Assembly: GCA_016183245.1 (NCBI GenBank)
Contig: JACPEY010000033.1
Span: 1 to 52,818, forward strand
Length of the DNA stretch: 52,818 nucleotides
Direction of reading: 5' to 3'
DNA from: Candidatus Daviesbacteria bacterium
GTDB taxonomy: Bacteria; Patescibacteriota; Microgenomatia; Daviesbacterales; UBA10151
Below the pieces are notes generated by a model. It was given only the letters and a program-made list of their open reading frames with translations. It had not been told where the DNA came from and searched no databases. Shown here one piece after another: positions 1 to 52,818 of the stretch. The translations under genes and the position numbers were made by a program. Numbering within the stretch: position 1 is the first letter of the stretch; the number at the start of each line of letters is the position of its first letter.

Positions 1-306
1 ATTATTTCCACTAAACCTGATCCTTTGGATGAAAATATTGTTTCCGGAGCAGAAGCAATAGAAATAACTTTTAACAGGCCTTTAGAAAATGTGGGGGAAT
101 TTAAAAGCAGGATTGAACCGGAGATTGAATACAAAGTTGAATTATCAGGGGATAGGAAAACTGCCAAAATTATCCCGGCCAAACCATATCCTTTAGGCAC
201 AGGATTTACTTTATTTATCGGGCCTGAATCTAAATTTGACGGAGTAGGCAGATGGGGAGAAGAGAAAATTTTCCATTTTAGGACGATTAAATATACCGGG
301 GTGTAA
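1..306 (+). CDS. C-terminal fragment of an Ig-like-domain (SbsA/Big_5-like) protein; 5' end lies outside the window
   Basis: Frame 1 is open from base 1 (IISTKPDPLDENIV...) to TAA at 304-306. The beta-rich pattern resembles surface Ig-like domains. By-eye call only. Confidence 0.45.
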   Translation: MISTKPDPLDENIVSGAEAIEITFNRPLENVGEFKSRIEPEIEYKVELSGDRKTAKIIPAKPYPLGTGFTLFIGPESKFDGVGRWGEEKIFHFRTIKYTGV

Positions 307-312
307 ACACTT

Positions 313-1413
313 TTAGCTTAGTCTCACCGGCATTACAATATACTCCAACCCTTCTATTCCCATTGGTTTTATTAAGGAAGCAGACAGGGAGCCGGAGAAT
401 TCCATCATTATTTGAGTAGCAGGAGAATTTGAAACAGCATCCAGCAAAAACTTGGTATTAAAAGCAATTTTTAACTCCTCGCCCTCAATTTCACCTTCAA
501 TCTCATTTTCCTGACTGCCTACCTCTTTGGTATGAGACTCCAGCTTTAAAATGCCTTTTTTGGTAGTTAAAACAACAATATTAGCTTCATTTTTGGCAAA
601 AATTGCTGCCAGCTTAATCGCTTTTAAAAGTTCATCTTTTTCCACCATAGCCCGGGAGACAATCTTTTGCGGAATGATCTTACCCCAGGCTGGAAACTGT
701 CCTTCAATTAATCTGGAGGAAACCACTGTATTTCCTAAAGTAAATACAATCTGGTTTTGATTCTCCGAAGTTGCAATATTAACTTCATCCACCTCTTCTT
801 CAGAAATCAGCCTTAATACCTCTTCAAAAGTCCTTCTGGGAATTAAACTCCTGAATTGAGCTTGGTCCTTCGGAACATCAAGACGGCGGTGGGCTAATCT
901 AAAACCATCTGTGGCCACAAAATCGAGCTTCCCGTCAGAGACCTCTGTCAGGATCCCGGTCAAAACCGGCCGGCCTTCATCAACTGCTGAAGCAAACAAT
1001 ATTTGGGAAGAAGTTAAGAATGCTTCTTTTGGAAAATTAATGCCCGGACCTGCCGATAAAGGGATTACCGGAAACTCTGAAGCAGATATTCCATTAATAG
1101 ATGCTTTTAATTTACCTGATTCTATATTTAAAACATCACCTTCTGCTACCAACCTTAGATTGTTCTGTCCTAAACCGGATACCAACTCAACCAGAGTTTT
1201 GGCAGGTACAGTAATTTCTCCCGGCGACTCTACTTCTACATTAATATGCTTAATAACTCCTACTTCCAAATTGGTAGCAGCAATTTTCAGTCTCTTTCCC
1301 TCCACCAAAAACAATACATTATCTAAAACCGGCAGGGTTGAACGGACACCTACTGACCTGGCTACAGCTTGTAAAGAAGGCAGTAAATCTTGTTGTAAAA
1401 CAGTAAATTTCAT
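313..1413 (-). CDS. dnaN: DNA polymerase III beta sliding clamp
   Basis: 366 aa with the typical N-terminus MKFTVLQQDLLPSLQAVARSV and a three-domain clamp length. It lies immediately downstream of dnaA. Confidence 0.95.
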   Translation of the reverse strand: MKFTVLQQDLLPSLQAVARSVGVRSTLPVLDNVLFLVEGKRLKIAATNLEVGVIKHINVEVESPGEITVPAKTLVELVSGLGQNNLRLVAEGDVLNIESGKLKASINGISASEFPVIPLSAGPGINFPKEAFLTSSQILFASAVDEGRPVLTGILTEVSDGKLDFVATDGFRLAHRRLDVPKDQAQFRSLIPRRTFEEVLRLISEEEVDEVNIATSENQNQIVFTLGNTVVSSRLIEGQFPAWGKIIPQKIVSRAMVEKDELLKAIKLAAIFAKNEANIVVLTTKKGILKLESHTKEVGSQENEIEGEIEGEELKIAFNTKFLLDAVSNSPATQIMMEFSGSLSASLIKPMGIEGLEYIVMPVRLS

Positions 1414-1471
1414 AAAAGCTATTCGTGTTTCGCCGTTAGCTATTAGCCAAAATCCAATAGCTAAAAGCTAT

Positions 1472-1927
1472 CTATTTCCTTTCCCTGGTAGACACAAATC
1501 TTTGAATTTCATCCTCAGTTACCTTAATTAATCTAAAATTAACCCGGCCTGCAGCTATAAGGTTTTTAATGTGTTTTTCCTCTTCTGTCAAGACATGAAA
1601 TTGTCCTGATTTAACTTCAATAAAATCAATCCGCTCGTTATTTTTAATGCCGATAAAATCAATCGGCCATCCTAAAGGAATAATCCTGTCATAATCATAA
1701 CGAAGTTCGGCATACGTTAAAAGCTCAGCCATCTTACCTTTTTGCGGATTTATAGAACCTTGAATAGTTTGCAAAACTCTTGCCGGCAGATCCTGTACGC
1801 CTTTATAAAGATCAATTAAATCTGTAGGTATATCTGTTTTTCCCCTACCATGCAGTCTGCCAATTAAATAAGTAACTAATAAAAACAAAACCAGTATGCC
1901 TATAAGGGTCCAATTAAAGTTATCCAC
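1472..1927 (-). CDS. Membrane-anchored PD-(D/E)XK endonuclease, Holliday-junction-resolvase-like
   Basis: N-terminal TM helix (WTLIGILVLFLLVTYLIG). Nuclease-like D...E-x-K core in IDFIGIKNNERIDFIEVKSG. The GTG start overlaps a DnaA-box-like 9-mer. Confidence 0.5.
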   Translation of the reverse strand: MDNFNWTLIGILVLFLLVTYLIGRLHGRGKTDIPTDLIDLYKGVQDLPARVLQTIQGSINPQKGKMAELLTYAELRYDYDRIIPLGWPIDFIGIKNNERIDFIEVKSGQFHVLTEEEKHIKNLIAAGRVNFRLIKVTEDEIQRFVSTRERK

Positions 1928-2246
1928 GATTTTTTCGATTATACTACACTCTTTATTAAATAGTAGTAATTGTTAGTATAGTTTGTGGATATGTTGATAA
2001 ACTAAAATTTCTAAGTTGGATTTCGCCTAAGGTTCGTGTTGATTGGCTGTTTATTTCCAGTGGATAAGTTGTGGATAAATAGGAGTTTTCGGTGGAAAAC
2101 TTTTGGATTTTAGTGTCTCAAGACTAGAAGTCATCTCAAAACCCTAATGTCATTCTGGGGACGAACGTAGTGAGGACTCCAGAATCTGTCTGATCCGTGG
2201 ATTCTGGACTCGATGACTCGCCAGAATGACAGTTTTGAAATAGGCT
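1920..2246. promoter_or_regulatory. Putative oriC segment: DnaA-box cluster in the dnaA-dnaN spacer
   Basis: 9-mers matching TTATCCACA or its complement: 1920-1928 TTATCCACG, 1984-1992 TGTGGATAT, 2059-2067 AGTGGATAA, 2070-2078 TGTGGATAA (perfect). The flanks are AT-rich. Confidence 0.6.
2149..2230. repeat. MITE-like palindromic repeat (GTCATTCTGG...CCAGAATGAC), intergenic copy inside the putative oriC spacer
   Basis: Terminal inverted repeats GTCATTCTGG/CCAGAATGAC. The left arm is near-identical to the copy at 16784-16890. Confidence 0.8.
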
Positions 2247-3572
2247 CTAAGAGCTCATTAGCTTTTGTTTGATTTCAATGAACATCCTTTGTACTTCCCT
2301 ATCCTGATTGACCAATTTTTTAATTTTATCCCTGCCGTGCATAACAGTTGTATGATCCCGTTTACCTAACAGTTGTCCTATTTTTTCCACAGTTAAATTT
2401 AATTGTTCACTTAAGATAAACATAGTAATATGCCGCGGCAAAACCAGTTCTTTTTGTCTTTTTGCTCCGGTTAAATCTTTCTGGTTTAGGTTAAAATATT
2501 CACAAACTGTTTCCAGAACTTTTTTGGGTTCAATCTTAATATTACTTTGCTGGATGGATTTAGTCTGAAGATGCTTGCCAATATTCTCCGGCGTAGGAGG
2601 CAGGTTTTGAACTTGCAGGAGTTGTAGTATTCCAACGAGTTGTCCTTCCAACTCCCTTATATTGGTTTCAAAAGAAGCAGCCAACATTTTTAAAGTTTCC
2701 TCCGGCAGGTTTGCTTTGTGCTCCAGGCATTTTGACCGCAAAATTGCAACCCTGGTATCAAAATCAGGTTGTTGGATATCAATCATCAAACCTCCGACAA
2801 ATCTGGACTTTAACCGGTCTTCCAGTTTGGGGATTTCGTGCGGAGATCTGTCTGAGGTTAAAACTATCTGGCTGTTTTTACCAATAAGCTCATTAAAAGT
2901 ATGAAAAAACTCTTCCTGGGTTCCTTCGCGGCCGGAAAAAAATTGAATATCATCAACCAGCAGTACATCTGCCAGGCGGTATTTGGCCCGCAAATCTCCC
3001 ATTTTGCGGGTTTGGATGGCTGCAACATAGTCATTCATGAATTTTTCTGAAGGAGAGTAGATAATTTTGGCATGAGGTTTTTTATCCAAAATAGCATTGC
3101 CGATGCCGAGCATCAGATGTGTTTTTCCGACACCTGTACCGCCATAGATAAATAAAGGGTTGTAAGATGTGCCGGGGTTTTGGACAATTGCCTGGGCTGC
3201 CGCATAAGCTACATTATTAGAGGGACCAACTACATAGTTTGATAAAGAATATTTGGGGTTTAAGACAGAAACTGCAGCTTGAATAGGCTGGAAAAAATCC
3301 TCTTCTTTTTCCTCTGTCTGTTTTTCTGCTTCTTTAACAATAAATTCAACCGCTACACTTTTTCCCAAAAGATTGGCAAAGCCGGTTTCTATAATAGGCA
3401 GGTATTTTTGGCTCAAAGTTTCTTTAACGAAAGCATGAGGGGTGGAAAGTACTATTTTGTCATCTGAGCAGCTTTTTAAAGAAGCTTTTAGAAACCAGGC
3501 CTTGTAATTGACAGGGCCTACTTGGGATTTGATGGTTTCTAAAAATTTGTGCCAAAGGCGTAAATTGTCCAT
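2247..3572 (-). CDS. dnaA: Chromosomal replication initiator DnaA
   Basis: Walker A GGTGVGKTHL, AAA+ core, and C-terminal DNA-binding helix region (HTTVMHGRDKI). I prefer the ATG at 3572 (MDNLRLWHKF) over the track start at 3602, because the extra 10 codons are made of two perfect DnaA boxes. Confidence 0.95.
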   Translation of the reverse strand: MDNLRLWHKFLETIKSQVGPVNYKAWFLKASLKSCSDDKIVLSTPHAFVKETLSQKYLPIIETGFANLLGKSVAVEFIVKEAEKQTEEKEEDFFQPIQAAVSVLNPKYSLSNYVVGPSNNVAYAAAQAIVQNPGTSYNPLFIYGGTGVGKTHLMLGIGNAILDKKPHAKIIYSPSEKFMNDYVAAIQTRKMGDLRAKYRLADVLLVDDIQFFSGREGTQEEFFHTFNELIGKNSQIVLTSDRSPHEIPKLEDRLKSRFVGGLMIDIQQPDFDTRVAILRSKCLEHKANLPEETLKMLAASFETNIRELEGQLVGILQLLQVQNLPPTPENIGKHLQTKSIQQSNIKIEPKKVLETVCEYFNLNQKDLTGAKRQKELVLPRHITMFILSEQLNLTVEKIGQLLGKRDHTTVMHGRDKIKKLVNQDREVQRMFIEIKQKLMSS

Positions 3573-3573
3573 T

Positions 3574-3601
3574 GTGGATAAGTCAAAATCAGTTATCCAC
3601 A
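3574..3601. promoter_or_regulatory. Pair of perfect DnaA boxes immediately upstream of dnaA
   Basis: TGTGGATAA at 3574-3582 and TTATCCACA at 3593-3601, convergently oriented. Confidence 0.7.
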
Positions 3602-3703
3602 ATTTAATTCACATTATCCCCTCTTTCAATATGGAGAAACTATAAATAAGTAGATCAAGTTTGTGTTGATTATAAAGATTATAACAGTTATAATGTTTAT
3701 ATT

Positions 3704-3841
3704 ATGCCAAAAAGAACATATCAACCCAAAAAGTTAAAAAGAATTAAAAAGCATGGCTATCGGGCCAGGGCTGCAACTTCCGGCGGACAGAAGGTTTTAA
3801 AAAGAAGAAGGGCAACAGGTAGGGCTCGCCTCGCAATTTGA
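3704..3841 (+). CDS. rpmH: 50S ribosomal protein L34
   Basis: Hand translation gives [45 protein letters not shown] (45 aa). It is absent from the ORF track because it is short. The stop overlaps the rnpA ATG (ATGA). Confidence 0.9.
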
Positions 3842-4179
3842 TGCTTTCCAAAGATAAACGCCTTAATTTAAAAACAGACTTTAAATGGGCAGCTGGTGGC
3901 AAAAAACTGGAAACAAAGTATTTAAAACTTTTTGTTAAGGTAGGAGATAATGAGTTTCCAAGGGTAGGGATAGCTGTTTCTTCTAAAGTTTTTAAAAAGG
4001 CTACAGAGCGCAACAAAGCCAGAAGAGTTGTTTCTGCAGCATTTGAATCTCTTTACTCAAGTTTGCCGTCTACTATTAATATAGTGGCTCTTCCCAAAGC
4101 AGGGGCAACTAATGTAAAATCAGGAGATATTCTTTTGGATCTGGAGGAAGGGTTAAAAGAAGCGCGAATAATACAATGA
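3838..4179 (+). CDS. rnpA: RNase P protein component
   Basis: 113 aa and basic, in the conserved rpmH-rnpA-yidD-yidC order. The start overlaps the rpmH stop. Confidence 0.85.
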
Positions 4180-4379
4180 TTATAAATTTTATGACTTTTA
4201 TAATAAATTTTTATCAAAAATATCTCTCTTTTGACAGGGGAGTTTTGGCAGTTTTTGCACCCGGCGGGGCTTGCAGGTATGAAGTAAGTTGCTCGGAATA
4301 TACTAAGCAAAAAATCAGGGAAGTTGGGGCAATGAGGGGAATTTGGTTAGGTTTGATAAGAATCTGGAGGTGCAGGTGA
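4176..4379 (+). CDS. yidD: Membrane protein insertion efficiency factor YidD
   Basis: Motif FYQKYLS...CRYEVSCSEY, ~67 aa, located between rnpA and yidC. Confidence 0.85.
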   Translation: MIINFMTFIINFYQKYLSFDRGVLAVFAPGGACRYEVSCSEYTKQKIREVGAMRGIWLGLIRIWRCR

Positions 4380-5254
4380 GCGGTATCGGCGATATATTTA
4401 ATTTAATTTTTTTCGGCCCGGTTATTAATCTGTTGGTGTTAATTTTCCAGGGATTGCAAGCGCTGCATATACCGGGAGCATTAGGTTTTGCCATATTGTT
4501 TTTGACAATTTTGATAAGGATTTTGGTCTGGCCGTTTATGGCTTCACAAATTAAAGCCACTAAAAAAATGGCGGATCTTAAGCCCCACCTGGATGCTTTG
4601 AAGAAAAAGCACAAAGGTGATAAGCAGGCTTTTGCTGCTGCACAGATGGCTCTTTATAAAGAGCACGGTGTAAATCCGGCCGGAGGCTGTTTGCCTGCCC
4701 TTATTCAAATTCCCGTTTTTATTGCTCTTTACCAGTCAATAATTCATATTTTGCCTGGAGGCAATATTAACCAGATAAATTCTTTGCTGTATTTTCCTCA
4801 GCTAAAGCTTCCATCCACCTTAGACCCGAATTTTTTCGGACTGAACTTAGGCATTAAACCATCGGAGTTTGGAAGCCAGGGATTCTTGTTGCTTTTAATT
4901 CCCCTTTTGACTGCAGGTTTAACCTTTGTGCAATCCAAGATGACTTTACCGAAACCGATTAAGCACTATCCGTCTGATTCCCCTAAAGAAGAGAAGGAGA
5001 AGGAGGGTTTGGAAGAAAGTATGGGACAGGTTCAGTCGCAGATGGTTTATCTGATGCCTATTATGATTGGTTATTTTGCTTTCTCTTTTCCGGTGGGGCT
5101 TGCAATTTATTGGAATACGTATACAATACTCGGGATAATCCAACAGCACCGGGTTTCCGGCTGGGGAGGATTGACTGACCTTACGGTCAGAATTAAAAAT
5201 TTAAAATTTAAAATTTCTAAAAAACAAAAAGACTATGGAAAATCAGTTGAGTGA
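4376..5254 (+). CDS. yidC: Membrane protein insertase YidC (short form)
   Basis: Conserved MADLKPHLDALKKKHKGDKQ...YKEHGVNPAGGCLPALIQIPVF. I prefer the GTG at 4376, which has GGAGG at 4366-4370 and a GTGA overlap with the yidD stop, over the TTG at 4343. Confidence 0.9.
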   Translation: MSGIGDIFNLIFFGPVINLLVLIFQGLQALHIPGALGFAILFLTILIRILVWPFMASQIKATKKMADLKPHLDALKKKHKGDKQAFAAAQMALYKEHGVNPAGGCLPALIQIPVFIALYQSIIHILPGGNINQINSLLYFPQLKLPSTLDPNFFGLNLGIKPSEFGSQGFLLLLIPLLTAGLTFVQSKMTLPKPIKHYPSDSPKEEKEKEGLEESMGQVQSQMVYLMPIMIGYFAFSFPVGLAIYWNTYTILGIIQQHRVSGWGGLTDLTVRIKNLKFKISKKQKDYGKSVE

Positions 5255-5724
5255 AATACTAGATAACTTGCTCGGCATGCTGCTTTTAGAGGGTAGTTAT
5301 GAGATAGAGGAAAATGATGAAAACTTTCTGGTTTCTATTGAAACAAAAGATGCCGGCAGGTTAATCGGAGCCAGAGGTGATTCTTTGGATGCTTTGCAGC
5401 TTCTCGTTAATCAGATGGTTGCTTATAGATGTTGAAGGATGGAGAAAGCAAAAAGAAGAAGAGCTTAAAAAAAGTGCAGAGAGTTGGGGTAAGCAGGTTT
5501 TAGAAAGCGGTAAAGAAATAGCGCTTGAACCACAATCCCCCTGGCAAAGAAGAATTGTGCATATGGTGATTTCAGAAATGGAAGGCGTGGAAAGTGAAAG
5601 CGCAGGAGAAGGAAGAGACAGGCATATTATTATCAAGATCAAAAATCATCCTTCGGCTTCGCTCAGGACAAGAAAATCAAAGGTTGAAACTGAAGAACCA
5701 GATGCTGAAAATAAAGAAGGCTGA
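5235..5724 (+). pseudogene. khpB: jag/khpB-like KH + R3H RNA-binding protein split by a 1-nt frame change
   Basis: The KH part (GRLIGARGDSLDALQLLVNQ) ends at the stop at 5433-5435. The R3H part (IDVEGWRKQKEE...PWQRRIVHMVI...ESESAGEG) continues in the +1 frame to 5724. This could also be an assembly indel. Confidence 0.6.
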
Positions 5725-6919
5725 AGACACTCTCCTTTTTTTAACCCTACTCTTTTTGCCCACTCAACTAGGTAAACATTTTTGGCCTTCGTTCTCTTAT
5801 ATATATTCTTTAAAAATTGACTATCTGTCCCCTGTCATTTATTTTTGGGACATTCTGGCAGCAGGACTTCTGGCAGTTTGGTTTCTGCAAAAACCAAAGA
5901 TTAATAAACTTGCGCTTAACCTTTTGTTGGTGTTTTTGTTTACCCAGGCTTTGTCTTTAATTGGTGCCGGAAATATTGGAGCAGGGCTGGTAAGACTTGA
6001 GCAATATATACTGGCTGGTTTTTTTGGAGTATATCTTTCCTCCCTGGACTTTAAAAGTCTGGCGCAAAAAATTTTCCTGCCGCTTGCTTTAGGTATTTTA
6101 GGGCAAGCTCTTATAGCAATCCTGCAGTTTTTAAAGGGTTCAACTATTGGTTTTTGGTTTTTGGGCGAAAGGACTTTTAGTATTACAACACCCGGGATTG
6201 CCAAATTTGACTTTTATGGCAACCAGTTTTTAAGGCCTTATGCAACTTTTCCTCTCCCAAATGTTCTGGCAGGATATTTAGTAGTTATGGTTTATGGTTT
6301 ATGGTTTATGGTTTATAGGCAGAAACGTCTTTTAAAAGCAGTTTCAATATTAGCAGCAGTGATAATTTTTCTGACTATGTCAAGGGTGGCAATTTTGGCT
6401 GGAATGGTGGCGGTTCTGGTAATGCTGCGGCGTCAATCAATAAAGATTATAATTCTTATAACTATTATAACAATTATACTTTCCCCTATTCTTTTTATCC
6501 GATTTTCTGCTATTTTTAACTTTGACAGTTTAACACTAACAAGGCGGGAGGAGCTGATAGGAAGCGCATGGCAGATTTTTTTAAAAAAGCCTTTTTTTGG
6601 AGTGGGTTTAAATAACTTTATTCCGGTTTCAGCCGGAGATTTATTAACAGGTCCCAGCCGTTTTCTGCAGCCGGTCCATAATATTTTATTACTGGAACTG
6701 GCTGAGACAGGAATAATTGGCTTGATGGGATTATTGGGTCTCATCGGATACCCGGTATTAAAAAGATCAAAATTCAAAATTCAAAATTCAAAATTATTGT
6801 GGGTTATAATTCTTTTTCTGGGGATGTTTGATCACTATTTTTTAACTTTGCCTCAGGGTTACCGGCTGCTGTTTTTAATCTGGGGATTATCTTTTAGTTC
6901 TTCTGCAAAAACTGCTTAA
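5702..6919 (+). CDS. O-antigen ligase/polymerase-like (Wzy_C-type) polytopic membrane protein
   Basis: Many TM helices plus typical segments MSRVAILAGMVAVLV and PVHNILLLELAETGIIGL. The start is placed at the ATG at 5702, since upstream codons overlap jag. Confidence 0.7.
   Translation: MLKIKKAEDTLLFLTLLFLPTQLGKHFWPSFSYIYSLKIDYLSPVIYFWDILAAGLLAVWFLQKPKINKLALNLLLVFLFTQALSLIGAGNIGAGLVRLEQYILAGFFGVYLSSLDFKSLAQKIFLPLALGILGQALIAILQFLKGSTIGFWFLGERTFSITTPGIAKFDFYGNQFLRPYATFPLPNVLAGYLVVMVYGLWFMVYRQKRLLKAVSILAAVIIFLTMSRVAILAGMVAVLVMLRRQSIKIIILITIITIILSPILFIRFSAIFNFDSLTLTRREELIGSAWQIFLKKPFFGVGLNNFIPVSAGDLLTGPSRFLQPVHNILLLELAETGIIGLMGLLGLIGYPVLKRSKFKIQNSKLLWVIILFLGMFDHYFLTLPQGYRLLFLIWGLSFSSSAKTA
6767..6794. 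repeat. Heptanucleotide tandem repeat (TCAAAAT)x4 inside a CDS
   Basis: Four perfect 7-nt units, translated as KFKIQNSK near the C-terminal part of the O-antigen-ligase-like protein. Confidence 0.9.
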
Positions 6920-7433
6920 GTTTTTTAACAGCCAGTCCTCTCATGCTGATGGAATTTTTTTCTTTTAGGGTCATTTGGGCAAAGGTTTTATTGTAGCCTT
7001 CCGGCATAAAAATATCATTCCATCCAAAACTCTTATCTCCTTTTGGCGAGACGATTTCTCCTTTGATTTCTCCGCTGAAAAAATGGATATTATTTTTATC
7101 TTTTGCATAACCGATGATTGTTTTGGCCAAAGCCTTGCTATTATCCAATTTATTTGTCAGTTTATATAAACCAAAACTTCCAAGTTTTTGCAAAAACCAC
7201 TTTATTAAAGGCCCGGGTAAACCGTTTAAACAATCCAGATAAAGTGATGTATCCTCAACAATAAATTCTCCGCTATGATGCAAAAAAGCCTCTTTTAATT
7301 TTTCCGCTATAATTTTTTCAGCATCAGTTTCCTGCAGTTCGGGTAGTGCAATATTAAGCTGTTTTAACTCCGGCATTAAATCCTGCATTTCTTTAAACTT
7401 ATGTTTGCTGCCGGTAATAAAGTATAAAGCCAT
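6894..7433 (-). CDS. rdgB: Non-canonical purine NTP pyrophosphatase (HAM1/RdgB/ITPase family)
   Basis: FITGSKHKFKE..., EDTSLYLDCLNGLPGP, FGWNDIF, and SMRGLA near the C-terminus. Confidence 0.85.
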   Translation of the reverse strand: MALYFITGSKHKFKEMQDLMPELKQLNIALPELQETDAEKIIAEKLKEAFLHHSGEFIVEDTSLYLDCLNGLPGPLIKWFLQKLGSFGLYKLTNKLDNSKALAKTIIGYAKDKNNIHFFSGEIKGEIVSPKGDKSFGWNDIFMPEGYNKTFAQMTLKEKNSISMRGLAVKKLKQFLQKN

Positions 7434-7476
7434 ATCAGGAGTATATCATCTATGAAGCATATAATTTGTTTATTAT

Positions 7477-8922
7477 CTAAGGATCTTTTGTAAACAGTTC
7501 CTCATAATCAATTCTCTCTCCTGCAATCACTTTTTTTTGTAATTCAGTAGCCGAATAAGCTAGTTGCTCGCAACGGGCATCTAATAGTTTTTTGATCGGT
7601 CTGGCTATTTCATCGTAATTTTTAGGGCAGAAGCTATTTTTACCGTGTCTGCTAATAGGTTTATAGGATGTAGAGAGTCTATAGAAAACGTCAGGGAAAT
7701 CAAGTGATTCATTTAGAGCTTCCGAGAGGATTTTGCTCTTTTTTTCCGGATCAAGATTGGGGTTATTTGCAACCCCGTTTTGAAATGCCGCCAGTATTCT
7801 AGGTATTCTTTGTTCAACTACCTCTCTTAGCATATCAACTATATTTTGCAAAGGAACTGTAACGCCTTCCATGGCTTTTAAAGCTAGAGAATCTGCGTAT
7901 TCTAATTCTGCTAATCCGTTTAAGCAGGTGCTAAATGATTCTCTGGCATATTGTTGCGCAGAATAGTATTCGCCGTAGGTAATCCGAGAAGCAAAAAGTA
8001 TGAAATCTTTCCAGAATCTTACGGTTCGCCTTTTTACATTCAGATAATTTTCTCCTTGGTAATCTTTTTTCCACCGCTTTACATCGCTTATTATAGGAGA
8101 CCCTTTTTTTAAAAAAGCATTAATTAGATATGCTTGAGCGGGAGTTAAAAAAGTTATGATATTTTCAATCTCTTCCGGGGTTTTTCCGGCTACAACTAAT
8201 GCTCTGTGTCTTTCTCCTAAATACCTCATCTGATATTTTGATCTTTCAAGTTCTTCAAAAATCACTTGCTCCCAGATTGTTTTTGTAGTTCCAGAACCAG
8301 AAAGCGCTCTTCGGTATGACTCGATATCTTCCTCTAGCGCTGATTTATAACATCCTTCTTTACCAAAGTATATTTCATGATTGATACTTCTTATGTAAAG
8401 CCAAGATTGAGAATCTTGTCTGCTGGTAATATATTCTTCTGTGATTGCCTGAAGTTCGTCAAGATATGTGCCAACCAAATAAGTCAGACCGCCTTTAATA
8501 AGCCTTCTAAAGCCATGTATATCCCCCGCATTTAGAAGTGTTTCGATTGCCAAAGTTGATTGATCCTGCAGTCTTTGTTTATTTGCTAGCCAATCTTCTA
8601 CTGAAGCTGGTTCTTTGCAGAGGTACTGAGGATGAAAGTAGCTATATTTCTGATGTCTTCTTTCATGAGAAACGCTCTGAGGAATATTATGACGAAAATC
8701 AGGATCATCATTTACCAAAAAGTATGGAGCCTTAGCTCCTTCTATAGAAATAAGATACCTTTCAGAAGAAGATCCGATTACGTTAGTCCTATTATGGGGA
8801 TCCTTCCTAAGTTCGTAGAAAGGATCTTTTCTTACTAATATCGCAAGAGAGGTTGGGTGTATCGATATTTCCATGATATCTTCTATACTGCATCCAAGTG
8901 AAGTTGCCACAATTTCATCCAA
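7477..8922 (-). CDS. Hypothetical protein (ORFan), probable downstream part of a frameshift-fused gene
   Basis: Long open frame whose track start is a TTG. The frame stays open upstream to the stop at 8971-8973. No motif I recognise. Confidence 0.6.
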   Translation of the reverse strand: MDEIVATSLGCSIEDIMEISIHPTSLAILVRKDPFYELRKDPHNRTNVIGSSSERYLISIEGAKAPYFLVNDDPDFRHNIPQSVSHERRHQKYSYFHPQYLCKEPASVEDWLANKQRLQDQSTLAIETLLNAGDIHGFRRLIKGGLTYLVGTYLDELQAITEEYITSRQDSQSWLYIRSINHEIYFGKEGCYKSALEEDIESYRRALSGSGTTKTIWEQVIFEELERSKYQMRYLGERHRALVVAGKTPEEIENIITFLTPAQAYLINAFLKKGSPIISDVKRWKKDYQGENYLNVKRRTVRFWKDFILFASRITYGEYYSAQQYARESFSTCLNGLAELEYADSLALKAMEGVTVPLQNIVDMLREVVEQRIPRILAAFQNGVANNPNLDPEKKSKILSEALNESLDFPDVFYRLSTSYKPISRHGKNSFCPKNYDEIARPIKKLLDARCEQLAYSATELQKKVIAGERIDYEELFTKDP

Positions 8923-9227
8923 TTTATCCGGATCTTTTTTTGAATCTTTGATGCTTTTTGTAAAGCTTTTCTATGTTCAACCAGAAAAGGTAAAGCTGTG
9001 GTTAAAACGGTTGATTGCCTTGCAGACAAAGGATAATTTAATTCCTGCAAGAACCGGTCTACATTGTTTCTATCTAACCGGTGGCTGTTTTCAAATAATT
9101 TTCTAAGTTCAGCAACAACTTCGGGTCCACGAAGAATTCCTCCGAATCTGTAATTTGTCGTATCCGCGCTTTCGCCAGGTTTAGGTCCAACTCTAAAAAA
9201 TCCAGACTTTTTTTCTCCCTCAGACAT
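8883..9227 (-). CDS. Hypothetical protein (ORFan), upstream part overlapping the 481-aa frame
   Basis: 114-aa ORF with an ATG start. It overlaps the next frame by 40 nt and contains A_AAA_AAG at 8934-8940 in the zero frame. Confidence 0.55.
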   Translation of the reverse strand: MSEGEKKSGFFRVGPKPGESADTTNYRFGGILRGPEVVAELRKLFENSHRLDRNNVDRFLQELNYPLSARQSTVLTTALPFLVEHRKALQKASKIQKKIRINWMKLWQLHLDAV

Positions 9228-9305
9228 ATTAAGTGATTCCTATCAGTGATAGTGGCAGATTATATACGCATTGTGCTTAGGATTCAACTTGGATAGAATG
9301 GATAG

Positions 9306-10568
9306 ATGCAAAGTTTAATTAAAATTTCCCAGCAAACTATTTGGCAGGTTTTGGGGAAAGCGGTTACTTCCCTGTCTACCTTTATTATATTAGGGCTGGT
9401 TGCAAGAAATTACGGCCCCAACGGAACAGGTATTTTTACTCTGGCACTTACATACCTTGCGATATTTTACCTTCTGGCGGATTTTGGATTTAATGCCCAC
9501 GAACTAAAAAGAGTCAAGAGACTAGAGTCAAGAGATAAGGAATGGAATAAATTGTTGGGGACAAGGGTGGTTTGGTCTGGCATTTTGATTATTTTGGCAA
9601 TAGGGCTATTACCTTTCTGGCCTTTTGCTACAGCGCAGTTTAACACAGCAGTTTTTATAGGAAGTTTGGCAATTGCGGCTTCAGCAATATTTATAACCTG
9701 TAATTTAATTTTTCAAAGTAAATTAAGATATGACTTGTCTGTAATTGCTTCTAGTATTGGCACCTTAGTTGGGTTGGTAATTACAGTTTGGTTAATAAGT
9801 TCCCGCTTCCCTGTTTCCCAGATTATCCTGGGTCATTTAATAGGATGGGTATTCATAGCAGCCAGCGCGCTCATTTTATGCGGAAGATTGCTTCGTTCCT
9901 TCGCTCCTCGCAATGACAAACAAGAAAAGTTTCCCAGTTGCATTGGGAAACCAATTATTGATTTATCATATGCCGCTAACTTGTTTAAGCAGTCTTGGCC
10001 AATTGCTGCAACATTGTCTTTAAATGTTTTATATTTTCGGGCAGATTCTTTTTTAATAGCTTATTTTAAATCCGTCTCAGATGCAGGAATTTATAATGTA
10101 GCTTATTCTTTTTTTCAAACTGCTTTGGTTTTGCCGACCTTTATTATGAATGCTTATTATCCTTTAATGTTAAAATCTTTAGCTAAAGTAAAAGTGATGG
10201 GACTTAGTTTACTGGGGATATCCTTGCTCGGGACCGTCCTTACTTTAACTGCTGCGCCTTTAATCATTAAGATTTTGACTGGTGGTGGTTTTGCCGGTTC
10301 AACTTTGTCTTTGCAGATTTTATCTTTAGGTTTTCCGGCTTATTTTTTATCATCGCTTTTAATGTGGATTTTTGTGGCTAAAAATAAGTATAAAACCTTG
10401 TTTTTGCTTTACACGTCCGGGACGATTTTCAACATCTTATTAAATATTTTCTATATTCCAAAATATTCTTATATAGCTTCATCATGGATTACCGTGATTT
10501 CAGAATATTTTATTTTGATTTTGCAGATTATGGTATTATGGTTTGCAGAAAGCAGGTTCAAGAGATGA
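9306..10568 (+). CDS. MOP-superfamily polysaccharide/lipid-linked oligosaccharide flippase (Wzx/MurJ-like)
   Basis: 420 aa with ~12-14 TM helices and the typical N-terminus (QQTIWQVLGKAVTSLSTFIILGLVAR). Carries in-frame repeat fragments at 9511-9535 and 9884-9917. Confidence 0.7.
   Translation: MQSLIKISQQTIWQVLGKAVTSLSTFIILGLVARNYGPNGTGIFTLALTYLAIFYLLADFGFNAHELKRVKRLESRDKEWNKLLGTRVVWSGILIILAIGLLPFWPFATAQFNTAVFIGSLAIAASAIFITCNLIFQSKLRYDLSVIASSIGTLVGLVITVWLISSRFPVSQIILGHLIGWVFIAASALILCGRLLRSFAPRNDKQEKFPSCIGKPIIDLSYAANLFKQSWPIAATLSLNVLYFRADSFLIAYFKSVSDAGIYNVAYSFFQTALVLPTFIMNAYYPLMLKSLAKVKVMGLSLLGISLLGTVLTLTAAPLIIKILTGGGFAGSTLSLQILSLGFPAYFLSSLLMWIFVAKNKYKTLFLLYTSGTIFNILLNIFYIPKYSYIASSWITVISEYFILILQIMVLWFAESRFKR
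9884..9917. repeat. Half copy (right arm) of the GTCATTGCGAG-type palindromic repeat inside the flippase CDS
   Basis: AGATTGCTTCGTTCCTTCGCTCCTCGCAATGAC matches the right arm of the copy at 47445-47522. Translated as LLRSFAPRND. Confidence 0.7.
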
Positions 10569-10975
10569 AGATTGTTATTTACACAGATGGCGCCTCGCGT
10601 GGTAATCCGGGTCAGGCCAGTTTCGGTTTTACAATTGCTGATGAAAACGGAAAATTGCTTTATGAGAAGGGTCAATGCATTGGGGTTGCTACTAATAATG
10701 TAGCAGAATATACCGCAGTGCTGGAAGCGTTTAAAAAAGCGCGCGAGATGTTTTCAGGAAAAGTTGTACATATTGAGCTTTTTGCAGATTCTAAACTAGT
10801 GGCAGAACAATTATCAGGGCGGTATAAAATAAAAAGCCCTCATCTTAAGCCGATTATTGAAGAGATTAAGATTTTAGCAGTGGAGCTGGGTGGAGTAGTA
10901 TACACACATATACCTAGGTCAAAAAATACCGCAGCAGACAGACTGGCTAATTTAGCGCTTGATAATAGAGACTAG
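10565..10975 (+). CDS. rnhA: Ribonuclease HI
   Basis: IYTDGASRGNPGQASFG, NNVAEYTA, ADSKLV and NTAADRLAN motifs. The ATG at 10565 overlaps the flippase stop (ATGA). Confidence 0.9.
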   Translation: MKIVIYTDGASRGNPGQASFGFTIADENGKLLYEKGQCIGVATNNVAEYTAVLEAFKKAREMFSGKVVHIELFADSKLVAEQLSGRYKIKSPHLKPIIEEIKILAVELGGVVYTHIPRSKNTAADRLANLALDNRD

Positions 10976-11063
10976 ACTTTTGACTCTAGTCACCTGCCAC
11001 TTGTTACTTTCCGATATCTTTTCATCCTCTTGATTTTATATTATAGAGTGTTACGATTTACCC

Positions 11064-13949
11064 GTGGCCGAAATTACCGATAATAGCATAAGCAAAGCGA
11101 GCATTAACCTTTCGCGAAACAGCCCGGTAGCTTTAGTTGTGGGAGCTGCCTCCTTTTTGGGCTCTCACCTGGTTGACAAATTATTGGACAAAAGTATTCA
11201 GGTTATCGGAGTAGATGATTTGGCATCTGGAGAAAAACGGAATTTAGAAAAAGCAGCAGAAAACCGCAATTTCCACCTGATCATTGAGTCTCCTGATAAA
11301 TTGGATATAGATTTATCAAGACTTGATTACATATTTATATTGCCGGGAGGGGAATGGAATTTAGGGAAGGTCCTGGATCTTTTTAAAAAAAATAACTGCC
11401 GTTGCCTTTTTGTTTCCTCAATTGATTTATATGAAAAAGATAATGATAGCGATGAGTTGGGCAGGCTTAAAAGCATTGAAAGCAGGATTGCCAAATTTGC
11501 TGCTGATTTTAACTTAAATGCCAGAATTCTAAGGCTCGGCTCTGTATACGGACCAAGGATGCAATTTAAAATTAAAGAACCGCTTGCTAAGCTGATTCAG
11601 CAGGCATTAACTGGAGATTTGCACAAAGATGTTTCTTTGGAGTTTTCCTCAAGGGCTTTATATGTTTCAGACGCGGTAGATTTGATGGTAAGAACTATTT
11701 TAGCAGGAAGCACTGCCCAGAAGATTTTTGACGGAGTGCTGCCAACTCCGGTTAAAGTGGCTGAGATAAAGATGGTGCTTATGGATCCTTTGTGGTACGA
11801 AAGCCGGGATTTTACTCCTTCTGAGTTGCCTCCCTGGTCAACCCCGAATTTAGAAAAAACAATTAAATTTTTAAACTGGCAGCCGAAAATTTCTTTGGTA
11901 ACTGCTTTAAGAGAAACCATACAGTTTTTTAAAGATAATGAGATCAGTGTACCCAAACTGGAGGAGAAAGTTGTCAAAGAGATCAAGGTTGATTTAGACG
12001 AGGATAAAAAAGAGGATTTGGAATTTTTAAAGCTGGGGGGTAAAGAAATTGCGCAGAAGGTTAAAAAAAAGGCAGAGTCTAAATTTTCTTTACCCATGTC
12101 AAAAATATACCTGATTTTGGTAATTTTCCTGGTGGGTTATGCTTTAATTTGGCCAGGTCTGGTTTTTGGATGGGGGCTTTTTACTTTCAGTTCAGGAATT
12201 TCCCAGGGTCTTAGAAATTTGGAACGAGGTGAGTTTGAAGAAAGTTTAGCAAATATCAAGCAGGCAAACATAGGGGTGCAAGCTGCAAAATCTGTTTTTA
12301 ATACACTGGAGCCAATCCGGAAGCTGGAGGTTTTTGATCAACAGTTTATACTGGCAGATAATTTGTCAAATTTGTCTATTCTTTCTGTCACTTCAGCGGA
12401 GAATGCTGTTTTAGGCATGCAAGCACTTTTGCAAAGCTTAAAAGCAGTAACAGGGGAAACAGCTGAGTCTCCGAATGCTTATTTTGCTTTGGCTCAAGTG
12501 GAGCTGTCCTCAGCCAGTGATGATTTATCTAAAATTACAGCTCTTTTAAAAAGTCCAGAATTTGGCGAAAGTATTCCGCCTGTTGTAAAACAGCAAATAG
12601 AGAGCTTTTCTAAAAAACTTGAGTTTTACCAAAGCTTGGTAACCCGGGCCAAAACCATGAGTATGCTGTTGCCGCAGCTGGTTGGGATGGAAGGGAATAA
12701 AAGCTATCTGATAATTTTGCAAAATAACATGGAACTTAGGCCGGGAGGAGGCTTTATCGGTTCTTTTGCCAAAATCAACTTTGAGGTTGGAAAGCTGAAA
12801 AAATTAGAGGTTAATGATATCTATAATTTGGATGGCAGCTTAAGTATGCATGTTGAGCCTCCAAAAGAAATTAAAGAGGATTTAGGGCAGAAGGATTGGT
12901 TTTTACGGGATTCTAACTGGGAGCCTGATTTTCCTACTAATGCCCGGCAGGCAGAGTGGTTTTACAACAAAGAGGCAGGGGAAAGAGTGGAGGGGGTGAT
13001 AGCTTTAGATATTTCAGCCATGGAGGAGCTGCTTTCTGTTATCGGTCCTTTAGATCTTGCTGATTACAGTGAACAAATTACTTCAGAAAATCTGTTTGCA
13101 AAAGCTATAACTTATGCTGAAAGCGGGTTTTTCCCCGGGTCTCAGGCCAAAAAAAGCTTTTTAACAGCTTTGACAAACCAGGCTTTTAATAAAATTTTTT
13201 TCCTGCCTCAAAAAAACTGGCCGGGGATTATCTCAGCTATAGGAAGGTCTTTGGATGAAAAACACATCAGCATCTATTTAAATGATCCGAAACTATTCTC
13301 ATATTTGGATTCTCAAAACTGGGTGAATATTTTGCCGAGAGGGGCAACTGCAAAGACAAGCCAGGACAAAACAGGGCAGGATCGCGATTTTTTGGCTTTG
13401 GTTGAAGCAAATTTGGGAGCTAATAAAGTAAATTATTATTTGGACCGGAGTTACAAGCTGGAGACTGTAGTAGGGAAAGAGGGAGAGATCAGGCATACAA
13501 TGCGTATAAACTACACCAATAGAAGTCCTTCAGACACTTTTCCCGGAGGGAAATATAAAAACAGAATGCGGGTTTATTTGCCTTTTGGCAGCAAACTAAC
13601 AAAAGCTTTATGGGGGGAAACTGATATTACCAAACAAGTCAGTAGTTTTACAGATTACGGCAGGTCGGGGTTTTCTATGCTTTTGGAGCTTTTGCCTAAA
13701 GAGCAAAAAAGCCTGGTTTTGGATTATTCAGTGCCATTTAAAATTGAATTTAAAGATAACCTGGCAACATACAGACTGGATATTATTAAGCAGGCAGGTA
13801 CTTTAAATGATCCGCTGCAATGGACAATCAGTTACCCGATAAATTATCAATTAGCCTCAGGTAAGACAACAGCACTTGGCCCTCAGGAGCAAACTATTTC
13901 TACTGATCTGTCCCGTGACAGGAGCTTTGAGGTAGGGTTTAAGAAATAA
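11064..13949 (+). CDS. Fusion protein: degenerate SDR/epimerase-like N-domain, one TM segment, and a DUF4012-like C-domain
   Basis: N-terminus VVGAASFLGSHLVDKLL...VYGPRM is NAD-epimerase-like. TM segment at IYLILVIFLVGYALIWPGLVFGWGLF. C-terminus has LRPGGGFIGSFA, typical of DUF4012. GTG start. Confidence 0.7.
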   Translation: MAEITDNSISKASINLSRNSPVALVVGAASFLGSHLVDKLLDKSIQVIGVDDLASGEKRNLEKAAENRNFHLIIESPDKLDIDLSRLDYIFILPGGEWNLGKVLDLFKKNNCRCLFVSSIDLYEKDNDSDELGRLKSIESRIAKFAADFNLNARILRLGSVYGPRMQFKIKEPLAKLIQQALTGDLHKDVSLEFSSRALYVSDAVDLMVRTILAGSTAQKIFDGVLPTPVKVAEIKMVLMDPLWYESRDFTPSELPPWSTPNLEKTIKFLNWQPKISLVTALRETIQFFKDNEISVPKLEEKVVKEIKVDLDEDKKEDLEFLKLGGKEIAQKVKKKAESKFSLPMSKIYLILVIFLVGYALIWPGLVFGWGLFTFSSGISQGLRNLERGEFEESLANIKQANIGVQAAKSVFNTLEPIRKLEVFDQQFILADNLSNLSILSVTSAENAVLGMQALLQSLKAVTGETAESPNAYFALAQVELSSASDDLSKITALLKSPEFGESIPPVVKQQIESFSKKLEFYQSLVTRAKTMSMLLPQLVGMEGNKSYLIILQNNMELRPGGGFIGSFAKINFEVGKLKKLEVNDIYNLDGSLSMHVEPPKEIKEDLGQKDWFLRDSNWEPDFPTNARQAEWFYNKEAGERVEGVIALDISAMEELLSVIGPLDLADYSEQITSENLFAKAITYAESGFFPGSQAKKSFLTALTNQAFNKIFFLPQKNWPGIISAIGRSLDEKHISIYLNDPKLFSYLDSQNWVNILPRGATAKTSQDKTGQDRDFLALVEANLGANKVNYYLDRSYKLETVVGKEGEIRHTMRINYTNRSPSDTFPGGKYKNRMRVYLPFGSKLTKALWGETDITKQVSSFTDYGRSGFSMLLELLPKEQKSLVLDYSVPFKIEFKDNLATYRLDIIKQAGTLNDPLQWTISYPINYQLASGKTTALGPQEQTISTDLSRDRSFEVGFKK

Positions 13950-13954
13950 TTGTA

Positions 13955-14013
13955 GTTCTCGACTTCGCTCGAACAATATTATTCTTCGACCGAAGCGTAG
14001 CGAGTGGAGAAGT
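13955..14013. repeat. Palindromic repeat (TTCTCGACTTCGCTCGAAC ... CGAAGCGTAGCGAGTGGAGAA), intergenic
   Basis: Imperfect inverted repeat. It shares the CGACTTCGCTC word with 17617-17640 and the TTCGAC/GTCGAA words with other copies. Confidence 0.55.
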
Positions 14014-14039
14014 ATGTATAGTTATCGTATAATGAATCA

Positions 14040-14882
14040 ATGGCAAACATAGGTTTTTTGGCAGCTTTGGGTGCGGCAGTGGCCTGGGGCACCTGGATGG
14101 TTCCTTTTAAAAAGTCAGGCAGCTCCAATTTAATTCAATTCCAGGCTTTGATTGCTGTATCAATTGGTTTTTCCGGCCTGATTATTTCATTAATATTGGG
14201 TTTTCCGTTAAGTTTTAATATTTACGGCCTGGTAAGCGGGGCACTGTGGGCGGTCGCAAGCGCAATTTCGCTGACCGCAATAGTAGATTTAGGCTTGTCA
14301 AAAGCTGTGCCGCTGGTATCATCACTGGTAATACTATCTTATTTTTTGTGGGGGGTATTATTTTTTAATGAACTACCAGAGGGGCTGATGCTTGGTTTTT
14401 TAGGGATTGGGTTAATGGTAGCCGGGGTTGTGCTGGTTAGCAGTACCGGCAATATGGCAAGCCGCAATGTTAAAAAAGGGCTTTTGGCCGGAGTATTGGC
14501 CGGTTTAATCTGGGGAAGCCAACTGGTACCGGGTAAATTAGGTAATGTTGCGACCGGAGATTTTTTCTTTCCGGTTTGTTTGGGGATATTGATTACCGGC
14601 CTGTTAATTGCTTTGATAATGAGAGTTAAATTTCAGAAAGAAGCAGTGGGCGCCAGTTTGGTTTGCGGAATAATTTGGAATATCGGTAACTTGTTATCAC
14701 TTATTTCTTTATCTTTAATTGGTTTATCGAAAATGGGTCCGGTGAGTCAGACAGCATCCCTGGTGGCAGTACTTTGGGGATTGTTTTATTTTAAAGAAAT
14801 TACCAGGGCTAAGCAAAAAGTACAGGTTTTAATAGGGGCATTAATTTTACTTGCCGGAATAATTACTCTTGGATTTGCTTAA
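14040..14882 (+). CDS. DMT-superfamily (GRP/GlcU-like) 10-TM transporter
   Basis: 280 aa, two similar five-helix halves, glycine-rich helices. By-eye call. Confidence 0.5.
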   Translation: MANIGFLAALGAAVAWGTWMVPFKKSGSSNLIQFQALIAVSIGFSGLIISLILGFPLSFNIYGLVSGALWAVASAISLTAIVDLGLSKAVPLVSSLVILSYFLWGVLFFNELPEGLMLGFLGIGLMVAGVVLVSSTGNMASRNVKKGLLAGVLAGLIWGSQLVPGKLGNVATGDFFFPVCLGILITGLLIALIMRVKFQKEAVGASLVCGIIWNIGNLLSLISLSLIGLSKMGPVSQTASLVAVLWGLFYFKEITRAKQKVQVLIGALILLAGIITLGFA

Positions 14883-14946
14883 CTATTGTGAAATATGCCT
14901 GAATGTGGTAAATTGACAATTTGCGTATAATATCTAAGCGCGAATT

Positions 14947-14995
14947 GTCATCCTGAGCGAGCGATTAGCGAGTCGAAGGATCCCGGTCAGGACGA
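14947..14995. repeat. Truncated MITE-like repeat (GTCATCCTGAGCGAGCG...GTCAGGAC)
   Basis: Shares CCTGAGCGAGCGA..GCGAGTCGAAGG with the fragment inside tsaD at 19713-19739. Confidence 0.6.
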
Positions 14996-15004
14996 GGAAC
15001 AAAT

Positions 15005-15787
15005 ATGGACAGATTATCACTGGATGCTGAAGAAAGAAAAATACTGGGTAAAAAAGTTAAAAACTTGCGCAAAAACGGCAAGCTGCCCGGTCATGTGTTT
15101 GGTAAAAAACTAGAAACAGAACATGTTTCAGTTGACGGCAAAACCTTTTTAAAAATCTTTAAGGAGGCAGGGGAGACTGGTTTGATTAATTTAAGGATCG
15201 GATCTGAAAAAGTCAGGCCGGTTATGGTTAAAGGCGTGCAATATGACCCGGTTTCCGGTGACCCGATCCACATTGATTTTTATCAGGTAAATTTAACCCA
15301 AAAAGTCAAAGTCCCTGTGCCGATTGTTTTAGTTGGTGAAGAGCCGGAGGCAGTGAAATTGGGTGAGGCAATTGTTTTGCAGACAATGAACGAGCTTGAA
15401 GTAGAAGCGCTTCCGGCTGATTTAATAGAAAAAATTGAAGTTGATATTACTAATTTAAAAAATATTGATGATGCTGTAACTGTTGGGGGTTTACAATTTG
15501 ACAGGGAAAAGTTGACAGTTTCAGCAAACGATGAAGACATCGTAGTTAAGCTGGCGCCGGCAATCACAGAGGAGATGAAGAAACAAATGGAAGAAGAAGC
15601 AGCCCAGGCAGCTGCTGTTGCTGCAGAATCAGGGGCAGAGGCAGCCGGAGAAGAAGGTGCGGCAGCTGAGGGTGGAGAAGCTCCAGCAGAAGGCGCAGAC
15701 GGCAAACCAGATGAAGGTCATGGTCCTGAGGAGTCGAAGGGTGGAGAAGCAAAACCAGCTGAAGGGGAGGCAGAAGGAACAAAATGA
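15005..15787 (+). CDS. rplY: 50S ribosomal protein L25/Ctc with a long acidic A/E/G-rich tail
   Basis: N-terminus LSLDAEERKILGKKVKNLRKNGKLPGHVFGK...IHIDFYQV. The last ~70 aa are low complexity. Confidence 0.85.
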   Translation: MDRLSLDAEERKILGKKVKNLRKNGKLPGHVFGKKLETEHVSVDGKTFLKIFKEAGETGLINLRIGSEKVRPVMVKGVQYDPVSGDPIHIDFYQVNLTQKVKVPVPIVLVGEEPEAVKLGEAIVLQTMNELEVEALPADLIEKIEVDITNLKNIDDAVTVGGLQFDREKLTVSANDEDIVVKLAPAITEEMKKQMEEEAAQAAAVAAESGAEAAGEEGAAAEGGEAPAEGADGKPDEGHGPEESKGGEAKPAEGEAEGTK

Positions 15788-16017
15788 GTCCTGAAGATCC
15801 TTCGAAAAAAGAGATCAGAGAAGGTGAAAGGTTGCTGCATGGTGATATAAGAGATCTTAGGTTAAGTAAGAAAAGTGGCTCACCAGGTGATGCTGACGCT
15901 ATGGATGAATCTTATAGGCGTGTTTTAGAGGCATGTGATAATGGTTTGATTGCTCCAGATAGAATAGCGGAGATGTCTGTAGAGGACATGAATTCAACGA
16001 CTGATATACCTTCTTAA
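15784..16017 (+). CDS. Hypothetical small acidic protein
   Basis: The ATG overlaps the rplY stop (ATGA). No recognisable motif. Confidence 0.35.
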   Translation: MSPEDPSKKEIREGERLLHGDIRDLRLSKKSGSPGDADAMDESYRRVLEACDNGLIAPDRIAEMSVEDMNSTTDIPS

Positions 16018-16084
16018 TCTAGAAGCCGAAGAAGAAGAAATGATCGCGTTTAATTTGCGTTAATCTTGCGGGAATCCAAAAAAA

Positions 16085-16420
16085 TTATCTAGGAGCGCTT
16101 ATAAAGGCAGCTATTCCTGAGGTGTGTTCTATAGTAAAATTGGTTCGTTTTTCTGGATCACTCATTATTATATCGCCGTCTGGAGTTTTTTGAATAGTTC
16201 CATTTACAAAACCAATTATTCTCGGGTCGCCTTTGGGTTTTGTTAATGCAACCTCGCATACCTCTACTGCTGCGTTGATTCGTTCTGCAGTTACAACTAC
16301 TAAATTATTGCTTTGATCCCTCCCTGCAAAAAAAACTGCTCCGCGGTTAGTTCTGGTGGCTTCAGTGCCCAATCCTCTAGCGATTTCTCCGAGAATTTCC
16401 AAATTATCTATTATAGGCAT
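16085..16420 (-). CDS. Hypothetical protein
   Basis: First ATG at 16420 (MPIIDNLEIL...), 38 nt downstream of the valS stop and co-directional with it. The track start at 16462 is a TTG. Confidence 0.45.
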   Translation of the reverse strand: MPIIDNLEILGEIARGLGTEATRTNRGAVFFAGRDQSNNLVVVTAERINAAVEVCEVALTKPKGDPRIIGFVNGTIQKTPDGDIIMSDPEKRTNFTIEHTSGIAAFISAPR

Positions 16421-16458
16421 ATAGTAAGTTACTTTGATAATATTATATAGAGAATAAG

Positions 16459-18777
16459 TCAAGTGTTTATATTATTAGGCCACTTAGTAACCATAATAGT
16501 TTTGCCTTCATGGGGCAGTTTTTGCCATAATTCTTCAGTTATAAACGGCATGAATGGGTGCAAAAGCTCCAAAGATGTCCTGAATACGTATTCTAAAACC
16601 GGCTGGGCTTGGGCCCGCCTGTCTTTTGTTGATTCAATATATTTGTCTGCAAATTCATGCCAGATAAATTCATATAAAGCATCTGATCCGTCATGAAATC
16701 TATAAGAATCCAAGGCTTTGGTGACTGTTTTAATGGTTTGGGAAAGTTTTTCCAGAATTTGTTTGTCATCCTCATTTTTTCCTGTCATTCTGGCGAACGT
16801 AGTGAGTCCAGAATCTGTGTGATTCGTTGATTCTGGAGTCGTCGCGGAGTTTACCCCGTACTTTGATACGGGGTCCCTCCCCAGAATGACAGCAGTGGGA
16901 TTTAAATGTTTAGCATCTTCCGGGGCAAAGTCGATAATAAAACGGCCAATGTTCCACAATTTATTGGTAAAATTTCTCATGGCTTGCAGTTTAGGATGGG
17001 ACAACGCCTGATCGTGACCAAAAGCATTGCCATACATTAAAGCCATCCTTAAAGCATCTGCTCCGTAAAGGTTGGCAATTTCAATCGGGTCAACCACATT
17101 GCCTTTGCTTTTGCTCATCTTTTTACCAAGCGGGTCCAAGACTTTGCCATGCAGGAGAATATCTTTGAAGGGGATTTTGCCGGTGATGTAAATTCCCAGC
17201 ATGACCATCCGGGCTACCCAGAAGAGCAAAATATCATAGCCGGTTTCCATCACAGATGTCGGATAAAACTTATCAAAATCTTCCGGTTTGGTGGATTGCA
17301 GGGTAGCAAAGGGCCACTGGCCGGAAGAAAACCACGTATCAAATACATCCGGATCTTGTTCCAGTTGAGCAGAGCCACAATCTGGACATTTTTCAGGTTT
17401 TTCGCCTTCAGTCACAATCCAGATTGTATTATTTAGTTTTGAACTTTTAGTTGTAGTTTTGACTTTTGACTTTTGACTTTTGACCTCGCTGCATTTTATG
17501 CAGCGCCAGGCCGGAATCTGCATCCCCCAGACAATTTGCCGGGAAATATTCCAGTCTTTTAAATTCTCCAGCCAATTAAAGTAAGTAGTTTCCCAATTTT
17601 TAGGGACAATTTTTATGGTTCGACTTCGCTCACCATTAACCGCTTCAATGGCAGTTTTTGCTAGCCCGTCCATTTTTAGAAACCATTGTTCCAAAGGCAG
17701 CGGTTCAATTTCTGTACCGCATTTATAACAAACCCCCACCCTGTTTTTGTAATTTTCATCCATTTTTTCAATTAAGCCCTTCTCTTGCATCTCTACGGCA
17801 ATGGCTTTTCTGGCTTCCTTTACTCTCATGCCAGCAAACTTGCCGGCTTTTTCATTTAAACGGCCGTCAAAACCAATTACCTGGCGGATCTCCAGGTTAT
17901 GCCGCTGTCCTATTTCAAAATCTATTGGAGCATGGGCAGGGGTAACTTTAATGACTCCTGTTCCAAAGTTGGGGTCAACAGCTTTGTCTGCAATTACTTT
18001 AATTTTGGCCGGGCCTAACACTGTTTCAATACTTAAGGTTTCTCCTATATATTTTTGATAACGTTTATCATCAGGATGAACTGCCACGGCAGTATCACCG
18101 AATTTGGTTTCCAGTCTAACTGTAGCCAGTGTTAACGGCCCGTATTTAATGTAGTAAAGCGGGGTAGTCCGGTCCTCATATATAACTTCCAGATCAGAAA
18201 ATGAGGTGCCATGTCTGGTGCAGTAATTAACTAACCTCAGTCCCCGGTAAGCCAGGCCGTCATTAAATAATTTCTTGAAAGTTTTATAAACTACTTTGAC
18301 AATATCCGGGTCAAGGGTAAATTTTTCCCGCGACCAGTCAACAGAAAAGCCTAATTTACGAAGCTGTCCTTCCATGGTGCCTTTATTGGCCTGGACAAAA
18401 TCCCAAATCATTTTATATAAAGTTTCCCGGTCAAAGTCAAAACGGGACTTACCTGTCTTTTCCAAGTGTTTTTCAAATACTACTTGAGTTTCAAAGCCGG
18501 CATGGTCTGAACCCGGCAGCCATAAAGCAGCCTCACCTTTCATCCTATGATACCTGATTAAAATGTCCTCAACAGTATATAAGGCGTGGCCAAAATGCAA
18601 AGGGGCATTGGCATTTGGCGGGGGTAGGATAATGGTGTAAGGCTTGCCTTCAGGGTTTATCTCAGGTTGAAAATAGCCTGCTTTTTCCCAAATGTCATAC
18701 CACTTTGGTTCAACTTTAGTCTGGTCGTATACTTTCTCCATGGAGTAAGTATAGTGTTTTGGAAGGGGGAAGGTCAA
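16459..18777 (-). CDS. valS: Valyl-tRNA synthetase (short form, no long C-terminal coiled coil)
   Basis: PPPNANAPLHFGHAL (HIGH-type), KMSKSKGN, an editing-domain-length insert, and DKYIE in the anticodon-binding region. Carries two in-frame repeat insertions. Confidence 0.95.
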   Translation of the reverse strand: MTFPLPKHYTYSMEKVYDQTKVEPKWYDIWEKAGYFQPEINPEGKPYTIILPPPNANAPLHFGHALYTVEDILIRYHRMKGEAALWLPGSDHAGFETQVVFEKHLEKTGKSRFDFDRETLYKMIWDFVQANKGTMEGQLRKLGFSVDWSREKFTLDPDIVKVVYKTFKKLFNDGLAYRGLRLVNYCTRHGTSFSDLEVIYEDRTTPLYYIKYGPLTLATVRLETKFGDTAVAVHPDDKRYQKYIGETLSIETVLGPAKIKVIADKAVDPNFGTGVIKVTPAHAPIDFEIGQRHNLEIRQVIGFDGRLNEKAGKFAGMRVKEARKAIAVEMQEKGLIEKMDENYKNRVGVCYKCGTEIEPLPLEQWFLKMDGLAKTAIEAVNGERSRTIKIVPKNWETTYFNWLENLKDWNISRQIVWGMQIPAWRCIKCSEVKSQKSKVKTTTKSSKLNNTIWIVTEGEKPEKCPDCGSAQLEQDPDVFDTWFSSGQWPFATLQSTKPEDFDKFYPTSVMETGYDILLFWVARMVMLGIYITGKIPFKDILLHGKVLDPLGKKMSKSKGNVVDPIEIANLYGADALRMALMYGNAFGHDQALSHPKLQAMRNFTNKLWNIGRFIIDFAPEDAKHLNPTAVILGRDPVSKYGVNSATTPESTNHTDSGLTTFARMTGKNEDDKQILEKLSQTIKTVTKALDSYRFHDGSDALYEFIWHEFADKYIESTKDRRAQAQPVLEYVFRTSLELLHPFMPFITEELWQKLPHEGKTIMVTKWPNNINT
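16784..16890. repeat. MITE-like palindromic repeat inserted in frame in valS
   Basis: GTCATTCTGGCGAACGTAGTGAGTCCAGAATCTG...CCCCAGAATGAC. The left arm nearly matches 2149-2230. Translated as ILGRDPVSKYGVNSATTPESTNHTDSGLTTFARMT. Confidence 0.85.
17437..17484. repeat. Heptanucleotide tandem repeat block (GACTTTT x3 plus degenerate units) inside valS
   Basis: Perfect units at 17461-17481. Translated on the minus strand as KSQKSKVKTTTKSSKL. Confidence 0.85.
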
Positions 18778-18786
18778 TTGTAACTA

Positions 18787-19965
18787 TTACTGGACTAGAG
18801 ACAGGTTGGGGTTGGCCTGGAGGGTTAAGGGGTCTATAGGGTGGTAGTTATAAAAGGCAGTGGAGGCAATCATGGCAGCATTATCAGTGCAAAGCTTGGA
18901 AGCAGGTACATGTAATCTAATTTTGAATTTTGAACTTTGAATTTTGAATTTCAAATCAGAAACCAGTTTCTGATTTGACGCTACTCCTCCTGCAATCATA
19001 ATTTGATCAACTTTATACCTTTGGGCTGCTCTGACAGTTTTTTCAACAAGAACATCTACAATAGCAGCTTCTATAGAAGCTGCTAAGTTATTAGTGATTA
19101 GTTTGTAGTTTGTAGAATTTTTGTCTTTACTACCAACTACCAACTCTGAACTCTGAACTAAATTAGCAACTGCAGTTTTTAAGCCTGAAAAGGAAAAATC
19201 CCATCCATAGGTTGGTCGTCCTCTGGACGAAAAATCTTTCATCATTGGCCTGGGGAGATTAAAAGCATTAGGATTACCAGACTTGGCTAACTTAGCGAGA
19301 TTGGGGCCGCCCGGGTATGGAAGCCCAAGAAGTCTGGCGCATTTGTCAAAACACTCTCCTGCTGCATCATCCCGGGTTCCCCCTAGGTATTCATACTTGC
19401 CATGGTCTCCAAATAAAACTAAATCAGTATGTCCGCCGGAAACAAGCAGGCCAATGCAGGGGAATTTAGGTAAGTGACTAGTCGCTAGAGTCGAGAGACT
19501 AGACTTTTCTTTTTTATTCCTTGACTCTTGACTCTGGACTCTTGACTCTTCCCATATCCAGTTTGCATAAAAATGGCCGAGCAGGTGATTAACCGGTATA
19601 AGAGGTTTACCCCAAACTAAAGCCAGAGTTTTGGCTGTTTCTATTCCTACTAAAAGCGAGCCGATTAGTCCTGGTCCCTGCGTGACTGCAATAGCATCTA
19701 AACTTTGTTTACCCTGAGCGAGCGAAGCGAGTCGAAGGGCCTCTTCAATTACGGGAATAATGGATTTAATTTGTTCTCTGGCAGCTTGTTCCGGAATCAC
19801 GCCGCCGTATTTAGCTTGTAAATCAGCTGACGATGCCACAATATTGGATAAAATTATTACCCCTTTGTCTACCAAAGGCTTGTCGTAGGCGGATATTTCC
19901 ACTACAGCAGCTGCCGTTTCATCACAACTGGTTTCAATTCCTAGAATAACTTTTGGTCGTGTCAT
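18787..19965 (-). CDS. tsaD: tRNA N6-adenosine threonylcarbamoyltransferase
   Basis: ILGIETSCDETAAAVV, GPGLIGSLLVG, LLVSGGHT and IAGGVASN. At 392 aa it is lengthened by three repeat-derived inserts. Confidence 0.95.
   Translation of the reverse strand: MTRPKVILGIETSCDETAAAVVEISAYDKPLVDKGVIILSNIVASSADLQAKYGGVIPEQAAREQIKSIIPVIEEALRLASLAQGKQSLDAIAVTQGPGLIGSLLVGIETAKTLALVWGKPLIPVNHLLGHFYANWIWEESRVQSQESRNKKEKSSLSTLATSHLPKFPCIGLLVSGGHTDLVLFGDHGKYEYLGGTRDDAAGECFDKCARLLGLPYPGGPNLAKLAKSGNPNAFNLPRPMMKDFSSRGRPTYGWDFSFSGLKTAVANLVQSSELVVGSKDKNSTNYKLITNNLAASIEAAIVDVLVEKTVRAAQRYKVDQIMIAGGVASNQKLVSDLKFKIQSSKFKIRLHVPASKLCTDNAAMIASTAFYNYHPIDPLTLQANPNLSLVQ
18921..18948. repeat. Heptanucleotide tandem repeat (TTTTGAA)x4 inside tsaD
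   Basis: Four units, one with a single substitution. In the sense orientation this is the same TTCAAAA unit as 6767-6794. Translated as FKIQSSKFKI. Confidence 0.9.
19088..19160. repeat. Period-7 repeat block forming an imperfect inverted repeat inside tsaD
   Basis: TTAGTGATTAGTTTGTAGTTTGTAG ... CTACCAACTACCAACTCTGAACTCTGAACTAA. Translated as SSELVVGSKDKNSTNYKLITNN. Confidence 0.8.
19474..19550. repeat. Repeat block inside tsaD ending in (GACTCTT)x4
   Basis: GACTAGTCGCTAGAGTCGAGAGACTAGAC ... with heptamer units at 19523-19550. Translated as EESRVQSQESRNKKEKSSLSTLATSH. Confidence 0.85.
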
Positions 19966-20363
19966 GAGGATATTTTAACAGAAATGCCTTTGAGCCATTT
20001 GGAGATTTGGTCGATGGTTAAGTTGCCGTTGTCTACTCTGATTGCAAACTCAACTTCTTTCTGGTGGCTGTTGATTAATCGGTAACCGTTTTTCCGTAGA
20101 AATAAACCAGCAGAAGTTAAGGCTGTTCTTTTATTTCCATCTACAAAAGGGTGGTTTTTTAGTAAAGATTGCAGCAGGGCAGCTGCTTTATCAAAAATGG
20201 AGATGTAAAGAAATTTACCTCCAAAAGTAGCTTGAGGTCTTGCTACTGCCGATTCCACCAGCCCTATATCCCTGATTCCGTGGGAACCACCAAATCTTTT
20301 TACCATCTGATTGTGGATAAAAAGGACTTGATTGATATTCAAAAATACAATTTGTTTAGTCAC
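19962..20363 (-). CDS. doc: Doc (death-on-curing) Fic-fold toxin
   Basis: HPFVDGNKRTALTS motif, 133 aa. The stop overlaps the tsaD start. Confidence 0.85.
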   Translation of the reverse strand: MTKQIVFLNINQVLFIHNQMVKRFGGSHGIRDIGLVESAVARPQATFGGKFLYISIFDKAAALLQSLLKNHPFVDGNKRTALTSAGLFLRKNGYRLINSHQKEVEFAIRVDNGNLTIDQISKWLKGISVKISS

Positions 20364-20596
20364 TTGCGGGAAAGTTCTTGGAGCACATCTTCATGTTCGT
20401 TCATAAATTCATCCACCATTTTAGCAAATTTTAAATCTATCCCGCTTGCCTTTATTTTCTTTTGTGGCATTAGAGTCAAGCCAGCGTCTGTTTTTCTCCA
20501 TTCCACTTCTGAACCTGCCCTGATAGACAACTGGTGAGCATACGTTTTGGGAACTGTGACAGCCAAAGAATTACCGTTTCTAAAGACTTTTCTCAT
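20360..20596 (-). CDS. AbrB/MazE-fold (SpoVT-type) antitoxin partnered with Doc
   Basis: MRKVFRNGNSLAVTVPK is the swapped-hairpin signature. 4-nt overlap with doc. Confidence 0.8.
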   Translation of the reverse strand: MRKVFRNGNSLAVTVPKTYAHQLSIRAGSEVEWRKTDAGLTLMPQKKIKASGIDLKFAKMVDEFMNEHEDVLQELSRK

Positions 20597-20602
20597 GATT
20601 TA

Positions 20603-20636
20603 ATTATATCACAAATGTACTGACAATGTACTGACA
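20603..20636 (-). promoter_or_regulatory. Putative antitoxin promoter (extended -10 TGATATAAT) with a tandem 11-mer operator
   Basis: Minus strand reads TGTCAGTACAT TGTCAGTACAT ttg TGATATAAT taaatc ATG. The -10 ends ~6 nt before the ATG, suggesting a leaderless or near-leaderless mRNA. Confidence 0.45.
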
Positions 20637-20691
20637 TTTTTCATTTATCCCAGCCTAAAGGCGTGGTACTCTGTTTTGTATGATAGATGTA

Positions 20692-21051
20692 TTAAAGTGG
20701 GTATTGATAGGAAGTTGCGGCATCTTCCCTGATAATAGTTAAAGAATTCAAAATGATTGATTCTTTATTATTTCTCAGAAAGTCTAGGGTTTTGTTTGTA
20801 ATATATTGCGCATCTGTTTGATTGATCAGTCGGATAGCAATAATAGGCACCTGATATTTGGGAAATTGCGCTAAGGCAATATAATCCTTGTCCCGTGTCA
20901 GAATTACTCTTGATTCGTCTCTCGCAATTTTAATAATCTCGAGATCATTAATTTCCAGATTAATCCTTTTAATATCTAAGACTCTATGGTTTAAAATTCT
21001 TAACTTCCTGATAAGTAATTGGGGGATATTAATGTCGGCGACGAATTTCAT
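20692..21051 (-). CDS. DUF5615/Mut7-C-like PIN-fold putative toxin
   Basis: MKFVADINIP...ILTRDKDY pattern, paired with an upstream DUF433 gene. Start moved to the ATG at 21051. Confidence 0.6.
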   Translation of the reverse strand: MKFVADINIPQLLIRKLRILNHRVLDIKRINLEINDLEIIKIARDESRVILTRDKDYIALAQFPKYQVPIIAIRLINQTDAQYITNKTLDFLRNNKESIILNSLTIIREDAATSYQYPL

Positions 21052-21289
21052 GGGTATAAGCAGATGCTTTCTCAAACATATAGCTTTTTTCTTTGCTGAC
21101 AATCTTGGCAGCATAATCTATTGCCGCCTGAAGATGCTCTTTTTTTAAAAAGGGATATTCCTTTAACATCTCTTCCATACTCATGCCTCCGGCCAAAGAC
21201 TCCAGAATTACCTCCACAGACATCCTTGTGTTTTTGATAATGGGCTTGCCGCCCAGAATTTTGGGATTTTGCGTGATGTATTTGTTCAT
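21029..21289 (-). CDS. DUF433-family putative antitoxin
   Basis: NPKILGGKPIIKNTRMSVEVILESLAGGMSMEEMLKEYP is the typical DUF433 core. Confidence 0.8.
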   Translation of the reverse strand: MNKYITQNPKILGGKPIIKNTRMSVEVILESLAGGMSMEEMLKEYPFLKKEHLQAAIDYAAKIVSKEKSYMFEKASAYTHEIRRRH

Positions 21290-21387
21290 AAACCAATTAT
21301 ACCACTTTTAGGAAAGAAATATTTGATCTCTTTTGTTCTATTTAAGCTATCTTGCCTTGAAAGTATTTAAAAGAGTAATGTGGAGGC

Positions 21388-22224
21388 GTGATTGCGAAGC
21401 AAAAATATGAATATATCAAAGATGCTTTGTGGATTTCATATACGGGTTTGAAGGATTTTTTAAAATGCCAGCGTTCTTACTTTTTAAAAAACAGATACCG
21501 GGATCCTAAAACCGGCTACCGCTTACAAATTGCTTCCCCTTATATGACTTTAGGCTCTTTAGTGCATGATGCCATCAAGTGGTATTTACAAACCGGAAGG
21601 ACGGCAGACAAGGATGCAGTTATAAAAAAGTATAGAAACCACTGGTTAAAATATAGGGGTAAAAGAGGGGGCTTTAAAACTCTAGAAGAAGAGGCGGAGT
21701 TTGGAAAACGCGGTTTAAATATGCTGGGATTTTTCCTGGAAAATGCTGCCAATTTAGAACCAAATGCCCCCCTTTATGACTTTTTAAGGTATAAACTTGA
21801 TGAAAAAATAGTCTTAAACGGCAAGCCGGACTTTTTGGGCATTCTGCCGGATGGAAGTCTGCATGTAATGGATTTTAAAACAGGGACCAGAGACGAGCAG
21901 GACCCAATACAGCTTCATACATATGCAATTTTGGCTCAGGCACATCTTCAAAAAGAAGTTTCACAAATAAGTTACTGGTATCTGGACAAAAAAGAACCTC
22001 CAAAAGAAGCAGTTTTGGACCCTTTGGAAGAAAAGCTTTTGTGGCTCAAAGAAAAGGCTTTACAGATTGCAAAAGCTATAAAAGAAGATAAATGGGAATG
22101 TAAGGAAGAAGATGGTTTGTGTTCAGAGTGTCAAAGTTATCAGGATATAATTGAAGGTAAAGGCGAGTTTCAGTTTTCTGATAATGAATTTAAAAAAGAT
22201 ATCTATTTTCTGCAAAAAGCTTAA
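21388..22224 (+). CDS. PD-(D/E)XK nuclease with a Cas4/AddB-type four-cysteine cluster
   Basis: N-terminal Cys in FLKCQRSYF, nuclease core GKPDFLG...HVMDFKTG, QLHTYAIL, and C-terminal CKEEDGLCSECQ. Confidence 0.65.
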   Translation: MIAKQKYEYIKDALWISYTGLKDFLKCQRSYFLKNRYRDPKTGYRLQIASPYMTLGSLVHDAIKWYLQTGRTADKDAVIKKYRNHWLKYRGKRGGFKTLEEEAEFGKRGLNMLGFFLENAANLEPNAPLYDFLRYKLDEKIVLNGKPDFLGILPDGSLHVMDFKTGTRDEQDPIQLHTYAILAQAHLQKEVSQISYWYLDKKEPPKEAVLDPLEEKLLWLKEKALQIAKAIKEDKWECKEEDGLCSECQSYQDIIEGKGEFQFSDNEFKKDIYFLQKA

Positions 22225-22799
22225 GGTCGGGCCGGGGTAATAGGAACCGGAGTCCCGTTTATCTCATTAGTGTTTGTAACAGGTGTACCGGGAAATGGGG
22301 TGCCGTTTATTTCGTTGGTATTTGTAACAGGAGTAATAGACGGAGTAAGCGCGACTCTGGTTGTATACGCTGTGGGGAAACTTATAATAGTGGGCACGGG
22401 GGATCTGTTTATTATTGGTGTGCTTACAATAACAGTCACTTCTGGTGAGGGAGTTAAAGTTGGTCTTTCTATAGGTGATGGCCAGGTTGGGGTTAAACTT
22501 GGGGTAGCAGTTGGTTCTGGAGTATTGGTGTTTGTGGGTTTTTCTACAGGTGATGGTTGGGTTTCAGTTGCGCTTGGAGTTGCTTTTCCAGCAGGTGTAG
22601 TGCTGGGTGTTGCAGTTAATTTATCAGGTTTTGCATTATTTTGGACATTTGGCAGGAATACTGTATGTGCGGCGCTTCTGTTTTCTGCCAAAGCATCTGC
22701 AATATTAGGGAGTAGGCTAATATAACCGCCTGCTAATGTAGCTACTGCGGTGATTGTACGGATTACTGCTTGTCCTGTTTCAATACGATCTGCTGACAT
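22221..22799 (-). CDS. Pro/Thr-rich low-complexity protein with a C-terminal tandem repeat
   Basis: PT-rich linker. The 16-aa unit PVTNTNEINGTP(F/V)P.. occurs twice (DNA ~22240-22335). One hydrophobic segment near the N-terminus. Confidence 0.5.
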   Translation of the reverse strand: MSADRIETGQAVIRTITAVATLAGGYISLLPNIADALAENRSAAHTVFLPNVQNNAKPDKLTATPSTTPAGKATPSATETQPSPVEKPTNTNTPEPTATPSLTPTWPSPIERPTLTPSPEVTVIVSTPIINRSPVPTIISFPTAYTTRVALTPSITPVTNTNEINGTPFPGTPVTNTNEINGTPVPITPARP

Positions 22800-22846
22800 G
22801 TCTCATAGTTTATCATAGAAAGCCATTGCTGTCAAGTTCAGCAGTC

Positions 22847-23464
22847 TTAAGCTGCGGGTTGGTCTGAAGAATAGTTCTGTCTTAATTGGGCAATGTTTGT
22901 TTTTTCTCGTTCAAAAATCTCCTCTAGAGCCTGTGCTGTTTCAGCTGATGGTGTGTATAACTTTTTGGATGGCTGGCTGTTACGAGTTTCTGCTGCTAAT
23001 TTAAGTAGGTCAATGATACGTGTTGTTAGATAAGCTTTATTTGAGGGAAGTTGTTTGTCTTCAAGGCCGCCTGCCACAGCCAAACTAACCTGACGAGCTG
23101 CATCATCAATAGCTCTTATGTGAGTAATTTTATATCGATCATTAAGACCTGCGGTTAGATTTCCTATTCTATTTTGAGTGGTATCATCCACGGCGATCCT
23201 ACCTAATTGTATGACAAGGCGTCTTGCAAAAAGATCCTGCTCCCACCTTTCGATAAGCCCTAGCTTTCCAAAAGCGTCAATATAGCAGGCTAAATTTCTT
23301 CCTGCTAATAACTGTTTATCAATTATCTCTACCTCAGTAGATAAAACTTCGTCCACTTTGCGGGCTATTCTTTCTGTGCCTAGTAGCTTTTTTACATAAG
23401 AATTCATTCTTTGGCGGAATGTAGGGGTAGTCCTGTGTGTTTCATTTTCTCCTCCCCATTTCAT
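22847..23464 (-). CDS. Hypothetical protein (ORFan)
   Basis: Coding-like from MKWGGENETH. The 114 codons upstream in the track ORF are Cys/Phe/Leu/Ser-rich, which is typical of antisense translation. Confidence 0.5.
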   Translation of the reverse strand: MKWGGENETHRTTPTFRQRMNSYVKKLLGTERIARKVDEVLSTEVEIIDKQLLAGRNLACYIDAFGKLGLIERWEQDLFARRLVIQLGRIAVDDTTQNRIGNLTAGLNDRYKITHIRAIDDAARQVSLAVAGGLEDKQLPSNKAYLTTRIIDLLKLAAETRNSQPSKKLYTPSAETAQALEEIFEREKTNIAQLRQNYSSDQPAA

Positions 23465-23539
23465 AAATTTAAGTATATCACCCAGAATTTGATTTTGTGT
23501 ATATCCCCGGTTAAAATACTTCAAAGATTGAAGTTTAAT

Positions 23540-23839
23540 ATGGAAACAAGAATTAGAGAATGTTGTTTTACAAGTGCAGAGAGTTATGATGAAAAACTGG
23601 CAATACAAACCTGTCCTGGTTATGATGAGGCTCTTCAAAGAGCAGTAGATGATCCTTGGGAAGAAAAGAGACTGAGATATTCCTGTAAGGCTCTTAAGGA
23701 AAGAAATCAAAGGTTCAATGAAACAACAAAAAGGGGCAGAAAGTGGCCTGATCTTAAAATAGCATCTTGTCCAGTTACGCTGTGTTTTACTCCTTATGTA
23801 AGTCAATTAATTATCAGAGGCAAATGTTTGATGGAGTGA
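23540..23839 (+). CDS. Hypothetical Cys-containing small protein
   Basis: METRIRECCFTSAESYDEKLA... looks more protein-like than the opposite strand over the same DNA. It is divergent from 22847-23464. Confidence 0.3.
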   Translation: METRIRECCFTSAESYDEKLAIQTCPGYDEALQRAVDDPWEEKRLRYSCKALKERNQRFNETTKRGRKWPDLKIASCPVTLCFTPYVSQLIIRGKCLME

Positions 23840-24475
23840 TTAAAATCCTAAGAGGTTGGAAAACAGGCCCACAAAAAAGCCCAGGATTGTTTGCAGAAGT
23901 GAAGATCTGCCAAAAGGCACCATCATTAAAATAACCAGAATTAAAAATCCATAAGGCTCAAGTCTCTGATAAGACCTTGCCAGGTTATACGGAAGTTGGG
24001 ATAAAAGCACTTTTGATCCATCAAGCGGCGGGATAGGGAAAAGGTTAAAAATGCCCAAAACTAAATTGATTAAAACTGTAAAACGCAGCAAAGAACCCAA
24101 AAGAGCGGGAAAAGTTTGAGGCAGGGCGTTTAAGATATGAAAAATTACAGCTGCTGCAATAGCCAGGCTGAAATTGGCCGCAATTCCTGCCGCAGCTACC
24201 AAAAGCTCGCCTTTTCGTAAATTTGAAAAGTTTAAAGGATTAACCGGAACCGGTTTGGCCCAGCCAAATAAAATAGGGGAACCGGTAAAGATTAAAAGTG
24301 CAGGCAGTAAAATTGTGCCGAAAAGGTCAATATGCGGGATGGGATTTAAGGTTAATCTGCCGGCTTGTTCTGCTGTATGGTCTCCAAATTTTAAAGCCAC
24401 CAGTCCATGCATGACTTCATGGATGATAACTGAAAAGAGCAAAATAATAATAGATAAAGCAAATAATTCTGGCAT
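23840..24475 (-). CDS. Site-2 protease family (peptidase M50) membrane metalloprotease
   Basis: HEVMHG zinc motif within a TM helix, multiple TM helices, LDGS motif. The ATG at 24475 is preceded by AAGAGG. Confidence 0.8.
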   Translation of the reverse strand: MPELFALSIIILLFSVIIHEVMHGLVALKFGDHTAEQAGRLTLNPIPHIDLFGTILLPALLIFTGSPILFGWAKPVPVNPLNFSNLRKGELLVAAAGIAANFSLAIAAAVIFHILNALPQTFPALLGSLLRFTVLINLVLGIFNLFPIPPLDGSKVLLSQLPYNLARSYQRLEPYGFLILVILMMVPFGRSSLLQTILGFFVGLFSNLLGF

Positions 24476-24505
24476 TTTCCCGCCTCTTATGTTATAGTTT
24501 ACCAC

Positions 24506-24745
24506 ATGTTAGCATGCACAAGATGCGGAAAAGGTAAAAATACGCTTTCTTTTTCAAGGCACAAAAAAGGTTCCTCAGGAGCAGGAGGGGTGTGGGCCCT
24601 TCGCGCCCCAATTCATAAAAGAGTCCAGAAACCTAACCTGCATAAATTTAATGGTCAAAAATATTGCACTAAATGTTTGCGGGTAGTTAAAGTTCCTTTA
24701 AAGGAAAATCAGGGTAGCCGTTTAGAAAGTCCTGTATTGGCATAA
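24506..24745 (+). CDS. rpmB: 50S ribosomal protein L28 with an internal GC-rich insertion
   Basis: CTRCGKG...SRHKK...KRVQKPNLHK...YCTKCLR matches the L28 layout. The tail overlaps the fmt 3' end by 59 nt, convergently. Confidence 0.7.
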   Translation: MLACTRCGKGKNTLSFSRHKKGSSGAGGVWALRAPIHKRVQKPNLHKFNGQKYCTKCLRVVKVPLKENQGSRLESPVLA

Positions 24746-25649
24746 CTTTTTTCCCTTCCATTTGAATCAGGATTTTGTCATTCTGAGGAGTCTTCGACGA
24801 AGAATCTCCCACTCGCCTCGCTGAGTCGGCGAAGCGGGCGTATGTGGGTCTCGCATGCGCGAGAGATCCTTCCCCGCCCTCACTGCCTCCGGCTGAGAGG
24901 CGGGTCAGGATGACAGAGGGAAGAAATTTTACAATTTTACCCTTCCAGCGGGTCCAAACCCCCGGCCAGGGGTAGTAAGCCCTAATCATTCTGTCTAAAA
25001 CTTCTGGAGATGGAGGATTTTCAATATCAAAAAATCCATCCTGTTTGGTAAAGTGTTTGGTATAGGTGGCTTTGGACTGATCCTGTTTGATGGGTTTAAT
25101 TTCCCTTTTCAGATATTTGTTGATAACTGAAACTAGTAATTCTCCGCCCATTTTATTTAAAGTTGTTAAAAGCGAGTCAGTATTTTCTTTTGCTGACAAA
25201 ACATATTCTTTCTGTGCCAGGAGATCTCCGGCATCCACCTCTTTAGTCATCTGGATCACAGTTACCCCGGATACTTTATCACCATTTAAGATAGCAAAGG
25301 GTGCAGGAGAAGGACCGCGGTATTTTGGGAGGATAGAGTGGTGGATATTTAAGGAAGCATATCCTGGGATACTTAAAAGCTCATCCGGTAAGATTAAACC
25401 GAAATCTTCCACAACTAAGAAATCTGGCTGCTGTTTTTTCACCCTTTCTATAACAGTTTGGTCTAATTTATCAGTTTCTACCAGAGGAATATTTAACTTC
25501 TCTGCCATGTTTTTAACAGGGTTAAAATCTAACTTTTTAGTAATAATTAACGACAGAGGATGGGTTGAATTGATAATCCGGGCGCCTATTGTTGAGTACT
25601 TTGTGTTACCAAAGAAAATAATGGATAGATTTTTCATAAAACGCTTCAA
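24687..25649 (-). CDS. fmt: Methionyl-tRNA formyltransferase
   Basis: IIFFGNT..., NIHHSILPKYRGPSPA, GVTVIQM..VDAGD. Contains a 138-nt in-frame repeat insertion in the C-terminal domain. Confidence 0.9.
   Translation of the reverse strand: MKRFMKNLSIIFFGNTKYSTIGARIINSTHPLSLIITKKLDFNPVKNMAEKLNIPLVETDKLDQTVIERVKKQQPDFLVVEDFGLILPDELLSIPGYASLNIHHSILPKYRGPSPAPFAILNGDKVSGVTVIQMTKEVDAGDLLAQKEYVLSAKENTDSLLTTLNKMGGELLVSVINKYLKREIKPIKQDQSKATYTKHFTKQDGFFDIENPPSPEVLDRMIRAYYPWPGVWTRWKGKIVKFLPSVILTRLSAGGSEGGEGSLAHARPTYARFADSARRVGDSSSKTPQNDKILIQMEGKKVMPIQDFLNGYPDFPLKEL
24777..24914. repeat. MITE-like palindromic repeat inserted in frame in fmt
   Basis: GTCATTCTGAGGAGTCTTCGACGAAGAATCTCCC...GGGTCAGGATGAC, 138 nt = 46 codons, GC-rich. 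Translated as ILTRLSAGGSEGGEGSLAHARPTYARFADSARRVGDSSSKTPQND. Confidence 0.85.
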
Positions 25650-25690
25650 CAGCTTACATTACGTTCCACGATCGTTACAAGTTATGTAAA

Positions 25691-26206
25691 CTATATTGCT
25701 ACCTCTTCAAAAGTATCAGTTCCTGTTTTGTCCTTGCCTGTAAACTTATAAAACCTTCCTTTTTGCTGCAAACAGCGGTCGGAAAATAAAATCCCGTTTA
25801 AATGATCTATCTCGTGCTGGAATATCCAGGCCAAAACCCCTTTTAAAGGCACAGTAACAGTTTTTCCGCTCTCGTCCTGATAGGAAACTTTAATAGAAGT
25901 ATATCTGTTTACCTCTGCCCACATATTCGGCACAGACAAACAGCCTTCAAAATATTTTTTGGTTCTTTTACCCGTTGATAAAATCCTGGGGTTAATAACA
26001 GAGATAAAATCTTCTCCGTCTTTGGCCACAAAAAAACTGCCTTCAAGGCCGACTTGTGTAGATGCCAAACCTACTCCCTCAGGGTCTTTAAAAGTTTTAG
26101 TAAGTTTTACCATCTCTTTTAAAGTCTGAACTAATCCGGGGTTAATTTTTTTAACTGGTTTGGTCTGAACCCGCAGTTTGGGATCAGGCGCTTTAACTAC
26201 ATGCAT
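25691..26206 (-). CDS. def: Peptide deformylase
   Basis: GVGLASTQVG, EGCLSVP and HEIDHLNG motifs. Confidence 0.95.
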   Translation of the reverse strand: MHVVKAPDPKLRVQTKPVKKINPGLVQTLKEMVKLTKTFKDPEGVGLASTQVGLEGSFFVAKDGEDFISVINPRILSTGKRTKKYFEGCLSVPNMWAEVNRYTSIKVSYQDESGKTVTVPLKGVLAWIFQHEIDHLNGILFSDRCLQQKGRFYKFTGKDKTGTDTFEEVAI

Positions 26207-26219
26207 GAGGCCAATTGTA

Positions 26220-26786
26220 TCAAACTAATTTTATTTCTGCGAGTGTGTTGTGTTTGTGCAGCCCGCCTTCGGGGACAGATTCAAATAATTTGATGGAAAC
26301 AATCTGAATCGGTTCAAAGTTGGCAGCCATGATCTTTTCCAGGTTTCTTTCCAGATTCCGGTCAATTAAAAAAGGTGGAGGATTATTTATTTTGGCAATG
26401 GTGATATGAGGAATAAAACGCCTTTCATCAGCTGGCAGTTTTAAATATTCCAGTCCGTCGTGAATTCTTTCATGGATCATATAAAGTTTATCTATATCAT
26501 CTTTGACTCCTACCCATAAAATCTTCGGGTGGTGAATATTGGGAAAGCCGTCAATATAGGCCGGGGTAATTTCAAATGGCCCAATCTCTTTTGCAGCTTC
26601 TTTGAGAAGCAGGCATAAGTTTTCTCTTAGATGATCTGATTGCTCGCCGATAAAGGCTAAAGTCAGGTGGATTTTGTCCGGAGTAGTAAGTCTTGCTTGA
26701 GGAATTAATGTATGTAAACTGTTCTGAATAGCTTGAAACTGAGGCTTATTCTCTTCCGGAATCTCAAGGGCAATAAAAAACCTCAT
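26220..26786 (-). CDS. thpR: RNA 2',3'-cyclic phosphodiesterase (2H phosphoesterase, LigT/ThpR-like)
   Basis: Two H-x-T-x motifs: HLTLAFIG and HITIAKI. Confidence 0.8.
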   Translation of the reverse strand: MRFFIALEIPEENKPQFQAIQNSLHTLIPQARLTTPDKIHLTLAFIGEQSDHLRENLCLLLKEAAKEIGPFEITPAYIDGFPNIHHPKILWVGVKDDIDKLYMIHERIHDGLEYLKLPADERRFIPHITIAKINNPPPFLIDRNLERNLEKIMAANFEPIQIVSIKLFESVPEGGLHKHNTLAEIKLV

Positions 26787-26899
26787 ATTATACTAATCCT
26801 AAATTTATCTTATCATAATTGTAGGATTTGACAAAATAAAGTATATGGTATAAGATAAGCATATAAGGTAGACTATAAGTCTATTATAGATATCTGAAT

Positions 26900-27622
26900 A
26901 TGAAAATGGTTGAACTTATCACAGGTGCCGGATTTATTGTAGATGATAGATTTGGATCGGTTGAAAGTACAGGAAGAGTATATTCAGATCTTCCTCCTTC
27001 TCTTAAGCGTTCTTTCGATGGGTTGTTTAGAAAGTATCGCGGGTTAATTGAACAAACCCAAGTAACAGAATGGTCAAGTAATTTTGGAGTATTACCCAGT
27101 GTATTACCCAGTGAGCCTCTTCTGTTTGAGTTGTCGCCTGAGTTTTTAAGTCCCGAGAATTTTTTAGAAAAAGCAGTAACAAGATGGGGAGATCGGAGTA
27201 TAGATATACTCTATAGACAAAATAGGCAAACCCTGGAGGAGGAAGAGGAGCACGTAATTGTTTTATCTTCGCAGATTTTAGCAAATGGTAAATCACTTTC
27301 AATAGTATTGGGATATGTGCCAAGGGAGAAAATGAATAAATTGATGATACCCGTAAGAGAATCTTCAGAAGAAATACCTGGAACACTAACATCTGCTCTT
27401 GTGATTGCAGGAGCTATAGACGGTGCAGCTTTTAGATTTTATCAGCAAGGTACGCCAGCGGAAACTTTACAGGTTTTAGGAGAGGAAACATGGAAATCAT
27501 ATGGAGCTCGTCTTTTAGGACAGAATTCGGCTATACCCGTTATGCAAGGTGGCGTATTGGATTTTTCGTTATTAACTAGATCTCAGCCTTCTTCTGGTAA
27601 TGGCAATGGTAAATTTGTTTGA
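26900..27622 (+). CDS. Hypothetical protein (ORFan)
   Basis: 240-aa ORF with an ATG start and no motif I recognise. Confidence 0.5.
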   Translation: MKMVELITGAGFIVDDRFGSVESTGRVYSDLPPSLKRSFDGLFRKYRGLIEQTQVTEWSSNFGVLPSVLPSEPLLFELSPEFLSPENFLEKAVTRWGDRSIDILYRQNRQTLEEEEEHVIVLSSQILANGKSLSIVLGYVPREKMNKLMIPVRESSEEIPGTLTSALVIAGAIDGAAFRFYQQGTPAETLQVLGEETWKSYGARLLGQNSAIPVMQGGVLDFSLLTRSQPSSGNGNGKFV

Positions 27623-27703
27623 AACTATTGACAAAAGCGGTTATTTATCTTAAGATTTAAATTAACAATTTAATATTAATAAACCGTAGGATTTAAGTCC
27701 TGC

Positions 27704-27848
27704 GGACAATCAAGAGTGATGGCCTCTTTCGCTAAAGCTTCAAAGGCTAAAGGGAGAGATAGAGAATTGGCTCGAAACCATCCAGCAACCGAATATTTTT
27801 ATATGTCGCGGTGCTACACCCAACCCTTATAAAGGGAGGATTAGGTCC
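27704..27848 (+). promoter_or_regulatory. SAM-I (S-box)-like riboswitch aptamer
   Basis: By-eye match to S-box landmarks: P1 GGACAAUC/GAUUAGGUCC, J1/2 AAGAG, UUGGCUCGAAACCAUC closing P2, CAGCAACC, P3 hairpin CGAAUAU-UUUU-AUAUGUCG, GGUGCUACACCC, P4 CCCUU-AUA-AAGGG. There is an extra hairpin insert in P2. Confidence 0.6.
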
Positions 27849-27864
27849 GAATGTGGGCAAATTT

Positions 27865-27891
27865 AACCTCTCTTTGAAAGAGAGGTTTTTT
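27865..27891 (+). terminator. Intrinsic terminator serving as the riboswitch expression platform
   Basis: AACCUCUCU-loop-AGAGAGGUU followed by UUUU. The 5' arm CCUCUCUUU can alternatively pair with AAAGGGAGG of the aptamer 3' side (anti-terminator). Confidence 0.7.
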
Positions 27892-27929
27892 AATGGTTTA
27901 TTGGTTTTTATATGAAAGGAGGTGAAATT

Positions 27930-28325
27930 ATGGCAAATAGAATAGAAGCTTCAGCAGGACGAGCAATTGATGCAGTAGAAGCTTTACCAAGAGGCGGTCA
28001 GGTAGCAGAGGAGGTTTATGTTGGCAAGCACCCTCTTTTAGATGCCCATTTACAAGAAGTAGGACGCGTAGTTGGTTTGACTGCGTTAGGGAAGGGAGCA
28101 GCAAGATTAGCTGGAAATGAAGGGATTAGATGTATAATTCTTGAAAAAAATGGAGGGCTTCGTAATTTTAAAGGTGCAATTTTTTTAGCGATAGATCAGG
28201 GAAATCAAAAAGGCGGCGAGAGAAAAAATTATATCTTTGAACCAGGAAAAGAGCTTGATATACCTGATGGTGAGAGGCGTTTAGTGCAAACAGTTCTTGA
28301 AAATATTGCCCAGCTGGCTGTGTAA
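27930..28325 (+). CDS. Hypothetical protein, first gene of the riboswitch-controlled operon
   Basis: The ATG at 27930 is preceded by AAAGGAGGTG (27916-27924). 131 aa, no recognisable motif. Confidence 0.55.
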   Translation: MANRIEASAGRAIDAVEALPRGGQVAEEVYVGKHPLLDAHLQEVGRVVGLTALGKGAARLAGNEGIRCIILEKNGGLRNFKGAIFLAIDQGNQKGGERKNYIFEPGKELDIPDGERRLVQTVLENIAQLAV

Positions 28326-28427
28326 CTTTGAATCTCGTTATGAAGATTATGATAAGAGCTGGGTGTTAAAACACCCAGCTCAAAGGCTTGAATAAGTATT
28401 TGATGAAGCAGACGAAAGGAGAAAAAT

Positions 28428-29582
28428 ATGAATACTACAGAAATTAAAACAAGAGTGCCGTCATTTCCTAATATAGAGGCGGTTCAGGCTGCTCAATTGG
28501 CAAAAAAAGAGCAGCGTGAGGCTGATTTGTATCCCCGGGATGGCAGCAGGGAGCTTTTTGGGCTGGAGAGAGATATTGCGGAAATGTTGGGTGTGAGACC
28601 GGGCAACCTGTTGCTTTACAATACCGGCATGTCGGCTGTGGTAGATGCTTTGGAAATTTTACGGCCTACTGCTGGAACCAGAATACTTAGAGCGACTGAG
28701 GGCTATAGTCAGGCAAGGGGTTATATCAATGATGAATTAAAATCAAGGGGTGTAGCCGTGGTTGAAACAAATGCACAGTCAACCCAAGAACTTAATCAAG
28801 ATCTTGAGGCTAAAAGGCCAGATATAGTTTTTTTGGAAACTGTTACTAATGGTTCTGAGATGGCAGTTTTAAATGTAGATGAATTTCTAAATTTATCAAG
28901 CTTACGAAAATTGGATCCTTTGATAATCCTGGATAATACTTTACCAACCTCTACGGGTTTACCATTAGGCCAAATACTGGAAACATCGGACAGAAAAATA
29001 ATAGGCGTTGAAAGCGGAACAAAGTTTTTGGGTTTAAATGCGGAGATGTGTGGGATGGCTTATACTTATAATCTGGAATTACTATCACTTTTAAGAAAGA
29101 GGAGACAGCGGACAGGATCATTGCTTAGCGCATCAGCAGCAGAAACAATTAGGGATTGTATGCCTGGAACAGCAGAAGAATATTACCGGAGAAACAAAGC
29201 TATTTTTAAACATACATTAAGACTTGCCAGAGTGTGTGTTGAAAGCCAAAACCCGGAGAGCCAGTTTGTAGTAAATCATCCAAATTTACCAAATCACGAA
29301 AATAGCTATTATGTCAACTTGCATGCACCAGATGGAATATCGCCAGTCCTTTTTCTCGTGCCTGCAGATTTAGACAGTCATGTTCGTATTGCTGAAGCAC
29401 TCTGGTCAAATTTAACTATTTCGTCATTGTGCGATTTGGGGCAAAGTTTCGGTTTTGACAGGACCAGGATTTGGCCTGATGATAGTAGTCCCGTGGTTAG
29501 GGTTAGCGGTGGAATTTATTCAGAAGCAGAGCAGGCAGCATTAGATAAGGCTTTTTACCAAGTTTTATCAGATTATCAATAA
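28428..29582 (+). CDS. Divergent Cys/Met-metabolism PLP-dependent enzyme (cystathionine synthase/lyase fold)
   Basis: Layout Y-x-R...NTGMSAV...FLETVTNGSEMAV...ILDNT...ESGTKFLG (putative PLP lysine). AAGGAG SD. Confidence 0.65.
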   Translation: MNTTEIKTRVPSFPNIEAVQAAQLAKKEQREADLYPRDGSRELFGLERDIAEMLGVRPGNLLLYNTGMSAVVDALEILRPTAGTRILRATEGYSQARGYINDELKSRGVAVVETNAQSTQELNQDLEAKRPDIVFLETVTNGSEMAVLNVDEFLNLSSLRKLDPLIILDNTLPTSTGLPLGQILETSDRKIIGVESGTKFLGLNAEMCGMAYTYNLELLSLLRKRRQRTGSLLSASAAETIRDCMPGTAEEYYRRNKAIFKHTLRLARVCVESQNPESQFVVNHPNLPNHENSYYVNLHAPDGISPVLFLVPADLDSHVRIAEALWSNLTISSLCDLGQSFGFDRTRIWPDDSSPVVRVSGGIYSEAEQAALDKAFYQVLSDYQ

Positions 29583-29584
29583 GT

Positions 29585-30163
29585 ATGGAAAGAGTAAAAA
29601 ATGCAGTAATATTTCATGGTAGTGGAGACGGTCCTAGCTCATACTGGATACCCTATATGAGGCAGGGTCTGGAACTGAAAGGTTATCAGGTGAGGACACC
29701 ACAACTGCCTAATGATTCAGAGAGACTAGGATTAGACTTGTGGTTGCCTGAAGCTTTAAAGGCGCCTGATGTAAACACACGCCTTTTAATTGCCCACTCA
29801 GCCGGAGTGCCCCTTGCTTTGAGTGTGTTAGAAAGTCTAAAGGATGTAACCATAAATCAGGTAATTTTAGTGGCAGGTTTTTGTTCGCCAAGGGAATTAG
29901 ATGAATGGTGTGATGAGAGAAATCCAATTCTACAAGCCAGTTATGATTGGGATGCAATCCGGGCTCGCGTGGGACAGGTTATCTGCCTTAATTCAGATGA
30001 TGATCCATACACCTGTGATGATAGAAAAGGGCAGGAAATAGTTAATTTAATAGGATCGGATAAAGCTAGACTTATTGTGATGAAAGGCCAGGGACATATG
30101 GGTTCAGACTTTTTTCAGCAGCCTTATAAGGAGTTTCCGTTTCTTCTTAGTTTGGTGGGATAA
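29585..30163 (+). CDS. YdeN/RBBP9-like serine hydrolase (alpha/beta fold)
   Basis: VIFHGSGDGP..., nucleophile elbow AHSAG, SDDDPY, GHM. 192 aa. Confidence 0.6.
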   Translation: MERVKNAVIFHGSGDGPSSYWIPYMRQGLELKGYQVRTPQLPNDSERLGLDLWLPEALKAPDVNTRLLIAHSAGVPLALSVLESLKDVTINQVILVAGFCSPRELDEWCDERNPILQASYDWDAIRARVGQVICLNSDDDPYTCDDRKGQEIVNLIGSDKARLIVMKGQGHMGSDFFQQPYKEFPFLLSLVG

Positions 30164-30183
30164 CTTTTTCAGATATTCATAAT

Positions 30184-30217
30184 TCAAAATCCAGTAAAAG
30201 AGGCAGGTGGTCGGAGA
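30184..30217. repeat. Direct repeat copy A (pseudo 3' end of the EEP gene)
   Basis: TCAAAATCCAGTAAAAGAGGCAGGTGGTCGGAGA. Matches 31344-31377 at 33 of 34 positions. The reverse strand still reads SDHLPLLLDFEL-stop. Confidence 0.9.
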
Positions 30218-30228
30218 TATTTGTCAAA

Positions 30229-30258
30229 TCTGCTATAATCTGCTATAATCTGCTATAG
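30229..30258. repeat. Tandem 10-mer (CTGCTATAAT x3, last unit CTGCTATAGT) upstream of the Fic gene
   Basis: Three consecutive units, each carrying a TATAAT/TATAGT -10-like hexamer, ending ~20 nt before the Fic ATG. Confidence 0.85.
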
Positions 30259-30278
30259 TTAAAATATCACTTGCAATT

Positions 30279-31340
30279 ATGATTAAAAACAGAAAGTTTG
30301 AAAAAAGGTTAGAGCTGATTCCTGCGCAAATTTTGCTAAAACTTGCTCAAATTGATGAGCTAAAAGGTAAGTGGAGCGCAGGAGCCAGTTTAAATCCCCA
30401 ACTTCTGGGCAGGCTTAAAAAATCAGTTCTGATTACCTCTACAGGCGCTTCTACCAGGATTGAAGGCGCCAGGTTATCAGATGATGATATTGAAGATTTA
30501 ATGCAGGGTATTGCCGTGCAGAAATTTACTGATAGGGACAGACAGGAGATCCAGGGTTATTATGAATTGCTGCAGATAATTTTTGAAAACTGGGAACATA
30601 TCAGATTTGGGGAAAATACAATAAAACACCTGCATCAGGAATTATTAAAGTATGCTGAGAAAGACCAGAATCACAGAGGTAGATACAAAAGTACCGACAA
30701 TAAGGTTGAGATGGTTGATGAAAAAGGCCGCAGGATTGGAGTTATTTTTGATACTACTCCGGCATATCTCACGCCCAAACAGATGCAGGAATTGGTTGAA
30801 TGGACCAGGGGCGCTTTGGATACCAAGCTCTCGCATCCCCTTATTATTATTGGCAACTTTTTAGTTGAATTTTTAAATATCCACCCTTTTAGAGATGGAA
30901 ATGGCAGATTATCCAGAATTTTGGCTAACCTGCTTTTGATTCAGACAGGCTATCTATACATACCGTATGTTTCTCACGAGAGGCTGATTGAGGATCAAAA
31001 ACCCCAGTATTATCTTGCTCTAAGAAAAAGCCAGAAGACTTTTAAAAAGGGTGTTGGTAATATTGCACCGTGGCTGGAGTTTTTCTTAGATATTGTTTTT
31101 GCTCAATCAAAAGAGGCTATAAGTTTAATGTCCGGTGAAAATATTGAGGATATTTTATCCCTCAAACAAAGAGTAGTCTGGCAGTATCTGCAAAACGTTG
31201 ATGAAGCCTCACCCGGGCAGATAGCCAAATCGACAAAAGTTGCTTATGCAACCGTCAGACAGGCGCTTGCAAAGCTGTTTGACCTGAAGAAAGTTAAAAG
31301 AGTAGGCATGGGAAGAAGTTCCCGTTATTGCAAAGTTTAA
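30279..31340 (+). CDS. Fic-domain protein (AMPylase-type) with an N-terminal inhibitory motif and a C-terminal wHTH
   Basis: HPFRDGNGRLSRIL active-site motif. STRIEG matches the (S/T)xxxE(G/N) inhibitory helix. C-terminal ASPGQIAKSTKVAYATVRQAL is HTH-like. Confidence 0.85.
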   Translation: MIKNRKFEKRLELIPAQILLKLAQIDELKGKWSAGASLNPQLLGRLKKSVLITSTGASTRIEGARLSDDDIEDLMQGIAVQKFTDRDRQEIQGYYELLQIIFENWEHIRFGENTIKHLHQELLKYAEKDQNHRGRYKSTDNKVEMVDEKGRRIGVIFDTTPAYLTPKQMQELVEWTRGALDTKLSHPLIIIGNFLVEFLNIHPFRDGNGRLSRILANLLLIQTGYLYIPYVSHERLIEDQKPQYYLALRKSQKTFKKGVGNIAPWLEFFLDIVFAQSKEAISLMSGENIEDILSLKQRVVWQYLQNVDEASPGQIAKSTKVAYATVRQALAKLFDLKKVKRVGMGRSSRYCKV

Positions 31341-32143
31341 ATATCAAAATCCAGTAAAAGGGGCAGGTGGTCGGAGACGTCAGTGTCTAAAACTTTGAAG
31401 GAATTTATCTTTATACCTTTGCTTACTAAAATATAATCTACAACATTTCTTTCCAGATGATTTAGCTCATTAGTTTGCGGTCTGGTGGTTTTGATATGAT
31501 GTTCATCAACTAAGCTGATGAAATCTTTAAAGACCCTCATGGATTCTGTATCCGGAAATAAATTAAAATCCCCTGTAATTATGACCGGATAATCAACTTC
31601 TTTGGCCAGTTGATTAACCTTTTGACAAGCCTTTAAAGTATCTTTATTGCCAATTTTTTCCCTGGTCCAGATGCCGTGATAATTTATAACCCTTAACTTT
31701 TTTAAGTTTGGTAATTTAAAATCTACAACCTGTACTGCTTTGGATTCGGATTTTGGCCAGGTAGACCAGTCTAGAATCTGAATATTTTTATTGTCGGTGA
31801 TAAATATATTTATTTTTTTTAATATTTTAAATTTACTTTTAATATAATTTCCGGATTCTAAAAATCCCCCGAAATCAAAATCAAAATTTTCTTTTTGATG
31901 AAAATTCTTCCGGTGGAAATCGCGAATCTTACAGGTGGGGGCAAAAAAGGAATAACTTAATTTTTTAGTAGCTTTATCTATCAAATCTTTTGAGAGGTAA
32001 TTTGGATCAACTTCAGTATCAACTTTATCTGCAACTTCCTGCAAACAAACAATATCAGGATTTTGCTCAAGCAGGAATTTATATAACTGCTCATTATTGG
32101 TTTCAAACAAGGCAACATTTAATGAGATAAGTTGCATGTTCAT
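31337..32143 (-). CDS. Endonuclease/exonuclease/phosphatase (EEP) family protein
   Basis: N-terminal IVCLQEV, GDFNLFPD, and C-terminal SDHLPLLLDF motifs. Confidence 0.8.
   Translation of the reverse strand: MNMQLISLNVALFETNNEQLYKFLLEQNPDIVCLQEVADKVDTEVDPNYLSKDLIDKATKKLSYSFFAPTCKIRDFHRKNFHQKENFDFDFGGFLESGNYIKSKFKILKKINIFITDNKNIQILDWSTWPKSESKAVQVVDFKLPNLKKLRVINYHGIWTREKIGNKDTLKACQKVNQLAKEVDYPVIITGDFNLFPDTESMRVFKDFISLVDEHHIKTTRPQTNELNHLERNVVDYILVSKGIKINSFKVLDTDVSDHLPLLLDFDI
31344..31377. repeat. Direct repeat copy B (true 3' end of the EEP gene)
   Basis: TCAAAATCCAGTAAAAGGGGCAGGTGGTCGGAGA, encoding SDHLPLLLDFDI-stop on the minus strand. Confidence 0.9.
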
Positions 32144-32430
32144 TTGTATTCTTTGTGTGTTCCAGAATGTTTAGTGACGGCAAATAAAAGAATAATTTGC
32201 TTCTCTTCTGCATCAAAAGCCCAAATAATTCGTAAATCACCAGTCACCCAACTACTCCATTTTTCTCCGAAATTTCGTGTATTTACTTTATGACTTTTTA
32301 GTGAAGGATAGGCTGGATCGTTTTTCAGTAATCTCAATGCTTTCTCTATTCGTTTTTCAAGTTCCTGATTATCTTTAATTAGTGTTTTGTAGGTAGGAGC
32401 AAAGGTACTTGCGAAATGGAGAGCGTACAT
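32140..32430 (-). CDS. RelE/ParE-superfamily toxin
   Basis: 96 aa with the pattern LKSHKV...SSWVTGDLRIIW...ILLFAVTKH. 4-nt overlap with the EEP gene start. Confidence 0.65.
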   Translation of the reverse strand: MYALHFASTFAPTYKTLIKDNQELEKRIEKALRLLKNDPAYPSLKSHKVNTRNFGEKWSSWVTGDLRIIWAFDAEEKQIILLFAVTKHSGTHKEYK

Positions 32431-32432
32431 CT

Positions 32433-32690
32433 TTAAAGGCTCTTGAGATACGCATTAAGATCTTTATCTGTTCTGACTACAGTATATCGTCCGTTTTTGT
32501 AATCTTTTAAACCTTTTGCAATGAGCTTTTCAGTTGCTTCGTCTATGAGTGGAGCGCTTACCTCTTTTGAATACTTTTCAGCAAGAGCTACTTTTATAAT
32601 CTCAGCTTCGGACAATAGTAAGTACTTGCTTCTAAGATAAGCTAAAACTTCTGCTAGTTCCGGTGTTTTATTTAATCTAATCTGTGACAT
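32433..32690 (-). CDS. Putative antitoxin partnered with the RelE/ParE-like toxin
   Basis: 85 aa, immediately upstream of the toxin (2-nt gap). Assigned by position only. Confidence 0.5.
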   Translation of the reverse strand: MSQIRLNKTPELAEVLAYLRSKYLLLSEAEIIKVALAEKYSKEVSAPLIDEATEKLIAKGLKDYKNGRYTVVRTDKDLNAYLKSL

Positions 32691-32737
32691 ATACTGACTA
32701 TTTTAGTGTATTTACTACCCAATGTCAAGTAGTCGAT

Positions 32738-33994
32738 TTAGGTTCCTTCATTCCAGGAGGATAAATATTTTTTCTGTTCTTTGGTTAAGGTATCAATTTT
32801 GACCCCTAATGATTCCAGCTTTAGTTTGGCAATCATGTCATCTAACTCTTGCGGCACAGTATAAACATCTGTTTTTAATTTGCCGCGGTTTTGCACCAAG
32901 AATTCAGCAGCCAAAGCCTGATTGGCAAAGCTCATATCCATTACATCAGGCGGGTGGCCTTCTGCTGAGGCTAAATTAATCAGCCGGCCTTCTCCCAGCA
33001 CAAAAATCTTTTTACCGTCACTTAAAATAATTTCTTCCAGATTATCCCGCAAAATTCTTCTGCTTTTGGCAATCTTGACTAAACCATCATAATCAAACTC
33101 CACATTAAAGTGGCCGGTATTGGAAACAATGCATCCGTCTTTAATTTTTTTAAAATGTTCAACTGATAAAACGGTTTTATTGCCGGTGGCAGTACAAATA
33201 ATGTCGGCAATTTTAACAGCTTCGGAAACCGGCATTACCTCAAAACCATCCATTACAGCCTCCAAAGCTTTTAAAGGATCAACCTCTGTGATGATTACCT
33301 GTGATCCCATGCCCCGGGCTCTTTGAGCCAACCCCCTTCCGCACCAGCCGTAGCCTACTACTACAAATTTTTTACCTGCCAAAAGCACATTGGTGGCTCT
33401 GATTATTCCGTCAACGGTGGATTGGCCGGTGCCGTAACGGTTATCAAACATGTGTTTGGTGTTACTATCATTGACTGCAATGGCGGGTATTTTTAGCGTG
33501 TCGTCTTTTAACATGGCCCGAAGTCTTATAACTCCGGTGGTTGTTTCTTCGGTAGAACCTAAAACTTTAGGTAGTTGGGATTTCCTTTTTGTGTGCAGTA
33601 AAGTAACTAAATCTGCCCCGTCATCCATGGTAATTTGTGGTTTAAAGTCCAAGACTTCATTTAAATGCTTATAATAGGTATCTTTGTCTTCGCCCTTGAG
33701 GGAAAAAGTAGGGATATTAAAATCTGCTGCCAATGAGGCAGCCACATCATCTTGAGTGGATAAGGGGTTGGAAGCACAAAGCGCCAAATTTGCTCCTCCT
33801 GCTTTTAAAGCAATCATTAAATTTGCAGTTTCTGCAGTTACATGCAGGCAAGCCCCTAAGGTTATACCTTTTAAGGGTTTTTCTTTGGTAAAACGATTTT
33901 TAATAAGTTCCAAAACCTTCATCTGGGAACCAGCCCATTCAATTCGGAGTTTTCCTTTAGGTGCAAGTTTAATGTTTTTAATATCTTTTTTCAT
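32738..33994 (-). CDS. ahcY: Adenosylhomocysteinase
   Basis: Classical SAHH motifs ([44 protein letters not shown]). The start is moved to the ATG at 33994, because the track ATG at 34009 lies inside the repeat terminus. Confidence 0.95.
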
Positions 33995-34004
33995 AAAATG
34001 TTTT

Positions 34005-34085
34005 GTCATTGCGAGGAGCGAGTCTTCGAGCGACGTGGCAATCTATTTTATATAGAAGATTGCTTTGCTAATCGCTCGCAATGAC
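34005..34085. repeat. MITE-like palindromic repeat (GTCATTGCGAG...CTCGCAATGAC) between the PfkB kinase gene and ahcY
   Basis: 11-nt perfect terminal inverted repeats plus an inner GCAATCT/AGATTGC pair. Confidence 0.85.
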
Positions 34086-34087
34086 GG

Positions 34088-35023
34088 TCACAGCAGATTC
34101 AATTCCTCTTCAAAATTATGTTGGTATCTTTTACAAAATTCCTCAACTGTAAATTTGTGATTAGTTGTACCATATTTTTCTACTGAATAACAAGAAGCAA
34201 TAGAGCCCATTTGCCCGCAAACTTTCAGGTCCAAACTCTTTAAATGCCCTGCTAAAAATCCAGCTCTATAAGCATCTCCTGCCCCGGTGGGGTCAACAAC
34301 TTTGCCTGGTTTGGCTGGCTGAATTTGAATGGTTTGATTTTTGGTCTGGATAATAGACCCTTTTTCACCTAAAGTGGTAATAAGTATCTTAGCCTGCCCC
34401 AAAAGTTTGGCCTCGTCCAGGTTAAGTTTTTCTTTTAAAAGAGCAATTTCATAATCATTGCCAATTAAAATTTCTGCGCCTTTTAACATACTTTCTAAAT
34501 TACCGGCAGTCAGAGCCGGCAGCTGCATGCCGGGGTCTAACATATAAGGGATGTTTTGTTTTTGGCAATCAGAGGTAAGATTTATCATCGCTTGAGGGTT
34601 GTTGGGGGAAATAACTGCAAAATCAGTTTTGATTCCTTTCAAAGATAACTTCTGGGCATATTCCATGGCTCCCGGATAAAAGGCAGTAATTTGATTGTCT
34701 GATTTATCAGTCATGATAAAACAGGAAGAAGTGAGGTTGTTATCAATGGTTTTAATCAGGGAAATATCTACCCCGGCATCTTTTAAGAACCTGGCATATT
34801 CTAAAAAATCCACCCCGGCCATACTAACAATAGAAACAGGAGTTTTTAGCAGGGCTAAATTGTAGGCAATATTGCCGGCAGTGCCGCCTCTTTGTTTGCT
34901 TAAAGTGTTAACCAGAAATGAAAGATTTATCTGGTGGATTTTATCAGGCATGATGTGGTCTGCAAATTTGCCAGGAAAATTCATGATATGGTCAAAAGCC
35001 AAAGATCCGGTAACAGTAATCAT
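34088..35023 (-). CDS. PfkB-family carbohydrate/nucleoside kinase (adenosine-kinase-like by context)
   Basis: DPTGAGDAYRAGF anion-hole motif and GG dipeptide region GGTAGNIA. Located upstream of ahcY. Confidence 0.8.
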   Translation of the reverse strand: MITVTGSLAFDHIMNFPGKFADHIMPDKIHQINLSFLVNTLSKQRGGTAGNIAYNLALLKTPVSIVSMAGVDFLEYARFLKDAGVDISLIKTIDNNLTSSCFIMTDKSDNQITAFYPGAMEYAQKLSLKGIKTDFAVISPNNPQAMINLTSDCQKQNIPYMLDPGMQLPALTAGNLESMLKGAEILIGNDYEIALLKEKLNLDEAKLLGQAKILITTLGEKGSIIQTKNQTIQIQPAKPGKVVDPTGAGDAYRAGFLAGHLKSLDLKVCGQMGSIASCYSVEKYGTTNHKFTVEEFCKRYQHNFEEELNLL

Positions 35024-35054
35024 GTTTTTAAGTATACACTGCTATACTATATCT

Positions 35055-35159
35055 GTGAATGAAGAATTTATTAAAAAGGTAATTGCATTAAGAGGAGATG
35101 AAGGGAAAAGGTGGTTAAATGATTTGCCAAAACGTTTGGGTTTTATGTTTCTCCGCTGA
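35055..35159 (+). pseudogene. Possible N-terminal remnant of an aminoglycoside/streptomycin-phosphotransferase-like kinase gene
   Basis: The GTG-initiated VNEEFIKKVIALRGDEGKRWLNDLPKRL resembles APH(6)-type N-termini. It then runs into antisense sequence of the next gene and stops. Confidence 0.25.
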
Positions 35160-35499
35160 TAATAGTCAATTTACCAAAAAGAGCGCGTTCGGAACTTCTG
35201 GTAAAAAGGGCCGTTAATTTTTTATCAATATCGTCTTCGCTTAGATTAGTGGAAACACCCACAATACCTGTAGTATTACTCAACTCTACAAACTCCACAA
35301 AATCTTTGACATTAAATGTTACGACTACCATATGATTTTTAGAAGCAAATTGAAATATTTGCCAATCAGACCAACCTTTACGTTCCGGATTTTGCAGAAC
35401 GTGTTTTACAGTAAACTTTTTGTTTAACCTGGGTAGATATGAACGCACGAAGAAATTTTCGTCAAGGAGAATTTTGTGCTTGAAAAATTTTACCTTCAT
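35143..35499 (-). CDS. DUF5615/Mut7-C-like PIN-fold putative toxin (second copy)
   Basis: ILLDENFF..., HMVVVTFNVKDF. Overlaps the upstream DUF433 gene. Confidence 0.6.
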   Translation of the reverse strand: MKVKFFKHKILLDENFFVRSYLPRLNKKFTVKHVLQNPERKGWSDWQIFQFASKNHMVVVTFNVKDFVEFVELSNTTGIVGVSTNLSEDDIDKKLTALFTRSSERALFGKLTIISGET

Positions 35500-35710
35500 C
35501 CTTATTAGTATCTATCTTGGTAGCTAGCTCCGCAATAGCTCCTTTGAATGCTTTTTTGGGAACCCATGGATAATGATCGTGAATCTCGTCGATTGTGTAC
35601 CCTTCAGAAACCATATACAAAATTCTCTCTATCGGTACACGGGTACCGGTGATAACCAGTGCCCCGCGCATAATATCTGGTTTAGATGAGATGTAAGATT
35701 GTTTTTTCAT
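35462..35710 (-). CDS. DUF433-family putative antitoxin (second copy)
   Basis: KPDIMRGALVITGTRVPIERILYMVSEGYTIDEIHDHYP. Confidence 0.8.
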   Translation of the reverse strand: MKKQSYISSKPDIMRGALVITGTRVPIERILYMVSEGYTIDEIHDHYPWVPKKAFKGAIAELATKIDTNKDEGKIFQAQNSP

Positions 35711-35792
35711 ATATTAATTATACATCACATCGCCAAAAGCAACACTTCTACTGGCAGGCCTGTCATTACCCAAATTTTTATCCCACCAAATT

Positions 35793-35822
35793 TTGACTTT
35801 CAGCCTTATAGTGTGGTAGAAT
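35793..35822 (+). promoter_or_regulatory. Putative sigma70-type promoter for the 710-aa gene
   Basis: TTGACT (35793-35798), an 18-nt spacer ending in TGG, then TAGAAT (35817-35822). The first ATG is only 9 nt downstream, so the transcript may be near-leaderless. Confidence 0.45.
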
Positions 35823-35831
35823 TTGCCATCT

Positions 35832-37955
35832 ATGGATACAGAAAGAAGAGCAGGAAGAGAAGTTTTGGTTCTTCCCGAGAGAACTTTGGTTTTATGGAGA
35901 GATCCTACTGAGCTATTGAGAGATAATCCTGCAGCCTTGATTATTAACAGGGTTTCCTACGATAGTATGGTAGCCTCTCCTTCAGAGGCCAGATATATGA
36001 GTTCGCCCCCTCATATTGCCAGAGTCAGAATATACACACCAAATGGTGAAGTTGAAACAGAGTTAATAATTGATGGATTAACCAGAACGAAATTTGCAGC
36101 TGATCATAAAGGTCAAATATTGCAGGCTGCTCCTAATATGAAATTCGATCAGATCCGCGTGGTTGATATCACTGATGATCTGTTAAAAGACGAGAGCATT
36201 GTTCCCGAAAAGGAACGCCAAAAGAATCAAACATCTCTTACCTTAATTCAGTATCTGCGAGCGGTGATACCGTGGACAGTTGAGCATCAGGCAATAGCAC
36301 CTGAAAGGATTGCAGGTCATTTGATTAACAGCTGGAGGGGGATGGTAGGTGATGATTTGGCAGCGAAATTTCCTGCACTGGCCGCACTTTCGTTTATCGC
36401 TAATCAAAATATAGATATTAGCACCGAGAGAGGATTTAGGAAATCCTTGGCAGAGCAGGAAAGATTTATAGTTGATGAGAAAAGCGAGGAAAAAGAGAGA
36501 CTGGAAAAGGCCCTTTGTGATATTGCAGAAATCATCCGAAAGTCGGGATTACTTAGAGGAATTGTAGCAGAGTCAGCATATTCTTTAATAGGAACAAAAT
36601 CTGCTGTAATCGGGGGATCAGAAGGAGCGCAAAAAGAAATATTCGGGCTGTTGCACTCCCATAGTTTTGAAAGTAAATTACGCAGGGAATATCTAAACCG
36701 CTTGGCTGAAGCGGAAAGGGTTAGAATTGAATTTTCCAGAGCTTTGCAGGAAACCTTTGCCAGGTTATCAGCAAGCTTACCTGGTAATGAGTCTGAACGC
36801 TCTGAGGCGAGGCGCGCTTTAAATGACATATCCTTAAATATTGAGCAAACTTTACAAATAATTACGGCTGGATCTCCAATGAAAAAATCTAATGAAATTA
36901 AAGTAGATTTAAATAGACAAATCTTAAAAAGATATTACCATGGGTTAACAAAAAAAGGAACTTTAACACAAGATGAGAAGATGCTGATTAATAATCTTGG
37001 TGGACATACCAACCTTGAAGAAACTAAATTGCCGGGGATGGCAGAGGATATCCGTACCGCAGCCACAATTTTGCGCCAAAGCCGGCAGTGGCAGGATAAC
37101 TTAAGAAACGGACTGGATAATATGGTCAATAGGGGAGTTGGTAAGGATACTATTGAACAAGCCTTAGCCTCAATGTCACAGAGACAGGAGACAGTTTTGT
37201 CAGCGGCTACTGAAGGTGCTCTTTCGGAGAGAGCAAGGTTATTGCAAAAAACCGTGGCAGAATTTCAGGAAAAGGTAGGCAGGGAAATACTGCAGTTTGA
37301 AATTGGACAAATTGTCGCTACTGTAATGGAAGAAGAGCTAAAAACTACTAAAGATCTGTATCTGCAGAAAAGGCTTGTGACAATAATAATTGAGGATCGC
37401 AATGTTGATGCCACTGATAAGGCAGCGGTTACAAGATGGATTCAAGGTTTTAGGGCGCTTGATGCACATGTTCAGAAAGAAGTATTACAAGGCAGTATAC
37501 CTATGGCCGCTGCAATCAGGATGCATAAGGTAAGGCAGAGCCTTGATAGACCCCCGGAAGCAAAACCCCCGGAGGCTGTACCTGTTCCTACCGTACCATT
37601 TCAGCTTATTGAAGACTATCCTCAAATCAGTCCGGAAGAGATCAAACACAGAAGAATTGAGAGAAATATTGAAAGATTACAAAGGGAAGTTATTGAAGCC
37701 CATCTTGAGCCGGCAATCAGAATTTTGGCTACACTGGATCTTGCTGCTGAAGAAGTGCCTCTTCCTGTAAAAAAGATTTTGGGGGATGCCGTAAGGATCA
37801 TTGAAAAACTACGATCCGGTCATCCGGATGTGGTTAGAGTGATGGACAAAGATTATAATAATCTTTTGGAAGAAACTGCGCGACTCAGAAGTATGATAGC
37901 AACTATACAAAGACAGCAGGCAGACCGCGATACCTATTCAGGTCAAAACAGTTAA
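35832..37955 (+). CDS. Large helical protein with a ParB/Srx-like N-terminal domain (tentative)
   Basis: First ATG at 35832. N-terminal ~110 aa show a ParB-N-like layout ending in ELIIDGLTRTKFAADHKG. The remainder is predicted alpha-helical, with a Pro-rich linker PPEAKPPEAVPVP. Confidence 0.5.
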   Translation: MDTERRAGREVLVLPERTLVLWRDPTELLRDNPAALIINRVSYDSMVASPSEARYMSSPPHIARVRIYTPNGEVETELIIDGLTRTKFAADHKGQILQAAPNMKFDQIRVVDITDDLLKDESIVPEKERQKNQTSLTLIQYLRAVIPWTVEHQAIAPERIAGHLINSWRGMVGDDLAAKFPALAALSFIANQNIDISTERGFRKSLAEQERFIVDEKSEEKERLEKALCDIAEIIRKSGLLRGIVAESAYSLIGTKSAVIGGSEGAQKEIFGLLHSHSFESKLRREYLNRLAEAERVRIEFSRALQETFARLSASLPGNESERSEARRALNDISLNIEQTLQIITAGSPMKKSNEIKVDLNRQILKRYYHGLTKKGTLTQDEKMLINNLGGHTNLEETKLPGMAEDIRTAATILRQSRQWQDNLRNGLDNMVNRGVGKDTIEQALASMSQRQETVLSAATEGALSERARLLQKTVAEFQEKVGREILQFEIGQIVATVMEEELKTTKDLYLQKRLVTIIIEDRNVDATDKAAVTRWIQGFRALDAHVQKEVLQGSIPMAAAIRMHKVRQSLDRPPEAKPPEAVPVPTVPFQLIEDYPQISPEEIKHRRIERNIERLQREVIEAHLEPAIRILATLDLAAEEVPLPVKKILGDAVRIIEKLRSGHPDVVRVMDKDYNNLLEETARLRSMIATIQRQQADRDTYSGQNS

Positions 37956-37984
37956 GTTTTTTATTCTTCAGGAGGATTTATCTT

Positions 37985-38995
37985 ATGTCACCAGAGGGAT
38001 TAAATAGAGGGGAAAAATTATTAGGATATGTTCAGGAAAGTATCCGGAGGCTTGAAGCAGGTGAAATTACTAGATTACCAACCGGTCAAGCTTTAGCTAA
38101 TCAATTTGGATATGAACAATATCCATCTGTATATTCACTACTTAAAAGGCATGGAATTAAATTGAGTCAATATGAAGTTCCTTTCAGACCTCCAGAACCA
38201 TCAGTAGATTTAGCGTGGTTTCTAGGAACTTTATCTAATGGGGGATATGTGCACAGCAACGGTAATATCCGAATGATGGGTGCTGATAGGAATGTACTGG
38301 AGAAATTTAGGTTACTAACAGATAGTTTATTCTCTTTAAATACATACGAGGATCACTCCGGTACTGGAAAAGAATTAGGGTATGCTTTTAATAGCAGAAA
38401 AGTAGCCAGATTTTTAGGAGATTTGAGGTCTGATGCCTGGGCTGGAACAATTTCGTCTACTCATCCCTGGGTAGTAATGAATCCCAGATATATTTGGGGT
38501 TTTGTAACAGGATTTTTTGACAGGATAGGAAAAGTAATCATTGATGAGGATAGAGGGCACTATATTGTTACATTACCAACTTCATCACAAGGAGGGGCAA
38601 GTCTGCTGGCCGAGATGCTGGTTCGGGTTGATATACGGAAACCAAGTATTCAGAATAAACTTGGAAAAACTAAAGATGTATCAATTTTTAACTTGATGGA
38701 TATAAGATTATTCGCTCAACACGTTCATTCTGTTGTTCCTGAGAAGGAAGCAAATTTGGAGTATTATCGAGAAAGGTTTCCAAAGAGGTTCAGAATTACA
38801 GAGGACAGTATGATTCAAGAATGGAAAGATATGAGTGAGGTACTTGGACATGCTCCTACTATGGTTGATATAGATGAATTCTATAAGGCAGGAAAGATTA
38901 CTACTTCATTGACAACTTTTAGGAGAAGATTTGGGAATGGGAGTTTTGTTAAAGCCAGAGAAGAGCTGGAAAGAATTATTAGGAACGGCCAGTAA
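37985..38995 (+). CDS. Free-standing double-motif LAGLIDADG-like protein with an N-terminal HTH-like region and a C-terminal homing-endonuclease-associated repeat
   Basis: AGGAGG SD at 37969-37974. Motif-like segments LAWFLGTLSNGGYV and IWGFVTGFFDRIGKV. C-terminal LGHAPTMVDIDEFYK...SLTTFRRRFGNGSFVKAREELE. Confidence 0.6.
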   Translation: MSPEGLNRGEKLLGYVQESIRRLEAGEITRLPTGQALANQFGYEQYPSVYSLLKRHGIKLSQYEVPFRPPEPSVDLAWFLGTLSNGGYVHSNGNIRMMGADRNVLEKFRLLTDSLFSLNTYEDHSGTGKELGYAFNSRKVARFLGDLRSDAWAGTISSTHPWVVMNPRYIWGFVTGFFDRIGKVIIDEDRGHYIVTLPTSSQGGASLLAEMLVRVDIRKPSIQNKLGKTKDVSIFNLMDIRLFAQHVHSVVPEKEANLEYYRERFPKRFRITEDSMIQEWKDMSEVLGHAPTMVDIDEFYKAGKITTSLTTFRRRFGNGSFVKAREELERIIRNGQ

Positions 38996-39130
38996 GGATT
39001 TAATAATAGATAAATATACAGGGCTGCAATAAGTTTGTCAGTTTACATTAATATTACGGCCGTAGTATTAATGTTTTTGCATTGCCGATGCCAGCCTTTG
39101 CAGGCAGATTTTCATGGTATAATTAGCTTT

Positions 39131-39337
39131 ATGGCAGCTATTGATTGGACTCATATCTATAAAAAATATAAAGGCCTGTGGGTGGCTTTGGAAAATGATG
39201 AGGTAACTGTTATTTCCGCTGGAAAAAGTTTGGAGGAAACATCCAAAAAGGCTGAAAAAAAAGGCTTTAAAGAACCCATTTTCTATTTTGTGCCAAAAAA
39301 AATGACATACTTTGTTGGTAAGATAACAAAAAAGTGA
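39131..39337 (+). CDS. DUF5678-like small protein
   Basis: MAAIDWTHIYKKYKGLWVALENDEVTVISAGKSLEE...KKGFKEPIFYFVP. Start moved to the ATG at 39131. Confidence 0.55.
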   Translation: MAAIDWTHIYKKYKGLWVALENDEVTVISAGKSLEETSKKAEKKGFKEPIFYFVPKKMTYFVGKITKK

Positions 39338-39747
39338 AATTTAAATATAGAGAAGTTAATTTAGCTGCACCTTTTTCCACAAAAAGAAGACTTTTAAGAC
39401 CAATAATCCCAGTAAGTTTGAGATATAAAAGGCAGGCAATTTATTATGAAGCGCTCATTGATTCTGGAGCTGATTTTTGTATTTTTCCTACTGAAATTGC
39501 CCAGAAATTGGACATGGATTTTAAGAAGGCAAAAAAGGTTTATTTCTCAGGAGCAACAGGAGAACCGATACAGGGAGTAGTTGGAAAGTTATTTCTACAA
39601 GTTGGAGAAATAGCCTTTAAGACAAGGATTGTCTTTGCGGATCTTTCCAGTAAGGTGGCTTTACTTGGTCAATATGGCTTCTTTAATCTGTGTAAAGTGA
39701 AGTTCGATCTTGAAAGTGCAGAAATTGAGATAGAACACAAGAATTAA
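39334..39747 (+). CDS. Retropepsin-like aspartic protease
   Basis: ALIDSGADFCIFP contains the D-S-G-A catalytic signature. The GTG start overlaps the upstream stop. Confidence 0.7.
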   Translation: MKFKYREVNLAAPFSTKRRLLRPIIPVSLRYKRQAIYYEALIDSGADFCIFPTEIAQKLDMDFKKAKKVYFSGATGEPIQGVVGKLFLQVGEIAFKTRIVFADLSSKVALLGQYGFFNLCKVKFDLESAEIEIEHKN

Positions 39748-41528
39748 TTTTCTTTTGTCCCCACTAAAAATACAGCCTGCCAGGGTCTGTAAACTGATTT
39801 CCAGGTTTCAGAGATTAAAGTTTCGTTCCCTCTTACTACGGTTCTGGTAAAGGTAACGGTTGCTCCCTGGGCTGCCCAGTCAACCTGTTTTACAGTGCCT
39901 TTTGGCAAAGCCGGGTCATCCTGTCTAAGTTCCGTAGGTGCCGGGATCAAATTAGTAACTTGGGACTTGGATAAGATAGATGTTCTGCCGTCTGGTGTAC
40001 CGTATAAATCAACATACAGGGTAGTACCGGAAGTATATGCCTGGATTAAGATATGATTTGACGTATCATTTTTAAATTGAAAATCAACACTCGGATAAAA
40101 AATTGTAGCATCAAGGCCAGGAGGAAATCCCTGTTCATAGTAACTGACTCTATAAGCATGGGCTGTTCTTTTAATAACAGGCAGTCCGGCATTTAAAACT
40201 GCCCTAAAAAGTGTGGTTGAATCCTGGCAGACTCCGCCCCCGTCATCTAAAACAGTCCTGCCTTCTTTAATAACATAAGCCTGTTTAAAACCTGTTGCTG
40301 CAGAAATGTCTCCGACTGTTTTATTAAAAGAAAAAGTTTCACCCGGTGGTACCAGCACCCCGTTAATTCTGGTGGCAGTTAAGCCAATATTGTAGATCCT
40401 GTTAGGGATTGATCCGGCAAAGTTAGAAATCCCCCTTCCCAGAAGCTCTTTAATCCCTAAACTATTAACATTTGAGGTTTCTATTTTGGGTTTGACGATA
40501 TCAACAGGCAGGGTGATGGTTTTTAGAGAACCTGCAAGCAGGGACTCCGAAATAAGGTCAAAGGTTTTATCAACATCCAATTTCCGTCCTTCCCGGGAAG
40601 GCTTAAAAGCGTTTACTCTTTTTGTATCAGGATTGAATTCAAATAATCCTTCCTGGACTTCAGTGTCAATTTCCTGGGCAAGTTTTTTTAGATAAGTGTT
40701 GCCTTGATCTTGATCCAGCAAAGAAGTGCCTTTTTTAAAATCTAGTAAGGTCAACAGTTGTTTAGCATCTAAAACAAAAGTCTTGTTATCAAATGTCAAT
40801 TTGACTGGTTCTTTTAATACTGTGTCTAAAACATCTTTGGCACGGGTGACGTGACTGGTGGTAATTTGGGGAGGTATAGTTTTAGCAGGCAATAGGGGAG
40901 AATATTTGCCGGTCAAAAGGAAATCTTTGATTATCTTTTCCGTGCCTTCTTTATCTAAGGCCAGACCATCAACACTTTCTTTGATCTGAATGCGGGCAGA
41001 AGAGCTGCTTTCAGGTTCCGGTGTTTCGTCAAAAATCAGCTGGGCATTTTGTGGAGGAAGATCAATTTGTGAAGCTACAGCATTAAATTGTTTTTCTAAA
41101 GATAAAGCTATTTTTGGGGAAATTCTGGATGCAAAAAAGAGGGAATATGCTTGAGAGTTTATTTGATCCCAAGGCGTGCCGCTGTGGCTTTGCCTGAAAT
41201 TACTATCCAGTGAGGAATAATCCAGGGAAGCAGAGGAGGTAGCTAAATCAATGGTAAATGTTTGTCCTGATTTGCTGGCAGCGGAGAAATTAAACTGCAG
41301 TTTTTGCCGGGATCTTTTTTGAAAACTTAATTGGACTTTTTGAATTGCCTGGCCTTCTGTTAAAAAAGAAATATTGGTATCTCCCACAAAAGTCTGGGGG
41401 TAATATTTATCTGCCAGGAATGATTCAACAGTGATGATTGTCAAAACAAAAAGCACAATAAATAAAATAACCGGCAGGAGGTTTTTTTTAACAAATTGAA
41501 AATGCGCGATTTTTTTAGCTTTAGCCAT
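39744..41528 (-). CDS. VanW/YoaR-family protein with an N-terminal membrane anchor
   Basis: TM at LLPVILFIVLFVLTIITV. VanW core PPGETFSFNKTVG...GGGVCQDSTTLFRAVLNAGLPV..R.AH. Confidence 0.85.
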   Translation of the reverse strand: MAKAKKIAHFQFVKKNLLPVILFIVLFVLTIITVESFLADKYYPQTFVGDTNISFLTEGQAIQKVQLSFQKRSRQKLQFNFSAASKSGQTFTIDLATSSASLDYSSLDSNFRQSHSGTPWDQINSQAYSLFFASRISPKIALSLEKQFNAVASQIDLPPQNAQLIFDETPEPESSSSARIQIKESVDGLALDKEGTEKIIKDFLLTGKYSPLLPAKTIPPQITTSHVTRAKDVLDTVLKEPVKLTFDNKTFVLDAKQLLTLLDFKKGTSLLDQDQGNTYLKKLAQEIDTEVQEGLFEFNPDTKRVNAFKPSREGRKLDVDKTFDLISESLLAGSLKTITLPVDIVKPKIETSNVNSLGIKELLGRGISNFAGSIPNRIYNIGLTATRINGVLVPPGETFSFNKTVGDISAATGFKQAYVIKEGRTVLDDGGGVCQDSTTLFRAVLNAGLPVIKRTAHAYRVSYYEQGFPPGLDATIFYPSVDFQFKNDTSNHILIQAYTSGTTLYVDLYGTPDGRTSILSKSQVTNLIPAPTELRQDDPALPKGTVKQVDWAAQGATVTFTRTVVRGNETLISETWKSVYRPWQAVFLVGTKEN

Positions 41529-41567
41529 GCCGCTATTGTATCGTTTTAGGGTATAATTTACAAAGAA

Positions 41568-42881
41568 ATGAAAAAGATTATCATCATTGTGCTTGTCCTG
41601 AGTATTATCATAGGACTTATAATCTGGAAATTTGGGTCAAGCATTTCTTTTTTTAATAAACCAAAACCACAAGGTCCGATAACTTTAACTTACTGGGGGC
41701 TTTGGGAGGATAATACTTTAATTGGACCCGCAGTTGCCGAATACCAAAAGCAGAACCCGAATATCGTAATAAATTACGAACGTAAATCGTCCGTAAATTA
41801 CAGAACCAGGGTGCAAACTCAAATCAGGGAAGGGGTAGGGCCGGATATTTTCAGGATTCACAATTCCTGGCTGCCTATGTTTACTTCTGATCTGGCCCCT
41901 GCTCCTTTGGAAGTCTTTACTTTACCCGATTTTAAAAACACATTTTATCCGGTGGCAGCAGACAGTTTTGTGAAGAATAGTCAAATTTATGGCGCGCCGA
42001 TGGAAATAGATGGTTTGGCCCTTTTTTATAACGAAGAGATGCTTTTGGGGATTGGGGGTCAACCGCCGAAAAATTGGCAGGAGTTTATAGATCTGGCAGT
42101 AAAAATGACTGTCAAAGATGCCACCGGTAACATCCAAACTGCGGGTGCTGCCTTAGGAACTGCCGGGAATGTTGACCACTGGCCGGATGTTTTAGGGTTG
42201 CTGATTTTGCAGCAGCCGGGTGCTGATTTTAATAATTTGGCAACTTCCCAAGCTGCAGAAGTATTAAGGTTTTATACCGGTTTTGTGACAGATCCCCGGA
42301 AAAAAACATGGGATGTGAATCTGCCAAAATCAACAGATATGTTTGCCCAGGGGAGATTAGGTTTTTATTTTGCTCCTTCCTGGAGGGCACATGAGCTGCG
42401 AATTGCCAACCCCAACTTAAAATTTAAGGTAGCACCGGTGCCGCAGCTTTCCGGCAAGAATGTGGGTTGGGCTACTTTTTGGGGTGAGGTAGTATCGGTA
42501 AAATCTCAAAATCCAGCAGAAGCCTGGAAATTTGTCAAATATTTAACCTCTGCTGAGGCAGAGAGGCTAGTTTACCAGCAGGCTTCACAAATCAGGTTAT
42601 TTGGTGAGCCTTATTCGCAAGTTAGCCTATCAAACGAACTTGCTGCTGACCCGATTGTGGGAGCCTTTGTTACTCAGGGTCCGATTTATAAAACCTGGTA
42701 CTTATCATCAAACACTTTTGATAACGGAATCAATGATGAGATGATCAAATATTTTGAAGACGGGATAAATGCAACGTTGGCAGGAACTGATCCGCAAAAT
42801 GCTTTGCAGACAGTTGACCAGGGAGTCAAACAGGTTCTGGATAAATACACCAAGCCTCAGCCAGTTCCAACTACCAGATAG
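41568..42881 (+). CDS. ABC-transporter extracellular solute-binding protein (family 1, sugar-type); orphan, with no permease or ATPase nearby
   Basis: Signal anchor, ITLTYWGLWE, and IYGAPMEIDGLALFYN pattern. Confidence 0.8.
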   Translation: MKKIIIIVLVLSIIIGLIIWKFGSSISFFNKPKPQGPITLTYWGLWEDNTLIGPAVAEYQKQNPNIVINYERKSSVNYRTRVQTQIREGVGPDIFRIHNSWLPMFTSDLAPAPLEVFTLPDFKNTFYPVAADSFVKNSQIYGAPMEIDGLALFYNEEMLLGIGGQPPKNWQEFIDLAVKMTVKDATGNIQTAGAALGTAGNVDHWPDVLGLLILQQPGADFNNLATSQAAEVLRFYTGFVTDPRKKTWDVNLPKSTDMFAQGRLGFYFAPSWRAHELRIANPNLKFKVAPVPQLSGKNVGWATFWGEVVSVKSQNPAEAWKFVKYLTSAEAERLVYQQASQIRLFGEPYSQVSLSNELAADPIVGAFVTQGPIYKTWYLSSNTFDNGINDEMIKYFEDGINATLAGTDPQNALQTVDQGVKQVLDKYTKPQPVPTTR

Positions 42882-42954
42882 TACAAAATATTATTGCTGA
42901 ATTTTTATACGAAGAAATATTAATAGAAATTTGGTTGAATTTTTCAGTCGGTGT

Positions 42955-43158
42955 TTACTTTAGACCCGCTTCTTTTTCCAGGTCTTCAAAAACGCAGTTG
43001 AGTATATAGCGGGCTGTGGCAAGAGAAAGCTGCTCTTCGGTTAGTTGAATCAGATTCCCGGGGGTTATTGATGGCGCACTAGCTCGCTCCGTGAGAACAG
43101 ATTTCACGATCTCGGGTTCTTTTTGGTTGGATCCTAGTCTTTCTGGCATATTTGGCAT
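42955..43158 (-). CDS. Hypothetical small protein
   Basis: 67-aa ORF only. Confidence 0.3.
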   Translation of the reverse strand: MPNMPERLGSNQKEPEIVKSVLTERASAPSITPGNLIQLTEEQLSLATARYILNCVFEDLEKEAGLK

Positions 43159-43279
43159 AATGTTTTGGCAACTTTACCTTGCTGCTGCATTTTACCAAAC
43201 GGTTGTCTGCTTTGTCAAATCGACTCGACGACGATCGGGCCATGTTTGTTGCATACTGATTTTATGGTAAAATGAATTT

Positions 43280-43552
43280 ATGCAAAAGAGGATTTTAAAT
43301 TACAGAATTATTATAGAACCGGAAAAAATGGGTAGGAAAACTGTTTACAATGCCTATTGCCCGACTTTGGGTGTAGCCGACTATGGCGATTCAATCGATG
43401 AAGCTTTAAAGAGCATTAAGGATGGCATTGAATTGGCTATAGAATGTATGAAAGATGAGGGAAAAGAGATCCCTATGGATAATACAGAAGAACAGGTAGT
43501 CATAACAACTAAAGTTAAAGCTCCGCCTGATGCCAGAATAGTTGTGGTATGA
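43280..43552 (+). CDS. hicB: HicB-family antitoxin
   Basis: YRIIIEPE...YNAYCPTLGVADYGDSIDEALKSIKDGIEL. Confidence 0.85.
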   Translation: MQKRILNYRIIIEPEKMGRKTVYNAYCPTLGVADYGDSIDEALKSIKDGIELAIECMKDEGKEIPMDNTEEQVVITTKVKAPPDARIVVV

Positions 43553-43773
43553 ACAAACTGCCGCGTAATATTAAACCCTTACGCCTAATAAAATTCCTAA
43601 TAAAATATGGTTTTAGAAAAGGTAAAGGTAAGGGGAGTCATATCAGGCTTACTCATTCAGATGGTCATTGGACTCAAGTGGCAGTACACCCTGGACCAGT
43701 CCCGGCAGGAACGTTAAGGAAAATTATCAAACAGACAGGATTGAGCGATGATCAATTAAAAGACTTGAAGTAA
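43549..43773 (+). CDS. hicA: HicA-family mRNA interferase toxin
   Basis: LIKFLIKYGF...GKGSHIRL..., 74 aa. 4-nt overlap with hicB. Confidence 0.85.
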   Translation: MNKLPRNIKPLRLIKFLIKYGFRKGKGKGSHIRLTHSDGHWTQVAVHPGPVPAGTLRKIIKQTGLSDDQLKDLK

Positions 43774-43775
43774 GT

Positions 43776-44102
43776 ATGTTTAAAATTGTCACTTTTGTGC
43801 CGGTTGCTGATGCCCAAAAAGTAAGAATGGCTATGGGGGATGCCGGAGCAGGAGTTTTGGGAAATTATCATCATGCCTCTTTTTCTACCAAAGGGGTAGG
43901 AAGGTTTATTCCGGGAAAAGGTGCAAAACCGGCAATTGGAGAGATCGGGAGATTGGAAGAGGTGAAGGAAGAAAGAATTGAAGTAATTTGCCGGAAAGAA
44001 AAAGTTAAGGATGTAGTGGCAGCAATTAAAGCAGTTCACCCTTACGAAGAAATCCCTCTGGAAGTTTATCAATTGATAGATGTAAATGATGGAGTAGCAT
44101 GA
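43776..44102 (+). CDS. COG3323/YqfO-C-like (NIF3 cap-domain-like) small protein
   Basis: MFKIVTFVPVADAQKVRMAMGDAGAG...YHHASF...G.F.P...A.P.IGE...EE.RIEV...VHPYEE. Confidence 0.55.
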   Translation: MFKIVTFVPVADAQKVRMAMGDAGAGVLGNYHHASFSTKGVGRFIPGKGAKPAIGEIGRLEEVKEERIEVICRKEKVKDVVAAIKAVHPYEEIPLEVYQLIDVNDGVA

Positions 44103-45073
44103 GCAACTAAAAATTGTCCTCGATTACAGGCAAAAGTAGGAATACGATTCGTTAGAACTGGATCTAACATTGCCCTGAGAATGCTTGGTAATTGTTGAGG
44201 CAGACTCAGGATGCCAGTTATCCTGTCTACTGTAAAGCCAGCTTTGCAAAGAGCTTGATATAATTCTGGAGAAGTAAAGTTATAATAATATAATTTTTCT
44301 TTTTCACCATTAAGGTCATGATATCCGGAGCGGAAGTTTCCTCTGTGTTCATCTGGGAATGTACCAATTACTAAAGAAAATATATCAGCAGGATGACGCC
44401 GGATATCTCGTCCGGTAGCCTTTAGGTTATAAACAGACATTGCCAGATGTCCCTCTGGAGTTAAGGAATTTTTTATATCAGTTAAACACGCAACATGCGT
44501 CTCTGGTTTGAGGTGTTCTAATACTTGAGCAAATAAAGCGACATCAAACTTTTTAGGTTGAAGCGGCAAAGCAGTGGCATCAGCAACAACGTAGTCAATT
44601 CTACTTGCCACATCTGGAGGAAGAGTGGTTTGGGCTATTGTAGCGTTTAAAAGTAACATCTCGGGAGAAAGATCAATAGCTACTACTTGTCCTGCTCTTT
44701 GAGCCAGATCATGCGTATATCGTTTGCCAGGACCGGCTCCTATATCTACTACCACGGTATGCGAAGAAAAATTAACTCCTTGATATAATGCCTTTCTTTC
44801 TTGTTTTGTTTCATAAGGAGCTTTAGTCTTTTCATAACCAGTAGCGTCTTCGTCCCGGGCTGTTTGTTCAGAAAGTGAATGCAAACTAAGGTGGGGGGGC
44901 AACAAAAAGGCTATTCCGTCTTGTATTGGGTAAGCTGTTTGACAATCAGGGCAACATAATCGGGCCTTAAATATCCGTGATCCTTGCCATTCGGCACCGG
45001 ATATATCGTCTTGACCAAAGGGTCGCCTGTCTGTTGGACATGCAAGTTTATTTGTGATAGTTTCCTCTTTCAT
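44069..45073 (-). CDS. Class I SAM-dependent methyltransferase with an N-terminal Cys-rich (Trm112-like) zinc-ribbon
   Basis: VVDIGAGPGK motif I, DVALFAQVLEHL, and N-terminal CP...CCPDC. Confidence 0.8.
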   Translation of the reverse strand: MKEETITNKLACPTDRRPFGQDDISGAEWQGSRIFKARLCCPDCQTAYPIQDGIAFLLPPHLSLHSLSEQTARDEDATGYEKTKAPYETKQERKALYQGVNFSSHTVVVDIGAGPGKRYTHDLAQRAGQVVAIDLSPEMLLLNATIAQTTLPPDVASRIDYVVADATALPLQPKKFDVALFAQVLEHLKPETHVACLTDIKNSLTPEGHLAMSVYNLKATGRDIRRHPADIFSLVIGTFPDEHRGNFRSGYHDLNGEKEKLYYYNFTSPELYQALCKAGFTVDRITGILSLPQQLPSILRAMLDPVLTNRIPTFACNRGQFLVAHATPSFTSIN

Positions 45074-45120
45074 GGACGGGAATTATATCATTTTTCTCTC
45101 TAAAACGCTATGCTAATGCT

Positions 45121-46071
45121 CTAGCGGAGCGGTGGCAGATTGATCAGTTGGACTTCCGGTTCTAAGGTGATGCCGAATTTTTCTTTGACTTTTTGGGTAT
45201 AAGCTTTGGCTAAATTATAAAAAGCTTTGGCTGTGCCGGTGCCGCTGTTAATAAATAAATTAGCATGGTAGTCAGCTATTTTTATGCCGTCTACAGATTG
45301 ACCTTTGGCACCAACTTCTTCAAGGAGAGCTCCTGCAGTTAATTTGCCGTACACAATTTTTTCCGGCGGGATTTTATCCAAAATCTCTTTGGGTAAAGTT
45401 TCTGCAATGATGTTTTTAAAAAAGCTTCCGGGGCATTTTATGCCGGGAGGATATTTGACAAACCTTTTCCAGGTGATTTCTTTTTCCTCCATCTGCATTT
45501 TTTCTAAATCTCCTTTTTCCAGCTGAAATTTTGCTTCCAGGATGATGTATTTATTCTTTTTGAAAATGCTGTTTCGATAGCCGAAATTACAATCTTTATT
45601 GCTAAATTGCTCAGTAGTTAAACTGTGAGGATTTAAAACAGTGACAGAAATAAGATGATCAGAAATAGTCTGGCCGTAAGCTCCGGCATTGCCGTAAACT
45701 GCCCCACCAACTGTCCCGGGAATTTTGGTCAGTTTTTGCAAACCTGCCAGATTGTGGATGATAGCATAATCAACCAGGTCTTGTAATTTAGTGCCGCTTT
45801 TTACGGACACCTGGGAGATGGGCTTTGGCTCCTCCCAGGTGGATATACCACTAATTTCATTTTTAATAACCAGAGAATTTACTCCTTCATCTGAAACCAA
45901 TAAATTGCTGCCAGCGCCAATTATAAGATATGGTATTTTTTGACTGACGGCATATTCAATGGCTTCTATTAAGTCTTTTTCAGTTTTGACTGTCACAAAC
46001 TTTTTGGCCGGTCCACCGATTTGTAAAGTTGTGATATTTGAAAGAGAGTAACTATCCTTGAAATTTAGCAT
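45121..46071 (-). CDS. murB: UDP-N-acetylenolpyruvoylglucosamine reductase
   Basis: TTLQIGGPAK, IIGAGSNLLVSDEG, GGAVYGNAGAYG, PGSFFKN. Start moved to the ATG at 46071. Confidence 0.9.
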   Translation of the reverse strand: MLNFKDSYSLSNITTLQIGGPAKKFVTVKTEKDLIEAIEYAVSQKIPYLIIGAGSNLLVSDEGVNSLVIKNEISGISTWEEPKPISQVSVKSGTKLQDLVDYAIIHNLAGLQKLTKIPGTVGGAVYGNAGAYGQTISDHLISVTVLNPHSLTTEQFSNKDCNFGYRNSIFKKNKYIILEAKFQLEKGDLEKMQMEEKEITWKRFVKYPPGIKCPGSFFKNIIAETLPKEILDKIPPEKIVYGKLTAGALLEEVGAKGQSVDGIKIADYHANLFINSGTGTAKAFYNLAKAYTQKVKEKFGITLEPEVQLINLPPLR

Positions 46072-46699
46072 TATTGTTTTCTGCCAGATGGGCATGGTCA
46101 TTCCAGGTAATAAGATGCCAGTCGTTATTTTTATTTTCACAAATAGTTAATCCGCTGGTTTCAATCTCTAAGAATCTATAAGCACGCAGTAAAATTTCTG
46201 AATTTAAATTTTCTTTCAGCATCATAGCTAAAACAACAGCCTGAATAAAAACAAGGTGTGTGACTACTAAAATATGCTCGTAATTTAGAGATTCCAGATA
46301 TTTTATAAAATCTAATGCTCTTTTTTTAAAGTCATAAAAATTTTCTTCATCAGAATAACGCCAGTTAGGTAGATGGAATTTTTTATCCATTTCATTTTTT
46401 ATTTTTATAACTTCCGGATCACCCTGAAATTTACCCGCAATTTCAGAAGGCCTTCTAATCTCAGTTACCAGGTCAGAATATATTACTTCTTTTTTAAGAT
46501 GCTTATTTATAACTTCAGTTGTCTGCATGGTTCTTTTAAATGTACTGGAAATAATTATCTCTATAGGTAAAGATTTGATTCTTTCTGCAGCTATTTTTGC
46601 CTGTAGTTTCCCTTTCTCCGTTAAGGAAAAATCCGGATGTGAATAAAGCTTTCGGACATTATGATCACCTTCACCGTGGCGTACAAAGTAAACTTTCAT
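46052..46699 (-). CDS. Histidine phosphatase (phosphoglycerate-mutase-like) family protein
   Basis: VYFVRHGEGDHN (RHG motif), and VVTH later in the protein. Confidence 0.8.
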   Translation of the reverse strand: MKVYFVRHGEGDHNVRKLYSHPDFSLTEKGKLQAKIAAERIKSLPIEIIISSTFKRTMQTTEVINKHLKKEVIYSDLVTEIRRPSEIAGKFQGDPEVIKIKNEMDKKFHLPNWRYSDEENFYDFKKRALDFIKYLESLNYEHILVVTHLVFIQAVVLAMMLKENLNSEILLRAYRFLEIETSGLTICENKNNDWHLITWNDHAHLAENNNAKFQG

Positions 46700-46764
46700 A
46701 ATAAGGATTATAACTTATGCGGTTTGTTTATGCATAATAGGAGCAGTTGTGATAAATTAGCTTC

Positions 46765-47721
46765 ATGGAAAAAGCGATTTTAAAAACACTAATTTATGCA
46801 GATATTTTTGATTACCCCTTAAAGATAAATGAAATACATAAATGGTTGATTGGGAAAAAAGTAACACTCAGGCAGTTGGAGAAAGCGCTGGGGAAGTTAG
46901 TGGGTAGGTTACAGGTCTTCGACTCCGAGGTCGCTCAGACTCGAGGAGTTGCAGCCTGCAGAAGATTTTATTATTTGCCAAAAAGAAAAAAACTGATTAG
47001 TAAAAGGTTGGAAAAAGCCAGGCAGTCTGAGGTCTATTTAAAAAAGGCCAGAATGCTTGCCCAGGTTTTGAAAGTAATCCCTTGGATTAAATTGGTTGGG
47101 ATTTCAGGGGGCTTGGCTTTAAATAATGCCGGCAAATATGATGACATTGACCTTTTTATTGTTACTGCCAAAAACCGTTTGTGGGTTTCAAGACTGCTGG
47201 CTTTAGGACTACTGTCTTTAACAGGACAAAGAAGAAAGGCAGGAGAAAGCGGGAAAAAAGTTGCCGGGAAAATATGCGCTAATATTTTAGTGGAAGAGGA
47301 TAAACTGGAGCAGAAAAATAAAGATATATATACTGCCCATGAAGTTTTACAAATGAAAGTTTTGTGGCAGCGGAATGGGATTTATTCTAAATACTTATAT
47401 GATAATGAGTGGGTTTTTAAGTTTTTGCCAAACTGGGTGGATTCGTCATTGCGAGCCCCGAAGGGGCGTGGCAATCTAGTACCGCAGAAGATTGCTTCGT
47501 CGCATTCGCTCCTCGCAATGACGTGGATGGAGGGTCTTGCTAAATGGTTTCAGCTGAAAATAATGCAGAAACAAAAAGGGATGGAGCGGATAGAAGACGG
47601 GGCCCTTTATTTCCATCCTCAGGATTGCCGCCTGGGAGTTTTATCAGAATATAAAAAGAAATTATCTAGATTTTTTGACTCTTGGCTCTCGCGACTAGTC
47701 ACTGACTTAATCAGTCCTTGA
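46765..47721 (+). CDS. Hypothetical protein with a Pol-beta-type nucleotidyltransferase-like motif
   Basis: GISGGLALNNAGKYDDIDLFIVT resembles the G-S...D-x-D NTase signature. Carries in-frame repeat insertions at ~46911-46955 and 47445-47522. Confidence 0.5.
   Translation: MEKAILKTLIYADIFDYPLKINEIHKWLIGKKVTLRQLEKALGKLVGRLQVFDSEVAQTRGVAACRRFYYLPKRKKLISKRLEKARQSEVYLKKARMLAQVLKVIPWIKLVGISGGLALNNAGKYDDIDLFIVTAKNRLWVSRLLALGLLSLTGQRRKAGESGKKVAGKICANILVEEDKLEQKNKDIYTAHEVLQMKVLWQRNGIYSKYLYDNEWVFKFLPNWVDSSLRAPKGRGNLVPQKIASSHSLLAMTWMEGLAKWFQLKIMQKQKGMERIEDGALYFHPQDCRLGVLSEYKKKLSRFFDSWLSRLVTDLISP
47445..47522. repeat. MITE-like palindromic repeat inserted in frame (78 nt = 26 codons)
   Basis: GTCATTGCGAGCCCCGAAGGGGCGTGGCAATCT...AGATTGCTTCGTCGCATTCGCTCCTCGCAATGAC. 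Translated as SLRAPKGRGNLVPQKIASSHSLLAMT. Confidence 0.85.
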
Positions 47722-47746
47722 CAAGTAGTGCTAGTTTTGATATAAA
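47718..47746 (+). promoter_or_regulatory. Putative sigma70-type promoter of groES
   Basis: TTGACA (47718-47723), a 17-nt spacer, then TATAAA (47741-47746), ~60 nt upstream of the groES ATG. Confidence 0.5.
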
Positions 47747-47808
47747 CCATATTTAGTCCGCCTACGCCAAGGCTTCGGCGGATAAATCTGCCTCTTAAGA
47801 AATTCCAT

Positions 47809-48135
47809 ATGCCAAAAGCTAGAAAAGAGTCAAGAATCAAGAATCAAGAATCAATAAAGCCCCTAATGGGTTATGTGTTGGTACAGCCTTCTGAAGCAGA
47901 AACTAGAACTGCCTCCGGTATAATTTTGCCGGAATCTGCCCAGGAAAAACCAGCCCAGGGAAAAGTGGTAGCTTGTGGTGATGAGATGGTTATGGAAAAT
48001 GGAAAGTCTGTGAAGTGTCCGGTTAAAGTGGGAGATAAAGTAGTTTACAAAAAATGGGGCGGGGATGAAATAAAAGTTGACGGCCGGGAGTTGAAATTAG
48101 TAAAGTTTGATGATTTGATGGCAATATTGGAGTGA
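47809..48135 (+). CDS. groES: Co-chaperonin GroES with a repeat-derived N-terminal extension
   Basis: IKPLMGYVLVQP...TASGIILPE...GKVVACG...VGDKVVYKKWGG. The conserved core is preceded by MPKARKESRIKNQES, encoded by the heptamer repeats. Confidence 0.9.
   Translation: MPKARKESRIKNQESIKPLMGYVLVQPSEAETRTASGIILPESAQEKPAQGKVVACGDEMVMENGKSVKCPVKVGDKVVYKKWGGDEIKVDGRELKLVKFDDLMAILE
47830..47854. repeat. Heptanucleotide tandem repeat (TCAAGAA)x3.5 inside the groES 5' end
   Basis: Perfect units at 47830-47850 plus a partial unit. Confidence 0.9.
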
Positions 48136-48144
48136 TTCTCCATT

Positions 48145-48258
48145 GTCATTCCGAGCGATTAGCCCGCTTCGACTTGTCGAAGACGAGGCGAGCGAGGAAT
48201 CTCCCACGAATGTGGGTCTGAAATAAATTCAGAGATTCTTCACTGCGTTCAGAATGAC
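48145..48258. repeat. MITE-like palindromic repeat in the groES-groEL spacer
   Basis: GTCATTCCGAGCGATTAGCC...TTCAGAATGAC. It shares the GAATCTCCCAC core, followed by a related GTGGGTCT motif, with the fmt copy. Confidence 0.85.
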
Positions 48259-48280
48259 AAATAAAAAAGAGGATAAAAAT

Positions 48281-50168
<1,888 letters not shown>

Positions 50169-50212
50169 GCTTGTATCTTGCTTTTGCTTTATCCTAGTGC
50201 TAGATTAAGATT

Positions 50213-50959
50213 ATGGAATGGGCATTTGTAGTTTTGGGAGTTTTAATTTTCCTGCTGATTTTGTCCGGAATTAAAATCATCAATCAATACGAAAGAGGTG
50301 TAGTTTTAACTTTAGGGTCATATTCATATACTTTGAGTCCGGGTTTGAAAATCGTTATCCCTATTATTCAAAGAGTGATTATAGTGGATATGAGGATTAC
50401 CACTTCTGATATCCCCCAACAAGAGGTGATTACAAAGGATAATGTGCCGGTAGGTATTAATGCTGTTGTTTATTTTCAGGTAGAAAGACCGGAAGATGCG
50501 GTTTTAAAAATACAGGATTATGCTTATGCCATTACCCAATATGCCCAAACAGCTTTAAGGGATATTATTGGCGGAGTTGAACTGGATACACTTTTAACTG
50601 AACGGGAAAAAATAGCAGAAGAAATTAAAATTATCGTTGATAAAGAAACTGCCGAGTGGGGAGTTAATGTGACATCTATTAAGATGCAGGATATTGAACT
50701 TCCTGCTGATATGAAAAGGGTGATGGCCAAGCAGGCTGAGGCAGAAAGAGAAAGAAGAGCTACAATTATCAGGGCACACGGAGAACTGGCTGCTTCGGAA
50801 AACTTAAAAAAAGCCATGGAAAACATGAGTAATTCAGGGGCAATTTCTTTGCGGACTTTACAAACCATTGAAGCCACCACTGCCAATCCGGCCAACACCA
50901 TCATTTTTGCCCTGCCAACAGAAATTTTAGCAGGGTTAAGGGAACTCTTTAAAAAATAA
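50213..50959 (+). CDS. SPFH/band-7 (stomatin-like) membrane protein
   Basis: N-terminal TM, then IINQYERGVVLTLG...ITKDNVPVGINAVVYFQV...RDIIG...AEAERERRA. Confidence 0.9.
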   Translation: MEWAFVVLGVLIFLLILSGIKIINQYERGVVLTLGSYSYTLSPGLKIVIPIIQRVIIVDMRITTSDIPQQEVITKDNVPVGINAVVYFQVERPEDAVLKIQDYAYAITQYAQTALRDIIGGVELDTLLTEREKIAEEIKIIVDKETAEWGVNVTSIKMQDIELPADMKRVMAKQAEAERERRATIIRAHGELAASENLKKAMENMSNSGAISLRTLQTIEATTANPANTIIFALPTEILAGLRELFKK

Positions 50960-50980
50960 TATTAATATTTTTCTGTATCT

Positions 50981-51751
50981 ATGAGCCATTTAAAAGATGG
51001 TCCCAGATGGAAACTCTTATTCATTACTGTAGTATTGGTGAGTATTTTTTCTGTTACTGTTTCTGATACTGATGGTTTCCAGCATTTACCACAGTTAAAT
51101 GACAGTCTCAAAAAATTGTTCCTGCAAATTGTTGTACTGTCGTTTTCTTTCTTTCTTTTGGCTTTTGTCCTGCCGTCTATACTTATGGTGATTGCAGAAA
51201 TACCCGGTAAATTTAAAAAATTTAAAAAATGCGATCTTTGCCAACAACCTGCTTATGATATTCTTTCTGGCAGCTCCAATAAGGATGAGAAAATGGGAAT
51301 ATTTTGCCGGCGTCATTTAATAGAAAGATATTCCCAACAATTTATTAAAACTTCTTTGAATTTTGTAATGGTTGAATTTCAGCCGCGGGCGACCCGTTAT
51401 ACAGGAGCTGTTTATGGTTATTACCCTGTTTCTCAGTTACAAAAATATTTTTTTAAAAAAGATGAACGTCAAATTGTAGAACAACTACTTGCAACTATCC
51501 TTGAAAAAAAATGCCGGTCTTGCGATAAGAAAGCCCAAGTGTTATTTATTTCCAAAGAAGCCGCACCTTGGGAAAAATATAATTGTTATCCTTTTTATGA
51601 GTATGCAGATAAAGGAGAATATCTCTGTTTGGAACATACTCTTAAAAGAATCCTCCCCAGCATTCAAAATAACCCTAAGCATTTTGATGATGGTGGAGGT
51701 TTATGGTTGCCGTACCTTGAAAATGGATATCAGGTAACCACAGAACTTTAG
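50981..51751 (+). CDS. Hypothetical two-TM membrane protein with duplicated CxxC...C..H zinc-ribbon-like motifs
   Basis: KCDLCQQ...FCRRH and KCRSCDKK...LCLEH. Co-directional with the SPFH gene, 21 nt downstream. Confidence 0.5.
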   Translation: MSHLKDGPRWKLLFITVVLVSIFSVTVSDTDGFQHLPQLNDSLKKLFLQIVVLSFSFFLLAFVLPSILMVIAEIPGKFKKFKKCDLCQQPAYDILSGSSNKDEKMGIFCRRHLIERYSQQFIKTSLNFVMVEFQPRATRYTGAVYGYYPVSQLQKYFFKKDERQIVEQLLATILEKKCRSCDKKAQVLFISKEAAPWEKYNCYPFYEYADKGEYLCLEHTLKRILPSIQNNPKHFDDGGGLWLPYLENGYQVTTEL

Positions 51752-52423
51752 TTACTTTATTACTTTTAAGAATTCTTCTGCCAACTGTCCTGTGTTTGAG
51801 GCAGGATTGTAGAAGTTTTTCCAGACCACCACAATATTGGCATCATTAAATATAGCCCTTTGTACCTCCCTTATAGTATCTCCGCCGGCAATTGAGATTA
51901 AGGTATTAAAACTGCTTCTGATTTTATTAATCTGTATATAGGGGACAGGTTTATTTTTATCAAAAGCTTCCTCATCCACCCCCCGGTGCAGTATGACAAC
52001 TGTCGGCATTTCTTTAAATTTTCGCATTATTTTAAATGGTTGTTCAACACCGATCATATCTACCATTGAGTCAAGGCCTGAATCCTGGCATGAGGCAATA
52101 AAATAATTAATTGTCTCCAAAGGTGCAGCGCCTAAGGCTGTGGCAGCATTGGCTCCTCCTTTTAGGGCAATTTGGACTTCAGTTTTACCCCGGTCCATGC
52201 ATTTGGTGTCTGCTACTATATAACTTTCAAAATCATTGCCTACTTGAAACTCCCAGGCATCTTTAAGCCTGCGGATTCCTTCTATGCCATATGCTTTGAC
52301 CAACGGCGTGCCTGCTTCTATAAGTATTCTTTCAGAAGATGGTAATTGGGAAATAATCTCCGCGCCTTCCCCGGGAGTGCTATTTAAAGCTATTTGTAAA
52401 TAACGTTTTTTTCGATCAAGCAT
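51752..52423 (-). CDS. 3-hexulose-6-phosphate synthase / OMP-decarboxylase-superfamily (HPS-like) protein
   Basis: YLQIALN..., IEAGTPLVKAYGIEGIR, ADTKCMDRG, GANAATALG, ISIAGG layout typical of HPS/KGPDC. Confidence 0.65.
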   Translation of the reverse strand: MLDRKKRYLQIALNSTPGEGAEIISQLPSSERILIEAGTPLVKAYGIEGIRRLKDAWEFQVGNDFESYIVADTKCMDRGKTEVQIALKGGANAATALGAAPLETINYFIASCQDSGLDSMVDMIGVEQPFKIMRKFKEMPTVVILHRGVDEEAFDKNKPVPYIQINKIRSSFNTLISIAGGDTIREVQRAIFNDANIVVVWKNFYNPASNTGQLAEEFLKVIK

Positions 52424-52512
52424 CTTAAAACTTATCTTATCCTATTGTTAATTTAAAACCAATACTTATTACTTTTTGACAAGGTAGAGTGGTTGTGTTT
52501 TACTGGATATAC

Positions 52513-52818
52513 ATGCCAAAACTCAGCCAGCGTGGTGTTGCCCATATCATGTTTCTTCTGTTGCTCGTGGCAGGATTAATAGTGGGAGTATATTTAATTA
52601 CTTCCAAAACTCCTTTTAATTTCTTACCCAAAGCTTCCTTATCCAAACCCACCGGTCCTGAAACCTCTTTTACTCTGGTTGGTCCAACAGGCTGTACTGC
52701 CGGTATACTTTGTGCTCTTTACGGCCAGCATGACCCGGGATCAGAGTTTGAGGTAAAACTGTATGCCAGGTCTGACATTGAAACAGCCAATTTATTTATA
52801 GCCAAGATGAAATTCCCT
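52513..52818 (+). CDS. N-terminal fragment of a membrane-anchored hypothetical protein (3' end outside the window)
   Basis: The ATG at 52513 opens a frame with no stop to the window edge. MPKLSQRGVAHIMFLLLLVAGLIVGVYLI is a signal/TM anchor. Not in the ORF track. Confidence 0.5.
   Translation, partial: MPKLSQRGVAHIMFLLLLVAGLIVGVYLITSKTPFNFLPKASLSKPTGPETSFTLVGPTGCTAGILCALYGQHDPGSEFEVKLYARSDIETANLFIAKMKFP

Follow-up and report, generated by a model that had tools for sequence, protein, structure and literature searches.

A SAM-I riboswitch ahead of a divergent Cys/Met-family PLP enzyme in Daviesbacteria: a candidate SAM-repressed methionine supply operon

The closest described counterpart of the locus analysed here is the S-box regulon of Bacillota, e.g. 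the metI-metC, metE and metK leaders of B. subtilis (RF00162). Among the enzymes of methionine metabolism, MetY can make methionine directly from methanethiol, MetX and MetA are two unrelated homoserine acyltransferases, and anaerobic protists offer a precedent for disposal through a homocysteine/methionine gamma-lyase. CPR and DPANN organisms are believed to take up almost all of their amino acids from outside, and in the literature we found no paper on SAM riboswitches in CPR or on the clade of PLP enzymes described below. We report that a 52,818-nucleotide stretch of a Candidatus Daviesbacteria genome (contig JACPEY010000033.1; the window) carries a leader followed by three genes (genes 1 to 3), which we read, with a probability of roughly 0.55, as a SAM-repressed operon for methionine/SAM supply. 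With the S-box regulon the locus shares aptamer architecture, core nucleotides and pseudoknot, the same predicted terminator/antiterminator OFF logic, and the type of cargo, a Cys/Met-family PLP enzyme, to which relatives add metK, metE and cysH-like genes. It differs in that the window aptamer has an extra hairpin in P2 (relatives also in P3 and P4), that gene 2 falls outside the MetB/MetC/MetY/MetZ subfamilies, and that the host genomes appear to be without the rest of the pathway.

The aptamer occupies positions 27705-27847 of the plus strand and comprises P1 (AAUC/GAUU) to P4 and a pseudoknot (UUGG/CCAA). It was delimited using R1, a custom riboswitch model derived from the leaders of relatives, which gave a full-length match in the window (64.2 bits, E 1e-15); this match and the covarying helices uphold the SAM-type leader of the initial annotation, with its extent amended. 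The Rfam model RF00162 scored 30.1 bits with P1 misplaced, against a gathering score of 44.4, and at the gathering threshold the window had no match at all. The leader falls below this threshold because P2 is interrupted on its 5' side by an extra 35-nt hairpin (27725-27759, plus strand), recognised when leaders that have the insert were set against those that do not; insert-free relatives reach the gathering score (L005, 47 bits; L030, 54; L032, 51.5; G179, 70). The insert occupies the K-turn bulge site of the standard SAM-I aptamer and in the MFE structure folds as its own stem inside P2, giving a three-way junction. L003 and L011 have a near-identical insert, and L028 and L024 a different hairpin at the same site. 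Such variants, with a hairpin at the K-turn position, show why riboswitches of these lineages escape the Rfam thresholds.

RNAalifold applied to eight leaders independently predicted the four-helix SAM-I layout. Among 20 leaders, compensatory changes were seen in 13 of the 25 pairs and 95.7% of the cells were paired, compared to 29-45% in slid-partner controls. The P2 loop and J3/4 can form the pseudoknot (UUGG/CCAA) in 8/8 sequences, among which one compensatory change, U-A to C-G, was seen, and the window has UUGG and CCAA where it is expected. Moreover, the core nucleotides AUCAAGAG, CAGCAACC, GGUGCUA, CCCAA and GGGAGGAU are all present in order in the window and 15 relatives. Upstream is a promoter-like TTGACA-17-TAAGAT (27628-27656, plus strand; consensus scan, 10/12 matches), and relatives have TTGACA at the matching relative position. 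Behind the aptamer a terminator scan identified an intrinsic terminator (27865-27892, plus strand; 10-bp stem and U run), which relatives have with identical sequence, and its 5' arm, CCUCUCUUU, has an alternative partner, AAAGGGAGG, in P4/J4-1 of the aptamer, i.e. an antiterminator. The predicted folding energies are -12.5 kcal/mol for the terminator and -18.2 kcal/mol for the alternative antiterminator helix. Judged from sequence and predicted folding, the leader is a real SAM-I riboswitch, and the terminator/antiterminator arrangement makes it a predicted OFF switch. A genome-scale search revealed no other SAM-type leader in the same genome; a weak 32-bit match upstream of metK was seen only in a small-scope search.

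The three genes follow on the same strand at 27930-30163, as first annotated: gene 1 (131 aa) at 27930-28325, gene 2 (384 aa) at 28428-29582 and gene 3 (192 aa) at 29585-30163. Strong SD sequences precede the first two, AAAGGAGGTG at gene 1 and GAAAGGAG at gene 2, again as annotated. The tight packing ascribed to the operon applies to genes 2 and 3, where the ATG of gene 3 lies 2 nt past the gene 2 stop, but not to genes 1 and 2, which are separated by a 102-nt spacer with a perfect 11-bp hairpin lacking a U tract (28356-28381, plus strand; -21.3 kcal/mol, z -6.0). This hairpin occurs once in the window and is therefore not a dispersed repeat; it was not found in L002, in which the spacer between gene 1 and the PLP gene is 42 nt. 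The operon region had also been described as less AT-rich than its surroundings, which was not borne out: its GC content is 41.4% versus 39.4% +/- 1.7%, 13.6% of windows of this size reach such a value, and a GC island was rejected since the rise is not significant.

Gene 2 matches PF01053 with 57.3 bits (cut-off 27) and has the lysine within the ESGTKFLG motif, in keeping with its annotation as a divergent Cys/Met PLP enzyme. Its AF2 model (pLDDT 94.4) superimposes on methionine gamma-lyase (MGL), CGS, CGL and the sulfhydrylases with TM 0.71-0.78, and its sequence identity is 18-22% to all of these alike (TM ~0.75). Residues Y35, R37, G67, M68, E137, N141, D169, S196, K199 and R358 are invariant, and among 35 clade members K199, S196, D169, Y93, Y35/R37 and R358 are invariant or nearly so. 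The catalytic set checked consisted of the Schiff-base Lys in S-x-T-K, the Asp to the pyridine N, the stacking Tyr, the Tyr-x-Arg for the phosphate and the C-terminal Arg for the carboxylate; these residues align with those of MGL and CGS. On this alignment gene 2 has kept the full set of residues on which catalysis by gamma-family PLP enzymes depends. With the NCBIfam subfamily models (MetB, MetC, MetY, MetZ, MGL and CGL) gene 2 reached no more than 58.6 bits (cut-off 440), and the 35 clade members weakly matched 39 families (best E-value 6e-22) with no single subfamily standing out; a racemase model from archaea, of the same fold, gave weak matches to some members. Since no characterised subfamily model was matched, any predicted reaction is a guess. 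As a counterpoint to our main reading, a PDB profile search slightly favoured methionine gamma-lyases, with 83 bits versus 50-78 for the others.

The clade is rare and confined almost entirely to reduced microbes; in the class it was found in one of 400 other genomes sampled. A first search recovered nine loci (the window, L001, L002, L003, L005, L006, L009, L011 and G205), and in all nine a riboswitch, recognised by Rfam or R1, lies directly upstream of the PLP gene. In a second search, with two loci in common with the first, the riboswitch was present upstream of the PLP gene in 22 of 29 species-level loci, many of them from Saccharibacteria. Rfam detected no SAM-class riboswitch in six of the seven PLP loci lacking an R1 match; among these six are two archaeal contigs, and L045 and L058 begin too near the gene. 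Several neighbours are genes of methionine and sulfur metabolism. Specifically, metK adjoins the PLP gene in L047, L054, L056, L059 and L061, as does an archaeal-type metK on the Micrarchaeota contig L040, and metE is in the same operon in L009/L010 and L059. A cysH-like gene directly precedes the PLP gene in L045, L048, L057 and L059, and is itself preceded by a detected riboswitch in the last three (L045 begins too near the contig end); L009 has an MTHFR-like gene, and a thrC-like gene is upstream in L001 and L036.

The initial annotation had tied its proposal to a true SAM riboswitch and to co-occurrence of the three genes with S-box leaders elsewhere. The outcome is mixed: the riboswitch is real and its link to the PLP gene recurs, whereas the full trio was seen in this window only, the pair of gene 1 and the PLP gene recurs once (L002), and the pair of PLP gene and hydrolase twice (L001, identical to L060, and L033). 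What is conserved, across Microgenomates and Saccharibacteria, is the pairing of riboswitch and PLP enzyme, and not the trio. That genes 1 to 3 came together by accident, or form an island acquired recently, and share no function would fit their joint occurrence here only, the frequency of the hydrolase family elsewhere and the plasticity of a site that has received a Fic insertion (see below). The GC content is ordinary, however, the links of the riboswitch to the PLP gene and to gene 1 recur in many independent loci, and genes 2 and 3 are 2 nt apart and form a recurring pair; these conservation data already disfavour such a reading, which we regard as very improbable.

For gene 1 no match was obtained in Pfam, NCBIfam or PDB sequences, and a word-based homologue search recovered only gene 1 itself. 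Exhaustive HMMER, however, detected 18 distant relatives, and gene 1 is consequently not the ORFan it was taken for. No homologue was present in 400 other genomes sampled from the class. Its AF2 model (pLDDT 91.6) consists of a helix, seven strands and a helix. Structure searches yielded no convincing fold match: Foldseek against PDB returned nothing at E <= 1e-3, the best VIA-align Z of 6.3 is in the range of chance, an atlas search by shape pointed to the TipC cluster (TM 0.60 by query, 0.40 by target), and an atlas search by features gave nothing usable. With TipC-type immunity proteins and SRPBCC/START-like binders gene 1 has in common a curved antiparallel sheet with a helix before and after it, at the two termini, and the comparison with TipC2 (6dhx; Z 6.3, rmsd 4 A) has scores within the range of chance arrangements; there is neither sequence similarity nor a toxin neighbour, and given the chance-level scores and the TM by target membership in either group is unsupported. 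A relationship to the short ORFs that follow riboswitches in the same genus was rejected since hhalign gave probabilities of 0.1-0.3%. A SAM-I riboswitch precedes the gene-1 family in all six loci with DNA available (the window, L002, L028, L030, L032 and L073), and the family adjoins core-MetE in L032 and a SAM hydroxide adenosyltransferase on the P0081 contig. No conserved polar catalytic residues were found in the family, and within this regulon gene 1 probably serves in binding or regulation.

Gene 3 is, as annotated, a small YdeN-like alpha/beta serine hydrolase. It matches PF06821 (36.3 bits, cut-off 22) and B. subtilis YdeN (1uxo; E 2e-7), with its AHSAG aligned to the AHSLG nucleophile elbow, and agrees with the YdeN/RBBP9 family in length, fold family and the A/G-H-S-x-G elbow. 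Its NSDDD aligns with KDD of YdeN, and the candidate triad His was read from GQGHMG in the sequence only. The hydrolase family is widespread (153 of 401 genomes of the class) and its coupling to the PLP gene is limited to three loci, all in Daviesbacteria (the window, L001/L060 and L033). The nine nearest orthologue loci have no convincing riboswitch, on which ground the family was rejected as a general regulon member. As a further counterpoint, this distribution means that the placement of gene 3 here could be incidental. In other lineages its slot appears to be taken by a papain-like Cys-His domain, either free or, often, fused to the PLP enzyme; the 163-aa partner in L009 and the C-terminal extension of the fused forms (G205, P0050, P0058 and L036) are homologous. 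This domain has an invariant Cys, an HWF motif followed by (D/N)P, and a C39-like fold (TM 0.58-0.63).

Downstream of the operon, a Fic gene (PF02661; 30279-31340, plus strand) with its own promoter-like TTGTCA-17-TATAAT (consensus scan; 30221-30249, plus strand) lies in a segment (30184-31377) bracketed by 34-nt direct repeats (30184-30217 and 31344-31377) that are 33/34 identical, and in L030 the gene-1 homologue faces the EEP gene directly with no Fic gene between. The Fic insertion noted in the initial annotation to abut the operon is, on this arrangement, a later insertion. Also as noted there, ahcY (TIGR00936, 617 bits; 32738-34009, minus strand) and an adenosine-kinase-like gene of the pfkB type (PfkB/nucleoside-kinase matches; 34088-35023, minus strand) are nearby. 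They are convergent with the operon and lie outside its predicted transcript. The same neighbours are found in L001, L002, L003, L033 and L073, and the neighbourhood is synteny inherited within Daviesbacteria. Of the uncharacterised sulfur-amino-acid or SAM module suggested earlier, a non-standard methionine/SAM module stands, while ahcY and pfkB are not co-transcribed with it and the trio is not conserved.

This convergence bears on another explanation, namely that the riboswitch mainly gates read-through antisense into ahcY-pfkB and that the genes behind it are variable passengers. Clostridium acetobutylicum has an antisense RNA under S-box control, and same-genus genomes without the PLP gene keep a well-preserved riboswitch (45-50 bits with Rfam, 107-113 with R1) and terminator at the LigT...ahcY site, where only short, mutually unrelated ORFs follow, with stops ~10 nt from the ahcY stop; in L003 and L073, moreover, the last operon gene and ahcY overlap or end <=10 nt apart. 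Yet 2.5 kb with the Fic gene, the EEP gene and a toxin-antitoxin pair separate operon and ahcY in the window, a weak terminator-like hairpin marks the 3' end of ahcY on the plus strand, strong SD sites precede the small ORFs (L028 contains a homologue of one of them), and the riboswitch-PLP pair is kept in Saccharibacteria without a nearby ahcY. We consider this explanation improbable.

That the locus is not a standard met operon, as first proposed, agrees with the gene content of the genome (90% complete), in which no methionine synthase (PF01717 or PF02574), thrC or homoserine dehydrogenase was found; the three GHMP kinases form a cluster on a different contig. PF01717 and PF02574 were likewise not found in four Saccharibacteria carriers (completeness not established), nor PF01717 in G205 (99% complete), and neither this genome nor G205 had a detectable source of homoserine or activated homoserine. 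These six carrier genomes without a detected MetE or MetH-type gene would also suit a catabolic role, in which the PLP enzyme, as a homocysteine/methionine gamma-lyase (desulfhydrase), disposes of AhcY-derived homocysteine where remethylation is absent. Such a role would agree with the proximity of ahcY-pfkB in Daviesbacteria, with the leading position of methionine gamma-lyases among profile and fold matches, and with metK in the same operon in Saccharibacteria, because MetK flux sets the homocysteine output. On the other hand, an OFF riboswitch would stop disposal exactly when SAM, and hence SAH/homocysteine, is high; the operon partners metE, the MTHFR-like and the cysH-like genes are anabolic; the Cys typical of MGL after the PLP-stacking Tyr is replaced (Y-S-Q versus Y-G-C); and the lead of MGL over other subfamilies is small. 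We judge the catabolic role unlikely.

As a SAM-repressed operon for methionine/SAM supply, the locus would work as follows. With SAM bound, P1 and P4 would hold the 3' strand of the aptamer, the terminator would form and the operon would be off; at low SAM the antiterminator would form and all three genes would be made. The PLP enzyme may then catalyse a gamma-replacement or related reaction that converts a scavenged precursor to methionine (to homocysteine where MetE is present), and its product would feed MetK. For genomes of this kind, in which neither a methionine synthase nor a homoserine pathway was found, methionine itself would be the expected product. A possible route would combine methanethiol with activated homoserine or with homocysteine from AhcY, and gene 3 or the papain-like partner might supply or activate the substrate via an acyl-enzyme.

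Some other PLP chemistry on a methionine-related compound, e.g. D-methionine racemisation, cystathionine cleavage or use of a scavenged conjugate released by the hydrolase, would accord with the equal distance of the clade from all characterised subfamilies and the weak archaeal racemase matches of some members, and two unrelated hydrolase-type partners suggest a prior amide, ester or thioester cleavage. No specific pointer to any one substrate emerged, though, and the catalytic set is that of gamma-family lyases/synthases, which leaves this alternative rather doubtful.

Continuing with methionine/SAM supply, a more speculative version, which we put forward only tentatively, is that the clade constitutes a folate- and B12-independent one-enzyme route to methionine in CPR/DPANN, which would use methanethiol with AhcY homocysteine or scavenged activated homoserine and an interchangeable Ser- or Cys-type acyl-enzyme partner, would be throttled by SAM-I, and would have the 131-aa family as a new regulon protein. 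The findings bear on how CPR/DPANN keep SAM supplied and handle homocysteine. A metabolite sensor here flags three uncharacterised proteins (the PLP clade, the 131-aa family and the papain-like domain) for methionine/SAM homeostasis in organisms without the textbook methionine pathway, and the outcome is directly testable enzyme candidates. The leader is also a natural, predicted SAM-responsive control element for use in Patescibacteria, for which inducible expression tools are wanted (PMC11665869).

Finally, two known enzyme systems can be set beside the operon. With MetY/MetZ and their acyltransferases MetX/MetA it shares a PLP enzyme of the gamma-family fold whose catalytic set is complete, an operon partner that is either an alpha/beta hydrolase of the Ser type or a domain of the Cys-His type and, in some lineages, metE alongside; the occurrence of gene 3 or the papain-like partner in the hydrolase slot parallels the duality of MetX (Ser-His-Asp) and MetA (Cys-His-Glu). 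It departs from them in sequence scores of 25-60 bits against cut-offs of 495-700, in partners other than MetX or MetA (a YdeN-type hydrolase of 192 aa or a papain-like domain of 150 aa), and in two carrier genomes in which homoserine dehydrogenase was not found. Methionine gamma-lyase (bacterial and of Entamoeba/Trichomonas) is the best match to gene 2 (83 bits, TM 0.77) and likewise occurs in hosts without homocysteine remethylation, but gene 2 is only ~20% identical to it and does not have the MGL-typical Cys by the stacking Tyr, and the SAM-OFF control together with the metE and cysH-like neighbours argues against a degradative role.

The operon lies on the forward strand and begins with a promoter-like site (27628-27656) 5' of a structured leader, in which the alignment with related loci places the start of a predicted SAM-I riboswitch aptamer at 27705; an intrinsic terminator (27865-27892) follows 3' of the leader. 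Three genes come after it: gene 1 (131 aa; 27930-28325), gene 2, encoding a divergent PLP enzyme (384 aa; 28428-29582), and gene 3 (192 aa; 29585-30163), which starts 2 nt past the gene 2 stop. The strong Shine-Dalgarno (SD) sites that the initial annotation reported for two of the three genes belong to genes 1 and 2. The 102-nt spacer between genes 1 and 2 contains a perfect 11-bp hairpin (-21.3 kcal/mol by folding) that lacks a U tract and occurs once within the window. The adjacent Fic gene was likewise confirmed; it is situated 3' of the operon with a 34-nt direct repeat on both sides, and beyond it, on the opposite strand, there are an EEP nuclease-family gene, a small gene pair, ahcY and a pfkB kinase gene. 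Directly 5' of the leader, a 240-aa ORF (26900-27622) has no Pfam or NCBIfam match and no counterpart among the related loci examined; its position in other Daviesbacteria loci is occupied by unrelated ORFs of 412-437 aa.

No match in the window reached the Rfam gathering score, and a sensitive scan of the leader gave 30.1 bits for RF00162 (threshold 44.4) with P1 mis-placed, because the aptamer holds a 35-nt hairpin within P2; all core motifs are kept in the alignment with related leaders. Using eight insert-free relatives, RNAalifold predicted the SAM-I layout without being given it beforehand, and a covariance model from the same eight matched the window element at full length (64.2 bits, E 1e-15). 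Among 20 leaders, 95.7% of cells were paired (29-45% in slid controls) with compensatory changes at 13 of 25 pairs, and the P2-loop/J3-4 pseudoknot was pairable in 8/8 sequences with one compensatory change. Thus, the model match and the covariation bear out the SAM-type leader of the initial annotation as a putative SAM-I riboswitch missed at the Rfam gathering score. The terminator fold has a predicted energy of -12.5 kcal/mol, and its 5' arm together with the aptamer segment AAAGGGAGG gives an alternative helix of -18.2 kcal/mol; judged from these folds, the arrangement would be of the classical OFF type.

Several variants of this leader were observed. The motif GCUAAAGCUUC (27735-27745 in the window) is repeated within the P2-inserted hairpins of the window and three related loci (L003, L011 and L028), and is additionally present in a P3 insertion of L028 (2763-2949); the inserts bearing it may have a common origin or a role in tertiary contacts. 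In another related locus (L005:4896-5003) the aptamer ends 5 nt from an ATG with no terminator after it, and its P4/J4-1 strand GGGAGG would double as SD site, so control is probably translational. Shorter SAM-type leaders are present 5' of metK in the genome from which the window derives (L016:1325-1409) and in relatives (L025, L026, L027); these score 29-36 bits with R1, a covariance model built from relatives' SAM-I leaders, and weakly in Rfam, and they keep AUCAAGAG, GGCAACC and GGUGCCA but otherwise look reduced.

Gene 2 is the conserved cargo of the riboswitch. A SAM-I riboswitch was detected 5' of the PLP gene in 9/9 loci drawn from the protein collection or genome G205, and in 22 of 29 species loci, the two sets overlapping by two loci (L034 = L003, L060 = L001); the seven species loci without a match include two archaeal ones and two truncated at the contig end. 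The PLP gene adjoins a bacterial metK in L047, L054, L056, L059 and L061 and an archaeal-type metK in L040, while split metE is part of the riboswitch operon in Levybacteria (L009/L010) and Saccharibacteria (L059), and L009 also has an MTHFR-like gene. Directly 5' of the PLP gene there is a cysH-like gene in L045, L048, L057 and L059, itself preceded by a riboswitch in the latter three (L045 begins too near its end to show one), and a thrC-like gene is found closely 5' in L036 and L001, with the order thrC-like gene, riboswitch, PLP gene in L001. A weak T-box-like match (L009:4548-4720, minus strand; 31 bits vs a gathering score of 93) adjoins the L009 riboswitch operon, 5' of a divergently oriented CntK_N-domain gene.

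With respect to enzyme identity, gene 2 scores low against PF01053 (57 bits) and is near the cut-off of none of the NCBIfam subfamily models (top score 59 bits vs 440); 35 clade members match 39 such models weakly, with no standout. The clade retains the Schiff-base lysine, Asp, stacking Tyr, Tyr-x-Arg and C-terminal Arg. The confident AF2 model of gene 2 (pLDDT 94.4) fits methionine gamma-lyases (MGL), cystathionine gamma-synthases, cystathionine gamma-lyases and sulfhydrylases equally well (TM ~0.75, 18-22% identity), and the clade profile gave 50-83 bits across these subfamilies in the PDB, MGL being first by a small margin. In a sample of 400 further genomes of the class, one had the clade, and among ~185,000 species representatives it was found in 29. 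By deposited names these are mainly Saccharibacteria, together with Daviesbacteria-type loci (several deposited as 'Gammaproteobacteria' or 'Patescibacteria'), two Micrarchaeota contigs and one 'Dormiibacterota' contig. Both Micrarchaeota contigs (L040, L038) look truly archaeal from their RNA genes: one has a tRNA gene whose length fits an intron, and a C/D-box sRNA is present on the other; no riboswitch was found at their PLP genes, and the occurrence of the clade there suggests CPR-DPANN transfer. In L040 (2270-4688) the PLP gene overlaps the archaeal-type SAM synthetase gene.

The gene 1 product, previously taken as an ORFan, belongs to a family for which exhaustive HMMER searches gave 18 representatives, mostly 127-169 aa, the fused ones being longer (378, 401 and 784 aa); a sample of 400 other genomes of the class had none. 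Its confident AF2 model (pLDDT 91.6, pTM 0.85) comprises a seven-stranded antiparallel sheet with one helix before and one after it, and no search returned a convincing fold relative. Only G, A and L are invariant, and no Cys, His, Asp or Ser is conserved, which speaks for a role in binding or regulation and against catalysis. A SAM-I riboswitch is located 5' of the family in 6/6 loci with DNA (the window, L002, L028, L030, L032 and L073); the homologue in L002 precedes the PLP gene as in the window, and in L032 the domain is part of a fused protein after core-MetE and a methyltransferase. The L032 order (80-3294) is riboswitch, core-MetE (Meth_synt_2 only), class I methyltransferase and a 401-aa protein with a C-terminal gene 1 domain, a set that may represent a methyl-donor system for the core methionine synthase. 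A seventh member, on the contig encoding P0081, has a gene for SAM hydroxide adenosyltransferase (PF01887; SAM to adenosine and methionine) and a 112-aa ORF after it.

PF01717 and PF02574, searched as markers of methionine synthase, were found neither in the window's own genome (90% complete) nor in four Saccharibacteria carriers (completeness unknown), and PF01717 was not found in G205 (99% complete). Homoserine dehydrogenase was detected in neither the own genome nor G205, and the own genome yielded no thrC; it does have metK. Given the OFF logic, the intact active site and the company of metK, metE and cysH-like genes, we favour a role for gene 2 in supplying methionine at low SAM, or homocysteine in carriers with MetE. 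As searches of several carriers turned up neither a methionine synthase nor a homoserine pathway, the most economical, albeit unproven, version is that gene 2 forms methionine directly, in which case methanethiol would be joined with homocysteine from AhcY or with an activated homoserine that is scavenged. Alternatively, gene 2 might act catabolically and dispose of homocysteine, which would suit both the missing remethylation route and the slight lead of MGL among the matches; shutdown by SAM and the anabolic neighbours speak against it.

The surroundings bear on a further alternative. Daviesbacteria share the order LigT, riboswitch, ahcY-pfkB, and same-genus genomes without the PLP gene have a high-scoring, well-preserved SAM-I riboswitch with terminator at the same site. 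There it is followed by mutually unrelated ORFs of 90-119 aa with strong SD sites (L021:1502-1975 in G138, L022:1502-1971 in G270 and L023:1502-2041 in G153), of which those in L021 and L022 stop ~10 nt from the convergent ahcY stop; one such ORF has a homologue behind the gene 1 homologue of L028. The riboswitch is hence the stable feature of the LigT-ahcY site, with mosaic cargo, and this constancy leaves room for a riboswitch that gates antisense transcription into ahcY, which we consider a minor possibility next to methionine supply by gene 2.

Sequence matches confirmed gene 3 as a YdeN/RBBP9-type serine hydrolase. Of 401 genomes of the class, 153 have the family; one unpublished genome, G068, enters this tally and no other result given here. 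The own genome has a second copy, and the nearest orthologues of gene 3 have no riboswitch. Regarding the suggested co-occurrence of all three genes with S-box leaders, the riboswitch-PLP link held and the gene 1-PLP pair recurred once, whereas gene 3 follows the PLP gene beyond the window only in L001/L060 and L033. In L009 the position right after the PLP gene is taken by a 163-aa protein (6181-6672), homologous to the C-terminal extension (~150 aa) of fused 527-537-aa PLP proteins (G205 at L014:1111-2715, minus strand; L036:3480-5063; P0050; P0058). Both free and fused forms have an invariant Cys, an HWF motif and then (D/N)P, and the Atlas model of the L009 protein resembles C39/papain-like peptidases (TM 0.58-0.63). 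This papain/C39-like Cys-His domain, free or PLP-fused, constitutes a Rosetta-stone link: the same slot is held by two unrelated acyl-enzyme-type enzymes, one of them repeatedly fused to the PLP enzyme, which suggests that the partner releases or activates a substrate.

Neither the riboswitch class nor the enzyme superfamily nor the hydrolase family is new in itself. New are a PLP clade restricted to CPR/DPANN that is outside all characterised subfamilies and consistently under riboswitch control, the partner of this clade, interchangeably of Ser or Cys type, a small protein family (gene 1) in the SAM regulon, and SAM-I aptamer variants in which the K-turn site bears inserted hairpins; our literature search found no paper on any of these four. 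A parallel is known from methionine biosynthesis, where MetX (Ser-His-Asp) and MetA (Cys-His-Glu) act ahead of MetY or MetB and, like the hydrolase slot described here, provide a Ser- or Cys-type partner of a PLP enzyme.

What the first reader, a model, noticed from the sequence alone, without database searches (positions are those of the whole stretch)
35793..38995. Two-gene module: ParB-N-like 710-aa helical protein followed by a LAGLIDADG-like protein whose catalytic acids appear lost
The 710-aa protein opens with a ~110-aa segment laid out like a ParB/Srx nuclease/NTPase domain (...ELIIDGLTRTKFAADHKG...). It continues with ~600 aa of helical sequence I cannot assign. The next gene lies 30 nt downstream behind an AGGAGG SD. 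It has an N-terminal HTH-like region, two LAGLIDADG-type helices and a C-terminal homing-endonuclease-associated repeat (SLTTFRRRFGNGSFVKAREELE). In both motifs the position of the catalytic Asp of the consensus ..D-G appears substituted (LSNGGY and FFDRIGK). This suggests a domesticated DNA-binding scaffold rather than an active homing nuclease. The pair is flanked by a DUF433/DUF5615 TA pair, a gene remnant and a DUF5678/retropepsin pair, which is accessory-island context. It is a candidate uncharacterised DNA-targeting or defence module.
Basis: inference. Interest (0 to 1): 0.7.

Follow-up and report, generated by a model that had tools for sequence, protein, structure and literature searches.

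The report
Dead homing-endonuclease and ParB-like regulator pair
This is a conserved two-gene operon of ultra-small Patescibacteria that pairs a homing-endonuclease fold with no catalytic acids with a large ParB-like protein; distant relatives of the large protein are fused to a sigma factor or a WhiB domain, so the pair most likely controls transcription rather than cutting DNA.

Summary
Both genes are real and form one operon, with a promoter at 35793-35822 and a terminator-like hairpin at 39045-39079.

**Gene B (336 aa).** It has a confidently predicted double LAGLIDADG fold. Both catalytic acid positions are non-acidic in about 30 domains from homologues. A winged HTH and a homing-endonuclease-associated repeat flank the core. 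This architecture resembles WhiA.

**Gene A (about 707 aa).** It has no significant match to any curated family. Its family has 154 clusters, and the consensus motif is DGHHR where the window has DGLTR. Weak best hits in three libraries all fall on ParB-superfamily members.

**Pairing.** In 10 of 11 distinct loci of the window's clade that were read, a B-family gene directly follows A, although the flanks are unrelated.

**Distant relatives of A.** Their contexts are:
- fused to a complete sigma-70, followed by two B genes;
- fused to a WhiB domain;
- placed between a B gene and a WhiB gene.

**Other results.** There were no hits to defence-system models or viral contigs. An 8-mer, CTTATAGT, inside the operon promoter recurs in 7 of 14 operon upstream regions.

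**Verdict.** The "domesticated scaffold" reading is supported. The "defence module" reading is not. The best explanation is a transcription-initiation regulator pair analogous to WhiA/WhiB or KorA/KorB (confidence about 0.45). It appears to be undescribed.

The parts
35793..35822 (+). Promoter of the operon: -35 TTGACT (35793-35798), an 18-nt spacer containing the conserved 8-mer CTTATAGT (35805-35812), then TG and -10 TAGAAT (35817-35822). The start codon lies 9 nt after the -10, so the mRNA is leaderless or nearly so.
   Evidence: Promoter scan, 10 of 12 matches with TG. The 8-mer recurs at the same place in the upstream regions of L003, L008, L009 and L015, with variants in L001 and L007. 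The composite motif occurs only once in the window.
35832..37955 (+). Gene A, about 707 aa (the ORF is open from TTG 35823). It is a large, mostly helical protein of an undescribed family.
35874..36197 (+). Gene A residues about 18-125: ParB/Srx-like N-terminal domain. It carries the NP motif (DNPAAL), the beta-beta hairpin ending in DGLTR (family consensus DGHHR), and the DIT strand.
   Evidence: The DSSP order beta-(NP loop)-alpha-beta-beta-alpha-beta-alpha is as in ParB, compared with the ParB topology from memory. Family consensus DGHHR. Weak hits on this stretch: 1vk1, E 1.9; hhalign register DGHHR on GERR; Pfam DUF1015, E 0.0076; phrog_1033 'ParB-like partition protein', E 0.007.
36225..37112 (+). 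Gene A residues about 135-430: helical core conserved across the whole family, with R162 and W171 invariant. Distant relatives share this part with the window protein.
   Evidence: Model pLDDT is 80-95 here. There is no structural neighbour in the PDB or BFVD.
37113..37955 (+). Gene A residues 431-710: C-terminal region largely specific to the window's clade (a distant relative matches only its first ~120 positions, E 1e-9). It has a low-confidence proline-rich linker (576-601), long helices (604-707) and a conserved tail, DRDTY/R-x-G. In distant relatives a sigma-70 or a WhiB domain takes its place.
37970..37975 (+). Shine-Dalgarno AGGAGG of gene B, 9 nt before the ATG.
37985..38995 (+). Gene B, 336 aa: winged HTH, then a catalytically dead double LAGLIDADG core, then a homing-endonuclease-associated repeat.
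37985..38173 (+). Gene B residues 1-63: N-terminal helix plus a GntR/LexA-like winged HTH. This module is repeated two or three times in some homologues.
   Evidence: NanR hit, E 0.02. Repeated domains in the L001 and L008 proteins.
38216..38245 (+). First LAGLIDADG motif, WFLGTLSNGG. The catalytic position is G87.
38495..38530 (+). Second LAGLIDADG motif, WGFVTGFFDRIG. The catalytic position is I181.
38795..38992 (+). Gene B residues 271-336: C-terminal helical module matching Pfam HNH_repeat (PF18780).
   Evidence: E 7.5e-4, below the gathering score. Precomputed PF18780 hits on homologues.
39045..39079 (+). 13-bp hairpin (ACATTAATATTAC/GTAGTATTAATGT) followed by TTTTT. It is the likely terminator of the operon.
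   Evidence: fold -15.1 kcal/mol, z = -2.0

Best explanation
Genes A and B form an autonomous operon that encodes a two-component regulator of transcription initiation.

**Gene B.** B is a pseudo-nuclease. Its LAGLIDADG saddle, its N-terminal winged HTH and its C-terminal helical repeat together give sequence-specific DNA binding, as in WhiA.

**Gene A.** A is a scaffold. Its N-terminal ParB/Srx-fold domain probably binds a nucleotide, because the Gly-x-x-Arg of the motif is kept while the two His residues of the family consensus are not. Its conserved helical core is the part that works with RNA polymerase holoenzyme.

**How the link to the polymerase is made.** In distant relatives the link is explicit: the core is fused to a full sigma-70, fused to a sigma-binding WhiB domain, or encoded next to a WhiB gene. 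In the window's clade the C-terminal helical region would supply the link.

**Proposed action.** B recruits or positions A at target promoters, probably including the operon's own promoter, which carries a conserved 8-mer. A then modulates initiation.

**Shown versus inferred.** Shown: the folds, the loss of catalytic residues, the gene pairing, the fusions and the conserved promoter motif. Inferred: the A-B contact, the contact with sigma or RNA polymerase, nucleotide binding, and the direction of regulation.
For: **Pairing.**
- A is directly followed by one to three B-family genes or domains in the window, L001, L003, L004, L005, L006, L007, L008, L009 and L019.
- A identity among these loci is as low as about 30%, and the flanks are unrelated.
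- Matching contig lengths suggest four more A/B pairs.

**Distant A relatives.**
- P0172/P0069: the A core at residues 6-419 (E 4e-113) plus sigma-70 regions r2, r3 and r4, followed by two B genes.
- L015: a fused double B gene, then an A-like gene, then a gene for a 421-aa WhiB-domain protein (WhiB E 7e-20).
- L013: a B gene followed by an A-like gene.
- Five A-WhiB fusions that look like several subclades.
- L004 has a sigma-like gene beside the module.

**Gene B resembles WhiA.**
- The Foldseek hits include full-length WhiA (3hyi, E 1.2e-6) and WhiA in the RNAP-WhiB complex (8dy9_I).
- No homologue has a catalytic acid.

**Established precedents.**
- ParB-fold proteins regulate transcription: KorB with KorA (PMC11790492) and BisD (PMC12409273).
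- ParB-fold-Sigma70 fusions exist and bind ATP (PMC12704722).

**Promoter motif.** CT(T/C)ATA(G/A)T lies in the promoter of 7 of 14 operon upstream regions. One of them is L015, where the first gene of the operon is the B-like one.
Against: - The window's A protein has no sigma or WhiB domain, and the window has no WhiB-like gene. The link to the transcription machinery rests on relatives with 15-25% identity.
- Gene B is no closer to WhiA than to true endonucleases, and it does not match the WhiA Pfam families.
- No interaction was tested.
- One close A homologue (L018) has no B gene beside it. The A-WhiB fusions also lack a neighbouring B gene.
- The ParB assignment is statistically weak.
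- The promoter 8-mer contains a -10-like TATAGT, so part of its recurrence could be ordinary promoter sequence.
Confidence: 0.45

Rival explanations
1. A is a ParB-like DNA clamp or partition and organisation system. It is a nucleotide-gated clamp with an N-terminal gate, a middle domain and a C-terminal dimerisation helix. B is its sequence-specific loader or centromere-binding adaptor. The pair would act in maintenance or segregation of a chromosome region or mobile element, not in transcription.
For: - The N-terminal domain of A is ParB/Srx-like.
- A has long C-terminal helices.
- One relative sits in an ICE-like region with type IV secretion genes and a serine recombinase.
- Toxin-antitoxin pairs lie beside the module in three loci.
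Against: - A lacks the ParB CTP boxes (GERRxR, ENLQR).
- No ParA-like gene was listed among the annotated neighbours of the loci whose genes were listed.
- The sigma-70 and WhiB fusions are not expected of a segregation clamp.
- In most loci the flanking genes that were annotated are chromosomal housekeeping genes.
Confidence: 0.15
2. The pair is an anti-phage or anti-plasmid defence or DNA-targeting module. B recognises foreign or modified DNA, and A acts as effector or sensor through a ParB/Srx-type nuclease or NTPase domain, as in GmrS (DUF262) or DndB.
For: - ParB/Srx domains occur in GmrSD and Dnd systems (PMC4619093, PMC12704722).
- B genes are duplicated and vary in number between loci.
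- Toxin-antitoxin and mobile-element genes lie nearby in several loci.
Against: - Neither protein hits PADLOC models.
- No nuclease or other effector domain was detected, and B lacks the acidic residue at both catalytic positions.
- The window clade has replaced both His residues of DGHHR.
- The fusions point to sigma and WhiB.
- No known defence genes appear among the annotated neighbours that were listed.
Confidence: 0.1
3. B is a free-standing selfish homing endonuclease that still cuts DNA with non-canonical residues, and A is cargo or a helper that moves with it.
For: - NCBI annotates a homologue as 'LAGLIDADG family homing endonuclease'.
- The module sits in different genomic neighbourhoods.
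- The family is sporadic: five hits among the 185,579 species genomes scanned with peptide patterns, which detect close relatives only.
Against: - Both metal-binding acids are absent in all ~30 LAGLIDADG domains examined, over about 30% sequence identity. This indicates purifying selection on a non-catalytic protein.
- B is not inside an intron or an intein.
- No repeats indicative of insertion ends were seen around the module.
- A and B appear to diverge in parallel: both are about 30% identical between distant loci.
Confidence: 0.05

Closest known systems
WhiA-WhiB transcription activators of Actinobacteria (PMC10243135, PMC3240954)
   Same: - WhiA is a double LAGLIDADG fold without catalytic residues, joined to an HTH DNA-binding domain.
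- It works with a partner (WhiB) that docks on sigma region 4.
- Gene B has the same kind of architecture, and Foldseek matches full-length WhiA.
- Relatives of A are fused to WhiB or sigma-70, or sit between a B gene and a WhiB gene.
   Different: - B matches none of the WhiA Pfam families.
- B has an extra N-terminal winged HTH, and a C-terminal HNH_repeat in place of HTH_WhiA.
- The partner A is a 700-aa ParB-like helical protein, not an ~85-aa Fe-S protein. It has one Cys and no WhiB domain.
- The hosts are Patescibacteria, not Actinobacteria.
KorB-KorA of plasmid RK2 and BisD of ICEclc: ParB-fold proteins that regulate transcription (PMC11790492, PMC12409273)
   Same: - A ParB-fold protein acts with a small sequence-specific DNA-binding partner to control promoters.
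- These systems are often carried on mobile elements.
- One relative of the module lies in an ICE-like context.
   Different: - KorB and BisD are true ParB-family CTPases with GERRxR, their own HTH, and DNA sliding.
- A lacks these motifs and does not reach any ParB model's threshold.
- KorA is a small HTH protein, not a LAGLIDADG fold.
ParB-CTPase-fold-Sigma70 fusions surveyed by Kaljevic et al. 2025 (PMC12704722)
   Same: - A ParB-fold domain is joined to a sigma-70 domain, and ATP binding was shown for one such protein.
- P0172 of the A family has the same kind of architecture.
   Different: - Their fusion carries the motif GEHRVRA. The A family has DG(H/N/L)(H/T)R, and its long helical core is not mentioned in that paper.
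- The terms LAGLIDADG, WhiB and Patescibacteria are absent from the paper and from its supplements held as text.
Non-catalytic LAGLIDADG proteins such as intron maturases (bI3 maturase, PDB 2ab5)
   Same: A LAGLIDADG fold is kept as a nucleic-acid-binding scaffold after loss of endonuclease activity. 2ab5 is among the Foldseek hits.
   Different: Maturases are intron-encoded and bind RNA. B is free-standing, flanked by DNA-binding HTH modules, and always partnered with A.

Membership tests
Active LAGLIDADG homing endonuclease | Two alpha-beta-beta-alpha-beta-beta-alpha halves packed through two LAGLIDADG helices | tested here: met
   Model pLDDT 86.9 with the expected order of secondary-structure elements. 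Foldseek probability 1.00 to the TliVMA intein endonuclease, I-Tsp061I, I-DmoI and PI-SceI. Profile hit to 7qsu, E 0.005.
Active LAGLIDADG homing endonuclease | An acidic residue (Asp or Glu) at the C-terminal end of each LAGLIDADG helix, just before the final Gly | tested here: not met
   G87 and I181 align with the catalytic Asp residues of TliVMA. In about 30 LAGLIDADG domains of homologues the positions are G/R/K/S and R/K/S/I/G, never D or E.
Active LAGLIDADG homing endonuclease | Located in an intron or intein, or free-standing with a recognisable homing site | tested here: not met
   B is a separate gene with its own Shine-Dalgarno sequence. It lies next to gene A in different neighbourhoods, and there are no flanking repeats.
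WhiA (DUF199) | Degenerate double LAGLIDADG domain without catalytic residues, used for DNA and protein contacts | tested here: met
   This is a structural resemblance only.
WhiA (DUF199) | Sequence membership: Pfam WhiA_N, LAGLIDADG_WhiA and the C-terminal HTH_WhiA domain | tested here: not met
   A Pfam scan at E up to 10 lists only HNH_repeat and LAGLIDADG_3.
WhiA (DUF199) | Acts together with WhiB on the sigma-A holoenzyme | tested here: inconclusive
   There is no WhiB gene in the window. A WhiB-domain gene or fusion accompanies distant relatives of the partner protein A.
ParB/Srx (ParB-CTPase fold) superfamily | Core fold with the order beta, NP-type loop, alpha, beta-beta hairpin ending in a G-x-x-R motif, alpha, beta | tested here: inconclusive
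   The order of elements in the model fits, compared with the ParB topology from memory. The family consensus is DGHHR. The best weak hits are ParB-type: PDB 1vk1, E 1.9; Pfam DUF1015, E 0.0076, which I recall belongs to the ParB clan; phrog_1033 'ParB-like partition protein', E 0.007. hhalign puts DGHHR on GERR, but with probability 2.6%. Foldseek with the full-length model gives nothing significant.
ParB sensu stricto (CTP-dependent clamp) | CTP-binding boxes GERRxR and ENLQR, a parS-type HTH, and Pfam ParBc | tested here: not met
   No ParBc hit in the window protein or in 62 family members. The motifs are absent from the alignment.
Known anti-phage defence systems (PADLOC-DB) | A match of either protein to a defence-system model | tested here: not met
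   Zero families at E up to 1.
WhiB-like (Wbl) proteins / sigma-70 factors | A four-Cys Fe-S WhiB domain, or sigma regions 2-4, in the window's protein A | tested here: not met
   No Pfam hit and only one Cys in A. These domains occur only in distant relatives.

The most novel reading that the evidence does not exclude
Patescibacteria have a previously unrecognised sigma-linked system for controlling transcription initiation. A nucleotide-binding ParB/Srx-fold scaffold (A) and a dead LAGLIDADG DNA-binding protein (B) take roles comparable to WhiB and WhiA. The same scaffold has been joined repeatedly to WhiB domains or to sigma-70 itself. This would extend WhiA/WhiB-type logic, and WhiB domains, beyond Actinobacteria. 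It would also add a new output to the ParB fold.
Probability: 0.35. Interest if true: 0.8.

Novelty: new variant of a known kind. Interest (0 to 1): 0.62.

Why it matters
- Regulation in Patescibacteria, a very large and almost uncultivated part of the bacterial tree, is largely unknown. A conserved, self-contained regulator pair gives a concrete handle on it.
- It would be a second, independent case, after WhiA, of a homing-endonuclease fold recruited as a transcription factor.
- It would be a new kind of partner and output for the ParB/Srx nucleotide-switch fold.
- The associated WhiB domains sit in low-GC contigs that do not look actinobacterial. This questions the view that Wbl proteins are confined to Actinobacteria.
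- In practice, database entries that call these proteins "LAGLIDADG family homing endonuclease" are probably wrong about activity.

Tried and rejected
**Direct searches with protein A that gave nothing.**
- Pfam, NCBIfam, PHROGs and PADLOC.
- PDB sequences.
- Foldseek with the full-length A model against the PDB and BFVD returned only insignificant matches to long helical proteins. A phage ParB-family protein was at rank 20 with E 1.2.

**Searches that were unproductive.**
- The third word-indexed homologue search, run with the broad alignment, found nothing new.

**Comparisons that showed no relationship.**
- The sigma-like gene next to the module in L004 is unrelated in sequence to the sigma part of P0172.
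- The C-terminal third of the window's A has only a partial match outside its clade (L015, E 1e-9 over ~120 positions) and no match to WhiB-carrying proteins.

**Taxonomy.**
- Taxonomy of the WhiB-bearing contigs could not be settled. Cluster look-ups gave no named members.
- The SecA of L010 is equidistant from the reference SecA proteins.

**Other negative results.**
- There are no tRNA or Rfam features in the window.
- Repeats around the module look like chance, apart from the hairpin after gene B.

**Rejected readings.**
- An ordinary free-standing homing endonuclease, because the catalytic acids are absent throughout the family.
- Canonical ParB, because the motifs are absent.


Full report
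**1. What is in the window**

Two same-strand ORFs occupy the reported interval: 35823-37955 (710 aa counted from a TTG) and 37985-38995 (336 aa). I call them gene A and gene B. Homologues of A begin at the position of the ATG at 35832 (MDTERRAGREVLVLPE against MNEERKAGREVLVLPE), so A is probably 707 aa.

The -10 ends 9 nt before the ATG, so the mRNA is leaderless or nearly so.

The genes are 29 nt apart, with AGGAGG 9 nt before the ATG of B. A 13-bp hairpin followed by TTTTT lies fifty nucleotides after the stop of B, at 39045-39079. It folds at -15.1 kcal/mol and looks like the operon terminator.

- DUF433 (E 5e-14) with DUF5615 (E 6e-14) upstream, divergent from A;
- DUF5678 (E 5e-9) with an aspartyl-protease fold downstream.

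The window's composition is about 0.39 GC, and the module is not clearly different (0.38-0.43). There are no tRNA or Rfam features.

**2. Gene B is a LAGLIDADG fold that lacks both catalytic acids**

*Fold.*
- Pfam gives only sub-threshold hits for the window protein: HNH_repeat at E 7.5e-4 and LAGLIDADG_3 at E 5.5e-3.
- A model built on 14 homologues is confident (pLDDT 86.9). It shows two alpha-beta-beta-alpha-beta-beta-alpha halves between an N-terminal helical module and a C-terminal helical module.
- Foldseek against the PDB gives 60 matches at E <= 0.001; the 50 listed all have probability 1.00.
- The matches include the TliVMA intein endonuclease (4e-7), I-Tsp061I, full-length WhiA 3hyi (1.2e-6), WhiA in the RNAP-WhiB complex 8dy9, I-DmoI, PI-SceI and the bI3 maturase.

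*Catalytic positions.*
- A profile of the family finds the TliVMA endonuclease domain by sequence alone (E 0.005).
- That alignment places LGYLIADG opposite LGvlSaGG, and FINAYIVCDG opposite FinGffdkrG. The two catalytic Asp residues therefore face G87 and I181 of the window protein.
- In about 30 LAGLIDADG domains from homologues, some very distant, the first position is G/R/K/S and the second is R/K/S/I/G. Neither is ever acidic.
- Sequences about 30% identical keep the fold but never the acids. This is the signature of a selected non-catalytic protein, not of a decaying nuclease.

*Flanking modules.*
- The N-terminal module gives a weak match (E 0.021) to the GntR-type winged HTH of NanR. 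It is present two or three times in some homologues.
- The C-terminal module is the homing-endonuclease-associated repeat.
- Gene B therefore has three putative DNA-binding modules and no active site.

**3. Gene A**

*Direct searches.*
- No curated library matches it, and no PDB sequence does.
- The model is reasonable (pLDDT 77.8, and above 85 for residues 170-500). It is almost all helical after residue 135, and it has no significant structural neighbour in the PDB or BFVD.

*The family.*
- An exhaustive profile search finds 154 clusters at 50% identity.
- What they share is roughly residues 15-430.
- In a 62-member alignment the motif that reads DGLTR in the window has the consensus DGHHR. 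D, G and R are nearly or fully invariant.

*Fit to the ParB/Srx fold.* In the model the order of elements in residues 13-122 is strand, NP-containing loop, short helices, a beta hairpin ending in the motif, helix, strand, helix. This is the order found in the ParB/Srx N-terminal domain, judged from my knowledge of ParB structures.

*Weak hits on the motif stretch.* All four fall on ParB-superfamily members:

| Library | Hit | Score |
|---|---|---|
| PDB sequences | 1vk1, which I recall as a ParB/Srx-like protein (deposited as "Conserved hypothetical protein") | E 1.9; second of only two matches at E <= 10 among 177,635 sequences |
| Pfam | DUF1015, which I recall belongs to the ParB clan | E 0.0076, best hit of the family consensus |
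| PHROGs | phrog_1033, "ParB-like partition protein" | E 0.007, best hit of the family consensus |
| hhalign against three ParB sequences | DGHHR aligned on GERR | probability 2.6% |

I conclude that a ParB/Srx fold is likely but not proven. A is not a canonical ParB, because it lacks GERRxR, ENLQR and any ParBc hit. The window's clade has replaced both His residues, so its ligand or chemistry may differ from that of its relatives.

**4. The pair is conserved**

- In the window's clade, one to three B-family genes or fused B domains directly follow A in the window, L001, L003, L004, L005, L006, L007, L008, L009 and L019.
- A proteins from these loci are as little as 30% identical.
- Matching contig lengths suggest four more pairs.
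- Apart from the related pair L007/L009, genes flanking the module are not shared between loci. Where scanned they are often housekeeping: a tRNA synthetase, ribosomal protein S6, RuvA and dCTP deaminase.
- One close homologue of A (L018) has no B gene beside it.
- The genomes are Levybacteria and other Patescibacteria MAGs.
- No relatives were found in IMG/VR viral contigs.

**5. What distant relatives of A are joined to**

This is the most informative result.

- **Sigma fusion.** P0172 (1048 aa, the same cluster as P0069) has the A core at residues 6-419 (E 4e-113), followed by sigma-70 regions 2, 3 and 4 and a further LuxR-type HTH. Two B-family genes follow it. The locus also carries a type IV secretion pilin, a TrwB-like coupling protein and a serine recombinase.
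- **WhiB fusions.** Five members have a C-terminal WhiB domain, with E down to 9e-16. By sequence they look like several subclades of the family.
- **WhiB neighbour.** In L015 the gene order is a fused double B gene, an A-like gene, then a gene for a 421-aa protein ending in a WhiB domain (E 7e-20).
- **Reversed order.** In L013 a B gene precedes an A-like gene. NCBI calls these proteins "LAGLIDADG family homing endonuclease" and "hypothetical protein".
- **Sigma-like neighbour.** In L004, a close relative of the window locus, a sigma-like gene lies next to the module. It is unrelated in sequence to the sigma part of P0172.

WhiB-type proteins bind region 4 of the principal sigma factor. [quoted passage not shown] The A core is thus found repeatedly with sigma, with a sigma-binding domain, and with a WhiA-like protein.

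**6. A conserved DNA element**

- The 8-mer CTTATAGT lies in the spacer of the window's promoter, at 35805-35812.
- The same 8-mer, or a one-base variant, lies 17-24 nt before the first start codon of the operon in L003, L008, L009, L015, L001 and L007. That is 7 of the 14 upstream regions examined.
- In L015 it precedes the B-like gene that opens the operon.
- In the window the 8-mer alone occurs three times, about as often as chance predicts. The composite with the -10 occurs only at this promoter.
- At 30% protein identity, non-coding conservation implies function. An operator for autoregulation is the simplest reading.
- One caveat: the motif contains a -10-like TATAGT.

**7. Interpretation**

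The best-supported model is a two-protein regulator of transcription initiation. B is the sequence-specific DNA-binding subunit, a pseudo-nuclease like WhiA. A is a scaffold with a probably nucleotide-binding ParB/Srx-fold head. In relatives the conserved core of A is wired to the holoenzyme by fusion to sigma or WhiB. In the window's clade the wiring would go through the largely clade-specific C-terminal helical region.

Precedents for ParB-fold proteins in transcription control:
- KorB with KorA (PMC11790492);
- BisD (PMC12409273);
- ATP-binding ParB-fold-Sigma70 fusions (PMC12704722). Those carry a different motif, GEHRVRA, and are not this family.

The folds, the loss of catalytic residues, the gene linkage, the fusions and the promoter motif are shown. 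Every physical interaction and the regulatory output are inferred. I put this model at about 0.45.

Rivals:
- a ParB-like clamp or segregation system with B as loader (0.15);
- a defence module (0.10), with no PADLOC hit, no effector domain and no defence neighbours among the annotated genes listed;
- a still-active selfish endonuclease (0.05), contradicted by the family-wide absence of the acids.

**8. Novelty**

- No paper in the held library holds WhiB or ParB-like together with LAGLIDADG except WhiA/WhiB and GmrSD papers, none holds both WhiA and Patescibacteria, and WhiB with Patescibacteria-type terms gave no relevant paper among the 12 listed.
- The pair is best described as a new variant of known kinds: a domesticated LAGLIDADG factor and a ParB-fold regulator, in an undescribed combination and lineage.
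- Wbl proteins are described as exclusive to Actinobacteria (PMC6282962). Here WhiB domains occur on contigs of 0.37-0.41 GC, and the SecA of one such contig is equidistant from the Mycobacterium, E. coli, Bacillus and Thermotoga SecA proteins.
- The taxonomy of those contigs remains to be confirmed.

Noticed in passing
window 35143-35710; L001 3010-3658; L008 5517-6235: A PIN-type toxin-antitoxin pair lies immediately upstream of gene A and divergent from it in three otherwise unrelated loci. The pairs are DUF5615/DUF433, PIN/MazE and PIN/RHH. This could be chance in toxin-antitoxin-rich genomes, or a real linkage such as shared divergent promoter regions.
   Followed up: partly
window 35805-35812; L003 52-59; L008 6280-6287; L009 3517-3524; L015 4712-4719; variants in L001 and L007: The 8-mer CT(T/C)ATA(G/A)T is embedded in the operon promoter, 17-24 nt before the first start codon, in 7 of 14 operon upstream regions whose proteins are only about 30% identical. 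It is a candidate operator, but its binding factor is unknown.
   Followed up: partly
window 39045-39079 and 39098-39133: A 13-bp A/T-rich hairpin with a T-run follows gene B. The consensus terminator scan missed it. The DUF5678 gene probably starts at ATG 39131, behind its own TG-extended -10 (TATAAT), again about 9 nt before the start. Near-leaderless promoters may therefore be common in this genome.
   Followed up: partly
L010 8001-10277; L014 1280-3214; L015 10014-11279: WhiB domains (Pfam PF02467, E down to 7e-20) occur on contigs of 0.37-0.41 GC. The SecA of L010 is no closer to Mycobacterium SecA than to E. coli, Bacillus or Thermotoga SecA. WhiB-like proteins are described as restricted to Actinobacteria.
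   Followed up: partly
L011 1-12219 (also L012, L021): The A-sigma-70 fusion and its two B genes lie between a TrbC/T4SS pilin gene and genes for a TrwB-like coupling protein and a serine recombinase. This looks like an integrative conjugative element of Patescibacteria.
   Followed up: no
L023 2741-4438 and 5001-7361: Two A-family paralogues (565 and 786 aa, motifs DGYHR and DGNHR) are encoded about 500 nt apart on the same strand. No B gene is nearby.
   Followed up: no
L022 2263-4956: An 897-aa protein made of many short HTH-like repeats, with no LAGLIDADG and no Pfam hit, directly precedes an A-family gene (P0148). It may be an alternative DNA-binding partner.
   Followed up: no
L007, L009 (CAYMDS010000011.1, CAZNVI010000025.1): Two MAG contigs labelled 'uncultured Gammaproteobacteria' carry the Patescibacteria-type A-B module at 0.38 GC. 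The taxonomic labels may be binning or labelling errors.
   Followed up: no
L013 13430-13801 and 16387-16868; L014 3433-4461; L005 7091-7945: Mobile-element genes lie within a few kb of several modules: an IS1595 transposase, an rve integrase, a tyrosine integrase and a Bro-N protein. No integrase or transposase was looked for in the window, where only six flanking ORFs were scanned against Pfam.
   Followed up: no
window 32140-32690: Two small overlapping minus-strand ORFs (96 and 85 aa) between the endonuclease/exonuclease/phosphatase-like gene and the adenosylhomocysteinase-like gene look like another toxin-antitoxin pair. This is judged from the sequence only and was not scanned against Pfam.
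   Followed up: no
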